Counted from the first letter of the stretch, positions 1-64,000 are shown. The stretch: DNA of 64,000 bases from Prevotella sp. (GCA_045602085.1 JAZSAV010000039.1:36118-100117); one strand, 5' to 3'. Made by a program: numbers and translations. Notes: a model not told the origin generated them from the sequence alone.

Positions 1-1580
1 TCCTGCTCTGCATTATTTAGCATTTGAATGTTTGGAAAAGAGTTAGCTAATGCAAAACGTATCTGTGCATATTGTTTTTTTGATATATTATGACTTAATA
101 CGAAATTCAGTCGTGGTGAAATCTGTGTTATCCTGTTTTCACCATGAAGCTTGTATTGTAATGATGAAACACCGGGTCTGAATGTTAAGGTTGTACTATT
201 CCCTATTTGTTGTTTGTATAATGCTAGCAATATACTTTCTCCTGTCCAAAGATGTTGCCAAAGTCTTTTTTCTCCAGCATATGTGACGGAACTGACTTTA
301 TGAAAATGATGTAATTGGAATGCAATAGAACTCCTTTTCTTTAATTGTATTATGTAATTGATATTTGCAGATAGTTCATATAGGTTTTCTTTAGTATCCA
401 TCAATGTCGTATTGCTGTTTTCTTCATAAGTGCGTAAATATTCGTTAGTCGTATAGCTATTATTTAATGTCATCTTGATATTTTGCTTAGAGCTTATTTT
501 GAATTCACTATTTAAGTTAAGGGAAATTTTTGAAGCATCCTTCTCTATTATAGTTTGAGATGAATCCAATATGTTGTAAAGTTCACTATAGTTAAGTAAA
601 CTATTTGTTTTATTATTAAGTGCGCTATGTTCTAATATCAATTTTGCTTTTAAAATTCTTCTTTTATTATTGCTTGAGGCTGCAAACTGAAAATATTGGT
701 CGTTTTTCCTTGTCTCTTCATTTTTTGATTCTTTCTGTCGATGTAAATTGTAATCTGGGAAATAGAAAATTTCATTGCTATAATTGTTGTTTTTGTCGTG
801 TTCTTGAGTACTAAGTCCTGCGAATACATTGTAGTTTGTGCCTTCTTTGGCCAATTTCGTTGCAAAATTGTAGTCATAGTTAAGATAGCCCATTTTGTTA
901 GCTCCATCGAAAGATAAGTATCCACCTGATTTAAAAGTAACAAAATTAATAACAATCTCTTCTCCTATATATTTACCGTTTGGTACATCAATATACTCTA
1001 CCTTTTTAATTTCATGTGGTGACAAGTTTCTTACTTCGCGAAAATCTGCTTCTATCCCGTCAATAAATAGTGTGACATTGCACCCATAGTTTGAAATCTT
1101 TCCCGTAGATTTGTCAATATTCAATCCAGGAATCATCATATTGTACAGCAAATCATACCCATTTTGAGAATGTTTCTTATGTTCAGAGAGAGGGTGAATA
1201 ATAGTTCTGTCTGCCAAGCGGACGGTATTGCTTCCTACTACATATATTTCGTTTATGTTATTTATGTTTGATTTTAACGTAGCTGTAGGTAATACAGTAT
1301 TATTTTGTTTTACTGTAATTATTGTATCTTTGTTGATATATCCAATACAACTAAACTTGATAAGATAGTCCCCATTCTTGATATTCGCGAATTGGTAATT
1401 ACCAACACTATCAGTTTTTATACCTTGAATAAAGGTAGAGTCATTGAGGAATAATTTGACTGTTGCTAAAGGTATGGTTTGGCCATTTGAGTCCACCACT
1501 TTACCCTTTAAAATATTGTTTTTAGCGTAAATGTCAGAAATAAAAAGAATACATGTAAATATTAGAAAAATATGTTTCAT
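1..1580 (-). CDS. Outer-membrane beta-barrel/TonB-dependent-receptor-like protein with N-terminal carboxypeptidase-regulatory-like domain (runs off the left edge)
   Basis: Not in the ORF track. Manual translation from ATG 1580 gives MKHIFLIFTCILFISDIYAKNNILKGKVVDSNGQTIPLATVKLF...GIKTDSVGNYQF...YLIKFSCIGY, then a plug-like segment (NGYDLLYNMMIPGL...VEYIDVPNGKY). Frame was open in the segments checked. Confidence 0.75.
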   Translation of the reverse strand, partial: MKHIFLIFTCILFISDIYAKNNILKGKVVDSNGQTIPLATVKLFLNDSTFIQGIKTDSVGNYQFANIKNGDYLIKFSCIGYINKDTIITVKQNNTVLPTATLKSNINNINEIYVVGSNTVRLADRTIIHPLSEHKKHSQNGYDLLYNMMIPGLNIDKSTGKISNYGCNVTLFIDGIEADFREVRNLSPHEIKKVEYIDVPNGKYIGEEIVINFVTFKSGGYLSFDGANKMGYLNYDYNFATKLAKEGTNYNVFAGLSTQEHDKNNNYSNEIFYFPDYNLHRQKESKNEETRKNDQYFQFAASSNNKRRILKAKLILEHSALNNKTNSLLNYSELYNILDSSQTIIEKDASKISLNLNSEFKISSKQNIKMTLNNSYTTNEYLRTYEENSNTTLMDTKENLYELSANINYIIQLKKRSSIAFQLHHFHKVSSVTYAGEKRLWQHLWTGESILLALYKQQIGNSTTLTFRPGVSSLQYKLHGENRITQISPRLNFVLSHNISKKQYAQIRFALANSFPNIQMLNNAEQ

Positions 1581-1649
1581 ACCGAGTAAGTTTGTATTGT
1601 TTTAAAAGTGAGTAAATTTTATGTTTACTCACCTTTAAGGAATTGACTG

Positions 1650-1844
1650 TTAGACGGAGAACTCTGTACAAGTGAAGCATATGGTTAGGGTACATGCTAA
1701 ACTATCTAAATTGGATTGACTGAATAAATCAGCCATTTCACCCCCTAATAACGGATCCGTTTCTAATCTTTCTTCTAACTGCTGAATTGTAAACTCTGTT
1801 GTTAAATCCTCGTTTAGAGGAATCATACTCTTCTTTTTAGTCAT
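1650..1844 (-). CDS. Putative RiPP precursor peptide (64 aa)
   Basis: Starts 12 bp after the radical SAM stop; acidic leader (QQLEERLETDPLLGG) and C-terminal CTLTICFTC. Confidence 0.75.
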   Translation of the reverse strand: MTKKKSMIPLNEDLTTEFTIQQLEERLETDPLLGGEMADLFSQSNLDSLACTLTICFTCTEFSV

Positions 1845-1856
1845 CTCTTTAAAATT

Positions 1857-3242
1857 TTAATTAATACTATTTGAAACTAACTCGGAATAAATTTTCTGAC
1901 AGATATACTTTAAACGTAAACCATAATCATCACATATTGATTCTTGATTTCTTGACATTGCTTTAGCGTAACAACCTCCTCCACACAAAAATGCATATTT
2001 GCATTTAATGCATTTTTGTATATCCGTTATGTTTTTATTGAACCACTCATCTTTTTTCTTTGTCCAATTTAGTTTTGGTGAGTAAGTTCCAATGGCATTA
2101 TTTTGTTTTCCTACCATTTCAAGACAAGAAAAGATTCTACCATAAGGATCAAAAACGTAGGAATTACCATGCGCTACACAATGTATAGGAGAAAGTAACA
2201 ATCCTTTTTTATTTGTTAATGCAAATGAAATCTTTGAATACAAATTTGCTTCGAACTTAATTTTATTATTTGTGAGTTTCATTGCATCTAAAAAGTGTTT
2301 CCGAGACATATGTTTGCTTTTCAATGAATAATTATATTCAATCGGGTTAAAATTGCAATTACCAGAAATGTATTCTGCATAAACAGAGAAATTTTTCATA
2401 GAATAAAAGCCGTTATCTGTAAAATAATCATTCAATTCATGTAATGCCTCAATATTTTGAGAATCAACATTTATTCTTACTTGAATAGCGACATTTTTAT
2501 ATAGGGCTAATTTGATATTGTTGACTATCTTTTCAAAAGATTTGCCGTAAACAGCATGAATTCTTCTTGTATCATGTATGTGTTTGGGACCATCTATTGT
2601 TATTTGTATTCCTTTTAACTTATCTGGTGATAATAAATCTTCATAAGTGTCAATATCGTAACCATTACTTGTTGCAATGAATGTGAAACCATATTCTCTG
2701 CCTTTATTGATTATATATGTAACTATTTCTTTATTATCTTTGAGTAAAGGTTCACCTCCGAATAGTTGAATGCAATGATTGTGTAATTGGCTATTAGGTT
2801 CCAGTACTTTTATTGTTTCAAAAATTAAATCAACATATTCTTTTGTTATAGCTCTATTATTCTGTAATGATATGGTATCAATATTATCTTTTTCGAAGCA
2901 ATATGGGCATTTAAAATTACAATTATAGGTAACTAATATTGTAAATGATTTTTGCCACATATATTTATTCCTTTTTTGAAGGACTCGTACTATTCTTTTT
3001 GCATATTCCACCTCATCTTCTTCGCTCCACTTCGTAATGTAGCCTCTTTTTTCCAATGCCTCCATTGTTGTTTTAGAACATGGAATCTCTTCTTTGGAGA
3101 AATGTTTATGGTTTTGCAGGTACTCCGCAATATCTTTGCTGAGCACATCTATAGCCCCGGTATAGCCATGCATCATAAATACATTGTCAGGCTCGCTTTC
3201 GAGTGGCACAACGATTGAATATGATGAAAAACGATAATCCAT
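1857..3242 (-). CDS. Radical SAM/SPASM peptide maturase
   Basis: CNFKCPYC (CxxxCxxC), FGGEPLL, SPASM-type cysteines (C...C...CIKCKYAFLCGGGC...C); RRE-like N-terminal ~90 aa. Likely start is ATG 3242 (MDYRFSSY). Confidence 0.9.
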   Translation of the reverse strand: MDYRFSSYSIVVPLESEPDNVFMMHGYTGAIDVLSKDIAEYLQNHKHFSKEEIPCSKTTMEALEKRGYITKWSEEDEVEYAKRIVRVLQKRNKYMWQKSFTILVTYNCNFKCPYCFEKDNIDTISLQNNRAITKEYVDLIFETIKVLEPNSQLHNHCIQLFGGEPLLKDNKEIVTYIINKGREYGFTFIATSNGYDIDTYEDLLSPDKLKGIQITIDGPKHIHDTRRIHAVYGKSFEKIVNNIKLALYKNVAIQVRINVDSQNIEALHELNDYFTDNGFYSMKNFSVYAEYISGNCNFNPIEYNYSLKSKHMSRKHFLDAMKLTNNKIKFEANLYSKISFALTNKKGLLLSPIHCVAHGNSYVFDPYGRIFSCLEMVGKQNNAIGTYSPKLNWTKKKDEWFNKNITDIQKCIKCKYAFLCGGGCYAKAMSRNQESICDDYGLRLKYICQKIYSELVSNSIN

Positions 3243-3268
3243 AATCAGAATATATTGATGTCGTTCAT

Positions 3269-3646
3269 TTATATGATTGTCACAACCCCATAATAGCAAG
3301 TATTACCATTGATAATTCTCAGTTCATATTCGCCTGAAAGATTGTTTGGTAATACCAGCTCGTTTGTTCCCATAGGAATAACCACTTCATAACAGATATT
3401 TTCTGCTGCATCTACAATCTGCAATGTGTATCCATCACATGGAGTGGCAAAGTAAAGTATGTTGCCATTTAAATAGATGGTTGGGATGATTTCTGGAGTA
3501 CGAGGCTGTGGGTCTAAAATATCTTTTAAAGGTACATCACCAACATGAAGTTTTATCTGCTCGCCAACAAAATCCTGTTCTCCATTTGCAAATGACATCA
3601 TCGACATCATTAGCATGATTGCTGTAATAAATGTTTTCATCTTCAT
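3269..3646 (-). CDS. Small secreted DUF3244-like Ig-fold protein
   Basis: Signal peptide, PRTP motif, C-terminal GEYELRI...YYG typical of the Bacteroidota family. Confidence 0.65.
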   Translation of the reverse strand: MKMKTFITAIMLMMSMMSFANGEQDFVGEQIKLHVGDVPLKDILDPQPRTPEIIPTIYLNGNILYFATPCDGYTLQIVDAAENICYEVVIPMGTNELVLPNNLSGEYELRIINGNTCYYGVVTII

Positions 3647-3670
3647 AATTTATAGTTTTATTTACGTTGG

Positions 3671-3795
3671 CAAAATTATGAAAAGGAAATATAATAACAA
3701 AAAAAAGTGCGTACACTTTGTACACACCTAATTGGGGGTAAAAATAAGCTACTGTATTACAGGAGGATACGCTGGTAGTACATTTTGTACACACC
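3671..3795 (-). promoter_or_regulatory. TAnnTTTG promoter element plus two TTTGTACACACC direct repeats
   Basis: TAATTTTG on the minus strand near 3671-3678; 12-bp repeat at 3717-3728 and 3784-3795. Confidence 0.5.
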
Positions 3796-3803
3796 CAAAA
3801 GTT

Positions 3804-5423
3804 TTAAAGATTCTGCATGTTCTTGTTTAGTGAACCAGCTCCTTTCTCACCGAAAAGTTTCTGATTTGCGGTGCTTCTAATGTTTGTTACTCTCTGTTTC
3901 GTTAGAGAAAGCAGAACACCAATCATGGATGAGGAATAGCCCATTTTTGATAATAGGCAAACATGTATTTCTCTTTGTGTCAATTCTGGATTATTGTTCA
4001 TTAAGCGTTCACAGAAAGAAGGCATATACTTTTCCATCGCTTCGATGAAATCGTTTAATTCTTCATCTGATATTCTTTTGCCTGTTGTTGCAAGGACATC
4101 AAGATGCTGCATAATAGGACTTTCATATAATGCTCGTGAACAGTCCCATTTCTCTGTAGAGGTATTGTCGCCAAGAATAGATAATGATAATTTGAGTTCA
4201 GCCAATTCGGCTTCTTTAGTTTCTATATATTTATTATGGTCTCTCCTAAGTAACTTTAGGTCGAATGCCGTTTCTTTGTATTTGTTTAAAGTGTCCTTGT
4301 ATATGGCTTCTGCTTTGTTTATTCTTTTCTTTTGCCTAATAATATATAATGTAATGATAAAGGCAAGTGAGCAACCCAAAAGACAGAACAAGAGCATGGA
4401 GTTTCTATATCGTTCTGCTTCTTGCTCTTTTATTTTTGCCTGTCGTCTGCTCGCATTATAGTTGTAAAGCGCGTTGGCTCTATTTATCTCTTCTGCTGAA
4501 CTGATTAGGCAAGCAGAGTCGTTGGCATTGGCAAAGAGCAGAGAGTATTTCATAACGGAGTCTGGTTTGCCGAGTTTGTGGTAAACTTCCATCAGACCCT
4601 TATAGGCATTTTCATAATATACAGATTTATTGCTATTATTGAGAAATTTTTTATAGAAATAAAGTGCAGAATCTACCTTATTGATGCCATTGTAATATTT
4701 TGCCTTATAATAATAGAATAATATTCTTTTTTTAGAGGTGTTTACAGAATCGTCAAACAAATTCATTTTAGTTTCAAACAAATCTATCAAAGGCTTGGCT
4801 CTGTCATATTGTCCATTGTTTAAATATGTTGCAAAAAGGGAAGGCAAAACGGCATACGCCTGTTTTTCATGACCTAATTTCATATGAATATTATATGATT
4901 CTTGTCCTATATGCAATACGGAATCATAACGACCTGTTAAATCGTATATAGATGCTAAATGTGAATAGAAGTTAAGTATGGCAAGTGTGTCATTGCATTT
5001 CATTGCTATATGAAGAGCATTTAAATTTGCTTCTTTTGCAAACTTTGGTGATCGCTGATAGTAAAACAAATCTGCCATCTGTCCATAAATCCTACTCAGT
5101 CGTTGGAAGTCGCAATCGGCATCGGTGGTGTCTGCCTTGCTTACGGCATCGTGGTAGCACTCAAGGGCACGAGGGGCATCGCCAAGGTCGCGATAGACGC
5201 AGCCGAGGAGATAGTGGGCGAGCATCTGCTCGTTGGCAGTGCCGTGGCTGTCGTAGTAATCGACAACGCGCAGCATGGTGCTGTCGGTGGTGAACGGTTC
5301 GAAGTTCTCGTTCTGTGCTTTTGCCTGCATCAGGGCTTCGTGCATCTGCCTGCTGTCTTCGCCTGTGCAAGCGAAGAATGTGAGCAAGGCAAAAAGTATA
5401 ACCAATATATTTCTCGTAAACAT
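3804..5423 (-). CDS. TPR-repeat lipoprotein-like sensor with transmembrane helix and C-terminal LuxR-type HTH
   Basis: Lipobox-like FFAC, TPR-like helices, TM segment MLLFCLLGCSLAFIITLYII, LTQREIHVCLL...RVTNIR HTH. Likely start 5423. Confidence 0.75.
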   Translation of the reverse strand: MFTRNILVILFALLTFFACTGEDSRQMHEALMQAKAQNENFEPFTTDSTMLRVVDYYDSHGTANEQMLAHYLLGCVYRDLGDAPRALECYHDAVSKADTTDADCDFQRLSRIYGQMADLFYYQRSPKFAKEANLNALHIAMKCNDTLAILNFYSHLASIYDLTGRYDSVLHIGQESYNIHMKLGHEKQAYAVLPSLFATYLNNGQYDRAKPLIDLFETKMNLFDDSVNTSKKRILFYYYKAKYYNGINKVDSALYFYKKFLNNSNKSVYYENAYKGLMEVYHKLGKPDSVMKYSLLFANANDSACLISSAEEINRANALYNYNASRRQAKIKEQEAERYRNSMLLFCLLGCSLAFIITLYIIRQKKRINKAEAIYKDTLNKYKETAFDLKLLRRDHNKYIETKEAELAELKLSLSILGDNTSTEKWDCSRALYESPIMQHLDVLATTGKRISDEELNDFIEAMEKYMPSFCERLMNNNPELTQREIHVCLLSKMGYSSSMIGVLLSLTKQRVTNIRSTANQKLFGEKGAGSLNKNMQNL

Positions 5424-5602
5424 CTTTATATGATAACTGGTCTTTAGTCTATGCAAAGGTACAATATAATTTTGATTATGCGAAAAATAGTCTTGTTAAA
5501 CTTGTCTGGTTGTTAACTAGCGTTAAATGCAAGGCGCTTTGGACGTTAATAGTTTGATTTGTTTTTGTCAAATATAAAACCTGTTTGCCATAGCCGAAAA
5601 GA

Positions 5603-5699
5603 GAGAAATGCCAGATCTCGGGGCGAGAAGTGCCAGATCTCTCATCGAGAAGTGCCAGTTCTCTGAACGAGAAGTGCCAGTTCGTTAAATTGGCACTTC
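5603..5699 (+). repeat. Four 22-bp tandem repeats plus an inverted half-copy
   Basis: GAGAAGTGCCAG(A/T)TC core at 5603, 5625, 5647, 5669; TGGCACTTC at 5691-5699. Confidence 0.9.
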
Positions 5700-5994
5700 C
5701 TGACAATATGCGCAAGAATACAGATTCTTTTAGCAGTTTTTAAGTTTATTGTGTGAAAATTTGTATATCTAAATTTTAAATGTTACTTTTGCAATGAGAC
5801 AATTAATCCAGATCATTACGCGTTCTGAACTTCAAAGAGAATATATTCTCACCGCCTCGCCTCTAACACCATTCGCATTACACCAAGGACCATTTTTCGG
5901 GTGAGTGTGGGTAAGTCTCGGACAGACAAGATGTCTAAGGAAGTTCGTTGCATAGGATATTAGCAAACGTATAAACTTATAATATCTTGATGTT

Positions 5995-7464
5995 ATGAAC
6001 AGTAATGGATTTTTTAGTTTTGTGCCTAAGGAACCGCTTGGTAGGAGCGAGTTCGGCAAGATGTGTAATAGTCTTTCTGAGTTTGTCAAAATCATTTTCG
6101 AACTTTTTGAATGGTTTGGGGCAAACGAGGAAGACGAGCGTGTTTGTACATTGCAGTATCTGGGCTATAAACTTTACCGTGCCTTGGATATGGCAAAGAA
6201 ACTCTATGATGAGCGAGGCATGCTGCTTCGTGATGAGCATTGTACTGATTTTGAGTCTTACCTGAAAGAGCTTGACGGGAAGGTGAGGAAAATAAACAGG
6301 TTTATTGGTGAAGCCGATGAACTGCTTGCCCATGCCTTTAAGGACAACTCGCCGCTTCTGGACTTTGGCAAGAGGCGGCTTATCTCAAAATTCAAAGTGC
6401 ATACGGCGTGGACAAAAGAACTTTTTGCTTCTGAACAGCTGCAGGCTTTGGCATCAGAAAAGTGCGAGTGTCTGAATCTGCGCTACGACATTAATGGGCT
6501 GAGAGACATAAATGATGATTTCAGACGCCAGACATATTCGTTGCTTGATGTAATGATTCTTTTTTCTATACCGTCGCATGTTTTTGCAGCAAGACAGGAT
6601 TTTGCTGCTTTGATGCAGAACACTATTGCTGCTTTTAAGAATAGCGAAAAGTGGAAAGAATACCGTATGTGCTTTTCTGTTCAGCTTGACGAAGAGTTCA
6701 GGGCAAGTGATTTGGCAGACGAAAAAGAGTGGGAGTTTCTTAAAAACAAGTATAACGAACTGTCGGCAAAGCGTAAGGATTTTCTTTCGGTGTATGGCAT
6801 TATGCCAATAAGTCTGTCAACAGAAATGGGCATGGCCACAATGGGCATGCACCTTTACGAACGCCTCAATGGCATTTGCCTGTCGGGCGAGGATGAAAAG
6901 CCTCACAAGAAAATGAGCGATGCAGCCCTCTGTAATTATCTGATGATGGAGGCCTCCTTGCAGCTGCTTTCAGGCAAGATAGAAATACTACGGCCAAAGA
7001 AATGCGACCAATGTAATGAAGCCAAGCGTTTCGGAGCATTTGCAAATGGTGTGGACGAGGGGCAGTTGGCTGTGGCCATAAATGATGTTTATCAGTGTTT
7101 CTTCGGTAATAACAAAACAGCAAGCTTTACAACAAAATACGCCAAAGAAATAGATTTGATGGCATATCTGTTTATAACGCTGGACAAGCTGAATATCGGG
7201 AACCATAATTTTGCAGAAAGAGGCAGGAAGACATTCTATGATTTCTGCATAAAAAAGGCTGGCATAAAAACAGACAGCACTGACAGGACATTCTATAATA
7301 GGCTGACCCGAAATTTTAATATGGTGCATAAGAACATAAAAAACAAGTGTCTGGTAATGTCTGACCGTAATAATCCTGTCTTTAGAGATTTCCAAACCGT
7401 CAGCAGAAAGTTTCAAGAAACAAAATTTTATAAGGAATTTTCTTCAAGCCAAAGACAGGGGTAA
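5995..7464 (+). CDS. Hypothetical protein (489 aa)
   Basis: Long ORF; no motif recognised. Confidence 0.7.
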   Translation: MNSNGFFSFVPKEPLGRSEFGKMCNSLSEFVKIIFELFEWFGANEEDERVCTLQYLGYKLYRALDMAKKLYDERGMLLRDEHCTDFESYLKELDGKVRKINRFIGEADELLAHAFKDNSPLLDFGKRRLISKFKVHTAWTKELFASEQLQALASEKCECLNLRYDINGLRDINDDFRRQTYSLLDVMILFSIPSHVFAARQDFAALMQNTIAAFKNSEKWKEYRMCFSVQLDEEFRASDLADEKEWEFLKNKYNELSAKRKDFLSVYGIMPISLSTEMGMATMGMHLYERLNGICLSGEDEKPHKKMSDAALCNYLMMEASLQLLSGKIEILRPKKCDQCNEAKRFGAFANGVDEGQLAVAINDVYQCFFGNNKTASFTTKYAKEIDLMAYLFITLDKLNIGNHNFAERGRKTFYDFCIKKAGIKTDSTDRTFYNRLTRNFNMVHKNIKNKCLVMSDRNNPVFRDFQTVSRKFQETKFYKEFSSSQRQG

Positions 7465-7510
7465 TGGTGAATGTCAGAGGTGCTGTAATAATGGAAATGT
7501 TAGCCTATTC

Positions 7511-7553
7511 ACAGGGGAGAACCGAACGCATGAGTACGGTTCTCCCTTGTTTT
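7511..7553 (+). terminator. Intrinsic terminator
   Basis: ACAGGGGAGAACCG...CGGTTCTCCCTTGT hairpin followed by T-run. Confidence 0.75.
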
Positions 7554-7716
7554 TCCACGCAGAAATGATAAATTTCCACTCACTTGATTTCCTTTCTCTT
7601 TGTTGCTAACTTTGCCTCAGTCAATCACGAAAAGTGTTGGCGGCTTGCAAGCAAACGCTGCGACGGCAGCAATGTGAGAACAAAAAACATTGTTAAATTA
7701 AAAAAATCAATTTATT

Positions 7717-8160
7717 ATGGCAAAGTTACTAACAAGAAAGTATCAAAGCACAAATCAGAAGTCAACAACATTCGGTAAGTGGTATGGTCGTATTGTACAC
7801 ACGGAAACACTTTCAACCGAGCAGTTCGTTAACCACATCTGCAGTCATGGTTCGCCATTTGACCGTGCTACAATAACGGGAGTGCTTGTAGCAGCATGCG
7901 ACTGCCTGGTAGAACTGGTGCTCGACTCAAAGAAGGTGCGTCTGGGAGATTTGGGAACATTCTACCTCAGTGCCGAAACAGAACCAGGCGACAGTGCGGA
8001 GGAGTTTACCGACGACAACGTGAAGAAGGTACACTTGCGTTTTCTGCCTAATTTGAAGCAGAGCTATCCGCTTGATTCTGTGTCTATGAGAGGCAAGGCT
8101 TCGTTTGCTGACCTGAATTCACTTGCTGGAAAAACAGAGAGTTCTGCATCGGGAGAATAG
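7717..8160 (+). CDS. HU-related DNA-binding protein (Bacteroidota type)
   Basis: LVLDSKKVRLGDLGTFYLS...VHLRFLP; TAACTTTG promoter motif upstream. Confidence 0.85.
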   Translation: MAKLLTRKYQSTNQKSTTFGKWYGRIVHTETLSTEQFVNHICSHGSPFDRATITGVLVAACDCLVELVLDSKKVRLGDLGTFYLSAETEPGDSAEEFTDDNVKKVHLRFLPNLKQSYPLDSVSMRGKASFADLNSLAGKTESSASGE

Positions 8161-8170
8161 TCAATTTATT

Positions 8171-8203
8171 ATCGGTTGCTGGCATCGGAGTGCCGGCAAC
8201 CGT
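8171..8203 (+). terminator. Hairpin after HU-like gene
   Basis: CGGTTGCTGGCA-TCGGAG-TGCCGGCAACCG. Confidence 0.6.
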
Positions 8204-8215
8204 TATTGCTAAATT

Positions 8216-8470
8216 ATGTTTGCGATGAAATCAAAGACCAAAGAAATGATACAATATTCCACGGCAACACTGATGGTTGTCTCAGGAGTGATTCTTACAT
8301 TCCTCTGCTTCTTCATGAAGGGCGATGTGACTAACGGCGTGTTGTGGTATGTGGCGCAGTCGCTAAGTTTTGCCGGAGGTGTGTTTGGCATAAGCATATA
8401 CTTCAGGGCGAAACTCGGTGAGTCTGAGGATAGGATAAGACAGTTTATTAACACAAAAATGGAAAAGTAA
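8216..8470 (+). CDS. Small two-TM membrane protein, holin-like
   Basis: 84 aa, two hydrophobic segments, charged tail, stop overlaps amidase start. Confidence 0.6.
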   Translation: MFAMKSKTKEMIQYSTATLMVVSGVILTFLCFFMKGDVTNGVLWYVAQSLSFAGGVFGISIYFRAKLGESEDRIRQFINTKMEK

Positions 8471-8886
8471 TGAGAACGATAACAGAAATAATAATACATT
8501 GTTCGGCAGTGAAACCAGAGCAGCAAAGCTCGGCTGCCGATATTGATGCTTGGCACCGGCGTAAGGGCTGGAGCATGATAGGCTATCATTTTGTAGTGAG
8601 ACGCAATGGTGATATAGAGGAGGGCAGAGCGGTGGAGAGAGTCGGTGCGCATTGCCGTTTTCATAATAACCATTCAATAGGAATATGCTACGAGGGAGGA
8701 CTTGACAAAGACGGTAAATCTGCCGATACTCGTACAATGGAACAGAAAACGGCACTGCGGAAGCTGGTTGTGTCTTTGAAACAATCATATCCAAAAGCAA
8801 TTGTGCTTGGCCACCATGATTTTAATCCTCTCAAAGCTTGTCCTTGTTTTAATGTTGTTAAAGAATATTCTGATTTGCAGCCATGA
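8470..8886 (+). CDS. N-acetylmuramoyl-L-alanine amidase (T7 lysozyme-like)
   Basis: IIIHCSA, IGYHFVV, GAHC, SIGICYEGG, GHHDF...KACPCF. Confidence 0.92.
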   Translation: MRTITEIIIHCSAVKPEQQSSAADIDAWHRRKGWSMIGYHFVVRRNGDIEEGRAVERVGAHCRFHNNHSIGICYEGGLDKDGKSADTRTMEQKTALRKLVVSLKQSYPKAIVLGHHDFNPLKACPCFNVVKEYSDLQP

Positions 8887-9347
8887 GAACAGTAACTACT
8901 ATTTATATGACGTGCCTTGTATTGCTGCTCGTCTGTTGCTCTTCGGCAAATAAACTTGAAAACATGCAAATGGAGAGTAATAAGATGGAGCACAATACGA
9001 TGGTGAGCACAATAACGGTCAGTGATTCGTTGTTGGCTTTTATGGAAATAGAGATGGACTCTGTGGAACTGATTTCTGCTTATGATTCTATTGGCGACGG
9101 CAGGTTGCTTATAGTCAAGGCGAGGAAGATAAGAAGCAAAAAGGCGGCACGGGCAACTCGCAATAGTTGTGTCGTGCATGCTGTTCGTGATTCCTCTCTC
9201 GAAGAAAGAAAATTATTGTCAGAAGTAACTGAGGGCACTGGCAAAGGGCGAGATAAGGAATGTCCGTGTTGGCTTCTGCTCATTATAGTTATGGTTGTAA
9301 TTTGCCTTTTATATAGGTTTAGAGGGCGTGGCGGTAAATGTTTATGA
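8883..9347 (+). CDS. Lipoprotein with C-terminal TM helix, unimolecular-spanin-like
   Basis: LLLVC-C lipobox and C-terminal WLLLIIVMVVICLLY. Confidence 0.5.
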   Translation: MRTVTTIYMTCLVLLLVCCSSANKLENMQMESNKMEHNTMVSTITVSDSLLAFMEIEMDSVELISAYDSIGDGRLLIVKARKIRSKKAARATRNSCVVHAVRDSSLEERKLLSEVTEGTGKGRDKECPCWLLLIIVMVVICLLYRFRGRGGKCL

Positions 9348-9398
9348 AAATAATTTATTACTTTTGTAATCAGATTCTAACAATAACTCAACTTGCAT

Positions 9399-12300
9399 AT
9401 GTTAAGAGGATATATTTTGTTTGCCATGATGGTGATAGCACTGAAGGCAATGGCTGTCGATGATGCTACAAGCGGGTTGTGGAAGGGCTTTTCTAATCCA
9501 CAAGATTCGGCACGTACCAAAGTGTGGTGGTTTCACGGACAGACGGAAACAACACGCGAGGGAATAACCGCCGACCTTGAGGCGTTCAAGCGTCAGGGTG
9601 TGGGAGGCGTGGTGTTCTATAATCAGGTGCACGGCAAGCAGACGAGTGGGGCATTGAAGGTTTTTTCGCCTGAATGGTGGCAGATGTTCGTGTTTGCCGC
9701 GCAGGAGGCAAAGCGCCTGGGATTGACGTTCGAGACACACGCCTCTGACGGTTATGTGGCTGGCGGTCCTTGGATAACGCCTGATTTAGGCATGCAGAGA
9801 CTCACGAGTGAGGAATTACGAGTTACGAATTATGAATTAAACGGCCTCACCCCCAACCCCTCTTCAAAGGGCGAGGGGAGTGGTAACAATAGTATTTTAA
9901 GGAGTTCTGGAGTGCAGGAATGTAGGAGTGAAGACAATGGTTTGTCACGCAATTCTTCAATCCTTCAATCCTTTAATTCTTCCTCCTTCCTCCTCGCATA
10001 CCCCTTGAAAGGCAAGGAGTGGGAACGGAGCAAGACCATAAGCGAGGGGAAACTGATGACCATCGAGGCAGATGGCAACGAGCATTATCTGGATTTTGAC
10101 ATCAGCGACAGCTTCACCGCCCGACGAATAACATACAGGTGCGGCAAGCGAGGCAAGGCAACCACCAGTGCAACCAACGTGCCGGGACCTCCGGGCGAGA
10201 CATTCGTGGGAACTGGTTATCGTGAGATGCCCGATATAGGCGAGTTGCAGGCATCTGATGACGGAGTGAACTATTTCACCGTGTGCCGACTTAAGAATGT
10301 GTATAACGCACATGGCAGTTGGAATCAGAAAACCATAGCCTTTTCTGCGGTTAGAGCACGCCATTTCCGCTTGCGTCTGCACGACTGGAACCCGGAAGGC
10401 GAGAAGCGCAACCTGCGCATCGGCGACATCTCGCTACATTCGGCTGCCGGAGTAAACGAGTGGGAAGAGAAGGCGGCTCTTTATTCCGAGTATATAGAGC
10501 GACAGGAGATTGTTGACTATCCCGATGAGGAATGCCTACGCTCGGATGAGATGATAGACCTAAAGCAGTTTGTAGATGCCGACGGACATCTGCAATGGAA
10601 AGCACCCGAGGGCGATTTGCTGATAATGCGCTTTGCTCCAGTTCCCACGGGAGCGAAAACCAAGCATGGCACCGAGGGCATGGGCGGATTGGAATGCGAC
10701 AAGCTCTCGGCAAGGGCAGCTGAGGTGCAATGGCGCAACTACTTCAAGGTGATGAGCGACACGCTGGCACGCTACGGTTTGACGATTGACGGCTTGGCGA
10801 TGGACAGTCATGAGGCTGGTTCGCAAAACTGGACAGCAGATTTTGAAAAGCAGTTTGAGCGTCGCCGTGGCTACAGTCTTTTGCCCTATCTGCCAGTGAT
10901 GATGGGCTATGTGGTTGATTCGGCAGAGCGTTCCGAGCAGGTGCTTCAGGATGTACGCCGCACCATTGCCGACCTCATTGCCGATGAATACTATGCCACG
11001 CTCGACAGTCTTTGCCATTCGGTAGGCATCCCCTTTACCGCACAAGCCACGGGCAATGCCCTCTGCATCGTTTCCGACCCCATACAGGCAAAGGGCAGGG
11101 TGGCGAAGCCGCAAGGCGAGTTCTGGGCGATACATCCCGACGGCAATTATGACATTAAGGAATGCTCGTCGGCTGCCCACCTCTACGGCAAACCCATAGC
11201 ATCGGGCGAGGCGTTTACCGATGTGAAGTTCACCCAACCGCTGTCTTACATCAAGAGCTTGGCCGACTATGCCTATTGCTACGGTATCAACGAGTTTGTG
11301 GTGTGTGCCTCTGCCTATCAGGCGCAACAGGATAAAATGCCTTATAACACCGGAGGCGGACGCCACTATTGTCTGAACCGCAACAACACCTATTGGCCTT
11401 TCAGCCAACCCTTCTGGGATTACCAGGCGCGTTGCTCGTGGATGATGCGTCAGGGCAAGCCAGTGGTTGACCTCTGCGTATATCTCGGCGACAACGCCCC
11501 GGTGAAGATTCTCACTTACCGCTTGCCGGTAATCCCCTCAGGCTTCTACTACGATGCCTTTACAGCCGATGCCCTATACAATAGGATGAGGGCAGAAGAC
11601 GGCAGGATAGTGCTGCCCGACGGACTTTCATATAGAGCCATGATTATTCCTCGCCGCACGGTGCTCACGCCACAGGCAGCAGCCCGCATCGACTCGTTTG
11701 AGCGTGCCGGTGTGCCGATTATCAGGGAAACGACGCTGGAGTCGGTGGCTGAGGGGATAAGAAACCACAGACTTCTGCCGTCCATCCGTCTGCAACATGG
11801 CGACATGAATGATCAGCAACTGTGGTTTGCCCATCGTGCAACAGAGAACGCCGAACTGTATTTCATCAACAATCATGGCGAGGAGGTGATTGACGATGCT
11901 CTTGTCATAAGTTCGCCCTATCGGAATGCCGAGTGGTGGAATCCCGTTGACAACAAGCGCACGCGACTCACGCAGACAACCGATGGTGCATGGCGCATAC
12001 ACCTGCAACCAAAGGAGGCGGGTTTCGTTGTGCTCAGTAACCAGTCGGTGGCAGAACTTCCGCCATACGACAGAGGAAAGGAACGCTTGGTGAAGACGCT
12101 TGCAGACGACTGGAACGTCAGCTTCGACAAGAGTATGGGTGGGGTAGGTGATGTGCATTTCTCGCGACTTGCCGACTGGACAAACCATGCCGACACCGCT
12201 ATTAGGTATTATTCTGGCACTGCCATATATGAAAAGGAGTTCAAGATAAAGAAACCGAAGACTCGCACGCTGCTAAGAATACCCCAACTGCACGACATTG

Positions 12301-12572
12301 CCAAGGTTGAGGTTAACGGCATCGATGCCGGCATCATCTGGTGCTCACCGTGGCAACTCGACATCACCCGCTTTTTGCGCCAAGGCAAGAACACCCTGCG
12401 CATATCAGTAGCCAATACGTTGATGAACAGGATGATTTTAGATGCATCGTTGCCACAAGAACAGCGTGTAACCGAGGCAATACCTATGATAGCCACCCCC
12501 GACGACCAACTCACACCTTCTGGGATTGTGGGGAGTGTGGAATTGTTGGAGGTTGATGATGGAGAAAGATAG
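9399..12572 (+). CDS. GH106-family alpha-L-rhamnosidase-like glycoside hydrolase
   Basis: KVWWFHG...GITADLEAFK, AGGPWITP, GLECDKLS, DSHEAG, GEFW, AEAF-like SGEAF and C-terminal YSGTAIY...VANT motifs; contains a repeat-derived insert. Confidence 0.85.
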   Translation: MLRGYILFAMMVIALKAMAVDDATSGLWKGFSNPQDSARTKVWWFHGQTETTREGITADLEAFKRQGVGGVVFYNQVHGKQTSGALKVFSPEWWQMFVFAAQEAKRLGLTFETHASDGYVAGGPWITPDLGMQRLTSEELRVTNYELNGLTPNPSSKGEGSGNNSILRSSGVQECRSEDNGLSRNSSILQSFNSSSFLLAYPLKGKEWERSKTISEGKLMTIEADGNEHYLDFDISDSFTARRITYRCGKRGKATTSATNVPGPPGETFVGTGYREMPDIGELQASDDGVNYFTVCRLKNVYNAHGSWNQKTIAFSAVRARHFRLRLHDWNPEGEKRNLRIGDISLHSAAGVNEWEEKAALYSEYIERQEIVDYPDEECLRSDEMIDLKQFVDADGHLQWKAPEGDLLIMRFAPVPTGAKTKHGTEGMGGLECDKLSARAAEVQWRNYFKVMSDTLARYGLTIDGLAMDSHEAGSQNWTADFEKQFERRRGYSLLPYLPVMMGYVVDSAERSEQVLQDVRRTIADLIADEYYATLDSLCHSVGIPFTAQATGNALCIVSDPIQAKGRVAKPQGEFWAIHPDGNYDIKECSSAAHLYGKPIASGEAFTDVKFTQPLSYIKSLADYAYCYGINEFVVCASAYQAQQDKMPYNTGGGRHYCLNRNNTYWPFSQPFWDYQARCSWMMRQGKPVVDLCVYLGDNAPVKILTYRLPVIPSGFYYDAFTADALYNRMRAEDGRIVLPDGLSYRAMIIPRRTVLTPQAAARIDSFERAGVPIIRETTLESVAEGIRNHRLLPSIRLQHGDMNDQQLWFAHRATENAELYFINNHGEEVIDDALVISSPYRNAEWWNPVDNKRTRLTQTTDGAWRIHLQPKEAGFVVLSNQSVAELPPYDRGKERLVKTLADDWNVSFDKSMGGVGDVHFSRLADWTNHADTAIRYYSGTAIYEKEFKIKKPKTRTLLRIPQLHDIAKVEVNGIDAGIIWCSPWQLDITRFLRQGKNTLRISVANTLMNRMILDASLPQEQRVTEAIPMIATPDDQLTPSGIVGSVELLEVDDGER

Positions 12573-12614
12573 AAGACAATATAGGACAATAGCTTTGATG
12601 TAGATAAACTATTT

Positions 12615-14033
12615 ATGAAGACAAACAAACTAATAACTATATTAGCAGCTTTAGGCATAAGCCTATTTGCGGTAGCTCAAGACGGTGCTATCAAGAAGAG
12701 CGCTCTGCCGCATAATCCCTTCGGCAATCCTCTTATTCCCGATATGATTGGCGACCCGAGCATTGTGGAGATAGACGGTACGTTCTATTGCTATGTGACC
12801 ACTGACGGCTACGGACGAGGACTTGAGACATCGGGACCTCCAGTGGTGTGGAAATCGAAAGACTTTAAGAACTGGAGTTTCAACGGAACATATTTCCCGC
12901 AAGCGGAAAACGAGAAGTACTGGGCACCAAGCAAACCTGTCAGGCGCAACGGCAAGTGGTACATCTATCCAACGGTGAACGGCTATATGTATCCTGCCGT
13001 GGCAGAAAGTCCTGACGGCCCTTTCCGACTGGTAAAGGGCGATACGTTCACGCTTGAGAACCGTCTGCTGGAGAAAGACAGCGTATGCGCCATTGACACC
13101 GAGATATTCATCGACGATGACAACACGCCATACGCCATCTGGGGACTTCGGAACGTGTCGCGGCTGAAGGAAGACATGGCAACCATCGACACGCTTGTTA
13201 CGATAACCACCCGCAAGAAGTCATATACCGAAGGCCCTATATTCTTCAAGCGTAACGGCATATACTATTTTCTCTATACCAACATGGCGCTCGAGAAATA
13301 TGAGTATTTCTATCAGATGAGTCATGTGTCGCCGTTTGGCCCTTACATCACACCAAAGCAAGACCGTGTTTGTGCCACCAATGCCGAGAAGGGTGTTTTC
13401 GGCCCCGGCCACGGTTGTGTGTTCCGCCTCGAAGGTACTGACGATTACTATCTCGCATATCTTGAGTTTAGCAGGAATAGCACTAACCGACAGGTGTATG
13501 TAAACAAACTCGAGTTTAATGCCGACGGCACCATCAAGCAGGTGGATGTCTCGCTCGATGGAGTAGGGGCATTGCGCCCTCAAGCCGATGCTCCTCGCCG
13601 ACTCATGCCTATGGACGTTAAGGCTTCGTCGGTGGCAGAACCACAACGTGTTCCTTACAAACTTGATAAGCGATGCCAGAGAACGGAGTATTTCGTGCCC
13701 GAATTTGCCGCTGACGAGTCGAACGGCTCACGCTGGATGGCTGCTGACAACGACACCGCCGATTGCTGGCTGATGCTCGACCTTGGTAGTGTGCGCAATG
13801 TGGGCACAAGCAAGATAGCCTTTGTCCGACCGACACAAGGTCATGCCTACGAACTTGAGGGTTCTGCCGACGGCAAGCAATGGGCACGAATTGGCGGTCA
13901 TGCCGACATTCGAAAGATGTCGCCGCATACCGATGCCATAGATATCCCTTTGCGCTATCTGCGAGTAAGGATAACAAGTGGCATCAGAGGTGTGTGGGAG
14001 TGGATAGTGGAAGAGCCACAAGAGAAAAGGTAA
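12615..14033 (+). CDS. GH43-family glycoside hydrolase with C-terminal F5/8 type C (CBM32-like) domain
   Basis: GDPSI, WAP, IDTEIFIDDD, YTEGP, GPGHG; RWMA...WLMLDLG module. Confidence 0.85.
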   Translation: MKTNKLITILAALGISLFAVAQDGAIKKSALPHNPFGNPLIPDMIGDPSIVEIDGTFYCYVTTDGYGRGLETSGPPVVWKSKDFKNWSFNGTYFPQAENEKYWAPSKPVRRNGKWYIYPTVNGYMYPAVAESPDGPFRLVKGDTFTLENRLLEKDSVCAIDTEIFIDDDNTPYAIWGLRNVSRLKEDMATIDTLVTITTRKKSYTEGPIFFKRNGIYYFLYTNMALEKYEYFYQMSHVSPFGPYITPKQDRVCATNAEKGVFGPGHGCVFRLEGTDDYYLAYLEFSRNSTNRQVYVNKLEFNADGTIKQVDVSLDGVGALRPQADAPRRLMPMDVKASSVAEPQRVPYKLDKRCQRTEYFVPEFAADESNGSRWMAADNDTADCWLMLDLGSVRNVGTSKIAFVRPTQGHAYELEGSADGKQWARIGGHADIRKMSPHTDAIDIPLRYLRVRITSGIRGVWEWIVEEPQEKR

Positions 14034-14041
14034 TTATAAAT

Positions 14042-14070
14042 AAATGGGATGCAGAGATTGCATCCCATTT
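14042..14070. terminator. Bidirectional terminator between convergent genes
   Basis: Perfect 12-bp inverted repeat AAATGGGATGCA/TGCATCCCATTT. Confidence 0.8.
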
Positions 14071-14075
14071 GTATT

Positions 14076-15674
14076 TTATATCTCTTCAAACAGATTGCCC
14101 CATGGGTAACTACCGGGTTTTAATATGATGCGCATATTGCCATGGGAGAGGCAGACGACGCCGGGCGAGTATTCATATTCTACATCGAAGGAACTGATGC
14201 CAAGGCGCTGAAGAACGGTGTAGGCAGTGGCGCCGCCTTCAATGATTATAAGAGTTGAGTGCTTCGCAAGTTGACAAGTTGACGAGTTGACGAGTTGACA
14301 AGTTGCTTGTTTCAGTTGACGAGTTGACAAGTTGCTTGTACTTGGAGGTAATGTCTGCACTCCTTCACTCCTGCACTCCTTCACTCCTTGTTCAGGTAAT
14401 GTCTGCACTCCTACACTCCTGCACTCCTGAACTCCTTGAACAGGTGATAAGATTTGATATGCCATTTCCCCAAAGAGCTTTCTAAGTCTTACGGCATACT
14501 CCTTGCCGCCAGTGGCTTCGTGACCTATGCGGACAATCATGGCATCGTGGTTTTGCCAATGGTCTTTGAGGGTTGCAATCCATGCGTTTGTTTCTAGAAT
14601 AGAAGCGGTTCCATGGAATACGTCTTCGGGCATGGTCACCTCAATGGCGTTCCTATCGGCAAAGAAGGGTTCGCCGATGAGCGAGCGGCTCTGGGTGCTG
14701 CCGCAGAGGATGAGTTTTTTTTCAGTTGACGAGTTGCTTGTATCAGTTGACAAGTTGACGAGTTGACGAGTTGACGAGTTGCTTGCATCAGTTGACAAGT
14801 TAACAAGTTGACGAGTTGACGAGTTGCTTGTACTTGAAGGTAATGTCTGCACTCCTAATAAATAATCCACCACCGCCTCAAACATATCGGCACCGCCGGC
14901 AAACAGGGTGTCGTTGTCGGACTTTGCGACATGCTCTCTGATTTCTTCGAGGGTGGTGGCGTCGGGGAGGAGAATCCCCCTCCCGTCCTCCCCCTTGGGG
15001 GAGGAAATAGATAAGAGATGAGAGCTTGGAGATGAGGGATTGCTTGTCCAGCTATTGTCTGAACTCCTACACTCCTGCACTCCTGCACTCCTTTTTAAAA
15101 GTTTCTTCGCCTCCGCCGTCCTTGCCGGAAACTCGGGGTCGTAGGCGAAAGATGTCTGGTCGAGTGGGGTGCCGTTTATATAATAGATGCCGTCTTTCAC
15201 TATTCTTCCCTTAGATGGGTTCTGCGGTATCAGCAATGCCTTCTGCTTGCCTGTTACCCTCATGAGTGCCTGTAACTCCGCCGCTACGTGACCTCGGAGG
15301 ACGGAGTCGGTTTTTTTGAAGATGATATCAGTTGACGAGTTGACGAGTTGACAAGTTGACAAGTTAACAAGTTGACGAGTTGACGAGTTGCTTGTACTTG
15401 AAGGTAATGTCTGCACTCCTACACTCCTGCACTCCTGCACTCCTGAATATAAACAAGTTGCCAGTTCTTCAATCGTTTTCACCGCCTCTTCCTCCGTGCC
15501 TGAGCGGGTGTCGGTGGCGAGAATAAGAGCCTCACCCCCTGCCCCTCTCCATGATGAGAGGGGAGTTGTTGGCACATTAGGTTGGTAAACCATCAACCAA
15601 ACCTTCATTCCCTTGCGCCATGCAATGCCCGCTATCTCGGCAGCTCCGGTTATGTCGTCGGCAATTATTAGCAT
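14076..15674 (-). CDS. DUF1537-family four-carbon acid sugar kinase (DtnK/DenK-like) with five repeat-derived in-frame inserts
   Basis: ADDITGA, FKKTDSVLRG, PQNPSKGR, EGGATA and KPGS motifs in order. Likely start ATG 15674. Confidence 0.85.
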   Translation of the reverse strand: MLIIADDITGAAEIAGIAWRKGMKVWLMVYQPNVPTTPLSSWRGAGGEALILATDTRSGTEEEAVKTIEELATCLYSGVQECRSVGVQTLPSSTSNSSTRQLVNLSTCQLVNSSTDIIFKKTDSVLRGHVAAELQALMRVTGKQKALLIPQNPSKGRIVKDGIYYINGTPLDQTSFAYDPEFPARTAEAKKLLKRSAGVQECRSSDNSWTSNPSSPSSHLLSISSPKGEDGRGILLPDATTLEEIREHVAKSDNDTLFAGGADMFEAVVDYLLGVQTLPSSTSNSSTRQLVNLSTDASNSSTRQLVNLSTDTSNSSTEKKLILCGSTQSRSLIGEPFFADRNAIEVTMPEDVFHGTASILETNAWIATLKDHWQNHDAMIVRIGHEATGGKEYAVRLRKLFGEMAYQILSPVQGVQECRSVGVQTLPEQGVKECRSEGVQTLPPSTSNLSTRQLKQATCQLVNSSTCQLAKHSTLIIIEGGATAYTVLQRLGISSFDVEYEYSPGVVCLSHGNMRIILKPGSYPWGNLFEEI

Positions 15675-15870
15675 ATTAATTTTTAGTTGACAAGTTGACG
15701 AGTTGACAAGTTGACGAGTTGACAAGTTGTTTGTATTAGTTGCCCCCAACCCCCCTTTTCAAGAGGGAGCACAGTTTGCTTTTGTTACAAAATCCCACCC
15801 AAAAATGGGAGGTTAGGATAAGGTTTCTCATCCCTAATCTCCTCCCCAAGGGGAGGATGGGAGGGGCTTT

Positions 15871-16893
15871 CTATTTATTCTTCGCCATCCGCGTAGCATA
15901 ATCAATGGAGAGGAGCATGGCAGAAGGGCTGGCGATGCCTTTGCCAGCCACGTCGAAGGCGGTGCCGTGGTCAACGGATACGCGGATGATAGGTAAGCCG
16001 AGGGTGATGTTCACGCCCTGTGCACTGTCCATCTTTCCCGTTTCCTTGTTCCAGTTGAACCCCACCACCTTAAACGGTATGTGCCCCTGGTCGTGATACA
16101 TGGCCACGCAACCGTCGTACTTGCCGCAACGTGCCTTGGCGAAGAGGGTGTCGGGCGGTACAGGACCGTCAACGTTGAAGCCTCTGCCTCTCAGTTCCTC
16201 GACGGCAGGCAGAATCTCCTTTTCCTCCTCCCAACCGAACAACCCGCCGTCGCTGGCGTGAGGGTTAAGTCCGGCGATACCAATGCGAGGATTGTCAATG
16301 CCAAACTGCTTGCAGGCATCGCTAATCAGTTCGGTAACCTCGATGATGCGTGGCTTCTTCACTCTGTCGCAAGCCTCGCGCAGAGAGACGTGTGTAGAGA
16401 CGTGGATTACGCGCAGAAACTCATCTGCCAGCAGCATGGCATATTTCTTTGTGCCTGTGAAGTGGGCATATATCTCGGTATGTCCGTCGAAGTGATGACC
16501 GGCAAGGTTCAGCGCCTCCTTGTTTAGGGGAGCCGTCACGGTGCCGTCCACCTCGCCCGCCATAGCCAGTTCGATGGCTTTTATTATCGAAACGAAAGCA
16601 GCGTTTCCGCATTGCGGAGCCACCTTGCCCGGCTCGAACTGCTCCATGTCGATGCAGTTGAGGTCATATACATCGATGGTTCCATATTCAAACTTTGCCT
16701 CGCTGACGTTGGCAATGGCGTTTATCTTCACGTCGGCACCCAGTTGCTTGGCTGCCCATTCCATTACTTTAGCGTCGCCCGTAACTATTGGGCGGCACTT
16801 CTCATAAGTCTCTTTTATTGTTAGGGCCTTAACCACTATCTCAGGTCCGATGCCTGCTGGGTCGCCCATGGTGATTGCTAGTATTGGTTGCAT
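15871..16893 (-). CDS. pdxA: PdxA-family dehydrogenase, PdxA2-like by context (4-phospho-tetronate dehydrogenase)
   Basis: MGDPAGIGPE, GLNPHA, MYHDQG, NITLGLPIIRVSVDHGTAFD. Likely start 16893. Confidence 0.9.
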   Translation of the reverse strand: MQPILAITMGDPAGIGPEIVVKALTIKETYEKCRPIVTGDAKVMEWAAKQLGADVKINAIANVSEAKFEYGTIDVYDLNCIDMEQFEPGKVAPQCGNAAFVSIIKAIELAMAGEVDGTVTAPLNKEALNLAGHHFDGHTEIYAHFTGTKKYAMLLADEFLRVIHVSTHVSLREACDRVKKPRIIEVTELISDACKQFGIDNPRIGIAGLNPHASDGGLFGWEEEKEILPAVEELRGRGFNVDGPVPPDTLFAKARCGKYDGCVAMYHDQGHIPFKVVGFNWNKETGKMDSAQGVNITLGLPIIRVSVDHGTAFDVAGKGIASPSAMLLSIDYATRMAKNK

Positions 16894-17042
16894 GTTATTT
16901 TTTAGTTGACAAGTTAACGAGTTAACGAGTTGACGAGTTGACAAGTTGTTTGATTGAGTTGACAAGTTAACGAGTTGACAAGTTGTTTGATTATACATGA
17001 ATATTTTTCAGTTGCACATAACTCGTCAACTCGTCTACTTGT

Positions 17043-18194
17043 TTACTCGTTTACTAGTGAAAAATAAATCCCCCTCGCATCCTCCTCCGTCACCTCGCGC
17101 GGATTATTCTTGAGGAGGCGTTGAACGCCCATGGCTGCCTTTGCCATGCCGTCAACGGCCGAGGCAGGGATGCCCAGTTCGGTGATGGTGGTAGGAATGC
17201 CGCAATCCTTAGAAAGTTGGGTGATGAACTCCACACCCTTGAGAGCCGTTTCCTCGTCTGATGCTCCAGGAGCAACGCCGCAAGCCAATGCCACCTCGGC
17301 ATATTTCTTTGGATTAGCGCAGATGTTGAAGCGCATCACCGCTGGCAGAAGAATGGCATTTGAAAGACCGTGAGAGAGGTGGAACTCGCTTCCAAGAGGG
17401 TAGGAGAGAGCGTGGACAGCCGCCGTGTTCACAGGTCCGAGGCATAATCCGCCATACATGCTACCTAAAGCCAATGCCTCGCGTGCCTCCACGTCGTTGC
17501 CGTTTTTCACCGCACGGAGCAGGTTGGCGGCTATAAGACGAATACCCTGCAAGGCATATACATCTACTACGGGATGAGCAAACTTGTTGGTGTAAGCCTC
17601 AAGACAATGCGTCAGAGCGTCCATGCCCGTCTCGGCGGTTACCTTTGCCGGCACGCTCCATGTCAGTTGCGGGTCGATATAAGCAGCATCAGCCATAAGG
17701 TGAGGACTCACGATGCCCTTCTTCATGTTGTCGCGCTCGTCGAGCAGGATGGCGTTTGGCGACACTTCGCTACCCGTTCCTGCCGTTGTAGGCAGACAGG
17801 CGAACCATTTGCCGCGCTGCTTCACGAAACCGATGCCAAACAAGTCTTCCACCTGTTGCTCGCTATCCACGAGAGCAGCCACGAGCTTTGCCACGTCGAG
17901 CACGCTTCCGCCGCCCACGCCCACTACGCTATCTGCCTGGAACAGGCGTGCTGCTTCAAGCGTCTGTTTAAAGTCGTTGACACTTGGTTCTTGCATAATG
18001 TTTTCATACACCTCGATGCTGATGCCTTTGCTCTCGAGCGTTTCGATCATCTCTGCAATCATCGGTCGTATGACGGGCACGGTGAGCACGAAAAGTCTCT
18101 TGTGCCCCAATGCGATATAGTCGTCGCAGAACTGCTTCAGGCATCCTGTGCCGAATACTATCTTGCCGGGTTGTAATAGGGTTATGTTGTTCAT
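17043..18194 (-). CDS. Iron-containing alcohol dehydrogenase family protein
   Basis: GGGSVLD, PTTAGTGSE, DALTH, HALSY..HLSHG. Confidence 0.92.
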   Translation of the reverse strand: MNNITLLQPGKIVFGTGCLKQFCDDYIALGHKRLFVLTVPVIRPMIAEMIETLESKGISIEVYENIMQEPSVNDFKQTLEAARLFQADSVVGVGGGSVLDVAKLVAALVDSEQQVEDLFGIGFVKQRGKWFACLPTTAGTGSEVSPNAILLDERDNMKKGIVSPHLMADAAYIDPQLTWSVPAKVTAETGMDALTHCLEAYTNKFAHPVVDVYALQGIRLIAANLLRAVKNGNDVEAREALALGSMYGGLCLGPVNTAAVHALSYPLGSEFHLSHGLSNAILLPAVMRFNICANPKKYAEVALACGVAPGASDEETALKGVEFITQLSKDCGIPTTITELGIPASAVDGMAKAAMGVQRLLKNNPREVTEEDARGIYFSLVNE

Positions 18195-18343
18195 GTTTGT
18201 TTGTGTTGTTGTGTTGAGATGTTGTTGTGATGAATAGTTTGATGTGTTGTTGAGATGTTTAGATGCTGTTTTGATGAACAGTTTGTTGCAACTGTTTGAT
18301 GAAATAAGAAATCATTCATCATCACAACACCTCAACAGGTTAA

Positions 18344-19909
18344 TCACTTCTTCCTCCTCTCCTCCAAATATCCGTAGATGGTGAGGTTCTTGTCGGCAAG
18401 CGGAGTCTTGAAGCAACGGCTTGCGATGAAGCCTACCACCAATACTATAATGTGGCTATACACACCGAGCATCAATGTGTGGTGAGGGAAGTTGTATTCG
18501 CCCAGGTCGAGGAACAGGGTTCCGTCGTCGGCCTTTGTTGTGGTCAGCACGGCATAGGCGGTAAAGATGATGGCGCAGGCGATGCCGATATAGAGACCCT
18601 GCCAGTTGGCGCGGCGGTCGAACAAACCGAGCATGAAGATGCCCACGATGCCAGCCGAGAGAATGGCATAGAGGCCGAAGAGAGTGCCCAGCACGCCGTC
18701 GCCGCCCCAGCTCACGTAGAGCAGAGCCACACCAATACATGCAAATCCTACTACGAGCACCGACACACGGCCAGCAAACAGTTTCTCCTTGTCGCTTGCC
18801 TTAGGACGTATGCGTGAGTAATAATCCTCAACCACACAAGCCGAGATGCAGTTGATGTCAGAGTCGAGACTTGACACCGCACCAGCTATCAGAGCCGCTA
18901 TCACCAATCCTGTAAGACCCACTGGCATCTCTGTGGCAATGAAATATGGGAACACGTCGTCGTTGCGAATACCCTCAGGCAGAGCGCCGCTGTTCACCTG
19001 ATAGTAGGCGAAGAGGCAAGTGCCCACAAACATAAACAATGCCCATGCTGGCACGCTCATCAATATACCCATATACGAAGCCTTCTTAGCCGATTTGTCG
19101 CTCTTGGCGGTGAGGTAGCGCTGAACGATTGTCTGGTCGGTTCCATACTTCTGTATAGCATAGAAGATACCGTTGATTACCAGTACCCAGAACGTGCGCT
19201 GGCAGAAGTCCCAGTCGTAAGGTCCCACGTCAATCTTCTTGTGCTCAGCCGCAATGGCAAATATCTCAGATGGTCCTCCGTCGGTAAGGTAGAACAGCAA
19301 GCCGATGGCCATCAGGCCGCCTATGATGAGCAGGAATCCCTGTGCCACGTCCATCCAGATGATGGCTTCCATGCCGCCCAGATAGGTGAGCGCAATAACC
19401 ACGATGCCCACGAAGATGATAATCCACGCGATGGTTGTTGGGTCGTTATATCCAGTGAATATGGCCACGGCTGTACCCATGAGGAACATGATGGTACCCG
19501 ACTTGGCAAAGTGCTCAAGGATGAATGCCACCGAACTATAATAGCGTGCCAGCGAACCGAAACGGCGCTCGAAATACTCGTAGCAGCTCAGGCGAATCAT
19601 CTTGCGGTAGAGAGGCACGATATAGCCTATTACGAATACCAATACTACGGGCACCATCAATCCTTGCACCAATAGAATCCAGTTGCCGCCATAGGCAGCT
19701 CCAGGGTAGGCGAGGAACGTTACGCTACTGATGATTGTGGCAAACATCGACATACCGATGGCCCATGTAGGCACGGCGCCGTTAGCGGCGAAGTATGCCT
19801 GCGTTGAGTTTTGTTTCTTTGAGAAATACACGCCCACGCCTACGGCTGCGAGCACTGACACGATGATAATGGTGTAGTCGATCCAATGTAAAGATGTGTT
19901 TAGTTCCAT
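18344..19909 (-). CDS. Sodium:solute symporter (SSS)
   Basis: Multi-TM; SMFATIISSVTFLAYPG, YEYFERRF, DQTIVQRYL, SSLDSDIN. Confidence 0.92.
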   Translation of the reverse strand: MELNTSLHWIDYTIIIVSVLAAVGVGVYFSKKQNSTQAYFAANGAVPTWAIGMSMFATIISSVTFLAYPGAAYGGNWILLVQGLMVPVVLVFVIGYIVPLYRKMIRLSCYEYFERRFGSLARYYSSVAFILEHFAKSGTIMFLMGTAVAIFTGYNDPTTIAWIIIFVGIVVIALTYLGGMEAIIWMDVAQGFLLIIGGLMAIGLLFYLTDGGPSEIFAIAAEHKKIDVGPYDWDFCQRTFWVLVINGIFYAIQKYGTDQTIVQRYLTAKSDKSAKKASYMGILMSVPAWALFMFVGTCLFAYYQVNSGALPEGIRNDDVFPYFIATEMPVGLTGLVIAALIAGAVSSLDSDINCISACVVEDYYSRIRPKASDKEKLFAGRVSVLVVGFACIGVALLYVSWGGDGVLGTLFGLYAILSAGIVGIFMLGLFDRRANWQGLYIGIACAIIFTAYAVLTTTKADDGTLFLDLGEYNFPHHTLMLGVYSHIIVLVVGFIASRCFKTPLADKNLTIYGYLEERRKK

Positions 19910-20479
19910 AATAATTTATTTTTGAGCCCCCTCCTAACCTCCCCCTTGGGGGAGGAATTGGGGAGTAGGTTTTTTGAGTTTAGGAGTTTTTGAGTTTTTA
20001 GGAGTTTAGGAGTTTTTGAGTTTTTAGGAGTTTTGAGTTTTTGAGTTTTTAGGAGTTCGGGAGTTCAGGAGTTCAGGAGTTCAGACGATAGTTTGTCAAG
20101 CAATCCCTCATCTCTCATCCCTCATCCAAAATTTGGAGTGTAGGAGTAAAGGAGTGTAGGAGTGTAGACGTATGCTTGTCAAGCTAATCAAGTTCCTCCC
20201 TTTAGTAAGGGGAGGTTAGGTGGGGATTGTGAATCGTTCAATGCTCATCGCTCAACGTGCATCGTTTAGGTGTCCATCCCCCTCTGCCTCCCCCTTTCCA
20301 AAGGGGAGCACAGTATGCTTGGCAAGCAATCACTCATCCCTCATCCCAATTTAGGAGTTCAGACGATACCTTAAGCATTTGTCCTTTATCTTCCTCTATC
20401 TTCTTTGTAACTTCCTTTAACTCCTTTGTTTTTGATTATCAACTCCCCTCTCTCTGGGAGAGGGGCGGGGGTGAGGCCT
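19910..20479. repeat. Intra-operon spacer composed of modular short repeats
   Basis: GGAGTTTT/GGAGTTCA/GGAGTGTA runs, C/G-rich hairpins, CTATCTTC run. Confidence 0.85.
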
Positions 20480-21391
20480 TTAGCAATACTTCTCCACCAC
20501 CGCCTTGGCATCTCTCTTAATACGCTCCACGATGTCGTCGTTCAGAGTGGTGAGCGGAGGCAGCATGTAGTAGTCGCACAAGCCAGCCATGCTCATTATC
20601 ACCTTGAGTCCGCAGAGCGATTCGCCCAAAGTAAGACCGGCGGTGTTTATCTTGCCTATCTCTATGGTAAGCTGTTGCAGTTCCTCTGCCTTTGCCGTAT
20701 CGCCGTCGCGACCAGCCTCATAGAGTGCCTGATAGAGCTGCGGCACGTAGTTGCCCACGCTTGGCACGATGCCGTCGCCGCCCAGCGAAAGAGCCTTTGC
20801 CGAGTTGGCAGCACATCCGCAGAAGTAAGAGAAATCCTCGCGGTCGGCAAAGAGTTTCAGCGCCTCCTCTATGCGTGGCACGTTGTTCTCAGAGTCCTTC
20901 AAGCCCACGATGTTCGGGTGGTGGCTCAGGCGCTCTATGATGTCCATAGGTATGCTCATGTGCGTTGTTATGTCTATGTTGTAGAGCATCAGCGGCACGG
21001 TCAGCGCGTCTGCCATTGTCTTGTAGTAGTTGTACATCTGCTCAGGCTGTAGCTTGTAGTAGCAAGGCAGTGTGGCGGCAATCACGTCGGCTCCCGCCTC
21101 GATGAATTTCTTTGCCGTTTCCAGCTGTTCGCTCACGCAGTTGCCAGGCAATCCCACGTAGATGGTCACCCTGCCCTTTGCCGCACGCTTTGCCGCACTG
21201 ATCATCTCCACGCCTTGGCATGCAGAAACAGAGTTGCCCTCGCCCGTAGTTCCCATTATCAGAGGCGAAACGCTGTTGTTGGCAAAGTTCTCGATGATTC
21301 TCTCCACGGCGGCAACGTCTATCTTGCCCTCGCTGGTAACGGGTGTCACCATTGGCACCACCACGCCGTGGTATTTCTTTTCAGTCTTCAT
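20480..21391 (-). CDS. DHDPS/NanA-family class I aldolase
   Basis: GTTGEG, LYNI, catalytic Lys in VGLKDS. Confidence 0.9.
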   Translation of the reverse strand: MKTEKKYHGVVVPMVTPVTSEGKIDVAAVERIIENFANNSVSPLIMGTTGEGNSVSACQGVEMISAAKRAAKGRVTIYVGLPGNCVSEQLETAKKFIEAGADVIAATLPCYYKLQPEQMYNYYKTMADALTVPLMLYNIDITTHMSIPMDIIERLSHHPNIVGLKDSENNVPRIEEALKLFADREDFSYFCGCAANSAKALSLGGDGIVPSVGNYVPQLYQALYEAGRDGDTAKAEELQQLTIEIGKINTAGLTLGESLCGLKVIMSMAGLCDYYMLPPLTTLNDDIVERIKRDAKAVVEKYC

Positions 21392-21655
21392 AATTATAAT
21401 GTTTTAGTTTTGTTGTTATTTTCAGGTACAATTTTTCTTATTAAGACGTAAAAACCTTTATTTTGTAACCTTTTCGGCGAAAAATAATTGATTTTCACTT
21501 AAGATTTTTTAATTTTGCATGGTGTAATGAGTTGACAAGTAAACAAGTTGACGAGTAAACGAGTTAAATGCTGATAGGGCGAGCAAATCGTCAATATGTC
21601 AACTAACACAAGCAACTCGTCAACTTGTCAACTCGTCAACTAAAAAAATATAACC

Positions 21656-22444
21656 ATGCTCGGCACAATAGTAAACACATGTACGATAATAGTCGGTTCG
21701 GTGGTGGGCGCGCTGCTCAACCGCGGAATCAAGGAGAAATATAAGAACGTGCTCTACACCGGATTGGGACTTGCCTGTTTGGCTATTGGTCTTAACGCCA
21801 CAGTTACCAACCTGCCTAAGAGCCAGTATCCCGTACTCTTCATCGTGGCCATCTCCATTGGTGGCGTCATCGGTACAGCCCTCGATATTGACGGACGGTT
21901 TAAGAGAAGAGTTGACAAGTTGAGTCATTCAGTTGACGAGTTGACAAGAAGTTCCTTGAGTGAAACGAAAAAACAAGTTGACAAGTTGTGTGATTCAGTT
22001 GCAAATAACTCGTCAACTCGTCAACTCGTTGACTCGTCAACTAATAAAACCCTCGCCTCCGGCCTCAGCACCGCCGTACTCGTCTATTGCATAGGTCCCC
22101 TGTCTATGCTCGGTCCTGTGATAAGTGCGCTCAAGGGCGACAACACCTTTCTCTATACCAATGCCACGCTCGACCTCGTGTCGTCGGTTGTCTTTGCCTC
22201 GACCTACGGCATCGGCATGATACTTGCCGCCCCTGTGCTCTTCCTCTGGCAAGGACTGTTCTATCTTGTGGCATCACTCTCGAGTCAGGCAGTCAGCGAA
22301 GCCCTCATGGCAGAACTGCTCATCGTAGGCGGAATGATGATAACCGCCAGCGGCCTCTCGCTCCTCAACCTCAAGGATTGCAAGACGCTCAACTATCTGC
22401 CCGCTCTGCTCGTGCCAGTGGTTTGGTTCTTGGTGGTGGAGTGA
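21656..22444 (+). CDS. DUF554-family membrane protein with repeat-derived insert
   Basis: MLGTIVN..TIIVGS, YCIGPLS.LG, LD..SS.VFAS.YGIG, LP(A)L motifs. Confidence 0.85.
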   Translation: MLGTIVNTCTIIVGSVVGALLNRGIKEKYKNVLYTGLGLACLAIGLNATVTNLPKSQYPVLFIVAISIGGVIGTALDIDGRFKRRVDKLSHSVDELTRSSLSETKKQVDKLCDSVANNSSTRQLVDSSTNKTLASGLSTAVLVYCIGPLSMLGPVISALKGDNTFLYTNATLDLVSSVVFASTYGIGMILAAPVLFLWQGLFYLVASLSSQAVSEALMAELLIVGGMMITASGLSLLNLKDCKTLNYLPALLVPVVWFLVVE

Positions 22445-22751
22445 AGACCAGTGGATTGGAAGATTGAAAGATTGAAAAATTGAAGGATTGAAAAGGCATT
22501 CGTCCTCTAACTTCCTCAGCGAAGCGATAACTTCCTTTAACTCCACTGAGCATCGGCACCGAACTGGAGATAAGCAACAACCTCGTGTGGCCGTCCGACG
22601 GCATCAACAACCGCTTCTACGTCATCCCCACGCTGGCGGCAAAGTGGGAGTTCTGATATATGGAGTTAAAAGGAGATAGAAGAAGATAAAAGACGTTACC
22701 AAGAAGTATTGTCCTCTATCTCCCTCTATCTTCCTCTATCTTCCTTTAATC

Positions 22752-24937
22752 TTACCTAATAAACAACAGCTCGCGATATTTCGGCAGCGTCCAAAGGCCG
22801 TCTTCGATTATCATTTCGAGATTGTCTATTTCCAGTCGCATTGCCTGCATCTTCGTGTCCACGGTGTCGTGGTATGCGATGGCGCGCTCGCGTATGCTCT
22901 CTATTCGGTTGGCAAGTCGGCGTGCCTCGGTCAGTTCGTCGGTCAGTCGCTCAATGCTCTCCGTGCGCTCTGCTATCTCCTCAATGAGTTTCATGTTGCG
23001 TGCACTCAGTCGCTCAGCCTTGTCGGCAGGGAAGATGCTCTGCATGCTCTGTACGTTCTTGATGAGCTTGCTCTGGTAGTGTGTGGCCACTGGTATGATG
23101 TGGTTCATCGAGAGGTCGCCCATGACGCGCGCTTCTATCTGCACGGTCTTGACGTATGTTTCCCATTTCACCTCGTTGCGTGCCTCCAGTTCCTTGCGTG
23201 TCATCACCTTGGTGCTCTCGAACATGCTTACGGTTTGCTCGTCGAGGTAGTGCTCGAAGATTACGGGGCATGACTTCTCAACGTCAAGTCCTCGGCGTTC
23301 TGCCTCTACCACCCACTCGTCGCTGTAGCCGTTGCCGTCGAAGCGTATTGGCTTGCATGTCTTTACGTCCTGTCGCAGTATGTTTATGATGGCGCTAATC
23401 TTGTCTTCGCCATCGGCGATGCGTGCATCTACGCGCTGCTTGAAACTGGTCAGTGCCTCTGCCATGGCAGCATTGAGTGCTATCATGGCCGATGCGCAGT
23501 TGCCCTCGCTACCTGGTGCACGGAACTCGAATCTGTTGCCGGTGAAGGCGAACGGCGACGTGCGGTTGCGGTCGGTATTGTCGATGATGAGGTCGAGATT
23601 GCCCAGTTGCGACGTGCGCGGAGCAAGGTAAGAAAGGTCTTGGTATGAGAAATCTTCACGCTCCAGCAGTTCGAGCATGCCAGTAAGCTGCTTGCCAAGG
23701 AAGCTGGAGATGATGGCTGGCGGTGCCTCATGGCCTCCCAGTCGGTGGGCGTTGGTGGCACTCATGATGCTGGCCTTGAGAAGTCCGTTATGCTTATGGA
23801 CAGCCATCAGCGTTTCTACGATGAAGACTATGAAGCGGAGGTTCTCTTCGGGTGTCTTGCCTGGCGCGTGGAGCAAAGTGCCGTTGTTGGCAGAGAGGCT
23901 CCAGTTGTTGTGCTTGCCCGAACCGTTGATGCATCGAAGGGCTTTTCGTGGAGCAACACGCGGAAACTATGCTTGCGTGCCACTTTCTTCATCAGCGACA
24001 TGAGCAGCATGTTGTGGTCAACGGCGAGGTTGCACTCCTCGAAGATAGGTGCCAGCTCAAACTGGTTTGGCGCCACCTCGTTGTGACGTGTCTTGCAAGG
24101 TATGGCAAGTTCCAGCGCCTGCACCTCAAGGTCTTTCATGAACGCCTGCACGCGGTCGGGTATGGTGCCGAAGTAGTGGTCGTCCATCTGTTGGTTCTTG
24201 GCACTCTCATGCCCCATCAGCGTGCGACCGGTGAGCATGAGGTCGGGACGTGCAGAGTAGAGACCCTCGTCAACGAGGAAATACTCCTGTTCCCAACCGA
24301 GGTTACACTTTACGCGTGTCACGTTGTCGTAGAAATACTGGCATACTTCGGTGGCTGCCTTGTCAACGGCACGAAGGGCGCGAAGCAGAGGTGCCTTGTA
24401 GTCGAGCGACTCGCCCGTATAGCTTATGAAGATTGTTGGGATACAGAGGGTGTCGTCGATTATGAACACGGGTGAGGTGGGATCCCATGCCGAGTAACCG
24501 CGTGCTTCGAACGTGTTGCGAATGCCTCCATTTGGGAATGATGATGCGTCCGGTTCCTGCTGTACGAGCAGTTTGCCGCTGAACTTCTCCATCATTCCTC
24601 CCTTGCCGTCGTGTTCAACGAAGGCGTCGTGTTTCTCGGCGGTGCCTTCGGTCAGCGGCTGGAACCAGTGGGTGTAGTGGGTGACACCCATCTCCATTGC
24701 CCATTGTTTCATGCCTGCCGCCACAGCATCTGCTATCGAGCGGTCGAGGCGTGCGCCATTGTCTATGACGTCTATCAGTTGGTTGTAAACATCCACGGGC
24801 AGGTACTTGTACATCTTCTGTCGGTCGAAGACGTACTTTCCGAAATATTCTGATGGTCTTTCCTTTGGTGTCTCAACGTTGAGCGGGCGCTTCTTGAACG
24901 CCTCTTCTACTACTTGGAATCTTAAATTGCTTGACAT
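22752..24937 (-). pseudogene. glnA: Glutamine synthetase type III split by a 1-bp deletion near 23932 (pseudogene or sequencing error)
   Basis: THYTHWFQPLT, QQEPDASSF, EQEYFL, HNEVAP.QFE, DRNRTSPFAFTGNRFEFRA; expected HEKPFDGINGSGKHNNWS reads GAT-GC-ATC-AAC. Confidence 0.9.
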
Positions 24938-24960
24938 TGGTTTTCTTTTTCTTTTTTATA

Positions 24961-25183
24961 GGGTTTTCTAGGAACTTCTAGGATTTCCTAGGATTTTCTA
25001 GGATTTTCTAGGACTTTCTAGGACTTTCTAGGACTTTCTAGGACTTTCTAGGATTTTCTAGGATTTTCTAGGACTTTCTAGGACTTTCTAGGACTTTCTA
25101 GGATTTTCTAGGACTTTCTAGGACTCTCTAGGACTCTCTAGGACTCTCTAGGACTTTCTAGGACTCTCTAGGATTTTCTAGGG
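24961..25183. repeat. 10-bp tandem repeat, 22 copies of (T/C)TCTAGGA(C/T)T
   Basis: Exact 10-bp period; shorter copies at ~26190-26255 and ~27360-27420. Confidence 0.95.
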
Positions 25184-25220
25184 CTCCCTCTCCAAGGAGA
25201 GGGCGGGGGGAGAGGCTTTA

Positions 25221-26180
25221 TTAATCAATAAATCTCTTTGTTATCTCCTTATACTCATCTATGCGACGGTCGCGGAGGAATGGCCACCAGCGGCGTACCT
25301 GTTCGCAGCGCTCCATGTCGATGGTTACTACGGTGCGCTCTTCGGCATCATCTGGTGACTCATGGAGCAACTCTCCTTGTGGCCCTGCCACGAATGATGT
25401 GCCCCAGAAGTTTATGCGCTCTTCTTGTTGTAGGATGCTTGATTCAGAGTGTTTGATGCCTTCTTCGTTTTTGATAATTTGCCTTAGTTCATCAACTCGT
25501 CTTAAACCATTCTTTCCCTCAACGCCAACCCTGTTTACCGCAACCACGGGCAATCCGTTTGCCACGGCGTGACCGCGCTGAACCGTCTGCCATGCACGGC
25601 GTTGGCGTTGCTGTTCGTCGGGCGTGTCGTTATCGGCATAGCCGATGGCGGTAGGGTAGATGAGAATCTCCGCTCCTTGAAGAGCCATGAGGCGGGCAGC
25701 CTCGGGGTACCATTGATCCCAGCATACGAGCACTCCAAGACGACCTACTGACGTGTCGATTGGCTTGAAACTAAGATCGCCCGGTGTGAAGTAGAATTTC
25801 TCGTAGTAGGCAGGGTCATCGGGGATGTGCATCTTGCGATACTTGCCCGCTATGGTGCCGTCGCGCTCAATCACTACGGCTGTGTTATGGTAGAGGCCGG
25901 CGGCGCGGCGCTCAAAGAGAGAGGTTACGATGACCACATTCAGTTCCTTTGCCAGTTGCCCGAACAGTTCGGTGGAAGGTCCGGGAATGGGTTCGGCGAG
26001 GTCGAACGTATCGACATTCTCTTCCTGGCAGAAGTAGAGCGAGTTGTGCAGTTCTTGAAGCACTATGAGCTGTGCGCCTTTCGATGCCAGTTCTCTGCAT
26101 CCCTCTGTCAGTCGCTTTATGTTGTCGGCTATATCAGCCGTGTTGTGCTGTTGGATGAGGCCGATGTTTAGTTTTTTCAT
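25221..26180 (-). CDS. aguB: Carbon-nitrogen hydrolase, N-carbamoylputrescine amidase-like
   Basis: LQELH, YRKMHIPDDPAYYEKFYF, CWDQWYPE; adjacent to agmatine deiminase. Confidence 0.85.
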   Translation of the reverse strand: MKKLNIGLIQQHNTADIADNIKRLTEGCRELASKGAQLIVLQELHNSLYFCQEENVDTFDLAEPIPGPSTELFGQLAKELNVVIVTSLFERRAAGLYHNTAVVIERDGTIAGKYRKMHIPDDPAYYEKFYFTPGDLSFKPIDTSVGRLGVLVCWDQWYPEAARLMALQGAEILIYPTAIGYADNDTPDEQQRQRRAWQTVQRGHAVANGLPVVAVNRVGVEGKNGLRRVDELRQIIKNEEGIKHSESSILQQEERINFWGTSFVAGPQGELLHESPDDAEERTVVTIDMERCEQVRRWWPFLRDRRIDEYKEITKRFID

Positions 26181-26310
26181 TACTTCTTTTTCTAGGGGTT
26201 TTGGTGAGGCTCTAGGGCTATCTAGGATTCTCTAGGATTCTCTAGGACTTTCTATAGCTCCCTCTCCAAGGAGAGGGCGGGGGAGAGGCCTCAAGGACAT
26301 TCTATTTTTA

Positions 26311-27345
26311 CTATCTATAAAGTTGCATGGTGCAGCAGTGGAGCGAACCGTGCTGCTTGATGATGCTTCGGCAATCGATGCCAACCAACTCTAACCCTGG
26401 GAATGCCATGGCGAGGGCTTGGCGTGCCTCTTCGTCAAGGTCGGGTTGTGCGTATGTGGGGTAGAGCACGGCTCCGTTGATTACGAGGAAGTTGGCGTAT
26501 GTAGCAGGCAGGCGCTCGCCTCCGTCGTATATTGCTCTTGGCGAGGGTAGCGGTATGAGGCGGTAAGGTTTGCCCCCGTCGGTGAGCAGACATTTCAGTT
26601 GCTCCTCCATGAGGTGAAGTCCGTCATACTGCTCATCGTTACGGTCAGAGCATGCTACATATAATAAGGTGTCATTGGGTGCTACCCTTACCAGTGTGTC
26701 GATATGTCCGTCGGTGTCGTCGCCCATGAGGTTGCCATGGTCAATCCATACTATGCGTCGGGCGCAGAGCGATTGCTTGAGACGCTTCTCAATATCGGCT
26801 TGCGACAAGGGTTGGTTGCGGTTGGGCGCCATGAGACAGCCACTGGTGGTGAATACCGTTCCTTTGCCGTCGCTCTCAATGGCTCCGCCTTCGAGCACGA
26901 AATCCAACTCATCTGAATACTCTCCACCGAGCAATCCGGCATCGAACATCTGGCGGTTGATGGCATTGTCGTTTTCTGCTTTGAACTTTTCGCCCCAACC
27001 GTTGAAGCGGAAGTCGAGCAAGCGGCAACTGATGCCGTCGGAAGATACGAGCGTGATGAATCCGTGGTCGCGCGCCCAAGTGTCGTCCGTGTCGCACTTA
27101 AACAACGTTACCTTTGCCATTTGTTCATCGCTAAGCTTTTGTTTAAGCAACGCCGCAACCCTTTCAGGCTCCGGCGTTACTATGATAAGATGCTCGCGAA
27201 GGCTGATGGCGTCTGCCATATCAATGTATGTGTCATCAATCTCGCTGAGTATGTATTGCCAATCGGTGGCGGCATGTGGCCATGTCAGTTGCACAGCTGT
27301 CTGCCGCTCCCACTCGGCGGGCATTCTAAAGGTGTTGGTTGTCAT
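26311..27345 (-). CDS. aguA: Agmatine deiminase family protein
   Basis: MPAEW, WARDHG, FNGWG.K, EGGAIE.DG, DTDGHID, GSLHC.TMQ. Confidence 0.92.
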   Translation of the reverse strand: MTTNTFRMPAEWERQTAVQLTWPHAATDWQYILSEIDDTYIDMADAISLREHLIIVTPEPERVAALLKQKLSDEQMAKVTLFKCDTDDTWARDHGFITLVSSDGISCRLLDFRFNGWGEKFKAENDNAINRQMFDAGLLGGEYSDELDFVLEGGAIESDGKGTVFTTSGCLMAPNRNQPLSQADIEKRLKQSLCARRIVWIDHGNLMGDDTDGHIDTLVRVAPNDTLLYVACSDRNDEQYDGLHLMEEQLKCLLTDGGKPYRLIPLPSPRAIYDGGERLPATYANFLVINGAVLYPTYAQPDLDEEARQALAMAFPGLELVGIDCRSIIKQHGSLHCCTMQLYR

Positions 27346-27419
27346 TGTTTTTGTGAGGTTTTTTCTAGGATTTTCTAGGGGTCCTAGGATTTCCTAGGAC
27401 TTCCTAAGACTCCTAAGAA

Positions 27420-29078
27420 TTATCTTACAACTTTCTTCTTGTTGATGATATAAGTGCCTGGTTGTAGGTTCTTGATATCAGAAGCGTTTGCATTTTTCTT
27501 TATCAGCACTCCGTTTATGCCATAGACGTTGCCATTGGCATTGCCGTTGCTTGTGATGCTTTCTATGCCCGCGGTACCTGTTATGGTTGTGTAGGTGGCG
27601 GTATAGTCGGCTGAGTGGTCAACACCATCAGGAGTGACAACATCGGCCAGAGTGACAATCACATTGGTGTTGGCATCGGCTTTGAATGCAGGCACAGGGA
27701 TGGTGAGGATAGATGCGTTGGCATCATACTCGTCGGCCTCAATCTTGATGTCGCTCTTAGCCACAAAGGTGGTGTCGGCCTTACCCTCGAAGGTGGTTAT
27801 GAACCAAGCACCCGTGTAGGTCATCTTCTTGTCACCCTCTTCGCTGAGCCATAGTTCGATGCTCTTCACGCCATCGATAGATGCAGGCTTTGATGCCGTT
27901 GTTGCCGGCATGTAGTCGCTCATAACCATATAGCGTACTTCCTTGAAGTTATATACATAGGTATAAGAACCGAAGGCACTGCTGCCAGCAGAGTATGTTG
28001 CCTGTCCGTCTTTGCCGTGAAGATTGGTAATGTTAAGTGTAATGTCGGCGAATGTGTCGTCGATGGTAAGCATATCCTTATGGCGACGCAACTTATTGCG
28101 GAAGTCAACGCCGATGGTCTTGTTGTCTATAATCTTCACCTCTATGTTCTCGATGTAGAGACCGTTCTCCTTCTCAAGGTCGCCGTATGTAAGTGAAGCA
28201 TGTGGCATGTTGTCGCCCTCGGTGCTTAGTTCGCCGTCGAAGGTCAGAGTAACAAGTCCGCTCTCGTCTTCAGGCATGAACCAAGAGTAGAATGTGGTCA
28301 AGCTGTTTGGATTGCCCTCAGGCACGTTGTTGGCAGCAATCAGTTCCACCGGTTTCTCGGCCGCTATATAGTTGAGAGTAAGCGTACCGTCGGTTCCATA
28401 GATATTGCTGTTGTTGCGTGCGTCGCAAAGTCCTTCGATGACGAATGAAATGGCATCGCCCTTCTTCATAGTGCCAGCCTTGTAAAGGTTCATCAGTGTC
28501 TCCTTAATCTCAATGGTGAGGTAGCAGCCAGACACGTGGCCGTTCATCTGTATTTCCTGTGAACCCGCCTTTAATACTATTTTGCTAAAAGCCACGTTCT
28601 TGCTGAACTCAAGCGAAAGCACGTCGCTGGCGGCGCGCAATGTGCTACCCTCTGCCGGAATCTGTCTTACCATTTCGATAGGCGTTGCCTGAGTGCCGAA
28701 GCTGATAGTTATGGTACCGGTGTTCATGATGAATGTATTGGCAAGGTAGTATGTCTCGCCAGCCTTTACGTTGAGTGCATATTCCTTTGGATTATAGCTG
28801 CCGTTCCACTGAGGTTGGTTTGGCGCCTCCTCGCTATAAGTAGCATCGGCGAAAAGATAGAGTTGGTCAGCACCAACGTGGGTCATTGTCATCACACCAT
28901 CTTCGGTAGCGTTGAAGATGGCATAGAGAGGTTTGAAATCATATTTTGAGTCGATATTGTAGGTCTTGCCCACCTCGAGCACCAGTGGATTGTCCTTGGT
29001 AAGTCCTGCCTGAGCCATGGCTACCATGCTTGTTGCCATCATCAGGATAATTGTTATAAGTGATTTTGTTCTTTTCAT
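27420..29078 (-). CDS. Secreted/surface protein with Prevotella-type C-terminal sorting domain
   Basis: Signal peptide; C-terminus VYGINGV...LQPGTYIINKKKVV. Confidence 0.7.
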   Translation of the reverse strand: MKRTKSLITIILMMATSMVAMAQAGLTKDNPLVLEVGKTYNIDSKYDFKPLYAIFNATEDGVMTMTHVGADQLYLFADATYSEEAPNQPQWNGSYNPKEYALNVKAGETYYLANTFIMNTGTITISFGTQATPIEMVRQIPAEGSTLRAASDVLSLEFSKNVAFSKIVLKAGSQEIQMNGHVSGCYLTIEIKETLMNLYKAGTMKKGDAISFVIEGLCDARNNSNIYGTDGTLTLNYIAAEKPVELIAANNVPEGNPNSLTTFYSWFMPEDESGLVTLTFDGELSTEGDNMPHASLTYGDLEKENGLYIENIEVKIIDNKTIGVDFRNKLRRHKDMLTIDDTFADITLNITNLHGKDGQATYSAGSSAFGSYTYVYNFKEVRYMVMSDYMPATTASKPASIDGVKSIELWLSEEGDKKMTYTGAWFITTFEGKADTTFVAKSDIKIEADEYDANASILTIPVPAFKADANTNVIVTLADVVTPDGVDHSADYTATYTTITGTAGIESITSNGNANGNVYGINGVLIKKNANASDIKNLQPGTYIINKKKVVR

Positions 29079-29174
29079 ATATTTAAACTCTTTAATTTTT
29101 CAATTCTACAATCTTTCATTCCTTTATCCAAGCCCCCTCTCCAAGGAGAGGGCGGGGGGAGAGGCTTCTTCAAT

Positions 29175-32100
29175 TTACTTCACAACAACTTTCTTGCCGC
29201 CAATGATATATAAACCCTTCTGCAGGTTTCTGGTGTCGTTGATGCGTCTTCCGTCTATGGTGTATATGGCATTGTCGGTATTGCTGTTCTTGTCAGAAAC
29301 CACACCCTCGATGCCGGTACTGCTCAGAACCTTGGCACGTGCCACGTTGATTACCTTGCCGGTGTTGGCATCAATCATCATGCAAACCACCTTGCAGTTG
29401 TAGATGTTGTCAACGGTAGGCTTGTTGAATGTAATCGAAGCCTTGTATTCCTCGCCACCCTTGACACTTGTAGGTACGATGCCTGTCTGTCCGAAATAAG
29501 AAGATGACATGATGCCGCGGGCAACGTCGTTCTGAGTGTAGAGCACGGCTTCTGCACCATATTCGCCACCCTGCTGCCAAGGACCCAGGTCAGGGTCAAC
29601 GGTCTTGTAGAAGTTGTTGTACTGATAGCCGCTGATGCCGTCTTCGATAACTATTGGCAGCAAACCGATGTTGAGCTTGTCCTGAGTGATGGCAAACTTA
29701 TAGCTGCTGTTCATGGTTATCTTGCCTGTTGCCTCGTCGAACGATGCGGTGATGTCGATGTTGGCATCAGCATCTGTTGCCATTTCCTGTTCTACTACAT
29801 CGAGCCAGCAATCCTTGTTGGCAGAGCTGAACATGTAGTCGGTAACGCCATCCTTTGTTACGTTTGTCATAGGAGAGTAAGTTGCTGCACTACGGTTAAT
29901 CTTGGCACTTGGTGCTGCCGAAAGGCCCAAGAACTGTTGTGCGTAGTTGCTCATGCCACTCTCAAGCGGGTCGCCAGTGTAGGTATGATACTCGATAGGA
30001 ATAGCCAGTTCGCCATAGATGCTCTCAATCTTCTCAAGAGCCACCTTGCCCTGAGGACAGAACACGCAATCCTGACCGGTTACAATCTCAAGAACAACGC
30101 GCTTGGTAGGTTTGAACGAGAGGTTCTTTACCGAAGCATAGAGCGTGTCGATAGCTTCACCCAGTTTCACTCTTATGGCATACTTGTTCTCGATGCCGAT
30201 AGTCAGAGGCAGTTCCTTGGCGAAAGCAAAGTTGTATGAGTCGTCGAGCTTCATGCTTACAGATGCGTCGCTCAGTTCGTCTATCTTATTGCCGTTGGCA
30301 TCGAGCAGAGTGAGAGAGATGCCATTGTATGTCTCGTTCATGTTCTTAACGATGACCATACCCTCAACCTTCATGCTGCTCTTGGCGATGACGCTTTCTG
30401 GCGATTTCAGGGCGGTGATGAAGTCGTTGTCGTGTACAATCTTGATGTTGTCAACGAATACGGCACTCTGGTTCTCGTTCTCATTTACGAAAGCCACGTA
30501 GATGCTCTTCTCGGCATAGTTGTCAAGAGCGATGGCATAGTGCTTCCATTCGCCTGCCAGCAATCCCTCGTTGGCACCCGGTGTCAGTGTCTCGTTGAAT
30601 ATCACCGTTCCCTCGCCGTTTATCTTTGCCACCTCCTCGTCTGTCAGTATGCTCAGTTCGCGCTCTGTTGCGTAAACAATCACCTTCAGGCGGTCGTTCT
30701 TGCTCTTTAGATAACTCTGTGCGTCAAACTCCAGCACACACTTGTTGTCAGGGATATAGCACTGAGGAGTCATCATCCAGTCGGCCGACTTGCCCGCAGG
30801 AGTGTACATAGAGTGAGATGCGGCACTGAAGTCGCTGCCCTCATCGTCTCTTACCGGTACCCATGGGCGACCGTCAGCGGTGAAGTCCCATGCAAGCATC
30901 TCTTCGGTAGGATTCAGTTTGTCACCCTCGTAGAGCAGCATGTTGGCAACGCCGTTGGCAAAGTCCTCGCTGAATATCAAAGTATCGTTAGACACAATCA
31001 GTCGTTCGTAAGAACCCTCATAGGCAATCTCAATCTTCTCGTTGCCGTTGCCGTCGGTCACATCCGTAATAGAACCAGCGTTGATAACCACCTTGTAGTT
31101 GTTGTTCTTATACAGATACTGAGTTGTTGTAGGATAAACCAGTACCATGTTGCCAGAGTACTCCATTTCCAGTGCAGATAGAGCGGTCGGGTCGTCGTTG
31201 AGGTAGAGTGCCGCCGATGCGCTCTCCGCCAGTTTCACGTTGGTGTCGAAGGTAAGCAGTATAGGGTTGGTACTATAGTTCAACTGAGCCACGCTACTTC
31301 CTGATGCCGGTGAAACAGCTGTCATCTTCACCGGTGTGGCGGCACGTCCGTTGTATTCAATCTTTATGATTCCGTTGGTACGAGTGTTGTCGCCCTTGAG
31401 GCAGATTGTTCCGGCAGGAATAGTTACGAAGTATTTCTTGCCATCCTCGAGAGTTGTGGTGCGGAAACCTACGTCAACGGTCTTGTCGTTGCCGGCATTC
31501 ACGCCAAAGGCAATAGAACTTCTTACGGTGTTGCCTGCCTCGTCGGTGAGCAATACAACGTTTCTCTCGCCAATGACCTCAATCTCGCGGCTGAACCTTA
31601 TGCTGATGCTCTTGATGCTTGTAAATTCAGAACCGCTCTGTGGGGTGATGGTGTATGTGTTCAGCAGATTCACCTTTGCTGCCGCCTCGCCGAAGGTTAC
31701 AGGCAGAGAAAGAGTATAGTTGTCATCTGATGCCGATGCTATGGCACTGAGAATCTTTCCGTCGCCAGATACTGCGATTGGTGTACCTGAATATTCGAAT
31801 CCGCTTTTCTCGTAATAGTTTATTCCGTAGTTCTGACTCAGTATCTCTGTCAATGGATACCAGTAGTTGCCGTTGCGCACAAAGAGTGTGCGTACTGGCG
31901 AGTTAGGTGGGGTGGCAGCGTAGAGTGTACCGTGGTTGTCAACAACCACACAACTCATGTTCTGGCTCTCGCTGTCGTCATAGAGTTCAAATGCCTTTGT
32001 CTCGAGATTGTATCTGAACGGAGTGCGGTATTCATTTCCGAACTGGCTGCCTTCAACGGTCTTCACCATATATGCCGTACCGCCAATCCACTTGCCGTCG

Positions 32101-32867
32101 CAACTGATGTCGGCATCGTCCATGTGGGCAATGCCCTCCTTGAGCGGAGTATATCTCTTTGTTGTTGCGTCGTAGTTGAAACCCAGCGGTATCCAACTGT
32201 TGTCGTTACGGTCGTAAACGAAGTACATCACGTTGCTCACATAGCTATAAGAAACGCAACCCACTATATATCTTGCATCTGCCGATATGCTATAGAAGCG
32301 CACCATGCCGTCGTTGCTGCCCTCAACACCAATGGTTGGGAAGTTGGGTGTCGCAACAATGCTACCACTTTCCAGATTCCACATCACAGGGTACTCTCTG
32401 AAGCTGTCGCCATAGTCGTTGGCACGTCCCACGGCATACTTGCCGTCTGGAGTAACGGCATCTGCCTGACCCTCGTTCCATCCTGTTGGCAATGGCAAGG
32501 TCTTCCAACCCGCACCAGATTTCCAGTAAGCCGGTTTGCCGTTGTACTCGCCTACTATGGTCTTGCCGTCGTCGGTAACGTCGTTTCCGTAGCATGACTG
32601 CACTGTTGACATCTCCATCTCGGTGAGCAGGTTGTTAACCGCTTTGGTTGCCACGTTGATAAGTTTTGGATAATGGTATCTGCTTCCGTCAGTGGCGCTA
32701 GGGCCGTATGCAACTGCCCATGCTCCGTTGTCGGCCATGCCTCGAATGGTACTGCCATCCTGAAACACATATTTGTTCAACTGTGCGTTAGTTGTTTGTG
32801 CCTGCGCCCCTGCGCATAACTGTAATCCAATGAATAAAAGGAGTACTCTGAAAATCAGTTTTCTCAT
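29175..32867 (-). CDS. Large surface protein: propeller-like repeats, Ig-like domains, cleaved-adhesin-like module, Omp28-like domain, C-terminal sorting domain
   Basis: Signal peptide; ADWMMTPQ...HYAIALD..A.K.IYVAF; VVLEIVTGQDCVFCPQG; IYTIDGRR...GLYIIGGKKVVVK. Confidence 0.7.
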   Translation of the reverse strand: MRKLIFRVLLLFIGLQLCAGAQAQTTNAQLNKYVFQDGSTIRGMADNGAWAVAYGPSATDGSRYHYPKLINVATKAVNNLLTEMEMSTVQSCYGNDVTDDGKTIVGEYNGKPAYWKSGAGWKTLPLPTGWNEGQADAVTPDGKYAVGRANDYGDSFREYPVMWNLESGSIVATPNFPTIGVEGSNDGMVRFYSISADARYIVGCVSYSYVSNVMYFVYDRNDNSWIPLGFNYDATTKRYTPLKEGIAHMDDADISCDGKWIGGTAYMVKTVEGSQFGNEYRTPFRYNLETKAFELYDDSESQNMSCVVVDNHGTLYAATPPNSPVRTLFVRNGNYWYPLTEILSQNYGINYYEKSGFEYSGTPIAVSGDGKILSAIASASDDNYTLSLPVTFGEAAAKVNLLNTYTITPQSGSEFTSIKSISIRFSREIEVIGERNVVLLTDEAGNTVRSSIAFGVNAGNDKTVDVGFRTTTLEDGKKYFVTIPAGTICLKGDNTRTNGIIKIEYNGRAATPVKMTAVSPASGSSVAQLNYSTNPILLTFDTNVKLAESASAALYLNDDPTALSALEMEYSGNMVLVYPTTTQYLYKNNNYKVVINAGSITDVTDGNGNEKIEIAYEGSYERLIVSNDTLIFSEDFANGVANMLLYEGDKLNPTEEMLAWDFTADGRPWVPVRDDEGSDFSAASHSMYTPAGKSADWMMTPQCYIPDNKCVLEFDAQSYLKSKNDRLKVIVYATERELSILTDEEVAKINGEGTVIFNETLTPGANEGLLAGEWKHYAIALDNYAEKSIYVAFVNENENQSAVFVDNIKIVHDNDFITALKSPESVIAKSSMKVEGMVIVKNMNETYNGISLTLLDANGNKIDELSDASVSMKLDDSYNFAFAKELPLTIGIENKYAIRVKLGEAIDTLYASVKNLSFKPTKRVVLEIVTGQDCVFCPQGKVALEKIESIYGELAIPIEYHTYTGDPLESGMSNYAQQFLGLSAAPSAKINRSAATYSPMTNVTKDGVTDYMFSSANKDCWLDVVEQEMATDADANIDITASFDEATGKITMNSSYKFAITQDKLNIGLLPIVIEDGISGYQYNNFYKTVDPDLGPWQQGGEYGAEAVLYTQNDVARGIMSSSYFGQTGIVPTSVKGGEEYKASITFNKPTVDNIYNCKVVCMMIDANTGKVINVARAKVLSSTGIEGVVSDKNSNTDNAIYTIDGRRINDTRNLQKGLYIIGGKKVVVK

Positions 32868-33004
32868 TGTGTGGAATTATCTTTTATTTTAATAATGTAT
32901 ATAAATCGGTGCAAAGTTATTAAAAGTTAGTGTAATTTTGATAAAAAAGTAAATATTTTTCATTACTTTTGCATGTACAAACTATTTTTCGAACCATTAG
33001 TTTT

Positions 33005-33826
33005 ATGAGATATGCAATAATTCTTTCACTTTTGGCGGCGTTCACGTCTTGTTCTGAAAAGGCTGCAAAGGAGGTGGCCAGACAGGTGGAGGCAGCTGTA
33101 AGTGAAGTTCAAGAGAAAAGTCGCCAGCAGTCGTCTGTTGCCGACGGATGCCTGTTGCCTGCTTCAGCAGATGAGACTTTGCTGAGACGTGTGGCATATA
33201 CCGCCAACTACAACGCAGAAACCCGTCAGCCGGATTGGGTGGCATGGGAGTTGACAAAAGAAGAAACGCGTGGCGAACACAATCGTCAAGGCATTAATTT
33301 TCAGGAAGACTATGCCGTTTCCGGACGTCGTGCAACAGCATCTGACTATTCCCGCTCCGGCTACGACCGTGGTCACATGTGTCCGTCGGCAGATTGCAAG
33401 TGGAGTGCCGATGCCCAGCAGCAGTCGTTCCTGCTAACCAATATCTGTCCTCAAGACAGGGAACTGAATGCCGGTGCGTGGAATGACCTCGAACAGCTGT
33501 GTCGCAAGTGGGCGCGCCGTTACGGTTGTCTGCATATCGTTTGCGGACCTGTTTTCTACGATGATAAAGCAACAGGTCGCAAGACGATAGGTCGCAACAA
33601 GATAGCCGTTCCTGATGCCTTTTTCAAGGTTGTCTATCGTCCGGGAAATAATCCTCAGGCAATAGGATTCATTTACGCCAACCACTCTCAATATCAGTCG
33701 CTTAGTGATGCCCGTCGGACGGTCGATGAGATAGAGCGCATAACAGGTTTCGACTTCTATCACCAACTGCCCGATAATATTGAAAACAAGGTGGAAGCTG
33801 CGTTTGATGAGGGTGAGTGGCGGTGA
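33005..33826 (+). CDS. DNA/RNA non-specific endonuclease, lipoprotein
   Basis: FTSC lipobox, YDRGHMCP, TNICPQ..LN.G.W..LE. Likely start 33005. Confidence 0.9.
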   Translation: MRYAIILSLLAAFTSCSEKAAKEVARQVEAAVSEVQEKSRQQSSVADGCLLPASADETLLRRVAYTANYNAETRQPDWVAWELTKEETRGEHNRQGINFQEDYAVSGRRATASDYSRSGYDRGHMCPSADCKWSADAQQQSFLLTNICPQDRELNAGAWNDLEQLCRKWARRYGCLHIVCGPVFYDDKATGRKTIGRNKIAVPDAFFKVVYRPGNNPQAIGFIYANHSQYQSLSDARRTVDEIERITGFDFYHQLPDNIENKVEAAFDEGEWR

Positions 33827-33970
33827 GCCCCCTCCTGACCTCCCCGAGGGGAGGAATCTGAAAGGAGTATAGGAGACAGGAGTGAAGGAGTTTAGACGTA
33901 TGCTTGACACGCGCTTCTGACTATGTTTGAACAGTTTAGCCTACTATTGTCTGCACTCCTGCACTCCTGA
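33826..33970 (+). mobile_element. MITE/REP-like composite repeat, copy 1
   Basis: Near-identical inverted copy at ~39950-40093; 75-bp core 33886-33960 with 12-bp imperfect inverted ends. Confidence 0.7.
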
Positions 33971-34065
33971 ACTCCTTCACTCCTTAAAAAAGCAATCAGC
34001 TTGTCAACTCGTTTTTTCGTTTCACTCAAGGAACTTCTCGTCAACTTGTCAACTAAAAAAATATA

Positions 34066-35886
34066 ATGAAAAAGTCAATTCTATTAGTTCTAATCTGCCT
34101 GTTGTCGTTGACAACAAAGATTTATGGTATTGTACCAAGTGACTATGTCAAACCGTCTGTTGTAACGCCCGAAGGCGCATGGTGCTGGTTTGCCGACCCG
34201 CGTGCGTTGCACTATGAAAATGCCGATGGTTCCATCAATAGCACATACATCGGTTATATTGATGTGCATGGCAATGTTAAGGCAATGCAATATGATTTTA
34301 ATACCGGTGAGCAGGCAGAGGTGCTTGTCCGCTCTTATTTCCAACCCGACGACCATAACAATCCCACATTCCTGGTATTGCCCGACGAGCGTGTTATGAT
34401 ATTCTACTCTCGCCATACCGACGAGCCATGTTTCTATTATCGTCTGACGGAGAAAAAGGGTGATATAACAACGCTTGGCGAGGAAAAGCGATTGGCTACC
34501 GACCATAACACTACCTATCCGTCGCCATTCGTACTGAGCGACGACCCTAATCATATCTATCTCTGTTGGAGAGGCATCAACTGGCACCCGACCATTGCCC
34601 AGTTGTCAATGCCCGATGCTCAGGGTGAGATACACTTCACTTGGGGACCTCATCAGTTGGTCAAGTCAACAGGTGCTCGTCCGTATGCTAAGTATCAGTC
34701 GAACGGCAAAGACAAGATTCTGCTTGCCTATACAACAGGACATCCCGATAATGAAATGCCCAACCATTTGTATTTCAATTATATAAACATAAACAAGAAG
34801 ACCATTGAAGATGTGGCGGGGAATACGTTGGCTGACATCTCAGCAGGTCCTCATCGTGTTGACAAGACACCTTCTTACGGCGAGAAATATCCTAAGGCGG
34901 TGGTCGATGCTCCTACACAATGGCGCGACTGGTTGTGGCAGGTAACGGCAACGCCCGACGGCAAGCCTGCTATTGCCATGGTGCGAATAAACGATGCCAA
35001 GAACTCGCATCATTATTATCTGGCACAATGGGACGGCAACCAGTGGCAGAAGACCTATCTTGCTGATGCCGGTACTCATTTCCATCAAACTCCAAACATA
35101 GAGAAATGCTATAGTGGCGGCATGGCTATCGACCCGGCTAATCCCAAGGATATCTATTGCTCCGTTCCGGTTGAGGGTGCTAACGGCAAGCGCTATGAGA
35201 TAGTGAAATATAGCGTTCAGGCGGACGGTTCGGTGAGGAGCACTCCTGTAACTGTCAACTCAGAGAAGAACAATGCCCGTCCGTATGTAATTCCTGGGTC
35301 AGAGGTTTCTCCGTTGCGTCTTATTTGGATGCATGGCGACTACTACGATTGGATTGTAAGTCGTCAGCGTCCTGGCTATCCTACGGCAATATGGGCAGAT
35401 TATATTGCTCCGACGGTTAAGGCTGACACTCTGAAGAAGTTGCTCGACGGAAAAAAGCGACAGAGTTTCGCAGGCAAGCGCAAGCTCGGAGACTTCTCTC
35501 TTGTGGTTGACGTTAAGCAGCAGGATGGGGTGTATCCTCAAACGCTTTTGACAATAGGCAACCTTACCGTTGCATTGGAGGCAGAAACGCTTAAGCCTAT
35601 AGTCAAGGTAGGGCAACAGACGTATGAGAGCAGCAACCGCTTGGTAACGGCAGATTCTTGGTTGCAACAGAATCGCAGTACCAATGGCCGTTGGTATAAG
35701 CCTTCTCTCCACAAGAAACTCAGCTATGCCGTGGTTTATGGCGACAACGTCATAAAGACTTATGTCAATGGTCTTCTCGACCAGAAGATTGCGATTTCAG
35801 AACCGCTCTATGGAGGCAACTGCTCCGACGGCAAACTATATAAACGAGCATTGAATCAGCAAGAGATAAAGTTGCTTGTCCGCTGA
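34066..35886 (+). CDS. Secreted BNR-4-type propeller glycoside hydrolase, probably GH143 (Dha hydrolase), with LamG-like C-terminus
   Basis: GAWCWFADPRA, QPDDHNNP, TYPSPF, ARPYAKY, TTGHPDN, CYSGG, RPY motifs recalled as resembling the N-terminal module of B. thetaiotaomicron BT1020; not verified by search. Confidence 0.6.
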   Translation: MKKSILLVLICLLSLTTKIYGIVPSDYVKPSVVTPEGAWCWFADPRALHYENADGSINSTYIGYIDVHGNVKAMQYDFNTGEQAEVLVRSYFQPDDHNNPTFLVLPDERVMIFYSRHTDEPCFYYRLTEKKGDITTLGEEKRLATDHNTTYPSPFVLSDDPNHIYLCWRGINWHPTIAQLSMPDAQGEIHFTWGPHQLVKSTGARPYAKYQSNGKDKILLAYTTGHPDNEMPNHLYFNYININKKTIEDVAGNTLADISAGPHRVDKTPSYGEKYPKAVVDAPTQWRDWLWQVTATPDGKPAIAMVRINDAKNSHHYYLAQWDGNQWQKTYLADAGTHFHQTPNIEKCYSGGMAIDPANPKDIYCSVPVEGANGKRYEIVKYSVQADGSVRSTPVTVNSEKNNARPYVIPGSEVSPLRLIWMHGDYYDWIVSRQRPGYPTAIWADYIAPTVKADTLKKLLDGKKRQSFAGKRKLGDFSLVVDVKQQDGVYPQTLLTIGNLTVALEAETLKPIVKVGQQTYESSNRLVTADSWLQQNRSTNGRWYKPSLHKKLSYAVVYGDNVIKTYVNGLLDQKIAISEPLYGGNCSDGKLYKRALNQQEIKLLVR

Positions 35887-36090
35887 CAAGCGGTTTCCAA
35901 ATTTCGAGGCCCTTAATGTCATTTGTCATCAGTCATTTTGAAAATGTATTTGATGAAGGGTGTTATATTGAGGCAACAAAACAATAAGGTGAGTTTTGTT
36001 TAGTATAATAACAATTAAACTTTCTTTCTTTTGTCGTTGTTTCAATATTTTATATTATATTTGCATCGTCTATACGTTATATTAAGCGGA

Positions 36091-36297
36091 ATGAACAAAA
36101 TACGATACATCAATATGTGCATAGTCGAATTTGGTAAAAGATTCGGCATGTCACCGGCATTGTCGTTCAATTATCTTAAGACATATTTAGGATTGGCTTT
36201 TCTGGATAAGAATTATGAAATTGAACATCTTCTTCCACTTGATGATACAATCAATGATTTAGTCACCTATTGTAACCGGCACGGAGGGACATTATGA
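36091..36297 (+). CDS. DUF3791-like small protein
   Basis: CIVEFGKRFG...FNYL...G..FL..NYE.EH pattern. Confidence 0.7.
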   Translation: MNKIRYINMCIVEFGKRFGMSPALSFNYLKTYLGLAFLDKNYEIEHLLPLDDTINDLVTYCNRHGGTL

Positions 36298-36770
36298 TTG
36301 AATTGTATCATGGCACAAATATAGATTTTGCCCAAATAGATTTGGGAAAATGCAGGCCAAATAAAGATTTTGGTCAAGGTTTCTATTTGACGGATATTTA
36401 CGAACAGGCTCGCGGAATGGCTATTCGTCGTTGTGAGTTTGAAGAAAATGGGGCACCAATTGTTCAGACATATAAGTTTGATGAAAGTCTGCTAAGGAAA
36501 GATTTGCTAAAAATAAAAATATTTGAGAACGTTAGTACGGAATGGGCTGAGTTTATCTTGATTAATAGAAAGGCTCGTGGGGTAAAAATGCATGATTATG
36601 ATATCGTTGTTGGTCCTGTGGCTGATGACGGAGTTGTTTTTCAACTGAATTTGTATATGCAGCATTTGATATCTATGGAAACATTGGTAAAAGAACTGAC
36701 TTTTAAACATCTGAATAAACAATATTTTTTTGGAACGCAAAGAGCCATTGATAAACTTATTAGGATATGA
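36294..36770 (+). CDS. DUF3990-family protein
   Basis: LYHGT, DFGQGFYLT, EWAEFI..NR, YDIV.GPVADD, QYFF.T. Confidence 0.85.
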   Translation: MIELYHGTNIDFAQIDLGKCRPNKDFGQGFYLTDIYEQARGMAIRRCEFEENGAPIVQTYKFDESLLRKDLLKIKIFENVSTEWAEFILINRKARGVKMHDYDIVVGPVADDGVVFQLNLYMQHLISMETLVKELTFKHLNKQYFFGTQRAIDKLIRI

Positions 36771-36982
36771 AGTTAAATGAAAATCAGTTTCAATTCATAA
36801 TTAACAGTAATGTTGAGCAAATAGCTTTTTATTTGCAAGAAGACTATGAATTATCTGTTATAGAAGCATTAGACAAAATATATAATTCGAAAATATATGA
36901 TAAGCTCCAGAATCCCCAAACAGGTCTTTATTTGCAAAGCCCTGATTATATTTACGATTATCTGAAAGCAGAGATGGCGTAA
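36767..36982 (+). CDS. Small DUF3791-like protein
   Basis: EALD.IY.S..Y..L..PQTGLY..S pattern; ATGA overlap with upstream gene. Confidence 0.6.
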   Translation: MKLNENQFQFIINSNVEQIAFYLQEDYELSVIEALDKIYNSKIYDKLQNPQTGLYLQSPDYIYDYLKAEMA

Positions 36983-37282
36983 TGCAGGATAGCTTTGATT
37001 TATCGATTTTTAAATATTTTAATCCATTATTCCTTTAATATTTTAATTTTTATTCTTACCTTTGCACTTTGAAATAAAAGAGGAGGGATTGAAGGATTGA
37101 AGGATTGAAACCTCCCCCTGCCCCTCCGAAGGAGGGGAGAAGGGATGAAGAAGATAGAGGGAGATAGAAGAAGATAGAAGACATTTGCATGTCAAGCATA
37201 CGTCTGAACTCCTACACTCCTGAACTCCTACACTCCTTTACTCCTGAACTCCTTTTAAATAAAAAAATAAAGCTGAAGAAGC

Positions 37283-38065
37283 GTGAAAATTAAGGAAGTG
37301 TTGAGCGCCCTTGAACGATTCGCGCCTCTGCCATTGCAGGAAGGCTGGGACAATGCCGGCTTGCAAATCGGATTGACAGAGGCGGAAGTTTCAGGGGCAT
37401 TATTGTGTCTTGACGTCAACGAGGCTATTGTTGACGAGGCCATCGAAAAGGGGTGCAATCTGATTGTTTCCCACCATCCCTTGCTGTTCAAAGGACTAAA
37501 GACCATCTCCGATGGCGACTATGTGCAGCGCACGGTGATGAAAGCCATCATGAACAGCATTGCCATTGTTTCCATGCACACGAACATGGACAATGCCAAG
37601 GGTGGGGTGAACTATAAGATTGCAGAGCATCTGGGATTGCAGGAGGTGAAGTTCTTCGCCGAGAAACCGGGGGCTGTCGAGGCAGGAAGCGGGGTAGTGG
37701 GCTTATTGCCGGAACCAATGTCAGCAACCGCCTTCATACAACAGGTGAAAGAACGCTTCGGCGTGAAGTGTGCCCAGTGCAACCAGTTGCTTCAGCGTCC
37801 CGTCCGCAAGGTTGCCATCTGTGGCGGTTCGGGCGATTTCCTGCTTGGCGATGCCATAACACAAGGTGCCGATGCCTTTATCACGGGCGAGATGCACTAT
37901 CATGTTTATTTCGGTCAGGAGCAGAAGATACAGATATGTGTCATCGGCCACTACGAAAGTGAGCAGTTTACAAGTGAAATATTTAAATCAATAATCGAGG
38001 ACGAGTGCCCAGGACTGCCGGTGATGATTGCGCAGACAAGCACAAATCCTATAATCTATTTATAA
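37283..38065 (+). CDS. Nif3/YbgI-like dinuclear metal-centre protein
   Basis: WDNAGLQIG, SHHPLLF, HTNMD, CGGSG, TGE..YH, GHYESEQ. Confidence 0.92.
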   Translation: MKIKEVLSALERFAPLPLQEGWDNAGLQIGLTEAEVSGALLCLDVNEAIVDEAIEKGCNLIVSHHPLLFKGLKTISDGDYVQRTVMKAIMNSIAIVSMHTNMDNAKGGVNYKIAEHLGLQEVKFFAEKPGAVEAGSGVVGLLPEPMSATAFIQQVKERFGVKCAQCNQLLQRPVRKVAICGGSGDFLLGDAITQGADAFITGEMHYHVYFGQEQKIQICVIGHYESEQFTSEIFKSIIEDECPGLPVMIAQTSTNPIIYL

Positions 38066-38068
38066 TTT

Positions 38069-38899
38069 ATGGCAAAGAAAGATCCAACAGATTTGTCGGT
38101 AGAAGAGAGATTGAAAGCCCTCTACCAGTTGCAGACAGCCCTCTCGGCAATCGACGAGAAGAAGGCATTGAGAGGTGAGTTGCCTCTTGAAGTAAAGGAC
38201 TTGGAAGACGAGATTGAAGGTCTGTCAACACGTGTTGAGAAGATACAGACAGAAATTGACGAGTATCAGAAGGCCATCGCACTGAAGAAAGGCGAAATCA
38301 TCGAGGCTCAGACAAGTGTTGACCGCTACAAGAACCAGCTCAACGAGGTTAAGAACAACCGTGAGTATGACACGCTGAGCAAGGAAATCGAGTTCCAGTC
38401 ACTGGAAATAGAGCTCTGCAACAAGAAAATCAAGGAGGCAGTGGCTCGCGTAGCTGAGCGTACAGCAACACTCGAGGATACTCAGAAGGTAATCGAGGAG
38501 CGCAAGAGCGACCTTGACGTGAAGAAGGCTGAGCTCGACGAGATTATGGAAGAGACACGTGCCGAGGAAGAGAAGCTCAAGGCAAAGGTTAAGGAACTGG
38601 AGATAAAGATTGAGCCACGTCTGCTTGCATCGTTCAAGCGCATCCGCTCAAGTGCCCGCAACGGTCTTGGCATGGTTTACGTTCAGCGTGATGCCTGCGG
38701 TGGTTGCTTCAACAAGATTCCGCCACAGCGCCAGCTCGACATCAAGATGCACAAGAAGATTATCGTGTGCGAGTATTGCGGCCGTATCCTCATCGACCCA
38801 GAATTGGCTGGTGTTAAGACAGCTGCTCCTGTTGAGGACAAGAAACCACGCAAGCGTGCTATCCGCAAGACAAAGAAAGACGACGAGGGTGCTGAATAA
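38069..38899 (+). CDS. Coiled-coil protein with C4 zinc ribbon
   Basis: Long coiled coil, CGGC...CEYCGRIL. Confidence 0.88.
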   Translation: MAKKDPTDLSVEERLKALYQLQTALSAIDEKKALRGELPLEVKDLEDEIEGLSTRVEKIQTEIDEYQKAIALKKGEIIEAQTSVDRYKNQLNEVKNNREYDTLSKEIEFQSLEIELCNKKIKEAVARVAERTATLEDTQKVIEERKSDLDVKKAELDEIMEETRAEEEKLKAKVKELEIKIEPRLLASFKRIRSSARNGLGMVYVQRDACGGCFNKIPPQRQLDIKMHKKIIVCEYCGRILIDPELAGVKTAAPVEDKKPRKRAIRKTKKDDEGAE

Positions 38900-38937
38900 C
38901 ACAGTGATTTAGTTCTTTTTAAACAACGAATTAAACG

Positions 38938-39159
38938 AATTACACTAATTTTTCTTATTGATAATTGGTAAAATCCGTTTAATTCGTTGTTTTTTATCAA
39001 CCCCATTCACATTGTTCGTGGAATCAAACTTCGAGTTTAATTTTTAGTAAACAACGAATTTAACGACGTGTTGATGAACGAAGTGAGTAATTACACTAAT
39101 TTATTCTTATTGATAATTGGTAAAATTCGTTTAATTCGTTGTTTTTTTATCACCCCATT
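38938..39159. repeat. Duplicated ~70-bp segment between convergent genes
   Basis: AATTACACTAATTT...CCCCATT at 38938-39007 and 39089-39159. Confidence 0.85.
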
Positions 39160-39189
39160 AGCGTTAATTCGAGTAATCCGTGATTTTAC

Positions 39190-39864
39190 TTACAACACGC
39201 TGTCCTCGACGATGTGACCGTCAAGCAGATTTATTGTGCGCTCGGCAACAGCAGCGTCACGTTGTGAGTGAGTAACCATGACGATTGTAGTACCTTCGTC
39301 GTTCAGTTGCTTAAGCAGTTCCATCACCTCAAATCCGTTCTTGGAGTCGAGATTACCTGTTGGCTCGTCGGCAAGAATCAGTTTGGGCTTTGTTACCACA
39401 GCCCTTGCTATTGCCACACGCTGCTGCTGACCGCCCGACAACTGGTTAGGGTAGTGCTTTGACCTGTGACTGATGCCCATGCGGCGTAACATCTCCACAA
39501 CCCTTTCCTGTCGCTCCTTTTTAGGAACACCGAGATACTTCAGAGGCAATTCAACGTTCTGCTCAACGTTCAGTTCATCAATCAGGTTGAAACTCTGGAA
39601 CACAAATCCAATCTGTCCTTTGCGCACCATTGTTCGCTCGCTCTCCTTGAGTGAACCCACCTCCGTGCCGGCCAAATTGTATGTGCCTTCTGTAGGATTG
39701 TCAAGCAGTCCTAATATATTCAAGAGTGTTGATTTGCCACATCCAGAAGGTCCCATGATTGCCACGAACTCACCTTCTTCTACTTTCATTGTTATGCCTG
39801 CAAGGGCAACGGTTTCCACCTCTTCTGTGCGGAACACTTTCTTAATGTTTTCTAACTGTATCAT
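39190..39864 (-). CDS. ABC transporter ATP-binding protein (MacB/LolD type)
   Basis: [22 protein letters not shown]. Confidence 0.95.
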
Positions 39865-39949
39865 GATGTTTTATTTTTAACAACGAATTAAACTAATTAT
39901 ACGAATTTTACTACGAGTAGTTATTTTATTCTTTAGGAGTGAAGGAGTG

Positions 39950-40093
39950 TAAGAGGCAGGAGTGTAGACAATAGTAGGCTAAACTGTTCAAACATAGTCA
40001 GAAGCGCGTGTCAAACATACGTCTACACTCCTGTACTCCAGTCTCCTATACTCCTTTCAGAGTCCTCCCCTCGGGGAGGCCAGGTGGGGGCTT
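39950..40093 (-). mobile_element. MITE/REP-like composite repeat, copy 2
   Basis: Perfect 12-bp inverted ends AGGAGTGTAGAC (39958-39969) and GTCTACACTCCT (40021-40032). Confidence 0.7.
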
Positions 40094-40095
40094 TT

Positions 40096-42477
40096 CTACT
40101 CCGTCTTAATACTATTAATAGGATTCTCATTTGCCGTTTTCCAACTTTGGATAATCACCGTTGAGAGTGTAATGAAGGCAACGACAACAAGCGACAAGGC
40201 AAACAACCACCAACTGATTTCCGTGCGCTCGGCAAAGTTCTTCAGCCATTCGTTGCCGAAATACCAAGCAGCCGGTGCGGCAATGACGAAGGCAAAGACA
40301 ATCATCGTGGCGTATTTTCGACAGAGCAACAGGAGTATTTCGCCGACACTGCTACCCATTATCTTGCGGATGCCAATCTCTTTGCGACGATATTCTGTTT
40401 CAAACATCGTGAGGCAGAACACGCCGATGAGCGTTATCAGCAGGCAAACAACAGAGAATATCACAACCTGTGAGATAAAGCGGAATTCCTCTTTGTAAGT
40501 GTCTTCCAGTTCTTTGTCAAGGAAGCTTACATTGACATTGCCGTGACCATCCATCTTGTTGATGCAATCCTCAAGTTTCTTTCGCATCGCTACCTTGTCG
40601 GTGCCAGCAGCTACGCGGATGTTCATCACGTTACCGCCACCCCAGTTTTTATATTGTTCGCCGAAGATTACGAATGCCAACGGTTTGCTCGCATTGTCCT
40701 GACGTACAGATCCGAAACGAACATTCTCGCATACGCCAACTACTCGCAAATCGTTTCTGATAAGAGGTTTGTCAATCTCTACCCAATCCCATTGCTTGCG
40801 TGCAGCTTCATTTATTATATAAACGTCGCCGTCGTGCTCGTTGAAGTCACGTCCCTCAATAACCTTTATGCCTAATGTCCTGAGATATTGCCAGTCAACA
40901 GGCAATGCCTCAAAAAATACAGTATGGTCGTCGTCACCTCTTCCCCATTGCGTATATCCATCGTTTGAACCGAGAACATCTCTTGACCTTGCAATAGATT
41001 CAACACCCGAAATGTTTTTAAGGTTCTGCGCAAGTTCGTCGTATTTGCCAGCTCTAATATAGTCAAGTCGTGCAAAGAACACCTGTTCCTTGTCGAAGCC
41101 ATAATCTGAATTGAAGATATAGCGGCTTTGCATAAACAGAACACCTATATAACTTACCATAAAGAACGACACAACCAACTGGAATGCAACGAGTATAGTG
41201 CGCAGCTGTTTGCCTTTTGGCGACAAACCAAACGAGCCTTTCAATACCAATGCCGGAGCAAACGAGGTGGCATAGAAGGCAGGATACATGCTTGCGCCCA
41301 CAGCTGTGATGATGCTTGCTGCCAATGTCAGTAACAGAATATCCATGTTCTCTATTATAGCAATATTGCCTTGCATCAGTTCCTTTATCTCTGGCATTTC
41401 AGATAATAAATAGATAATGCCTGTGGCCACGGCAAATGCAAATAGCGAAACAACAATGCTTTCGCAAACAAGTTCCATTCTTTGTGCCCAAAGTCCTTTG
41501 CCAAGCACAAGACGTGTGTTGATGCCTTTTATGCGAATAGGACTCTCTGCAAGCGTGAAGTTCAGGAAGTTGATGGCAGCAACAAGCAGCACCAGTAGAC
41601 AAGCAATCTCAAGAATCATCATCATTCCCTTGTTGCCCTTGTCGAAATAAGTTTCTGTACCAGAAAAGTATGTTTCAGCCATTGGATTCAGACGTGCCTT
41701 GCGCTTGGCAAATACCTCTTTAAGGTATTCTCTGTTTTCCTCAGTGTCCGCTTCCTGCTTTATTAAGTTTTCAAATAATCTGTATTCAATATCTCTGATT
41801 TGCTTCTCCACCTCTGCCACATTGGCGTCCTTGCGTAGCTTAATAAAGCAGCCGTAGTTCTGGTTGTTAGGATTATCTTTGTTCTCGTCTCCCCAATGGC
41901 TGTACATGATGTTTCGCACAGATGAGTTTTCGGGGAAGTCCTCATATACGCCACGCACCAGCACACTGTCTGTGCCATCATACATATATCTGCCAGCCAC
42001 CTGCACCTCATCGAAAAACAACATCGCCATAGATGCCGGTATAAGAACGCCGGCACGGTCTTCGTCTGTCCATTCTAATTTGCCGTCAAGGCAACGGGGA
42101 GAGAAAGGAGAAAGCACCTTGTTGCCTGCTCTTGAAAACAATACCGACAAATCAACTCCATTCTTCTTTGCTTCCCAATGGGCAGGATACAACTGATAAC
42201 AGCTGACAGTTTCTACCTGGGGCAATTCGGCAATGCCTTCTGCATGAGGACGTGAACAACATATACCGAAACCGAATTGGTCTGCCGCCATAGATGTTAG
42301 TTCCAGTCGGTATATCCTTTCATAGTCTTTTATGCCCTTGTTATAACTATTGTTATAATCAACCTGTGTCATAAACACATAGAAGGCGGCAAAGGCTATG
42401 GTAAGCCCGATAAAGTTGAGTATGCTCGCCACCTTAAAGCGGCGGAACATGTACCATAAGTTTCTTAGTATTTCCAT
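40096..42477 (-). CDS. ABC transporter permease (MacB/FtsX family)
   Basis: Two periplasmic/TM halves, RRKEIGIRKIMGS, NPINSIKTE end. Confidence 0.9.
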   Translation of the reverse strand: MEILRNLWYMFRRFKVASILNFIGLTIAFAAFYVFMTQVDYNNSYNKGIKDYERIYRLELTSMAADQFGFGICCSRPHAEGIAELPQVETVSCYQLYPAHWEAKKNGVDLSVLFSRAGNKVLSPFSPRCLDGKLEWTDEDRAGVLIPASMAMLFFDEVQVAGRYMYDGTDSVLVRGVYEDFPENSSVRNIMYSHWGDENKDNPNNQNYGCFIKLRKDANVAEVEKQIRDIEYRLFENLIKQEADTEENREYLKEVFAKRKARLNPMAETYFSGTETYFDKGNKGMMMILEIACLLVLLVAAINFLNFTLAESPIRIKGINTRLVLGKGLWAQRMELVCESIVVSLFAFAVATGIIYLLSEMPEIKELMQGNIAIIENMDILLLTLAASIITAVGASMYPAFYATSFAPALVLKGSFGLSPKGKQLRTILVAFQLVVSFFMVSYIGVLFMQSRYIFNSDYGFDKEQVFFARLDYIRAGKYDELAQNLKNISGVESIARSRDVLGSNDGYTQWGRGDDDHTVFFEALPVDWQYLRTLGIKVIEGRDFNEHDGDVYIINEAARKQWDWVEIDKPLIRNDLRVVGVCENVRFGSVRQDNASKPLAFVIFGEQYKNWGGGNVMNIRVAAGTDKVAMRKKLEDCINKMDGHGNVNVSFLDKELEDTYKEEFRFISQVVIFSVVCLLITLIGVFCLTMFETEYRRKEIGIRKIMGSSVGEILLLLCRKYATMIVFAFVIAAPAAWYFGNEWLKNFAERTEISWWLFALSLVVVAFITLSTVIIQSWKTANENPINSIKTE

Positions 42478-42699
42478 GTTTATAATGCTTAATTTTTAAT
42501 GCTTAATGCTTAATTGTTTGTTGAGTAGACGAGTAAACAAGTTGACAAGTTGCTTGTTTGGTTGACGAGAAGTTCCTTGAGTGTAACGAAAAAACAAGTT
42601 GTTTGATTTAGTTGATGTGTAGATTGGTCAATGGGATTTGATAACACTGACGGTATCAACTCGTTAACTTGTCAACTTGTCAACTCGTCAACTTACTCA

Positions 42700-43953
42700 T
42701 TAATTAATCTCCAGTTTCTGATATTTCTCGTAAGCTTCATAACCGCTGGTGATAACCTTTTCGCCTGGTTCAAGGCCTGTGCTCACCTCGTAGAACATAG
42801 GGTTCTGACGGTCAATCTTGATGTTTCGTCGGTAGGCAGTCTTTCCGCTCTTGTCGAGAACGAAAATCCAGTTGCCGCCGGTGGTTTGGAAGAACGAACC
42901 TCGCGGAATGAATACCGACTGCTCTGCCTTGCCAAGTTCAAGATTCACATAGTAGGTCTGTCCGCTTCTAATCTGCTCCGGTCGTTCGCCGTCGAACTTG
43001 AAATCGGTGCGGAACTTGCCGTCACGGACTTCAGGATATACCTTTCTGACTATCAGATTATAATTCTTTTCGCCCCTTGAAAATGTCGCCTTTTGTCCAG
43101 GCACGACACGGTCGATATATTGTTCGGGTATTTCTGCCTGAATCTTGAAATCGGAAAGGTCGTTAATCTGTCCTATCTTATGTCCCGAACCGATGCTCTG
43201 GCCGAGCGACACGTCAAGCAATCCCAGTTCGCCGTCGATGCTGCTGCGCACTTCTAGATTGTCTTTTCTCTTATGCACGAGTACCACATTTCGTCGCATG
43301 TTAGCCAGATTGTCTTCCATCTGCTCCATCTGTACGCTTCTGTAAATGCTGTCCTGTTGCAACCTGCTTCCCACGAGTCGGTGTTTCTTCTGTGCCAGTT
43401 CGTAGTCTTCTTTTGCTTGCAGATAGTTTTCTCGGCTTATCAGTTTCTCTTCAAACAGACGCTTGTTCTGTTCGTAAGTTCGTTTCTTCCTTTGAATGTC
43501 CATGTCCAACTGTGCCTGCTCTGTCATATTGCTGAGCAAGTCCTGTTGCATGGCCACCTGAGTGTTGCGCAGCAGATTCTGCTTCTCTGCCAGTTCAGCT
43601 TCGGCATTGAGAATCTGAAGGTCGAGGGCAGAGTTTGAAAGGCGGACAATAACATCGCCCTTCTTAACCATGGCACCCTCTTCAACAACCTTTTCAACTA
43701 CGATGCCTCCCTCTTCGGGCGATATATATACTATCTCGATAGGCATCACCTGACCGTTGGTGCGTACATATTCCTTAAACTCTCCCTGTCTTACATCGCC
43801 TATGCTTATGTCGTCGGCGTTGATTTTCAGGGTGGCTTCGTGATTTCCGAAAATAAGCCATAATGCAATTATAAAGGCAAAAACTCCTGCAGCGATATAA
43901 CCCCAGTGCTTTTTTAGTTGGAAACCTTTCTTTTTCTCAATCTTTATGTCCAT
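42700..43953 (-). CDS. Periplasmic adaptor (HlyD/MacA family)
   Basis: N-terminal TM, lipoyl-like GGIV.EK.VEEG, coiled coil, GLEPGEKVITS. Likely start 43953. Confidence 0.9.
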   Translation of the reverse strand: MDIKIEKKKGFQLKKHWGYIAAGVFAFIIALWLIFGNHEATLKINADDISIGDVRQGEFKEYVRTNGQVMPIEIVYISPEEGGIVVEKVVEEGAMVKKGDVIVRLSNSALDLQILNAEAELAEKQNLLRNTQVAMQQDLLSNMTEQAQLDMDIQRKKRTYEQNKRLFEEKLISRENYLQAKEDYELAQKKHRLVGSRLQQDSIYRSVQMEQMEDNLANMRRNVVLVHKRKDNLEVRSSIDGELGLLDVSLGQSIGSGHKIGQINDLSDFKIQAEIPEQYIDRVVPGQKATFSRGEKNYNLIVRKVYPEVRDGKFRTDFKFDGERPEQIRSGQTYYVNLELGKAEQSVFIPRGSFFQTTGGNWIFVLDKSGKTAYRRNIKIDRQNPMFYEVSTGLEPGEKVITSGYEAYEKYQKLEIN

Positions 43954-44202
43954 AGTTATTTTTTTAGTAAACGAGTAAACAAGTTGACAAGTAAACAAGT
44001 TGTTAGTTACAGAGTCTTTGTTTATTTTTAGTAAACGAGTAAACAAGTTGACGAGTAAACGAGTTGTATGTGTTAGCAGGCTGGTTCTTGTTTTAGAACT
44101 TTTAAGTTTGTGAACTACAAGTCACATAACTTGTCAACTTGTCAACTTGTTAACTTGTCAACTCGTCAACTTATCAACTCATCAACTTATCAACTCAAAT
44201 TA

Positions 44203-45498
44203 TCAATGCGTATAATACCTTATTAGCTGATGCTTCAATGCTATTGTCAACCGGCTCTTAGCCAAATCTGCCCGTGTTTTCAGTAGGGTAGAAGCCGATG
44301 TCTGAAGGTCGATGGCGGTAGAAAGTCCTTCGTTGTATTGGTGCTTTATGAGCGAATAGGCTATGCTGTCGCTCGCTGCCTTCTTTTCAAGTTGCTTTGT
44401 TTCTTTTATGCTGCCGTAGTAGTCGAGCTCCGCCTCCTTTAGTAGCTTTTGCAGCTCTACTGTCTTCTGCTCGTAGTTCTCGCATGCTATTTTGTAGTTG
44501 TTCTTTGCTCGTCGTATGCTTGCTATTGTGTTAAGCCTGTTGAAGAGAGGAATACTCATAGAAGCACCCACATATTCGCCTCTGTTGTTCTTGAATTGCT
44601 GATTGAATGATTGCGTGTTTTCAGAATGCAGTGTCTTGTAATAGTTGGTTCCTATACCTGCATTGACAGACAACGAGGGGAAGAGGGCCGACCTTGTGCG
44701 GCGCAACTGGTGGAGTGCAGAGCGTTGTGCATAATAGCTCTGCTGTAATTCCGGGTTGTTGCTAATGCCATTTGCAGAGATTTCGGCAATGCTTATGTCT
44801 TCAGTTGTCAGCGAATGGTTCTCTGAAAGAATCAGCGTGTCGGCAAGCGGATAGTTCATTTCCTTTTTTAGAGAAAGCATTGCCAGATGCAAGTTGTTCT
44901 GCTGCTGTGTAATCAGATATTCGTCGGCAGCCAACTGCGCTTCAATCTGAGCCACGTCGGCAGGACTTTTGCGTCCAATCTCTTCCATAAGGCGCGTCTG
45001 TTTCAGTGTGAGAATGCTTTCTTGAAGTTTCTCTTCTGCCATTTTCACGGTACCTTTATAATAAAGTACGTTGATGAATGCCTGAAAAACAGCCAGTGCC
45101 GTTTGGTCTTTCTGCTGTTGCAGATTGTTCTTTCCCATCAGAACATCGGCCTTTGCTGCTCTAAGGCTATGTATTCTTGAAAAGCCATCGAATATAGGCA
45201 GACTTGTGGAAAGGCTATAGCTGTTGTTGAAAGTGCTGACGTCGGTGTAGGTGTTTGTCTCAGGGTCGATGGCACGTCCGAAATTATACTGCGCCCCTAT
45301 GTTTGCTCCTATGCTTGGCAAGAAACTGCCAATGGCACTCAGCCTTTCAGCCTTATAGTTGTCGAGCGAAAGAGTGGCTTTCCTGACGTTGTGGTTATGC
45401 TCTACCGCATAATCCATACACTGCCATACGCTCCATTGCTCTTGCGCATTGGCTTGCAAGGCTTGCATCAGTATGAGTGTAAGATATAACTTTTTCAT
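44203..45498 (-). CDS. TolC-family outer membrane channel
   Basis: Signal peptide, CMDYAVEHN, two OEP-like repeats. Likely start 45498. Confidence 0.88.
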   Translation of the reverse strand: MKKLYLTLILMQALQANAQEQWSVWQCMDYAVEHNHNVRKATLSLDNYKAERLSAIGSFLPSIGANIGAQYNFGRAIDPETNTYTDVSTFNNSYSLSTSLPIFDGFSRIHSLRAAKADVLMGKNNLQQQKDQTALAVFQAFINVLYYKGTVKMAEEKLQESILTLKQTRLMEEIGRKSPADVAQIEAQLAADEYLITQQQNNLHLAMLSLKKEMNYPLADTLILSENHSLTTEDISIAEISANGISNNPELQQSYYAQRSALHQLRRTRSALFPSLSVNAGIGTNYYKTLHSENTQSFNQQFKNNRGEYVGASMSIPLFNRLNTIASIRRAKNNYKIACENYEQKTVELQKLLKEAELDYYGSIKETKQLEKKAASDSIAYSLIKHQYNEGLSTAIDLQTSASTLLKTRADLAKSRLTIALKHQLIRYYTH

Positions 45499-45725
45499 GT
45501 TTAATTTGTTTTTCTGATGCAAAGTTATTGTTTGTGCTATGTTTGTGCAAGAAATATAACCTTAGGCAATGCCGATTGTCAAATTTTTAGACACTTTCAT
45601 GTATAAATATTTTACACATCCCATTATTCTTTTGGATTTTCGGGAAAGGTTGTTATCTTTGCAATAGAAAATCATTTTGAGAAGTGAGGAACCTCACAAC
45701 CTCATGACCTCAACACCTCAACAAT

Positions 45726-46253
45726 ATGGACAAATGTGGAACAATTCTTGTCGTTGACGACAATCCGGCGATACATACCGCACTTAAATATGCACTGGAA
45801 AATACGTTCAGTGAGATTATTTCGTTGACGCAACCTGATGCAATATTGAAAACAATGGCTCAGCAAACGGTCGATGTGGTGTTGCTCGATATGAACTTCA
45901 CGTTGGGCGTGAACACAGGGCAAGACGGATTGCTATGGTTGCGGACAATTAAAAAGCTCCATCCGCAAATGCCGGTTGTACTGTTGACGGCATACGCTGA
46001 TGTGCAATTGGCGGTAAAAGGACTCAAAAGTGGTGCCGCTGACTTCATTGTCAAACCTTGGGATAATGAAGAGTTGGTGTATAAGCTTAGAGAAGTGCTG
46101 CGGAAATCTACCGAGGTAGTAACGCTCGATGAAGTTGAAGCTGAGCATATAAGAAGGGCAGTGGATATGAGTCACGGAAATCTGTCGAAGGCAGCCGACA
46201 TGCTTGGCATATCACGCCAGACGCTATATAATAAAATGAAGAAACAATCTTAG
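45726..46253 (+). CDS. Response regulator (receiver + Fis-type HTH, no AAA+ domain)
   Basis: LVVDD, LLDMNF, TAY, KPW, GNLSKAADMLGISRQTLYNK. Confidence 0.88.
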   Translation: MDKCGTILVVDDNPAIHTALKYALENTFSEIISLTQPDAILKTMAQQTVDVVLLDMNFTLGVNTGQDGLLWLRTIKKLHPQMPVVLLTAYADVQLAVKGLKSGAADFIVKPWDNEELVYKLREVLRKSTEVVTLDEVEAEHIRRAVDMSHGNLSKAADMLGISRQTLYNKMKKQS

Positions 46254-46335
46254 TCGCATACACTCCTCACTCCTCACTCCTCACTCCTCACTCCTAACCC
46301 CTAACTCCTAACCCCTCACTCCTAACTCTTTAAAT

Positions 46336-47241
46336 ATGTACCCGATTATCATAATCATAATAGCCATATTGCTGATTGTTTTTCTGATTTGGCTTGCCTA
46401 TCATCAGAAAACACTCAAACAGCGTGCATATCTGATGAAAGAAGCCATACGCAACAAGGATTTCATGTTCAGAATATCAACCAAAGGTTTGTTGCCAGGC
46501 GAACGAGCATTGCAACAGGCACTGAACGAGATGGGGGAAACAATGGCAGACAACATCAAGAAGAACGAGGTTGAGGCATGGGAACGGCTGATGCGTGTGC
46601 TTACTCACGAGATAATGAATGCCACGGCACCTATTTCAAGCATCAGTCAGGCAATGCTTTCGCGTGATGACGTCAGGAACACTCCTCTCGAAGATGGCAT
46701 CCGGGCGATAAATGCAACAGCCAATCATCTGAATGTGTTTGTTGATAGTTATCGTAAACTCACTCAGTTGCAGAACCCGGTAATGGAAACCGTGGCAGTC
46801 AAGGACATGGTGGCGGAAATCATTGCACTTTATCCTGAAATAGCATGGGACACGAATGATGTAGTAGAGTGTGACATCTACACCGACTCTTCAATGCTTC
46901 GCCAGGTACTTATCAATCTGATAAAGAATGCAGTCGAGGCAAAGGCTGATAAGATGGCGATTGAGGCGAAAAGCATAGAGTCGGCAGACGGGAACCGGCA
47001 TCTTGCTATATGCATAAGCAATAACGGAACTCCTATTCCTCCAGAAGTGGCATCCACTATTTTTGTACCTTTCTTCACAACAAAAAGCAGTGGTACAGGC
47101 ATCGGTCTTTCTCTTAGTCGTCAGTTGATGTCAAAATTAGGCGGCTCAATAGAACTGCTCGACTACAGTCGCACGTCATACATCACCACCTTCCGCTTGC
47201 AGTTGCCAGTAGCGGTAAATAGGCCCCAAGTCGGCCATTAG
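46336..47241 (+). CDS. Sensor histidine kinase
   Basis: HEIMN H-box, NLIKNA, NNG.PI, FVPFFTTK, GTGIGL. Confidence 0.92.
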   Translation: MYPIIIIIIAILLIVFLIWLAYHQKTLKQRAYLMKEAIRNKDFMFRISTKGLLPGERALQQALNEMGETMADNIKKNEVEAWERLMRVLTHEIMNATAPISSISQAMLSRDDVRNTPLEDGIRAINATANHLNVFVDSYRKLTQLQNPVMETVAVKDMVAEIIALYPEIAWDTNDVVECDIYTDSSMLRQVLINLIKNAVEAKADKMAIEAKSIESADGNRHLAICISNNGTPIPPEVASTIFVPFFTTKSSGTGIGLSLSRQLMSKLGGSIELLDYSRTSYITTFRLQLPVAVNRPQVGH

Positions 47242-47270
47242 ATTTTTGTTCCATTAACCGCTTTTTTATT

Positions 47271-47394
47271 CTAATACGGATAATTTACAAGTTTTCTTCA
47301 TTCCTAATACGGATAATTTACAAGTTTTCATTATTTCTAATACGGATAAAATGCAGAAAATGCAGAATCCTAATACGGATAATTTATAAGTTTT
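47271..47394 (+). repeat. Four direct repeats at exact 33-bp period
   Basis: CTAATACGGATAA at 47271, 47304, 47337, 47370; three copies extend as TTTA(C/T)AAGTTTT. Confidence 0.9.
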
Positions 47395-47606
47395 TATTGG
47401 CTGCGAATTACAAAATTCTTATTTTTTTCGTTTACCTTATATATTTATAATATGCTGTATGGTTTATCATTGCCCAAGATCATTTTACTAAAAATGGTAG
47501 TCATCCTATGCATTTTAGGTATACAAAGAGTTAAAAATGAGAAAAAATCTCATAATTTTATATGTATATAATATATTTTCTGTATATTTGCACAAAATTT
47601 TGAGAT

Positions 47607-48872
47607 ATGATAGTAAATTTCACAGTCAAGAATTATCGCTCTTTCAAACAGGAACGCACGTTCAGCATGGAGGCGAGTTCCATAAAGGAACATAAAGAGT
47701 CAGTCATCAACAAGGGCAAGTACAATTTACTTCCGTTGGCAGTTTTCTATGGTGCAAACTCTGGTGGCAAGAGTAATTTCATTCAGGCTGTATCTACTAT
47801 GCGAAGCATGGTCAGACGTTCTGTGCGCCTGAATGAGGGCGATGCACTTCCATACGATCCTTTTGCATTGGATGAAAACTCTGACTTGCGACCTACTTTG
47901 TTTGAGATACAGTTTATAAAAGGTGAGGTGCTTTATCGCTACGGTTACGAATACGACAAAACCGACATCATATCTGAGTGGTTGTATGAGAAACGGTTTG
48001 GCGAGAAAGAATACGAACTATTCATGCGCTCGCGAGACATCATTGAAGTGTCAGCGAAAAGATTCCCAGAAGGTCAGGGAAAGGAGGATTTGACCAACTC
48101 GAATCGTCTCTTCCTGTCACTTGTTGCCCAACTGAAGGGTGAGAAGTCCAACTCGATAATGGGGTGGTTCGGTGAATGCAATGTGCTATCTGGAATAGAC
48201 AGCGAAGGCTACGAAGCCTTTACGCTCAGAATGTTTTTGGAACATTTGAACGGAGCAGATCAGGCTCAAGAGTTCTTCAAGACACTGCAACTGGGCTTTA
48301 CTCGTTTCTCCGTTAAGAAAGTAAATATTCCCAAGGAGGCATTGGATAGTGCCCCCAAGTCGATAAGGTCACAATTGGAAAAAGACATAGCCACAGGTAG
48401 TTTCGTCGAACCGATCACTACTCATAATGTCTATGATGAAAATGGACTTGTGATAGGTGAGCGTAATTTTCACAAGAACCAGATGGAGTCAGAGGGAACA
48501 AAGAAAGTGATAGAGATTTCTGGGCCTATTTTTGATACTTTGAACGAGGGCAAGACGCTGATTGTGGATGAACTGGATGCAAAACTGCACCCACTACTGA
48601 CGCGAAACATTGTACTCCTGTTTATGGATCCAGAGAAAAACAGGCATGGAGCACAGCTTATCTTTGCTACACATGACACAAATCTACTCGATTTGGAGAT
48701 TGTTCGTCGTGACCAAATTTGGTTTGCAGAGAAGGACAAAGTGGAGTCTACCGACATCTACTCGCTTGTGGAGTTCAAGGATGAAGACGGGAAGAAGGTT
48801 CGTAATGACCGTGATATCAAGCGTGACTATATCCGGGGCCGCTATGGTGCCATACCTTTCATTGGAAAATAA
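47607..48872 (+). CDS. AAA_21/RloA-like ATPase
   Basis: NYRSFK, YGANSGGKSN, ESEGTKK, VDELDAKLHP, FATHD. Confidence 0.9.
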   Translation: MIVNFTVKNYRSFKQERTFSMEASSIKEHKESVINKGKYNLLPLAVFYGANSGGKSNFIQAVSTMRSMVRRSVRLNEGDALPYDPFALDENSDLRPTLFEIQFIKGEVLYRYGYEYDKTDIISEWLYEKRFGEKEYELFMRSRDIIEVSAKRFPEGQGKEDLTNSNRLFLSLVAQLKGEKSNSIMGWFGECNVLSGIDSEGYEAFTLRMFLEHLNGADQAQEFFKTLQLGFTRFSVKKVNIPKEALDSAPKSIRSQLEKDIATGSFVEPITTHNVYDENGLVIGERNFHKNQMESEGTKKVIEISGPIFDTLNEGKTLIVDELDAKLHPLLTRNIVLLFMDPEKNRHGAQLIFATHDTNLLDLEIVRRDQIWFAEKDKVESTDIYSLVEFKDEDGKKVRNDRDIKRDYIRGRYGAIPFIGK

Positions 48873-48881
48873 AGTGATGCT

Positions 48882-49580
48882 ATGGGATATTCAAGAAAAG
48901 AAGAAATCGCAAAGCTGAGGCGGGAACGCAAAGAAGCCAAGGCTGCCAAGAAACGCAAGGAGAACATTCGCGAAAAACTAGTGCGTTTTCTCATAGTCTG
49001 TGAAGGTACGAAGACAGAGCCGCACTACTTCGAGGCTCTTATCAATAATTGCATCTCAGCCGTTCGCGAGGTGACGATTGAGGGCGAAGGCCGGGCAACA
49101 GTTGCTCTGGTGGATAGAACGCAGGAAATCAAAGTGGAACTGGAGCGGAAGAATGCCATGACTTTTGACCGCGTGTGGGTCGTTTTTGATAAGGATGACT
49201 TTGAAGACTTCAACGAAGCCATCAAAAAAGCCCATAAGTTGGGCTTCCGCAGTGCATGGACGAACGAAGCCTTTGAACTATGGTACTACCTGCACTTTGA
49301 ATACCTTGATACAGGCATCAGCCGCTCTGCCTATATTGAGAAACTCGAAGAAGTTTTTAGAAACAGAATGGGTGACGAAACCTTTAAGTATCGGAAAGGC
49401 AACCCTGATATATACAGCCTACTCCAGCAGTATGGCCGCGAGGATTTGGCTAAGCGCTTTGCCCTGCAGCTACGTGCATTATACACTGGCATCGACTATG
49501 CAACCCATAAGCCTTGCACGATGGTTGACAAGTTAGTGGAAGAACTGGAGCACCCGGAATTATTGTTAATAAAGAAATAA
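48882..49580 (+). CDS. RloB-family protein
   Basis: IVCEGTKTEPHYF, VWVVFDKDD, WTNEAFELWYYLHF. Confidence 0.9.
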   Translation: MGYSRKEEIAKLRRERKEAKAAKKRKENIREKLVRFLIVCEGTKTEPHYFEALINNCISAVREVTIEGEGRATVALVDRTQEIKVELERKNAMTFDRVWVVFDKDDFEDFNEAIKKAHKLGFRSAWTNEAFELWYYLHFEYLDTGISRSAYIEKLEEVFRNRMGDETFKYRKGNPDIYSLLQQYGREDLAKRFALQLRALYTGIDYATHKPCTMVDKLVEELEHPELLLIKK

Positions 49581-49595
49581 AGGAGATTAGAAGAT

Positions 49596-51416
49596 ATGTG
49601 GGCAGACAATGAGACAAAAGATGACCTGCTAGGTTATCAGGTACATGCAGATTTGCTACGTGACGTAGTTCTTGACCCTAAAATGCTTCCAATTTCTATT
49701 GGTGTGTTTGGCGATTGGGGGTCTGGAAAGAGTTCCCTTATGCTTTTAATGCAGGAATCCATTGAGAAATGGAGAACTGAAACTGAGGAGGCAAACAAGG
49801 TAGGGGGTGCAGCGAAGAAGAATGCCAGAGTGCTTCAAATCATGTTCAACAGCTGGCAGTTTGAGGATTATGAAGATACTAAACTCACGTTGATAGAAAC
49901 CATACTGAGTGACGTAATAAAAGATATTGAAGACCACAGAGATGTTTTTGAAAAAGCAGATGCATGCCTCTCAAAAATCAAATACCTCAAGTTGGGCGTA
50001 GTTGTTCTCAAAAATTTAGCTCGGAAGATTATTCCCAAAGAGATACAAGAGCTGCTGCCAAATAAAGAGGAGTGGAAAGAAATAAGCAAGGAAGACCAAG
50101 ACCTGCTACTGGATGAGGTAAAGGAGGCTAACTCATCGCTCTTCATTAAGCGATTCAGAGAAGATTTTACCCAAATTATTGCAGACGGCGACTACCGTTC
50201 AGTTGTTGTGTATGTTGACGACCTGGACAGATGTTCGCCAAAGCGTATTATTCAATGTCTTGAGGCTGTAAAATTGTTTGTGAATGTTGATAAGACGGCA
50301 TTTGTTATAGGTGCAGACCAAAGAATTATAGAACATGCTATCCACGAGCAATACAAGACACCACTACAACAAACAACAATATCAAGCCCGTATTCTGATT
50401 ATCTGGAGAAACTGATTCAACTACCCTATAAGCTTCCCAAACTGTCATATTCAGAACAGGAAACCTACGTAACGCTGCTACTTTGCAGTAAGATGGAGAA
50501 CGAAAACTTGTTCCCAACTATACACAAGAAGTACCTGAAGTTCCGAGAGAAAGACAAACACAGCAAGTATGGTTTGGACAAGATTGAAAAAGATAACCCC
50601 GAAGTTAATTTTAGTACGACCAGTGGCTATCTCTCTATTATTCCCATTATGGCCAGTTTCCTGAACGGCAATCCACGCCAACTTAAACGATTTCTCAACA
50701 CATTTGATATGAGAAGAAGAATGGCTGGTGTTGCAGGATTCAGGGAGATAGCCCCTGAAATGTTGGTCAAGCTCATGGTATTGGAGTATAATAGCCAACT
50801 AAGGCAATACATTGATGATCTGTATTCCAAGCAGAAGGACACAGGATTCATAAAGGGTATGAAGAAAGTGGAGGAACAAGCCGAGGCTGGCGAAGTGAAA
50901 GAAAGCGGATGGAAAGATTTGTGGAACACGCCGGAAGGAAAGCGATGGCTATCCACAAAACCATCATTAGCCCAGAAGAATCTCAGAAACTATTTCTGGA
51001 TTTCACGAGAAGCATTACAGGTGGCAACACCAATTGAAAGCAAAGTATCAGCTCTGGTACAGGGCGTTTATGACAGGCTCAAAATGAACCAAACCGATAA
51101 AGCATTGAGCGAGAAGATTTGGAACGAGACGAATAGGTTTACCAAAGATGAGTTTTGTATGTTGGTGATGTTGTTAAACCAAGAATTGATGGCAAACCCC
51201 GAGAGTGAAGTCGTGCGAAGGTTTGTTGATGTAGATAAAGACAATAAGATATTTCAAACAGTACTAGATGTCAAAGACCTTTTTGAGGGAGTTGATACAG
51301 GAAAACTAGGACCAGAGTACAGCGATTTCTTGAAGAGAAAGAGCAATGACGCTGCTTGTAAAGCATATATTGATGGTCTTAATTTGAGTCAGCCACTAAA
51401 AAATGCAATGAAGTAA
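49596..51416 (+). CDS. qatA: KAP-family P-loop NTPase, QatA-like
   Basis: MWADNET..DLL, GDWGSGKSS, FNSWQFEDY, VDDLDRC, YLEKLIQ, GNPRQLKRFLN. Confidence 0.85.
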   Translation: MWADNETKDDLLGYQVHADLLRDVVLDPKMLPISIGVFGDWGSGKSSLMLLMQESIEKWRTETEEANKVGGAAKKNARVLQIMFNSWQFEDYEDTKLTLIETILSDVIKDIEDHRDVFEKADACLSKIKYLKLGVVVLKNLARKIIPKEIQELLPNKEEWKEISKEDQDLLLDEVKEANSSLFIKRFREDFTQIIADGDYRSVVVYVDDLDRCSPKRIIQCLEAVKLFVNVDKTAFVIGADQRIIEHAIHEQYKTPLQQTTISSPYSDYLEKLIQLPYKLPKLSYSEQETYVTLLLCSKMENENLFPTIHKKYLKFREKDKHSKYGLDKIEKDNPEVNFSTTSGYLSIIPIMASFLNGNPRQLKRFLNTFDMRRRMAGVAGFREIAPEMLVKLMVLEYNSQLRQYIDDLYSKQKDTGFIKGMKKVEEQAEAGEVKESGWKDLWNTPEGKRWLSTKPSLAQKNLRNYFWISREALQVATPIESKVSALVQGVYDRLKMNQTDKALSEKIWNETNRFTKDEFCMLVMLLNQELMANPESEVVRRFVDVDKDNKIFQTVLDVKDLFEGVDTGKLGPEYSDFLKRKSNDAACKAYIDGLNLSQPLKNAMK

Positions 51417-52228
51417 TGGGAACATCACAGGGATTGACTTTGAAAAAAACTCCGCAGTGGTCTTCTGCTAAAAGAGCGATGACGGGGTTGTTGAATGACT
51501 TGGAGAATGATGCCAAGCTGGAGAACTTTATGCTGAAGTTCTATCAGGCACTTGGTAGTGATGGGATATACATTGGAACCACAACATCAGGCAGCAGTAG
51601 CGGAGGAACCAGTACACGAGGCAGTGGCGGAGGTGGAAGCTCATCCCGCGATAGCCGTGGGGGTGGGTCAAAAGGACGTCGTTCATTTGGAAGAGCTGGA
51701 GCTTCTGCAGCAACGAATTTGCTGGGCTTCTTTTCTGACGTTCGAGACAATGGCCTGTCGCAAGCCATAGAACTTGCCAACACGGTTGGAGTTGAGGTTC
51801 CGCAATCACCAAGAGAACTGATCAATTTTTTGTGTGGATTGTCGTCGGTTGGTACGGATGCTGACTTTGATTCTGAAGCTGCCAATGCTGCTCAACGAAA
51901 ACTGCTATCGGAGATTTTTAAGTCGTGTGAAAACTTGACAGATGCAGAGGAAATCATAAAACAAGCAAATAAGGATACCATTGATGCTTGGATTATTGAT
52001 TTTGAGGTCAATTACATTATCGAGTTTCAAGGTTCTTTGTTTCAGAGCCACATCTTTGATAAAGCCCAAGAGCCAGACAAAGTGGCCGGACAGATAAGAA
52101 GGTGGCTTCATAGTAAACTTGACAAACGATTGTCTGACGAAATGAAACACATTAACCTTTTTTCGGAAGAGGGGAAACGATATGTTGAATCACTCACTGC
52201 TAAAATATTAGATATATGGAAGCAGTAA
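51416..52228 (+). CDS. qatB: QatB-like protein with Gly/Ser-rich linker
   Basis: MGTSQG start, P.WS.AKR; position between QatA-like and QatC-like genes. Confidence 0.75.
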   Translation: MGTSQGLTLKKTPQWSSAKRAMTGLLNDLENDAKLENFMLKFYQALGSDGIYIGTTTSGSSSGGTSTRGSGGGGSSSRDSRGGGSKGRRSFGRAGASAATNLLGFFSDVRDNGLSQAIELANTVGVEVPQSPRELINFLCGLSSVGTDADFDSEAANAAQRKLLSEIFKSCENLTDAEEIIKQANKDTIDAWIIDFEVNYIIEFQGSLFQSHIFDKAQEPDKVAGQIRRWLHSKLDKRLSDEMKHINLFSEEGKRYVESLTAKILDIWKQ

Positions 52229-53625
52229 ACATCACTATTAAATACGAGCCTGCCGCAACGACAAGAGAGTTTGGACATTATATTCTTTCGTTCACAGGAC
52301 TTGAAGGAACACAATACTCTGTAAAACTGAAATTCGGTTTTGATGAGCTAAGGAGTATAGCACAGGATACGAGTTCCATTGCGTTTGATTTCCTAGTTTT
52401 CTCACTATCTGTCTATAATGCAGACCGTGTTATAAGCAGGGCGCTATATTCGGAAGAAGGATGGTGCAGAAGGATGAGATTGTCGGTGCCGGTGCTACAT
52501 CTTTCTGAAATGAATAATTCAAAAGAGACGCTGACTTCGGCTTTGAATTTCCTGACAGGAGATGATTGGGAGTTGAACTTCAAGCAGGCTGAACCCTATT
52601 TGATTGATCAAGAACTGCTTTTAGTTGACCGTTCGGTATATGGACGAGTCTCACTATTCTCAGGAGGGCTAGATTCATTGATTGGTTTTGTGGATGGCTG
52701 TGCTTTGTTAGAACCAGATAAAAAGATACTTCTGGTGTCACACAAAGAACTTGGCAAGGAGTGGTCAGACCAAGTAAGAATATTGGATGACTGCAAGAAA
52801 CACCAGATCTATACGGGTAAGTATGAGCAACTATTAGTCAATGCTGGTATTAACAACCAAGGATGGATTAGCCAAAGGGCAGTATGCGAAGGAACTTTTA
52901 GGGCACGCTCCATCTTATTCATTGGGGCTGGAATATATTGTGCTCATGCCATTAATCCGCAGATGCCGCTGATTATCCCTGAGAACGGGACAATCTCACT
53001 CAATATCCCTCTTGACCAAGGACGACGAAGTGCTTGCAGTACGAGAACAACACATCCTGTGTTTTTGAAGAGACTACAAGAGGCACTTGCTCTTATGGGT
53101 ATTAACAACAAGTTGGAGAATCCTTATCAGTTGAAGTCTAAAGCAGATATGATGATGGATTGTTGTGAAGACTCAGCAAAGAAGGCTGCTTTGGCGGTGC
53201 TGTATAAAGATTCATGTTCTTGTGCTAAAAGGTCACATAAAAAATCGTGGAAGCGAAGGAGGGATAAGAATGGTAAACCTATTCTTCATTGTGGTTTCTG
53301 CCTGCCTTGTATCTACAGACGTGTTGCTCTGGATGCTGTGGGCTGGGGAAAGAAGGAACCAGTTGGTGTAAATGTATTTAATGTTAATGAAATCGGGCTT
53401 TCAAATCCAGAAATTAGAAAAAGCAGAGACTTTAAAGCCTTGCTCTATTTCTTGAGGAAACGATATAACAGGGATACCATAGAGGGTGAACTCATTGCTA
53501 ATGGAGTGTATGAGAAACAGGAATTAGAAGAATATACCACATTCTTATTGAATTCTTACAACCAAGTAAAGGCATGGGTCGGTAAATATGGCAATGCCCA
53601 AATAAAACGTCTTGCTGGCATATGA
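52216..53625 (+). CDS. qatC: QueC-like protein, QatC
   Basis: SLFSGGLDS, RARSILF, IPENG.ISLN, RTTHP, HCGFCLPCIYRR. Confidence 0.88.
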   Translation: MEAVNITIKYEPAATTREFGHYILSFTGLEGTQYSVKLKFGFDELRSIAQDTSSIAFDFLVFSLSVYNADRVISRALYSEEGWCRRMRLSVPVLHLSEMNNSKETLTSALNFLTGDDWELNFKQAEPYLIDQELLLVDRSVYGRVSLFSGGLDSLIGFVDGCALLEPDKKILLVSHKELGKEWSDQVRILDDCKKHQIYTGKYEQLLVNAGINNQGWISQRAVCEGTFRARSILFIGAGIYCAHAINPQMPLIIPENGTISLNIPLDQGRRSACSTRTTHPVFLKRLQEALALMGINNKLENPYQLKSKADMMMDCCEDSAKKAALAVLYKDSCSCAKRSHKKSWKRRRDKNGKPILHCGFCLPCIYRRVALDAVGWGKKEPVGVNVFNVNEIGLSNPEIRKSRDFKALLYFLRKRYNRDTIEGELIANGVYEKQELEEYTTFLLNSYNQVKAWVGKYGNAQIKRLAGI

Positions 53626-54311
53626 TTATTGACACGCATTGTCATTTTGATATGATGTCTCAACCAGAAGCCTACATTAGGCAGAAGGAACAGGCAGGTG
53701 ACATCGTGATTGGTATGACCAACCTGCCATCGCATTTTGAAATGGGGCTTCCACACGTGAAAAGATATAAACATATCCGATTAGCTTTGGGATTGCACCC
53801 ATTGTTGGCATCAGAAAATAAAAATGAGTTGCCATTGTTTAATTGCCTTCTTGACCAAACATCCTATATAGGAGAAATAGGGCTGGATTTTTCAAAAGAG
53901 GGAATTACGACAAAGAATGATCAAGTTTTCATATTGAGAAAGTTACTGGAAAAGTTAAAAGGCAAGAAGAAAATAGTCAGTGTACACTCACGTAAGGCAG
54001 AGAGGGAAATGGTGGATTTACTACGCGAATATGAAATTGAAAATGTCATTTTCCATTGGTATAGCGGTCCTATTGATTTAATCACACCCATATTGGACAT
54101 GGGCTTCTATTTTTCCGTCAATGAGGCCATGTGTATATCGAAGAAAGGGAAAGCAATTATTGAGAGGATACCACTTGACCGAATACTCACAGAAACAGAT
54201 GCTCCGTATAATGAAAGGACAGATATTCAGAATGTTCTACATTATTTGAAGATGGAAAGCACTGATGTTCAACTAAATTTTATGAGATTATTAAAACGAA
54301 TTAAGGCATAG
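53622..54311 (+). CDS. qatD: TatD-family nuclease, QatD
   Basis: DTHCH, LGLHP, IGEIGLD, SVHSR, FHWYSG, LTETDAP. Confidence 0.9.
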   Translation: MIIDTHCHFDMMSQPEAYIRQKEQAGDIVIGMTNLPSHFEMGLPHVKRYKHIRLALGLHPLLASENKNELPLFNCLLDQTSYIGEIGLDFSKEGITTKNDQVFILRKLLEKLKGKKKIVSVHSRKAEREMVDLLREYEIENVIFHWYSGPIDLITPILDMGFYFSVNEAMCISKKGKAIIERIPLDRILTETDAPYNERTDIQNVLHYLKMESTDVQLNFMRLLKRIKA

Positions 54312-54374
54312 TATGAATCGAGTGAGTTTGAACAATCATATCGTTAACCCGAAGTCGGTAATAGACATAAAGAT

Positions 54375-56573
54375 ATGGGATTGATTGATCCGACATACGG
54401 CATTATTCACTATTTTGTAATGCTGGGTAGGAGAACGTATCCTAATCCCATAGCTACACTTCCGCCCTTATGTATGAGGCATCGCTTACTTCAATATTTG
54501 ACGAGCCTGCCTCATAACGTGTATCATTATCTGCAAGGTTGTGACTATTTGCAGAGGGTGATGTTATCTGGTGCAAAAAGCGGATTAGAAGTAGATTTCA
54601 TATTTAATGACTCTATAGAAGAACCATCATTGAGCATGGTGCTTTCTAATGGGTTGAATGTGTTCCTAATCTGCACCAATAACGATGACGAATTGATTGA
54701 GATGAACATCAGCCTGTCGAGGGTGTGTAATAAGAATTGTCTTTTCTGGATAGACGAAGAAAAGAAGGAGAAGTTTATCATGCCGTCGGTTGTGACAACA
54801 GCTGAGCAATTTTGGGATTTCTTATTTGAGTATTCACAACCGCTAATGAAAGATATTGAAGCCCCGCTTTGCGTGCCACTTTGTGGTGGTAGCGTTGTTT
54901 TTCCATATTTTAAGCCTGCTAATATCACTTTCTTTACTTTGACATCTGCGTTGGGCAACTGGGGTATAGGTTTTTATCTCAATAACCATAAGGAAATAGA
55001 AATCCTGAAAGAAAAGGCGCAAGAGGTTCTGGCAGACATGTATGGGTGGACAAGACAGGAAAAATCCATTGACATATTAAGCCAACTTTATGGATTATGT
55101 CAAGATGCTTTCAGGACTGCTTCTGGCAAAACTACAGGGTTCCCGGATCAGAACTATCCTCCAATTGTAATTGCAGCACCATACACTACGAAGGATGTTA
55201 GGGATTTGTTCAAAATGATGGCCAAAAGCGAGAAACCACTTCAGTTAATAGACAAAGTGGTAGAAATGGAACAGACACCCAACTACTGCTATGATGTCAA
55301 TGCAGAAAATGTAGGGAATGATTTTCGAAAGACAAACACCTTTATCAGACTCTTCCACGCTAGTAGGCTGGACTTTTTAGACATTGTGGCCAATCTGCAT
55401 TGCTCATTCCGTTTTTCCCCTTATTTACGGTTACCTCTGGTCTGTAAAAGCCTCAATACAGAATTGTCATTCGTAAGTGTAAAGAACAATGTGCAGTTGG
55501 CCTATTCTAAAGACCGTATGGCTTACGATAAAGCCATCCACAAAGTTGGAGAGACGATGGCGCAAAAACTCTTGGCACCCAAAACGGCAAAGATGCTGGA
55601 AAATATGCCTGCACAGATAGTAGCCATGACAGACCTCCCGATAGAGTGGATGGAAGTGAATGGAATACCACTTGGCTTTACGCATGATGTTTGCCGTATG
55701 CCCGAAACTCCATCTTCTGGAATGTTGACTCACTACGGCATAGCAAGGTTTTCAAGTTTTTATAAGATACCAGGAGATATTTTGACTAAAACTCTTGTGG
55801 TATATGGTTGTAGGGAAGAGGCGTTTAGGGAATGGCAAGACAAAGCGGATGTCTGCGCTCAGGCATTAGGGGCAAAGACTGTTGTTTGTCAAAGCCTAGA
55901 TGAGTTTGAAAAGGCTGTTAAACAGCATAAGCCGGACTTTTTGATTATTGATAGTCATGGCGGAACTGACCTATCAAATCATCAGAGTTATATTTACATG
56001 GGCGACGAAAAGGTATATCCTAAAGATATTTCGACACGAGGAATATCCGCCAGATTAGTGTTTATCTCCGCATGCAATACAGCCCCATGCTATAATGATG
56101 TTAATACTGTTGCCAATGCACTTCTGGAAGTGGGCGCATCTGCCGTGACATCTTCATATTTGCCATTGGATGTTGTGGAATCATCTACGCTGTATATACG
56201 TATTCTTAATCAACTGAACCAAGCTGCTCATCATGATATACATCGAAACTGGCTAGCCTTTATTTCACATATGCTAAGGACGTCGTTTATCATGACACCA
56301 CTTGTGGAAAATGCCCAAAAGGAGAATCCAGAACCAATGGATCCGATGCAGACAGGTAAGGTAAACACTTTATCGATGTATTTCGAGAAGAGGGCTGAGC
56401 TGTACAGAAAACTCAAGGCTGGTGAGCAGGTGGAAGGGTTGAAATATGATTTCTCGAAGGCTGTTCCTCATTATCTGATGTATACTACTACAGGTAGGGC
56501 TGACCTCATTATGTTTGAATCATCATTTCAGAAGAGAAAAAAAGAGTATGAAAAAATGATGCAAGGATTATGA
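54375..56573 (+). CDS. Protein with C-terminal CHAT (caspase-like) protease domain and unrecognised N-terminus
   Basis: LIIDSHGG (His) and LVFISACNT (Cys), then ALLEVGASAV. Confidence 0.7.
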   Translation: MGLIDPTYGIIHYFVMLGRRTYPNPIATLPPLCMRHRLLQYLTSLPHNVYHYLQGCDYLQRVMLSGAKSGLEVDFIFNDSIEEPSLSMVLSNGLNVFLICTNNDDELIEMNISLSRVCNKNCLFWIDEEKKEKFIMPSVVTTAEQFWDFLFEYSQPLMKDIEAPLCVPLCGGSVVFPYFKPANITFFTLTSALGNWGIGFYLNNHKEIEILKEKAQEVLADMYGWTRQEKSIDILSQLYGLCQDAFRTASGKTTGFPDQNYPPIVIAAPYTTKDVRDLFKMMAKSEKPLQLIDKVVEMEQTPNYCYDVNAENVGNDFRKTNTFIRLFHASRLDFLDIVANLHCSFRFSPYLRLPLVCKSLNTELSFVSVKNNVQLAYSKDRMAYDKAIHKVGETMAQKLLAPKTAKMLENMPAQIVAMTDLPIEWMEVNGIPLGFTHDVCRMPETPSSGMLTHYGIARFSSFYKIPGDILTKTLVVYGCREEAFREWQDKADVCAQALGAKTVVCQSLDEFEKAVKQHKPDFLIIDSHGGTDLSNHQSYIYMGDEKVYPKDISTRGISARLVFISACNTAPCYNDVNTVANALLEVGASAVTSSYLPLDVVESSTLYIRILNQLNQAAHHDIHRNWLAFISHMLRTSFIMTPLVENAQKENPEPMDPMQTGKVNTLSMYFEKRAELYRKLKAGEQVEGLKYDFSKAVPHYLMYTTTGRADLIMFESSFQKRKKEYEKMMQGL

Positions 56574-56798
56574 CGCAAGATCAAAGGTGGCAAATTAGGT
56601 TTGATGAGGTGATAAACTTCATGGAGAAAGAGCATAGAAAGCCTTCTAAGTACTATCCTAAGAGAAGTTGATGTTTCACTTCATCCATCATAATAAGAAA
56701 CTGTATAATGGCGGATTTTTGAAGGCAGAGAGAATAGAATCTTTTGAGCGGTTGCTAGCGTTGTGTGAATAATACAGGCGAAAAAACATTATGTGTAG
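56570..56798 (+). pseudogene. Eroded small helicase-associated (HA)-like gene
   Basis: MTQDQRWQIRFDEVINFMEKEHRKPSKY, shifts frame to EKLMFHF...KAERIESFERLLALCE*YRRKN. Confidence 0.5.
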
Positions 56799-56812
56799 GA
56801 AAAGATAAGGTA

Positions 56813-58099
56813 ATGGGCAATGGAGTAACTATAATAGTTGGTGCAGGTGCTGTTCTGGACTTTGACCATAAGGGTATATTTCCATCTGTGAAGAATATTA
56901 CAGATGAGGTGCTTAAACTGAACATCCAGAAAGTGGATGGAGGTGAAAGACCGCTTCTGCGTGAAATTAATGATTTTATTGTTGGGAAACTGAATCAAGT
57001 AGGCCGTCCAGAGATAAATCGCTATGTTCCGCCACAATTAAATTTTGAGAACTTGTTGCATGTCATCGAAATGTGCATTGCTTATAGCGGCGGCTGGCAT
57101 AAGGAATATGTGTCTTGGATCCCATTTCCAGAGTTCGGAACCTTGATTCAACCAGTCAAGTTCTTGAAAGATATTCATACGTATGATTATATCAGGGCTG
57201 CATATGGGCTGCAAAAGACAGTAATGGACATCGTGAATCAATACGATGCTTCTTTTTGTGAGGATAAGTCAGCGGAACAATGGTATCGAGATTTCTGGAA
57301 ATCCTTGTCTGGGAAATCGAATATCTTCAATCTGAATTATGACAATACGATAGAGAATAGCCTTGGTGAATATGAGGATGGATTTCCTCCAATCAAAGAT
57401 GGAGAGGATTATAGTCGCTTTTCAACGAGACGATATTATGAAAACTCAAGAGGTGTTTCAACTATAGCACATTTGCATGGTCAGATATTGTTCAGCGAAG
57501 CAAGGGAATATCCGTTTGATTATAGTATGCGGGACATGGTAAAGAACAGAGATTATAAAACCGCGTGTAAAAATAGGGGTGGTGGGCAGTTCCCCCCCCC
57601 ATCTAATCAGGCGAAGGAAGAGTATTTACAACCTGAAATCGTGTCTGGTTTAAGGAAGACCGAAAAGATGACGTTCGCTCCCAATAATGTCTATCTGTCG
57701 GATTTGGCGAGAAAGGTGATTGAGAACAATCGATTGATGATTATTGGGTATTCATTTGGGGACTTGTATCTGAATGAGATTCTTGGATTGGGTATAGCCG
57801 CCCATGGAGATGACTTCAAAGTGGTGATTATCGACAAGTTTCCTGCCTATATTAATACATATTCATCTTTGTTCCAGCACGTGACTCATAGATGTAATCC
57901 TCAAGAATACACTTTTGTATCAAGGCTCGCTAAGGATAGGCTGTTTGTTGAAGTAGGACAGGAGGATTTTCCGCTTATTGTTGGAAATTATGGTGTTCCA
58001 GTGGTTTCAAGGAAAGGTAATTTGATGATGTGTATAAACGGATTCAAGGATGCGGTAGAGAACGATAAAGAAACCATTCTTAAGTTTCTTGGAGTGTAA
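56813..58099 (+). CDS. SIR2-like (SIR2_2) domain protein
   Basis: IIVGAGA, NLNYDNTIE, HLHG, IIGYSFGD. Likely start 56813. Confidence 0.8.
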   Translation: MGNGVTIIVGAGAVLDFDHKGIFPSVKNITDEVLKLNIQKVDGGERPLLREINDFIVGKLNQVGRPEINRYVPPQLNFENLLHVIEMCIAYSGGWHKEYVSWIPFPEFGTLIQPVKFLKDIHTYDYIRAAYGLQKTVMDIVNQYDASFCEDKSAEQWYRDFWKSLSGKSNIFNLNYDNTIENSLGEYEDGFPPIKDGEDYSRFSTRRYYENSRGVSTIAHLHGQILFSEAREYPFDYSMRDMVKNRDYKTACKNRGGGQFPPPSNQAKEEYLQPEIVSGLRKTEKMTFAPNNVYLSDLARKVIENNRLMIIGYSFGDLYLNEILGLGIAAHGDDFKVVIIDKFPAYINTYSSLFQHVTHRCNPQEYTFVSRLAKDRLFVEVGQEDFPLIVGNYGVPVVSRKGNLMMCINGFKDAVENDKETILKFLGV

Positions 58100-58245
58100 T
58101 TTTTTTCTACGTTTTATTATTGGTATCAGCTAAAATTTTTATATTAAAAAAATCCCTATTTAATCCCTAATCCAGAAAGAATATCCCCATCCTCCTACTT
58201 TAATCGGAAGATGGGGAAGAATGTATAAAGTCGGTTTACAACTGA

Positions 58246-60420
58246 TTAGAGAGCAATCTTTATAGATTTGTTGCCAACCTTTACTATTGCAACACTACCA
58301 GTTTGTGCTTCTGTATGAATTGTTGCCTTGTTAAGAACTGTCTTTGCTTCACCAAGCTTTGTGCCTGATATGCCATAAACCTCTACCATTGTGCCATCGT
58401 CAGCACCTGATATGGTTATTGTTCCATTGCTTGCCTGAACAACCACAGGCAGAGCCTTTATATTAGCAATATCAGTATTTGTAAGACCCTCAGACTTTGG
58501 TTCTACGTCAATCCAACACAATGTTGCTTTTGCCACTTCTGAATCCTTGTAGCCTTCCTTTGTGGCATATACGCTGATGTTGTAGGTTACGTTTAACTGA
58601 ACTTCATTTGCTTCAAACGATGCTATGTCATCATCTGTTATTATAGACTTACAAACAGCACCTTCTGTCTCGCAATTAAATATCAGCTTTCCATTCTCGT
58701 ATGATATTGTTGGTGTGGCACAAACTTTTTCAGGAACAACTGGTTCTCCCTCTTCTCCCTCTGTAATGAAGAAGAACTCTTTCCATTGCTCTGCAGCTTG
58801 GTATGCAGCAGAACAACCCTTAGGAATATTCAGTGTACACTCCCATTTGTTTATATCATCGAGAGCCATGCTTCCACAAGTTGGAGGTGTTGTAGCCTTA
58901 CTTGTTATCTCCGTTACTGCTACACAATCAGAGAAAGCCTCCTTACCTATGGTTTTCAGTTGACTGCCGAAAGAGAGTTTCTTCAGACTTGAACAACCGC
59001 TGAATGCCCAATCGCCGAACTTAGTTACACCATCGCCCACTGTAAAATTCTGAAGATTAGTACATCCATAGAACTCATTAGCTGAAATTTCCGTCTCCTT
59101 ATCTGTTATCACAACCTCTCTAAGCGATGTGTTTCTGTAGAATGGTGAGTAGCCAGCGCTTGATGATGTGCTATAAGATATGTCTCCACCGATATACACA
59201 TAGTCAAGAGGACAATCGGCAAACAGAGGGGCATCGTCATTACTATAAAGTCTAATTGCCGTCTCTCTATCTACAATTACAAACTTTTTCAATCTTGTAC
59301 AGCCACAGAATGCATAATCGTAAATTCTTGTTGTTGATTTGGGAATAGAAATTTCAGTAAGATTAGAACAATTCTCAAAACAATATTCTCCAATCGTTTT
59401 TACAGCATTTGGAATAATAATCTCTTTCAGTTGCTCGCAACCGCTGAAAGCATAATAGCCAAATGATTTTATGCTGTTTCCGAAAGAAATAGTTTTAATA
59501 TACTTATTACCATAAAAAGCATAAGGCATTACCTCTTTAACATTCATGCTGATATTTTTATAAGAAACAGTCTCATTGATTTTAATATCAGTAAGAGTAC
59601 TATCATAATTACAATCTATAACATCGCATGTGCGCTCTGATGGATTTACAGGTACGTATGTTATACCATCCACTTCAAACATAGAACTAAGATATTTATA
59701 TACCTTCTTGTCGCTCAAACTTCCATATTGCTCGTTTGATACATAGTTAATCTTTCCTGCTAATTCAGAATGTCCACTTGGTGGAGTATTTGTCAGCCAT
59801 ATTGTCTTTACAGGTGTTGATTGGTCTGGACCAATTGACAAGACGCCAGTACCAATCACCATTGTTTTTAAATTGCAGCCATGAAAAGCCTCATAACCAA
59901 TACTTGTAATGCTGTTGGGGATGGTTATTGAGGTTAGGCTGCTGCAATTAAAGAAAGCATCATTGCCAATGCTTGTGACACCATTGCCGATGGTTACTGA
60001 GTTTAGGCTGAAGCAGTTATTGAAAGTCCAACTGCCAATACTTGTAACGCTGTTAGGGATAGTTATTGAGGTTAGCTCGAAGCAACCAGAAAAAGCATCA
60101 TCGCCAATGCTTGTAACACTGTTGGGGATGGTTACTAAGTTAAGGCTGCTGCAATTAAAGAAAGCATGGTCGTCAATGCTTGTAACAGTATAGGTTTTGC
60201 TATTGTAGGTTACACTATCTAGGATTACTACGCTTCCTGTATATTTATATTCATCATAATTGGAGTCATAATAACTCCCTTGATAAGTTACTTCCACCGT
60301 CAGTTTCTCACTATCAGTAATGTTGTAATAAATGCCATCTACTTCAAAGTCGTGGGCACCTACAGAAATACAACACAAAAGCATGGCTAATGTGACTAAC
60401 ATAGATTTAAGTTGTTTCAT
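58246..60420 (-). CDS. BspA-type leucine-rich-repeat surface protein
   Basis: FEVDGIYY, 23-aa (T/L)xxVTIPNSVTSIGxxAFxxC repeats, C-terminal sorting-like domain. Confidence 0.92.
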   Translation of the reverse strand: MKQLKSMLVTLAMLLCCISVGAHDFEVDGIYYNITDSEKLTVEVTYQGSYYDSNYDEYKYTGSVVILDSVTYNSKTYTVTSIDDHAFFNCSSLNLVTIPNSVTSIGDDAFSGCFELTSITIPNSVTSIGSWTFNNCFSLNSVTIGNGVTSIGNDAFFNCSSLTSITIPNSITSIGYEAFHGCNLKTMVIGTGVLSIGPDQSTPVKTIWLTNTPPSGHSELAGKINYVSNEQYGSLSDKKVYKYLSSMFEVDGITYVPVNPSERTCDVIDCNYDSTLTDIKINETVSYKNISMNVKEVMPYAFYGNKYIKTISFGNSIKSFGYYAFSGCEQLKEIIIPNAVKTIGEYCFENCSNLTEISIPKSTTRIYDYAFCGCTRLKKFVIVDRETAIRLYSNDDAPLFADCPLDYVYIGGDISYSTSSSAGYSPFYRNTSLREVVITDKETEISANEFYGCTNLQNFTVGDGVTKFGDWAFSGCSSLKKLSFGSQLKTIGKEAFSDCVAVTEITSKATTPPTCGSMALDDINKWECTLNIPKGCSAAYQAAEQWKEFFFITEGEEGEPVVPEKVCATPTISYENGKLIFNCETEGAVCKSIITDDDIASFEANEVQLNVTYNISVYATKEGYKDSEVAKATLCWIDVEPKSEGLTNTDIANIKALPVVVQASNGTITISGADDGTMVEVYGISGTKLGEAKTVLNKATIHTEAQTGSVAIVKVGNKSIKIAL

Positions 60421-60466
60421 AATTTTTTCTATATTTAAATTGTTAATGTGTTCTCAAAATACAAAT

Positions 60467-60602
60467 AAAAAACGTGGACAAATCACTTCGTCTACGTTCC
60501 CAAGGCATCGCCAAACGCCCAACAATCTACAACGAGTAAAAAGCCCACGCATAAAGCGCGAACTCATCCACTTCAGTCCTTGATTGTTTATAAATTTGGC
60601 GA
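60467..60602 (-). ncRNA. Candidate structured cis-regulatory RNA in the LRR gene leader
   Basis: Nested complementary blocks TCGCCAAA/TTTGGCGA, AACAATC/GATTGTT, GATGAGT/ACTCGTT, inner TCGCGC/GCGTGG hairpin; GTGGA/TCCAC followed by T6. Confidence 0.45.
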
Positions 60603-60842
60603 ATTTATGGGAACAAGAATCAAAAGTTGACAGTTCTGTCTATAATATGTCCTTAATTAAAAGTCTGTTTTGTTTATGCCATAGGCAATGAGTTTGGTTT
60701 ATTATACATTATATTATTATGCCCCATGTTACTGGGTTCTGCTTGCAAAGATAAAGTTTTTTGCTGAACGGACAAAGAGACGGGCTCAAAATTATTATAG
60801 TAAAAACAACTATGCTGCCATTCTTTTTCCGCCGTTCCACCA

Positions 60843-62015
60843 TTATCTAAACAGACGTGGAGTGAACTCTGTCAGATATATGCGCCAGTTTTTCCATATA
60901 TGTCCGTCTTCATTCTCAAAGTATTCATAGCGGTGGCCTTTCTGGTCGAGCAGTTTTCGGTAATCCTGGTTTGCCTTGTAGAGAAAGTCGGTCTTGCCTA
61001 TGCCTATCCAGTAGAGAGCGGGCTTTTTGGCGAACTGCGTGGCCAGTTTGCCTTCCATGTCCTGATATATTGGCGATGTAGCGTTTCTGCCAGGCTTGAT
61101 GGCTGCAGAAAACAGGCCCACATAATTAAACATATCAGGATATTGCTTTGAGATGTGCAGTGCATGGAATCCACCCATCGACAGTCCTGCAATGGCGCGG
61201 TTCTTCTTGTCGGCCTTTGTACGGTAGTGCTTGTCAATGAATCTCACCACCTCTGGGAAGTGCGACTCAAACGAACCCTCCATCGTTTTTGGCAGATTGA
61301 AAGTGGGCTGTTTCTCCCATCCTAATGACGACTCGCCAGGTGCCGCTTCCAGTGCCGCGTTGCCGTTTGTCATGACCAAAATCATTGGCTCCGCCTTGCC
61401 TTGAGCTATCAGATTGTCGAGAATCTGTGTAGCGCGTCCGAGGTCGCTCCATGCCTCTTCGTCGCCGCCCATGCCGTGAAGGAGATAGAAGACAGGGTAG
61501 CGGCGCTTGCTTGTCTCATAGCCTGCCGGAGTATAGACGGTCATGCGGCGCGACAATCCCAGCGACGGACTTTCGTACCACACCTTAGCCACGGTGCCGT
61601 GCGGCACATTGTTCACTTTATAGAGGTCGGCACGTTCTCCGCCAACAATAAAGACATTAGTAACAGATGCCACGTCGCGAATCATATATACATTGGCGGG
61701 GTCGTGAGCCTTCATGCCGTCTATGTAGAAAGAGTAACTGTATAGTTCTGGCGACAGCGGTTCAGGTGTGGTATATTCCCATACGCCATCTTTGTTCTCT
61801 TTCATGTCTGCGGTGCGATTGGCAATGCAGTCGCCTGTCACTTGCACGCGCACAGCCTTTGGCGCACGGAGGCGGAATGTAACGGTCTTGTCCTTATGTA
61901 TTTCAGGCGACACCACTTCTTTTCTTTGTTGCAGAGCCTGCTGCGCCACTGCCTCTACGGGCAGCAGCAATGCCATCACGCAGATGGCGGCGAATGATTT
62001 AATCAAATTGTTCAT
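60843..62015 (-). CDS. Secreted carbohydrate esterase (CBM48-like N-terminus + CE1-type alpha/beta hydrolase)
   Basis: VTFRLRAP.A, YTPAGY, YLLHGMGG, AGLSMGG, GHIW. Confidence 0.9.
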   Translation of the reverse strand: MNNLIKSFAAICVMALLLPVEAVAQQALQQRKEVVSPEIHKDKTVTFRLRAPKAVRVQVTGDCIANRTADMKENKDGVWEYTTPEPLSPELYSYSFYIDGMKAHDPANVYMIRDVASVTNVFIVGGERADLYKVNNVPHGTVAKVWYESPSLGLSRRMTVYTPAGYETSKRRYPVFYLLHGMGGDEEAWSDLGRATQILDNLIAQGKAEPMILVMTNGNAALEAAPGESSLGWEKQPTFNLPKTMEGSFESHFPEVVRFIDKHYRTKADKKNRAIAGLSMGGFHALHISKQYPDMFNYVGLFSAAIKPGRNATSPIYQDMEGKLATQFAKKPALYWIGIGKTDFLYKANQDYRKLLDQKGHRYEYFENEDGHIWKNWRIYLTEFTPRLFR

Positions 62016-62398
62016 GGGTTGTTATTTCTTTCTCGCAAAGATAATTGTTTTTGTCGGATAAACAGAACGTTTATAAAGTATTTTTCTCTTAGTGTCTCAT
62101 GAAGCAGGTACATGTCTAAAATATTTTTTTGAAAGTGAATTTCTCCTACATCCTACATTTTTGCATGTAATATGTTAAGCCATAGATTGTTAAGTGCAGT
62201 GTATGAGGATTTCAATCCTACATTTTTGGCCCGTTTTTGGGCGCTTTTTGGTAATTTTAACATTTCCCATGTAAAGAATATTTAGAAATTAAAGGAAGAT
62301 AAAGCAAAAGCTAATGTCTTTTATCTCCCTCTATCTTCCTTTATATCCTTCTACCAACAAGCAAGAAAAGCTTGCGAATGTGTAAGATATGCTTCTCC

Positions 62399-62486
62399 AA
62401 ACCGCCGTTTTAGACTTCTAAAAGGGCCGTTTGTGTATCGTAAATGGGCCGTTTGTGTGTCGAAAGTGGTGCATTTAGGAGTGCTA
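62399..62486 (+). repeat. 22-bp period repeats downstream of the VirE-like gene
   Basis: GCCGTTT at 62404, 62426, 62448; degenerate unit at 62470. Confidence 0.75.
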
Positions 62487-62598
62487 ACCGTACCGCTTTC
62501 GTATGAGAAGCGGCACGCTTTTTTGTTGAAAAAACGCCAAATAAATGCGCCAGATAGCAAACGTATCTGACGCAAATATTATTCAGTTAGGATATGTA

Positions 62599-64000
62599 TC
62601 AGAATTTTATAGGCATAATCTTGTAACACATGCCTTTGCTTGTTCTTTTAGACGCATAACCAAGTGCTTGGAGATGTCTGCCTGTTGTTATGCCGGCGGT
62701 TTTGTTGACGACGAATGTAGGGAATTCCTTTTTCAGGCGTTCCATTACATCATATATCGGCACATAGGCGGCATCGTCAGGTGTCTCATTAGGCGTTAGG
62801 TGGGTGAGCGTAATCATCTGATATAGGTCGTTAACTTGCTGATACTGAGAGTTGTGCTCGATGTTAAGCGCGTTTTCTTCTTCGTTGAACCAATATCGGC
62901 GCCCTTCGTCCAGTTCCTGACATAGTTGGGCATACACCATGTTGTGATATATTATGCCAGAATTGTCAATATCGCTGGCGTAGGCGCATACGAAACGTCG
63001 GCTGCCGGTTGGGTCGGTGAGAGGTCGCAGGCAGTTGGTAGTGGCTATGAACGACGCAAAGCGCTGGCGCTGCTGGATGACCTTGCCATAAGGAGGGCGC
63101 ATCTTCACGTCGTGCTTTGAGAGTAGGTATTTCAGCAGAGGCTGCTGACTCTTTTTCATTGAGTCGAACTCGTCGATATTGATGAGTGCGAACGAGGTCA
63201 TGGCGGCAAAGATATCGTTGTCGTTTTTCATGGAAATGCGGTCGTTGAAGTAGGTCTGGAGATACTCCGGCAGCAAACGGCGGCAGAAGGTCGTCTTTCC
63301 GGAACCTTGCGGACCTATGAGCAAAGGCACTATAGCGTTTCCATGCTGCAGGTTCATGCCTCGCCATTGTGCCACCATAGACAGCATCCATGTGTGGAAA
63401 AAGTCTTTCCAGCGAGGGTGGTCGGTCTTTACACGGCTAGCCAGTTCTCCCACCCAGTCGCGCCTGCCGTCCCAGCGTGGCAGATTGCGGAGATAGTCAT
63501 CCATGGGGTAGTATTTAGGTATCAAGTCGCTGTCGATATAGCGGTTGAGGTCCTTGTCCCACGAGTCAACGCCAGCCTTGAGAGCGAGTATCGACATGGT
63601 GTTGCGTGCCGCCTGGTCGAGCGGTTGGAAACCGTGTCCTACGGCGTTTTTGCGATACTCAGGTGTGCCTGTCATCACGTTCAGGCGCAGGGTGTAGTGC
63701 TCTTTCATGTAAGCCTCGGTCTTGAATGTGAGCAGCGCTGACGGACGTGTGAATTTCATCGGAAGCGTTTTCAGCAGTTTTATCTTGTAGGCGGTTCTGA
63801 ATGCCGAACGTATCATTTCCTCGTTTTTTTTGCCTCCGAGCAATGGAATAAATGTGGAGGTACGTACGGCATAGGCTTCTGGCAGCCCCATCTCGTGGCA
63901 TCCGGCTGCAAGCTGTTCTATCACGGCGCAGGTGAAATCCTCGCCCTCTTTGTCGATATGCATCTCAATGGCGTTGTCGAGACAATCGTGAAAGCGGCGC
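62599..64000 (-). CDS. VirE/VapE-family P-loop ATPase (5' end off the window)
   Basis: GPQGSGKTTF, INIDEFD, RPPYG...RFASFIATTN, DPTGSRRF; frame open to the right edge. Confidence 0.9.
   Translation of the reverse strand, partial: RRFHDCLDNAIEMHIDKEGEDFTCAVIEQLAAGCHEMGLPEAYAVRTSTFIPLLGGKKNEEMIRSAFRTAYKIKLLKTLPMKFTRPSALLTFKTEAYMKEHYTLRLNVMTGTPEYRKNAVGHGFQPLDQAARNTMSILALKAGVDSWDKDLNRYIDSDLIPKYYPMDDYLRNLPRWDGRRDWVGELASRVKTDHPRWKDFFHTWMLSMVAQWRGMNLQHGNAIVPLLIGPQGSGKTTFCRRLLPEYLQTYFNDRISMKNDNDIFAAMTSFALINIDEFDSMKKSQQPLLKYLLSKHDVKMRPPYGKVIQQRQRFASFIATTNCLRPLTDPTGSRRFVCAYASDIDNSGIIYHNMVYAQLCQELDEGRRYWFNEEENALNIEHNSQYQQVNDLYQMITLTHLTPNETPDDAAYVPIYDVMERLKKEFPTFVVNKTAGITTGRHLQALGYASKRTSKGMCYKIMPIKF

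Follow-up and report, generated by a model that had tools for sequence, protein, structure and literature searches.

A probable divergent BovA of the Borvo defence family, with a clade-specific N-terminal region, in a Prevotella defence island

The closest described relative of the gene analysed here is Borvo, a defence system that consists of a single CHAT protease (BovA) and that has already been named, cloned and included in PADLOC and DefenseFinder. A review (PMC10952713) credits the CHAT-protease Borvo to Millman 2022; as the words Borvo and CHAT are absent from the preprint by Millman et al. on bioRxiv (10.1101/2022.05.11.491447), the attribution rests on citing papers. The Borvo system of Escherichia coli 403116 works by abortive infection, its co-expression with the DNA polymerase of phage SECphi4 is toxic, and phages T5, SECphi4 and SECphi18 that escape it carry missense mutations in the DNA polymerase's proofreading cleft (Stokar-Avihail et al., bioRxiv 10.1101/2022.08.27.505566). 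Our literature search found no paper that gives the substrates, mechanism or structure of Borvo. Given that Borvo is already named, the CHAT architecture described below represents a known kind of gene and has little weight for the discovery of new systems; the gene belongs to a known single-gene defence family, and what is new is a divergent clade member.

The window, that is, the whole 64,000-nucleotide stretch of Prevotella sp. DNA that was analysed (GCA_045602085.1, JAZSAV010000039.1:36118-100117), contains at positions 54375–56573 of the + strand (on which all features given below lie) an uninterrupted reading frame of 732 amino acids encoding a single-polypeptide CHAT (caspase-like) protease. 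BovA (PDLC03831) was the sole PADLOC family matched by this protein (E = 2.4e-45, 153 bits; residues 198–641 against positions 197–631 of the 720-position profile), and the same model, and no other, was matched by all 46 homologues of the window clade that we aligned (alignment A1). Searching the source genome for BovA returned one match, and none was obtained in the control genomes (0 of 14). By tblastn against phage records, we found in phage Ayreon a 729-amino-acid ‘hypothetical protein’, encoded immediately after the integrase, that matches the full BovA model with 801 bits, for which the score of the window protein is far lower. The two proteins are colinear in BLASTP (residues 390–669 of the window protein against 388–671, 22% identity, E = 3e-19), and the alignment pairs DCHG and LSAC of the phage protein with DSHG and ISAC of the window protein, so that the dyad stands at H528/C567 in the window protein and at about H528/C566 in that of the phage. 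Comparison of A1 with an alignment of 24 E. coli-type BovA proteins (A4), which stands in for the validated E. coli 403116 protein, gave an hhalign probability of 99.7% (E = 6e-27; 361 columns, 339–719 against 319–709), with homology running from approximately residue 333 to the C-terminal tail, that is, over about 390 residues. Judged from sequence comparison, the gene product is probably a divergent form of BovA, which on its own makes up the Borvo abortive-infection system.

The conserved Borvo core, as delimited by hhalign, BLASTP and Foldseek, spans residues 333–720 (55371–56534) and comprises the CHAT domain and a C-terminal helical tail. Within it, CHAT (PF12770; residues 507–619, E = 5.7e-6) was the only Pfam domain detected in the protein. 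The predicted catalytic residues lie in His528-Gly529 (DSHGG; 55956–55961) and in Ala566-Cys567 (ISACNT; 56070–56075), the latter providing the catalytic cysteine, and the codons of both motifs were verified. In A1, which reaches down to 34% identity, H528, G529, S565, A566 and C567 are invariant. The most conserved block of the family is located further upstream, at residues 414–446 (55614–55712; QIVAMTDLPIEWM...GFTHDVCRMPETP), where D420, L421, P422, E424, W425, H437, C440 and R441 are invariant in all 46 sequences; its pattern, DLPIEWM...GFxHDVCRxPETP, served as the search pattern for homologues, and the residues corresponding to His437 and Arg441 are also retained in E. coli-type BovA (FSHEISR). 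A search of 5.8 billion proteins retrieved 184 relatives of the window protein, and among the 120 of these that were listed nearly all are 700–750 amino acids long and cover 96–100% of the query, at identities down to 35%. The invariance of the dyad and of many other residues down to 34% identity suggests selection on catalysis.

An AlphaFold2 model of the window protein, built on the 46-sequence alignment, reached a pLDDT of 88.8 and a pTM of 0.91, which is consistent with a single compact body. H528 and C567 each directly follow a strand in this model (522–526 and 561–565, respectively). When the model was compared with the PDB using Foldseek, the best match was Csx29 (TPR-CHAT) of type III-E CRISPR (E = 5.5e-8, probability 1.0), and further matches, with E values of up to 3e-3, were gingipain R, a SAVED-CHAT filament (8tl0, E = 1.8e-4) and separase. 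The predicted structure thus confirms a clan CD caspase-like fold for the protease part. A sequence-profile search of the PDB with A1 yielded just spurious matches to de novo designed proteins (E = 0.05). An earlier note, made from the nucleotide sequence alone, had described the product as a stand-alone caspase-like CHAT protein and presumptive immune effector with apparently intact His-Gly and Ala-Cys motifs. The motifs are present as described and conserved well beyond what chance would give, the CHAT assignment holds both by the Pfam cutoff and by the confidently modelled fold, and the broad interpretation as an effector that stands alone is correct; what the note had missed is that this system already bears the name Borvo.

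The gene is one module of a co-directional island of lower GC content (approximately 47.6–58.1 kb) that is bordered by a two-component system at one side and by a BspA-type LRR protein at the other. The island starts with an AbiLi/AbiLii pair (47607–49580; AAA_21 and RloB in Pfam; PADLOC AbiLi E = 1.4e-94, AbiLii E = 1.7e-26), a separate system, followed by a second separate system, QatABCD (49596–54311), which consists of the KAP NTPase QatA, QatB, QatC and the TatD-type QatD (PADLOC E = 4e-77, 4e-86 and 1e-51 for QatA, QatC and QatD, respectively; in NCBIfam, QatC exceeds the cutoff and QatB is weak). Downstream of bovA, a small frameshifted ORF (56570–56772; 33 + 34 amino acids), the ATG of which overlaps the bovA stop codon (ATGA), is not part of BovA; it weakly resembles a helicase-associated (HA) domain (Pfam E = 0.023, under the cutoff). 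Copies of this ORF occur upstream of a SIR2 gene in one further locus (L051) and ahead of other defence genes in two (L003 and L015), in a single frame in L015 and L051 according to the blast coordinates, and the similarity between the window and locus L009 breaks within it: the small ORF is a recurrent linker between defence cassettes. The last gene of the island encodes an independent neighbour, a 428-amino-acid SIR2_2-like protein (56813–58099; Pfam SIR2_2, E = 3.4e-8), which probably starts at ATG 56813 rather than at the listed GTG. This arrangement bears out the defence-island setting that the earlier note had proposed. Its remark that no TPR, gasdermin, CRISPR or NTPase partner is visible is correct for the first three, but NTPases do occur nearby (the KAP protein QatA and the AAA protein AbiLi). 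These two NTPases belong to other recognised systems. A scan for sigma-70 promoters and terminators gave 35 sites against 35.6 expected and is uninformative for a Bacteroidota genome.

In its own genome, bovA is present as a single copy, and of 300 further genomes from the same family just 1 was found to carry it, a patchy distribution such as is expected of a mobile defence gene. Its homologues occupy at least ten differing neighbourhoods, nearly all composed of other defence genes. In these, bovA lies beside an integrase, an IS66 element and an AIPR gene; follows PHP-AAA and AbiH genes, AAA_14/DUF4143 and AbiTii genes, or genes for an SMC-like ATPase and a Bflower protein; or is itself followed by unassigned genes of 283, 328 or 614 amino acids or by genes encoding SLFN_AlbA_2, a YgjP peptidase, a glycosyltransferase or a SIR2-STAND protein. 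No partner gene is conserved across these contexts, which fits a single-gene system. The same data bear on whether the protein might instead be a caspase-like protease that serves housekeeping or some other purpose than defence, or an inactive relic within the island, a reading that could draw on the CHAT score barely clearing the curated gathering cutoff of Pfam (26.4 against 24 bits). We consider this improbable: residues that are invariant across such divergent homologues are at odds with a relic, a gene so rare among related genomes is at odds with housekeeping, the homologues sit among defence or mobile-element genes (integrase, IS66 and Abi), and the protein shares homology with a validated defence protein.

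Very improbable, in our view, is that BovA works as part of a two-gene system together with the SIR2-like protein encoded downstream, in which the CHAT protease would cleave and activate, or be controlled by, a SIR2-type NADase, on the model of Csx29 cleaving Csx30 or of the gasdermin proteases cleaving gasdermin. In line with such a pairing, bovA is directly followed by a SIR2-family gene in three separate contexts (the window, a Segatella/Prevotella clade (L016, and L005–L007 with remnants) and a Fibrobacteres locus (L026)), and in L015 an AbiH-like fragment comes after bovA; the SIR2 gene of L026 encodes an unrelated SIR2_2-STAND protein. The window SIR2-like gene has at least 120 homologues at 82–93% identity, many more close homologues than BovA has, and four independent contexts of these homologues (L043–L051) have no CHAT gene. 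Conversely, bovA is still intact in loci with a frameshifted SIR2 gene (L016), with a remnant of it of 39 amino acids (L005–L007) or without it (L032 and L009). In L016 (Segatella buccae), in which the SIR2 gene adjoins bovA, the SIR2 protein is 81% and BovA 36% identical to their window counterparts, a difference that speaks for shuffled cassettes and not for joint inheritance. In one SIR2 context, the gene follows AAA_14/DUF4143, and the same frame holds an inserted AbiTii–bovA pair in L006 and L032. Moreover, the two genes of the window are 240 nt apart, with the broken small ORF between them, and, because defence islands often contain SIR2 domains, adjacency is expected by chance. The arrangement of bovA and the SIR2 gene therefore looks like a cassette hot spot and not like a functional pair.

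A comparable exchange can be seen on the upstream side, given that Qat genes flank bovA solely in two loci (L008 and L009), in which BovA is 93–100% identical to the window protein. Between L008 and the window, BovA is 99.7%, QatD 94% and the AbiL proteins 87–98% identical, whereas identity is only about 30% for QatA and for QatC, and no QatB was detected in L008, a mixture of identities indicating that cassettes were exchanged independently. That the CHAT gene might be a fifth, accessory gene of the QatABCD operon (for example, one that processes QatB) without an autonomous function can be set aside as scarcely credible, because the co-direction of bovA with qatD, its position 63 nt downstream with no obvious terminator and the repeated AbiL–Qat–bovA order in L008 and L009 are countered by the confinement of that order to islands with near-identical BovA, by the lack of any Qat gene in the other contexts, by the divergence of the Qat proteins in L008 and by the definition of Qat in the PADLOC and NCBIfam models as a four-gene system, none of which has a CHAT component. 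The suggestion in the earlier note that a neighbour (the SIR2-like protein or QatB) could be the substrate is accordingly left unsupported, given the varied contexts of bovA (at least ten), the occurrence of the SIR2 gene without bovA, the persistence of bovA where the SIR2 gene has decayed and the restriction of Qat genes to near-identical islands. BovA is thus autonomous from its neighbours, as a single-gene Borvo system would be.

The remaining part of the protein, residues 1–332 (54375–55370), is a clade-specific N-terminal region with low conservation and without a profile or fold match. In the model it consists of an alpha/beta domain (about residues 1–135) that is followed by helical segments and then by a small part of alpha/beta type. 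It is the least conserved part of the protein, with a mean column identity of 0.32 compared with 0.49–0.63 for residues 346–620. An hhalign comparison of the N-terminal 340 residues with E. coli-type BovA gave no signal (probability 0.1%). The structure prediction and Foldseek search that the earlier note had proposed for the N-terminus were run on residues 1–470, which, when modelled alone, reached a pLDDT of 83.4 and had no match below E = 0.02 in the PDB or BFVD; matches to SIS and flavodoxin-like alpha/beta folds were of low quality (probability of at most 0.57, TM-score of about 0.15) and were not interpreted. The N-terminus that the note had called unrecognised therefore comprises about 330 rather than about 450 residues, given that the region shared with E. 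coli-type BovA starts at approximately residue 333 and includes the block at 414–446.

A profile of residues 1–340 matched 160 clusters among 1.84 billion cluster representatives, and E. coli-type BovA was not among these matches. Almost all listed matches of at least about 680 amino acids are approximately 700–775 amino acids long, with the region at their N-terminus; roughly half of the matches listed are shorter and may be fragments, and one weak, repetitive match is 1765 amino acids long. Fusion of the region to other effectors was also considered, and the listed profile matches provide no evidence of such shuffling. Its named carriers are Bacteroidota or Fibrobacterota, with the exception of one Tissierellaceae MAG. 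By tblastn against plasmids, only distant CHAT proteins were found, which align from approximately residue 259 on (for example, those of Leptospira biflexa plasmids).

We presume that the N-terminal region is a sensor or autoinhibitory module. As no profile similarity links it to E. coli-type BovA, the window clade may have a different trigger and be regulated differently. A more specific proposal, in which these approximately 330 residues are a sensor that is unrelated to that of E. coli Borvo and has been fused to the CHAT killing module common to both, is tentative, and we lean somewhat against it. If it were true, the window clade would recognize a phage cue other than the DNA-polymerase trigger, and the Borvo family would be built, with a modularity like that of the Avs proteins, from a sensor plus a caspase.

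By analogy with characterized systems, the following sequence of events can be envisioned. In the uninfected cell, the N-terminal region may pack on the protease and keep it inactive. After infection, a phage-derived cue, sensed by BovA itself, would release the protease; for the E. coli counterpart, in which escape mutations fall in the proofreading cleft, this cue is the phage DNA polymerase. The freed His528/Cys567 dyad might then cleave its targets, and the infected cell would arrest or die ahead of phage release. Sensing and autoinhibition by the N-terminus, target cleavage by Cys567 and His528 and an abortive outcome would thus be united in one polypeptide.

The window gene widens the range of Borvo to include Bacteroidales of rumen and gut, and its comparison with the E. 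coli-type proteins limits the family-wide part of Borvo to the C-terminal approximately 390 residues, with a clade-specific N-terminal third. This division indicates the probable seat of trigger specificity and provides a natural domain-swap design for studies of phage sensing by Borvo; the distinct N-terminal region is also the sole point of moderate interest in the locus. As a compact and confidently modelled BovA, the protein could serve structural and cleavage studies.

In comparison with known systems, the window protein is closest to the BovA of Borvo (E. coli 403116; PADLOC PDLC03831), which likewise is a single polypeptide of approximately 730 amino acids. The CHAT module and C-terminal tail of E. 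coli-type BovA are homologous to, and colinear with, those of the window protein; however, the 22% identity is confined to the C-terminal half, and the N-terminal approximately 330 residues are not detectably related. Both genes stand alone and occur in a mobile or defence context, although E. coli bovA adjoins a prophage integrase whereas the window gene lies in a chromosomal defence island. A Borvo-like variant of Streptococcus thermophilus that was annotated through BovA models is active against phages (PMC12322248), and is split into two BovA subunits, in contrast to the one intact 732-amino-acid chain of the window.

The closest structural match of the protease part is Csx29 of the type III-E Craspase, a caspase-like Cys-His protease that is inactive until an infection signal arrives, a property that window BovA may share by analogy. 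At the level of the whole chain, the similarity is low (TM-score of about 0.3, identity of about 10%), and the TPR region of Csx29 has no counterpart in window BovA, as assessed by Pfam and by Foldseek of the 1–470 model; furthermore, Pfam and PADLOC revealed none of the Craspase partners (Cas7-11/gRAMP, Csx30 or other CRISPR genes) among the window neighbours. With SAVED-CHAT, in which the CHAT proteases form nucleotide-activated filaments, and with the gasdermin-activating CHAT/caspase-like proteases, the window protein has in common the CHAT catalytic fold and an immune-effector setting, but it lacks the SAVED domain, for which Foldseek of residues 1–470 gave no match and Pfam reported CHAT only. 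Neither a cyclase gene nor a gasdermin gene was detected near bovA by Pfam or PADLOC.

Compared with the window, the island of L008 (from a yak-omasum MAG) encodes AbiL proteins that are 87–98% identical, a QatD that is 94% identical and a BovA that is 99.7% identical, whereas QatA and QatC share only approximately 30% identity between the two (window 49596–53625 versus L008:1192–5230) and the window QatB found no match in L008 by tblastn. On sequence comparison, qatABC seems to have undergone allelic replacement, with the rest of the island conserved.

At the 3′ end of bovA, a small ORF of approximately 67 amino acids (window 56570–56772) overlaps the bovA stop codon (ATGA) and is frameshifted. 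Its similarity to the helicase-associated domain is weak, as the match to Pfam HA has an E value of 0.023 and does not reach the cutoff. Further copies (L051:4789–4956, in a context without a CHAT gene, as well as L015:130–330 and L003:1522–1723) place this ORF repeatedly directly 5′ of differing defence genes in Prevotella-type islands. Given that the similarity between the window and the near-identical island L009 ends within this ORF, it may be a recombination linker that joins cassettes. The SIR2_2/DUF4917/AbiH-like gene that follows (window 56813–58099) probably starts at ATG 56813 (MGNGVTIIVGAGAVLD...) rather than at the listed GTG 56765. Its family is very conserved (>120 homologues, 82–93% identity), its members are placed at the 3′ end of differing defence arrays, and the gene is apparently a stand-alone module. 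Close to the window end, a VapE-like/DUF5906 primase–helicase-type gene (62599–63963, minus strand) hints at a mobile element just past the LRR and esterase genes.

The BovA homologues of L028 and L029 (Phocaeicola faecicola and Parabacteroides faecalis; 46% identity) seem, from their reading frames, to be broken: the homology search match spans residues 14–718, and the longest continuous frame covers residues 463–718 only. In Prevotella and Segatella, an AAA_14/DUF4143 gene and the SIR2-like gene border a variable slot (BovA-homologue loci L006, L016 and L032 versus L046–L048, which lack a CHAT gene) that holds AbiTii and BovA in some genomes and is empty in others, a candidate hot spot for defence cassettes.
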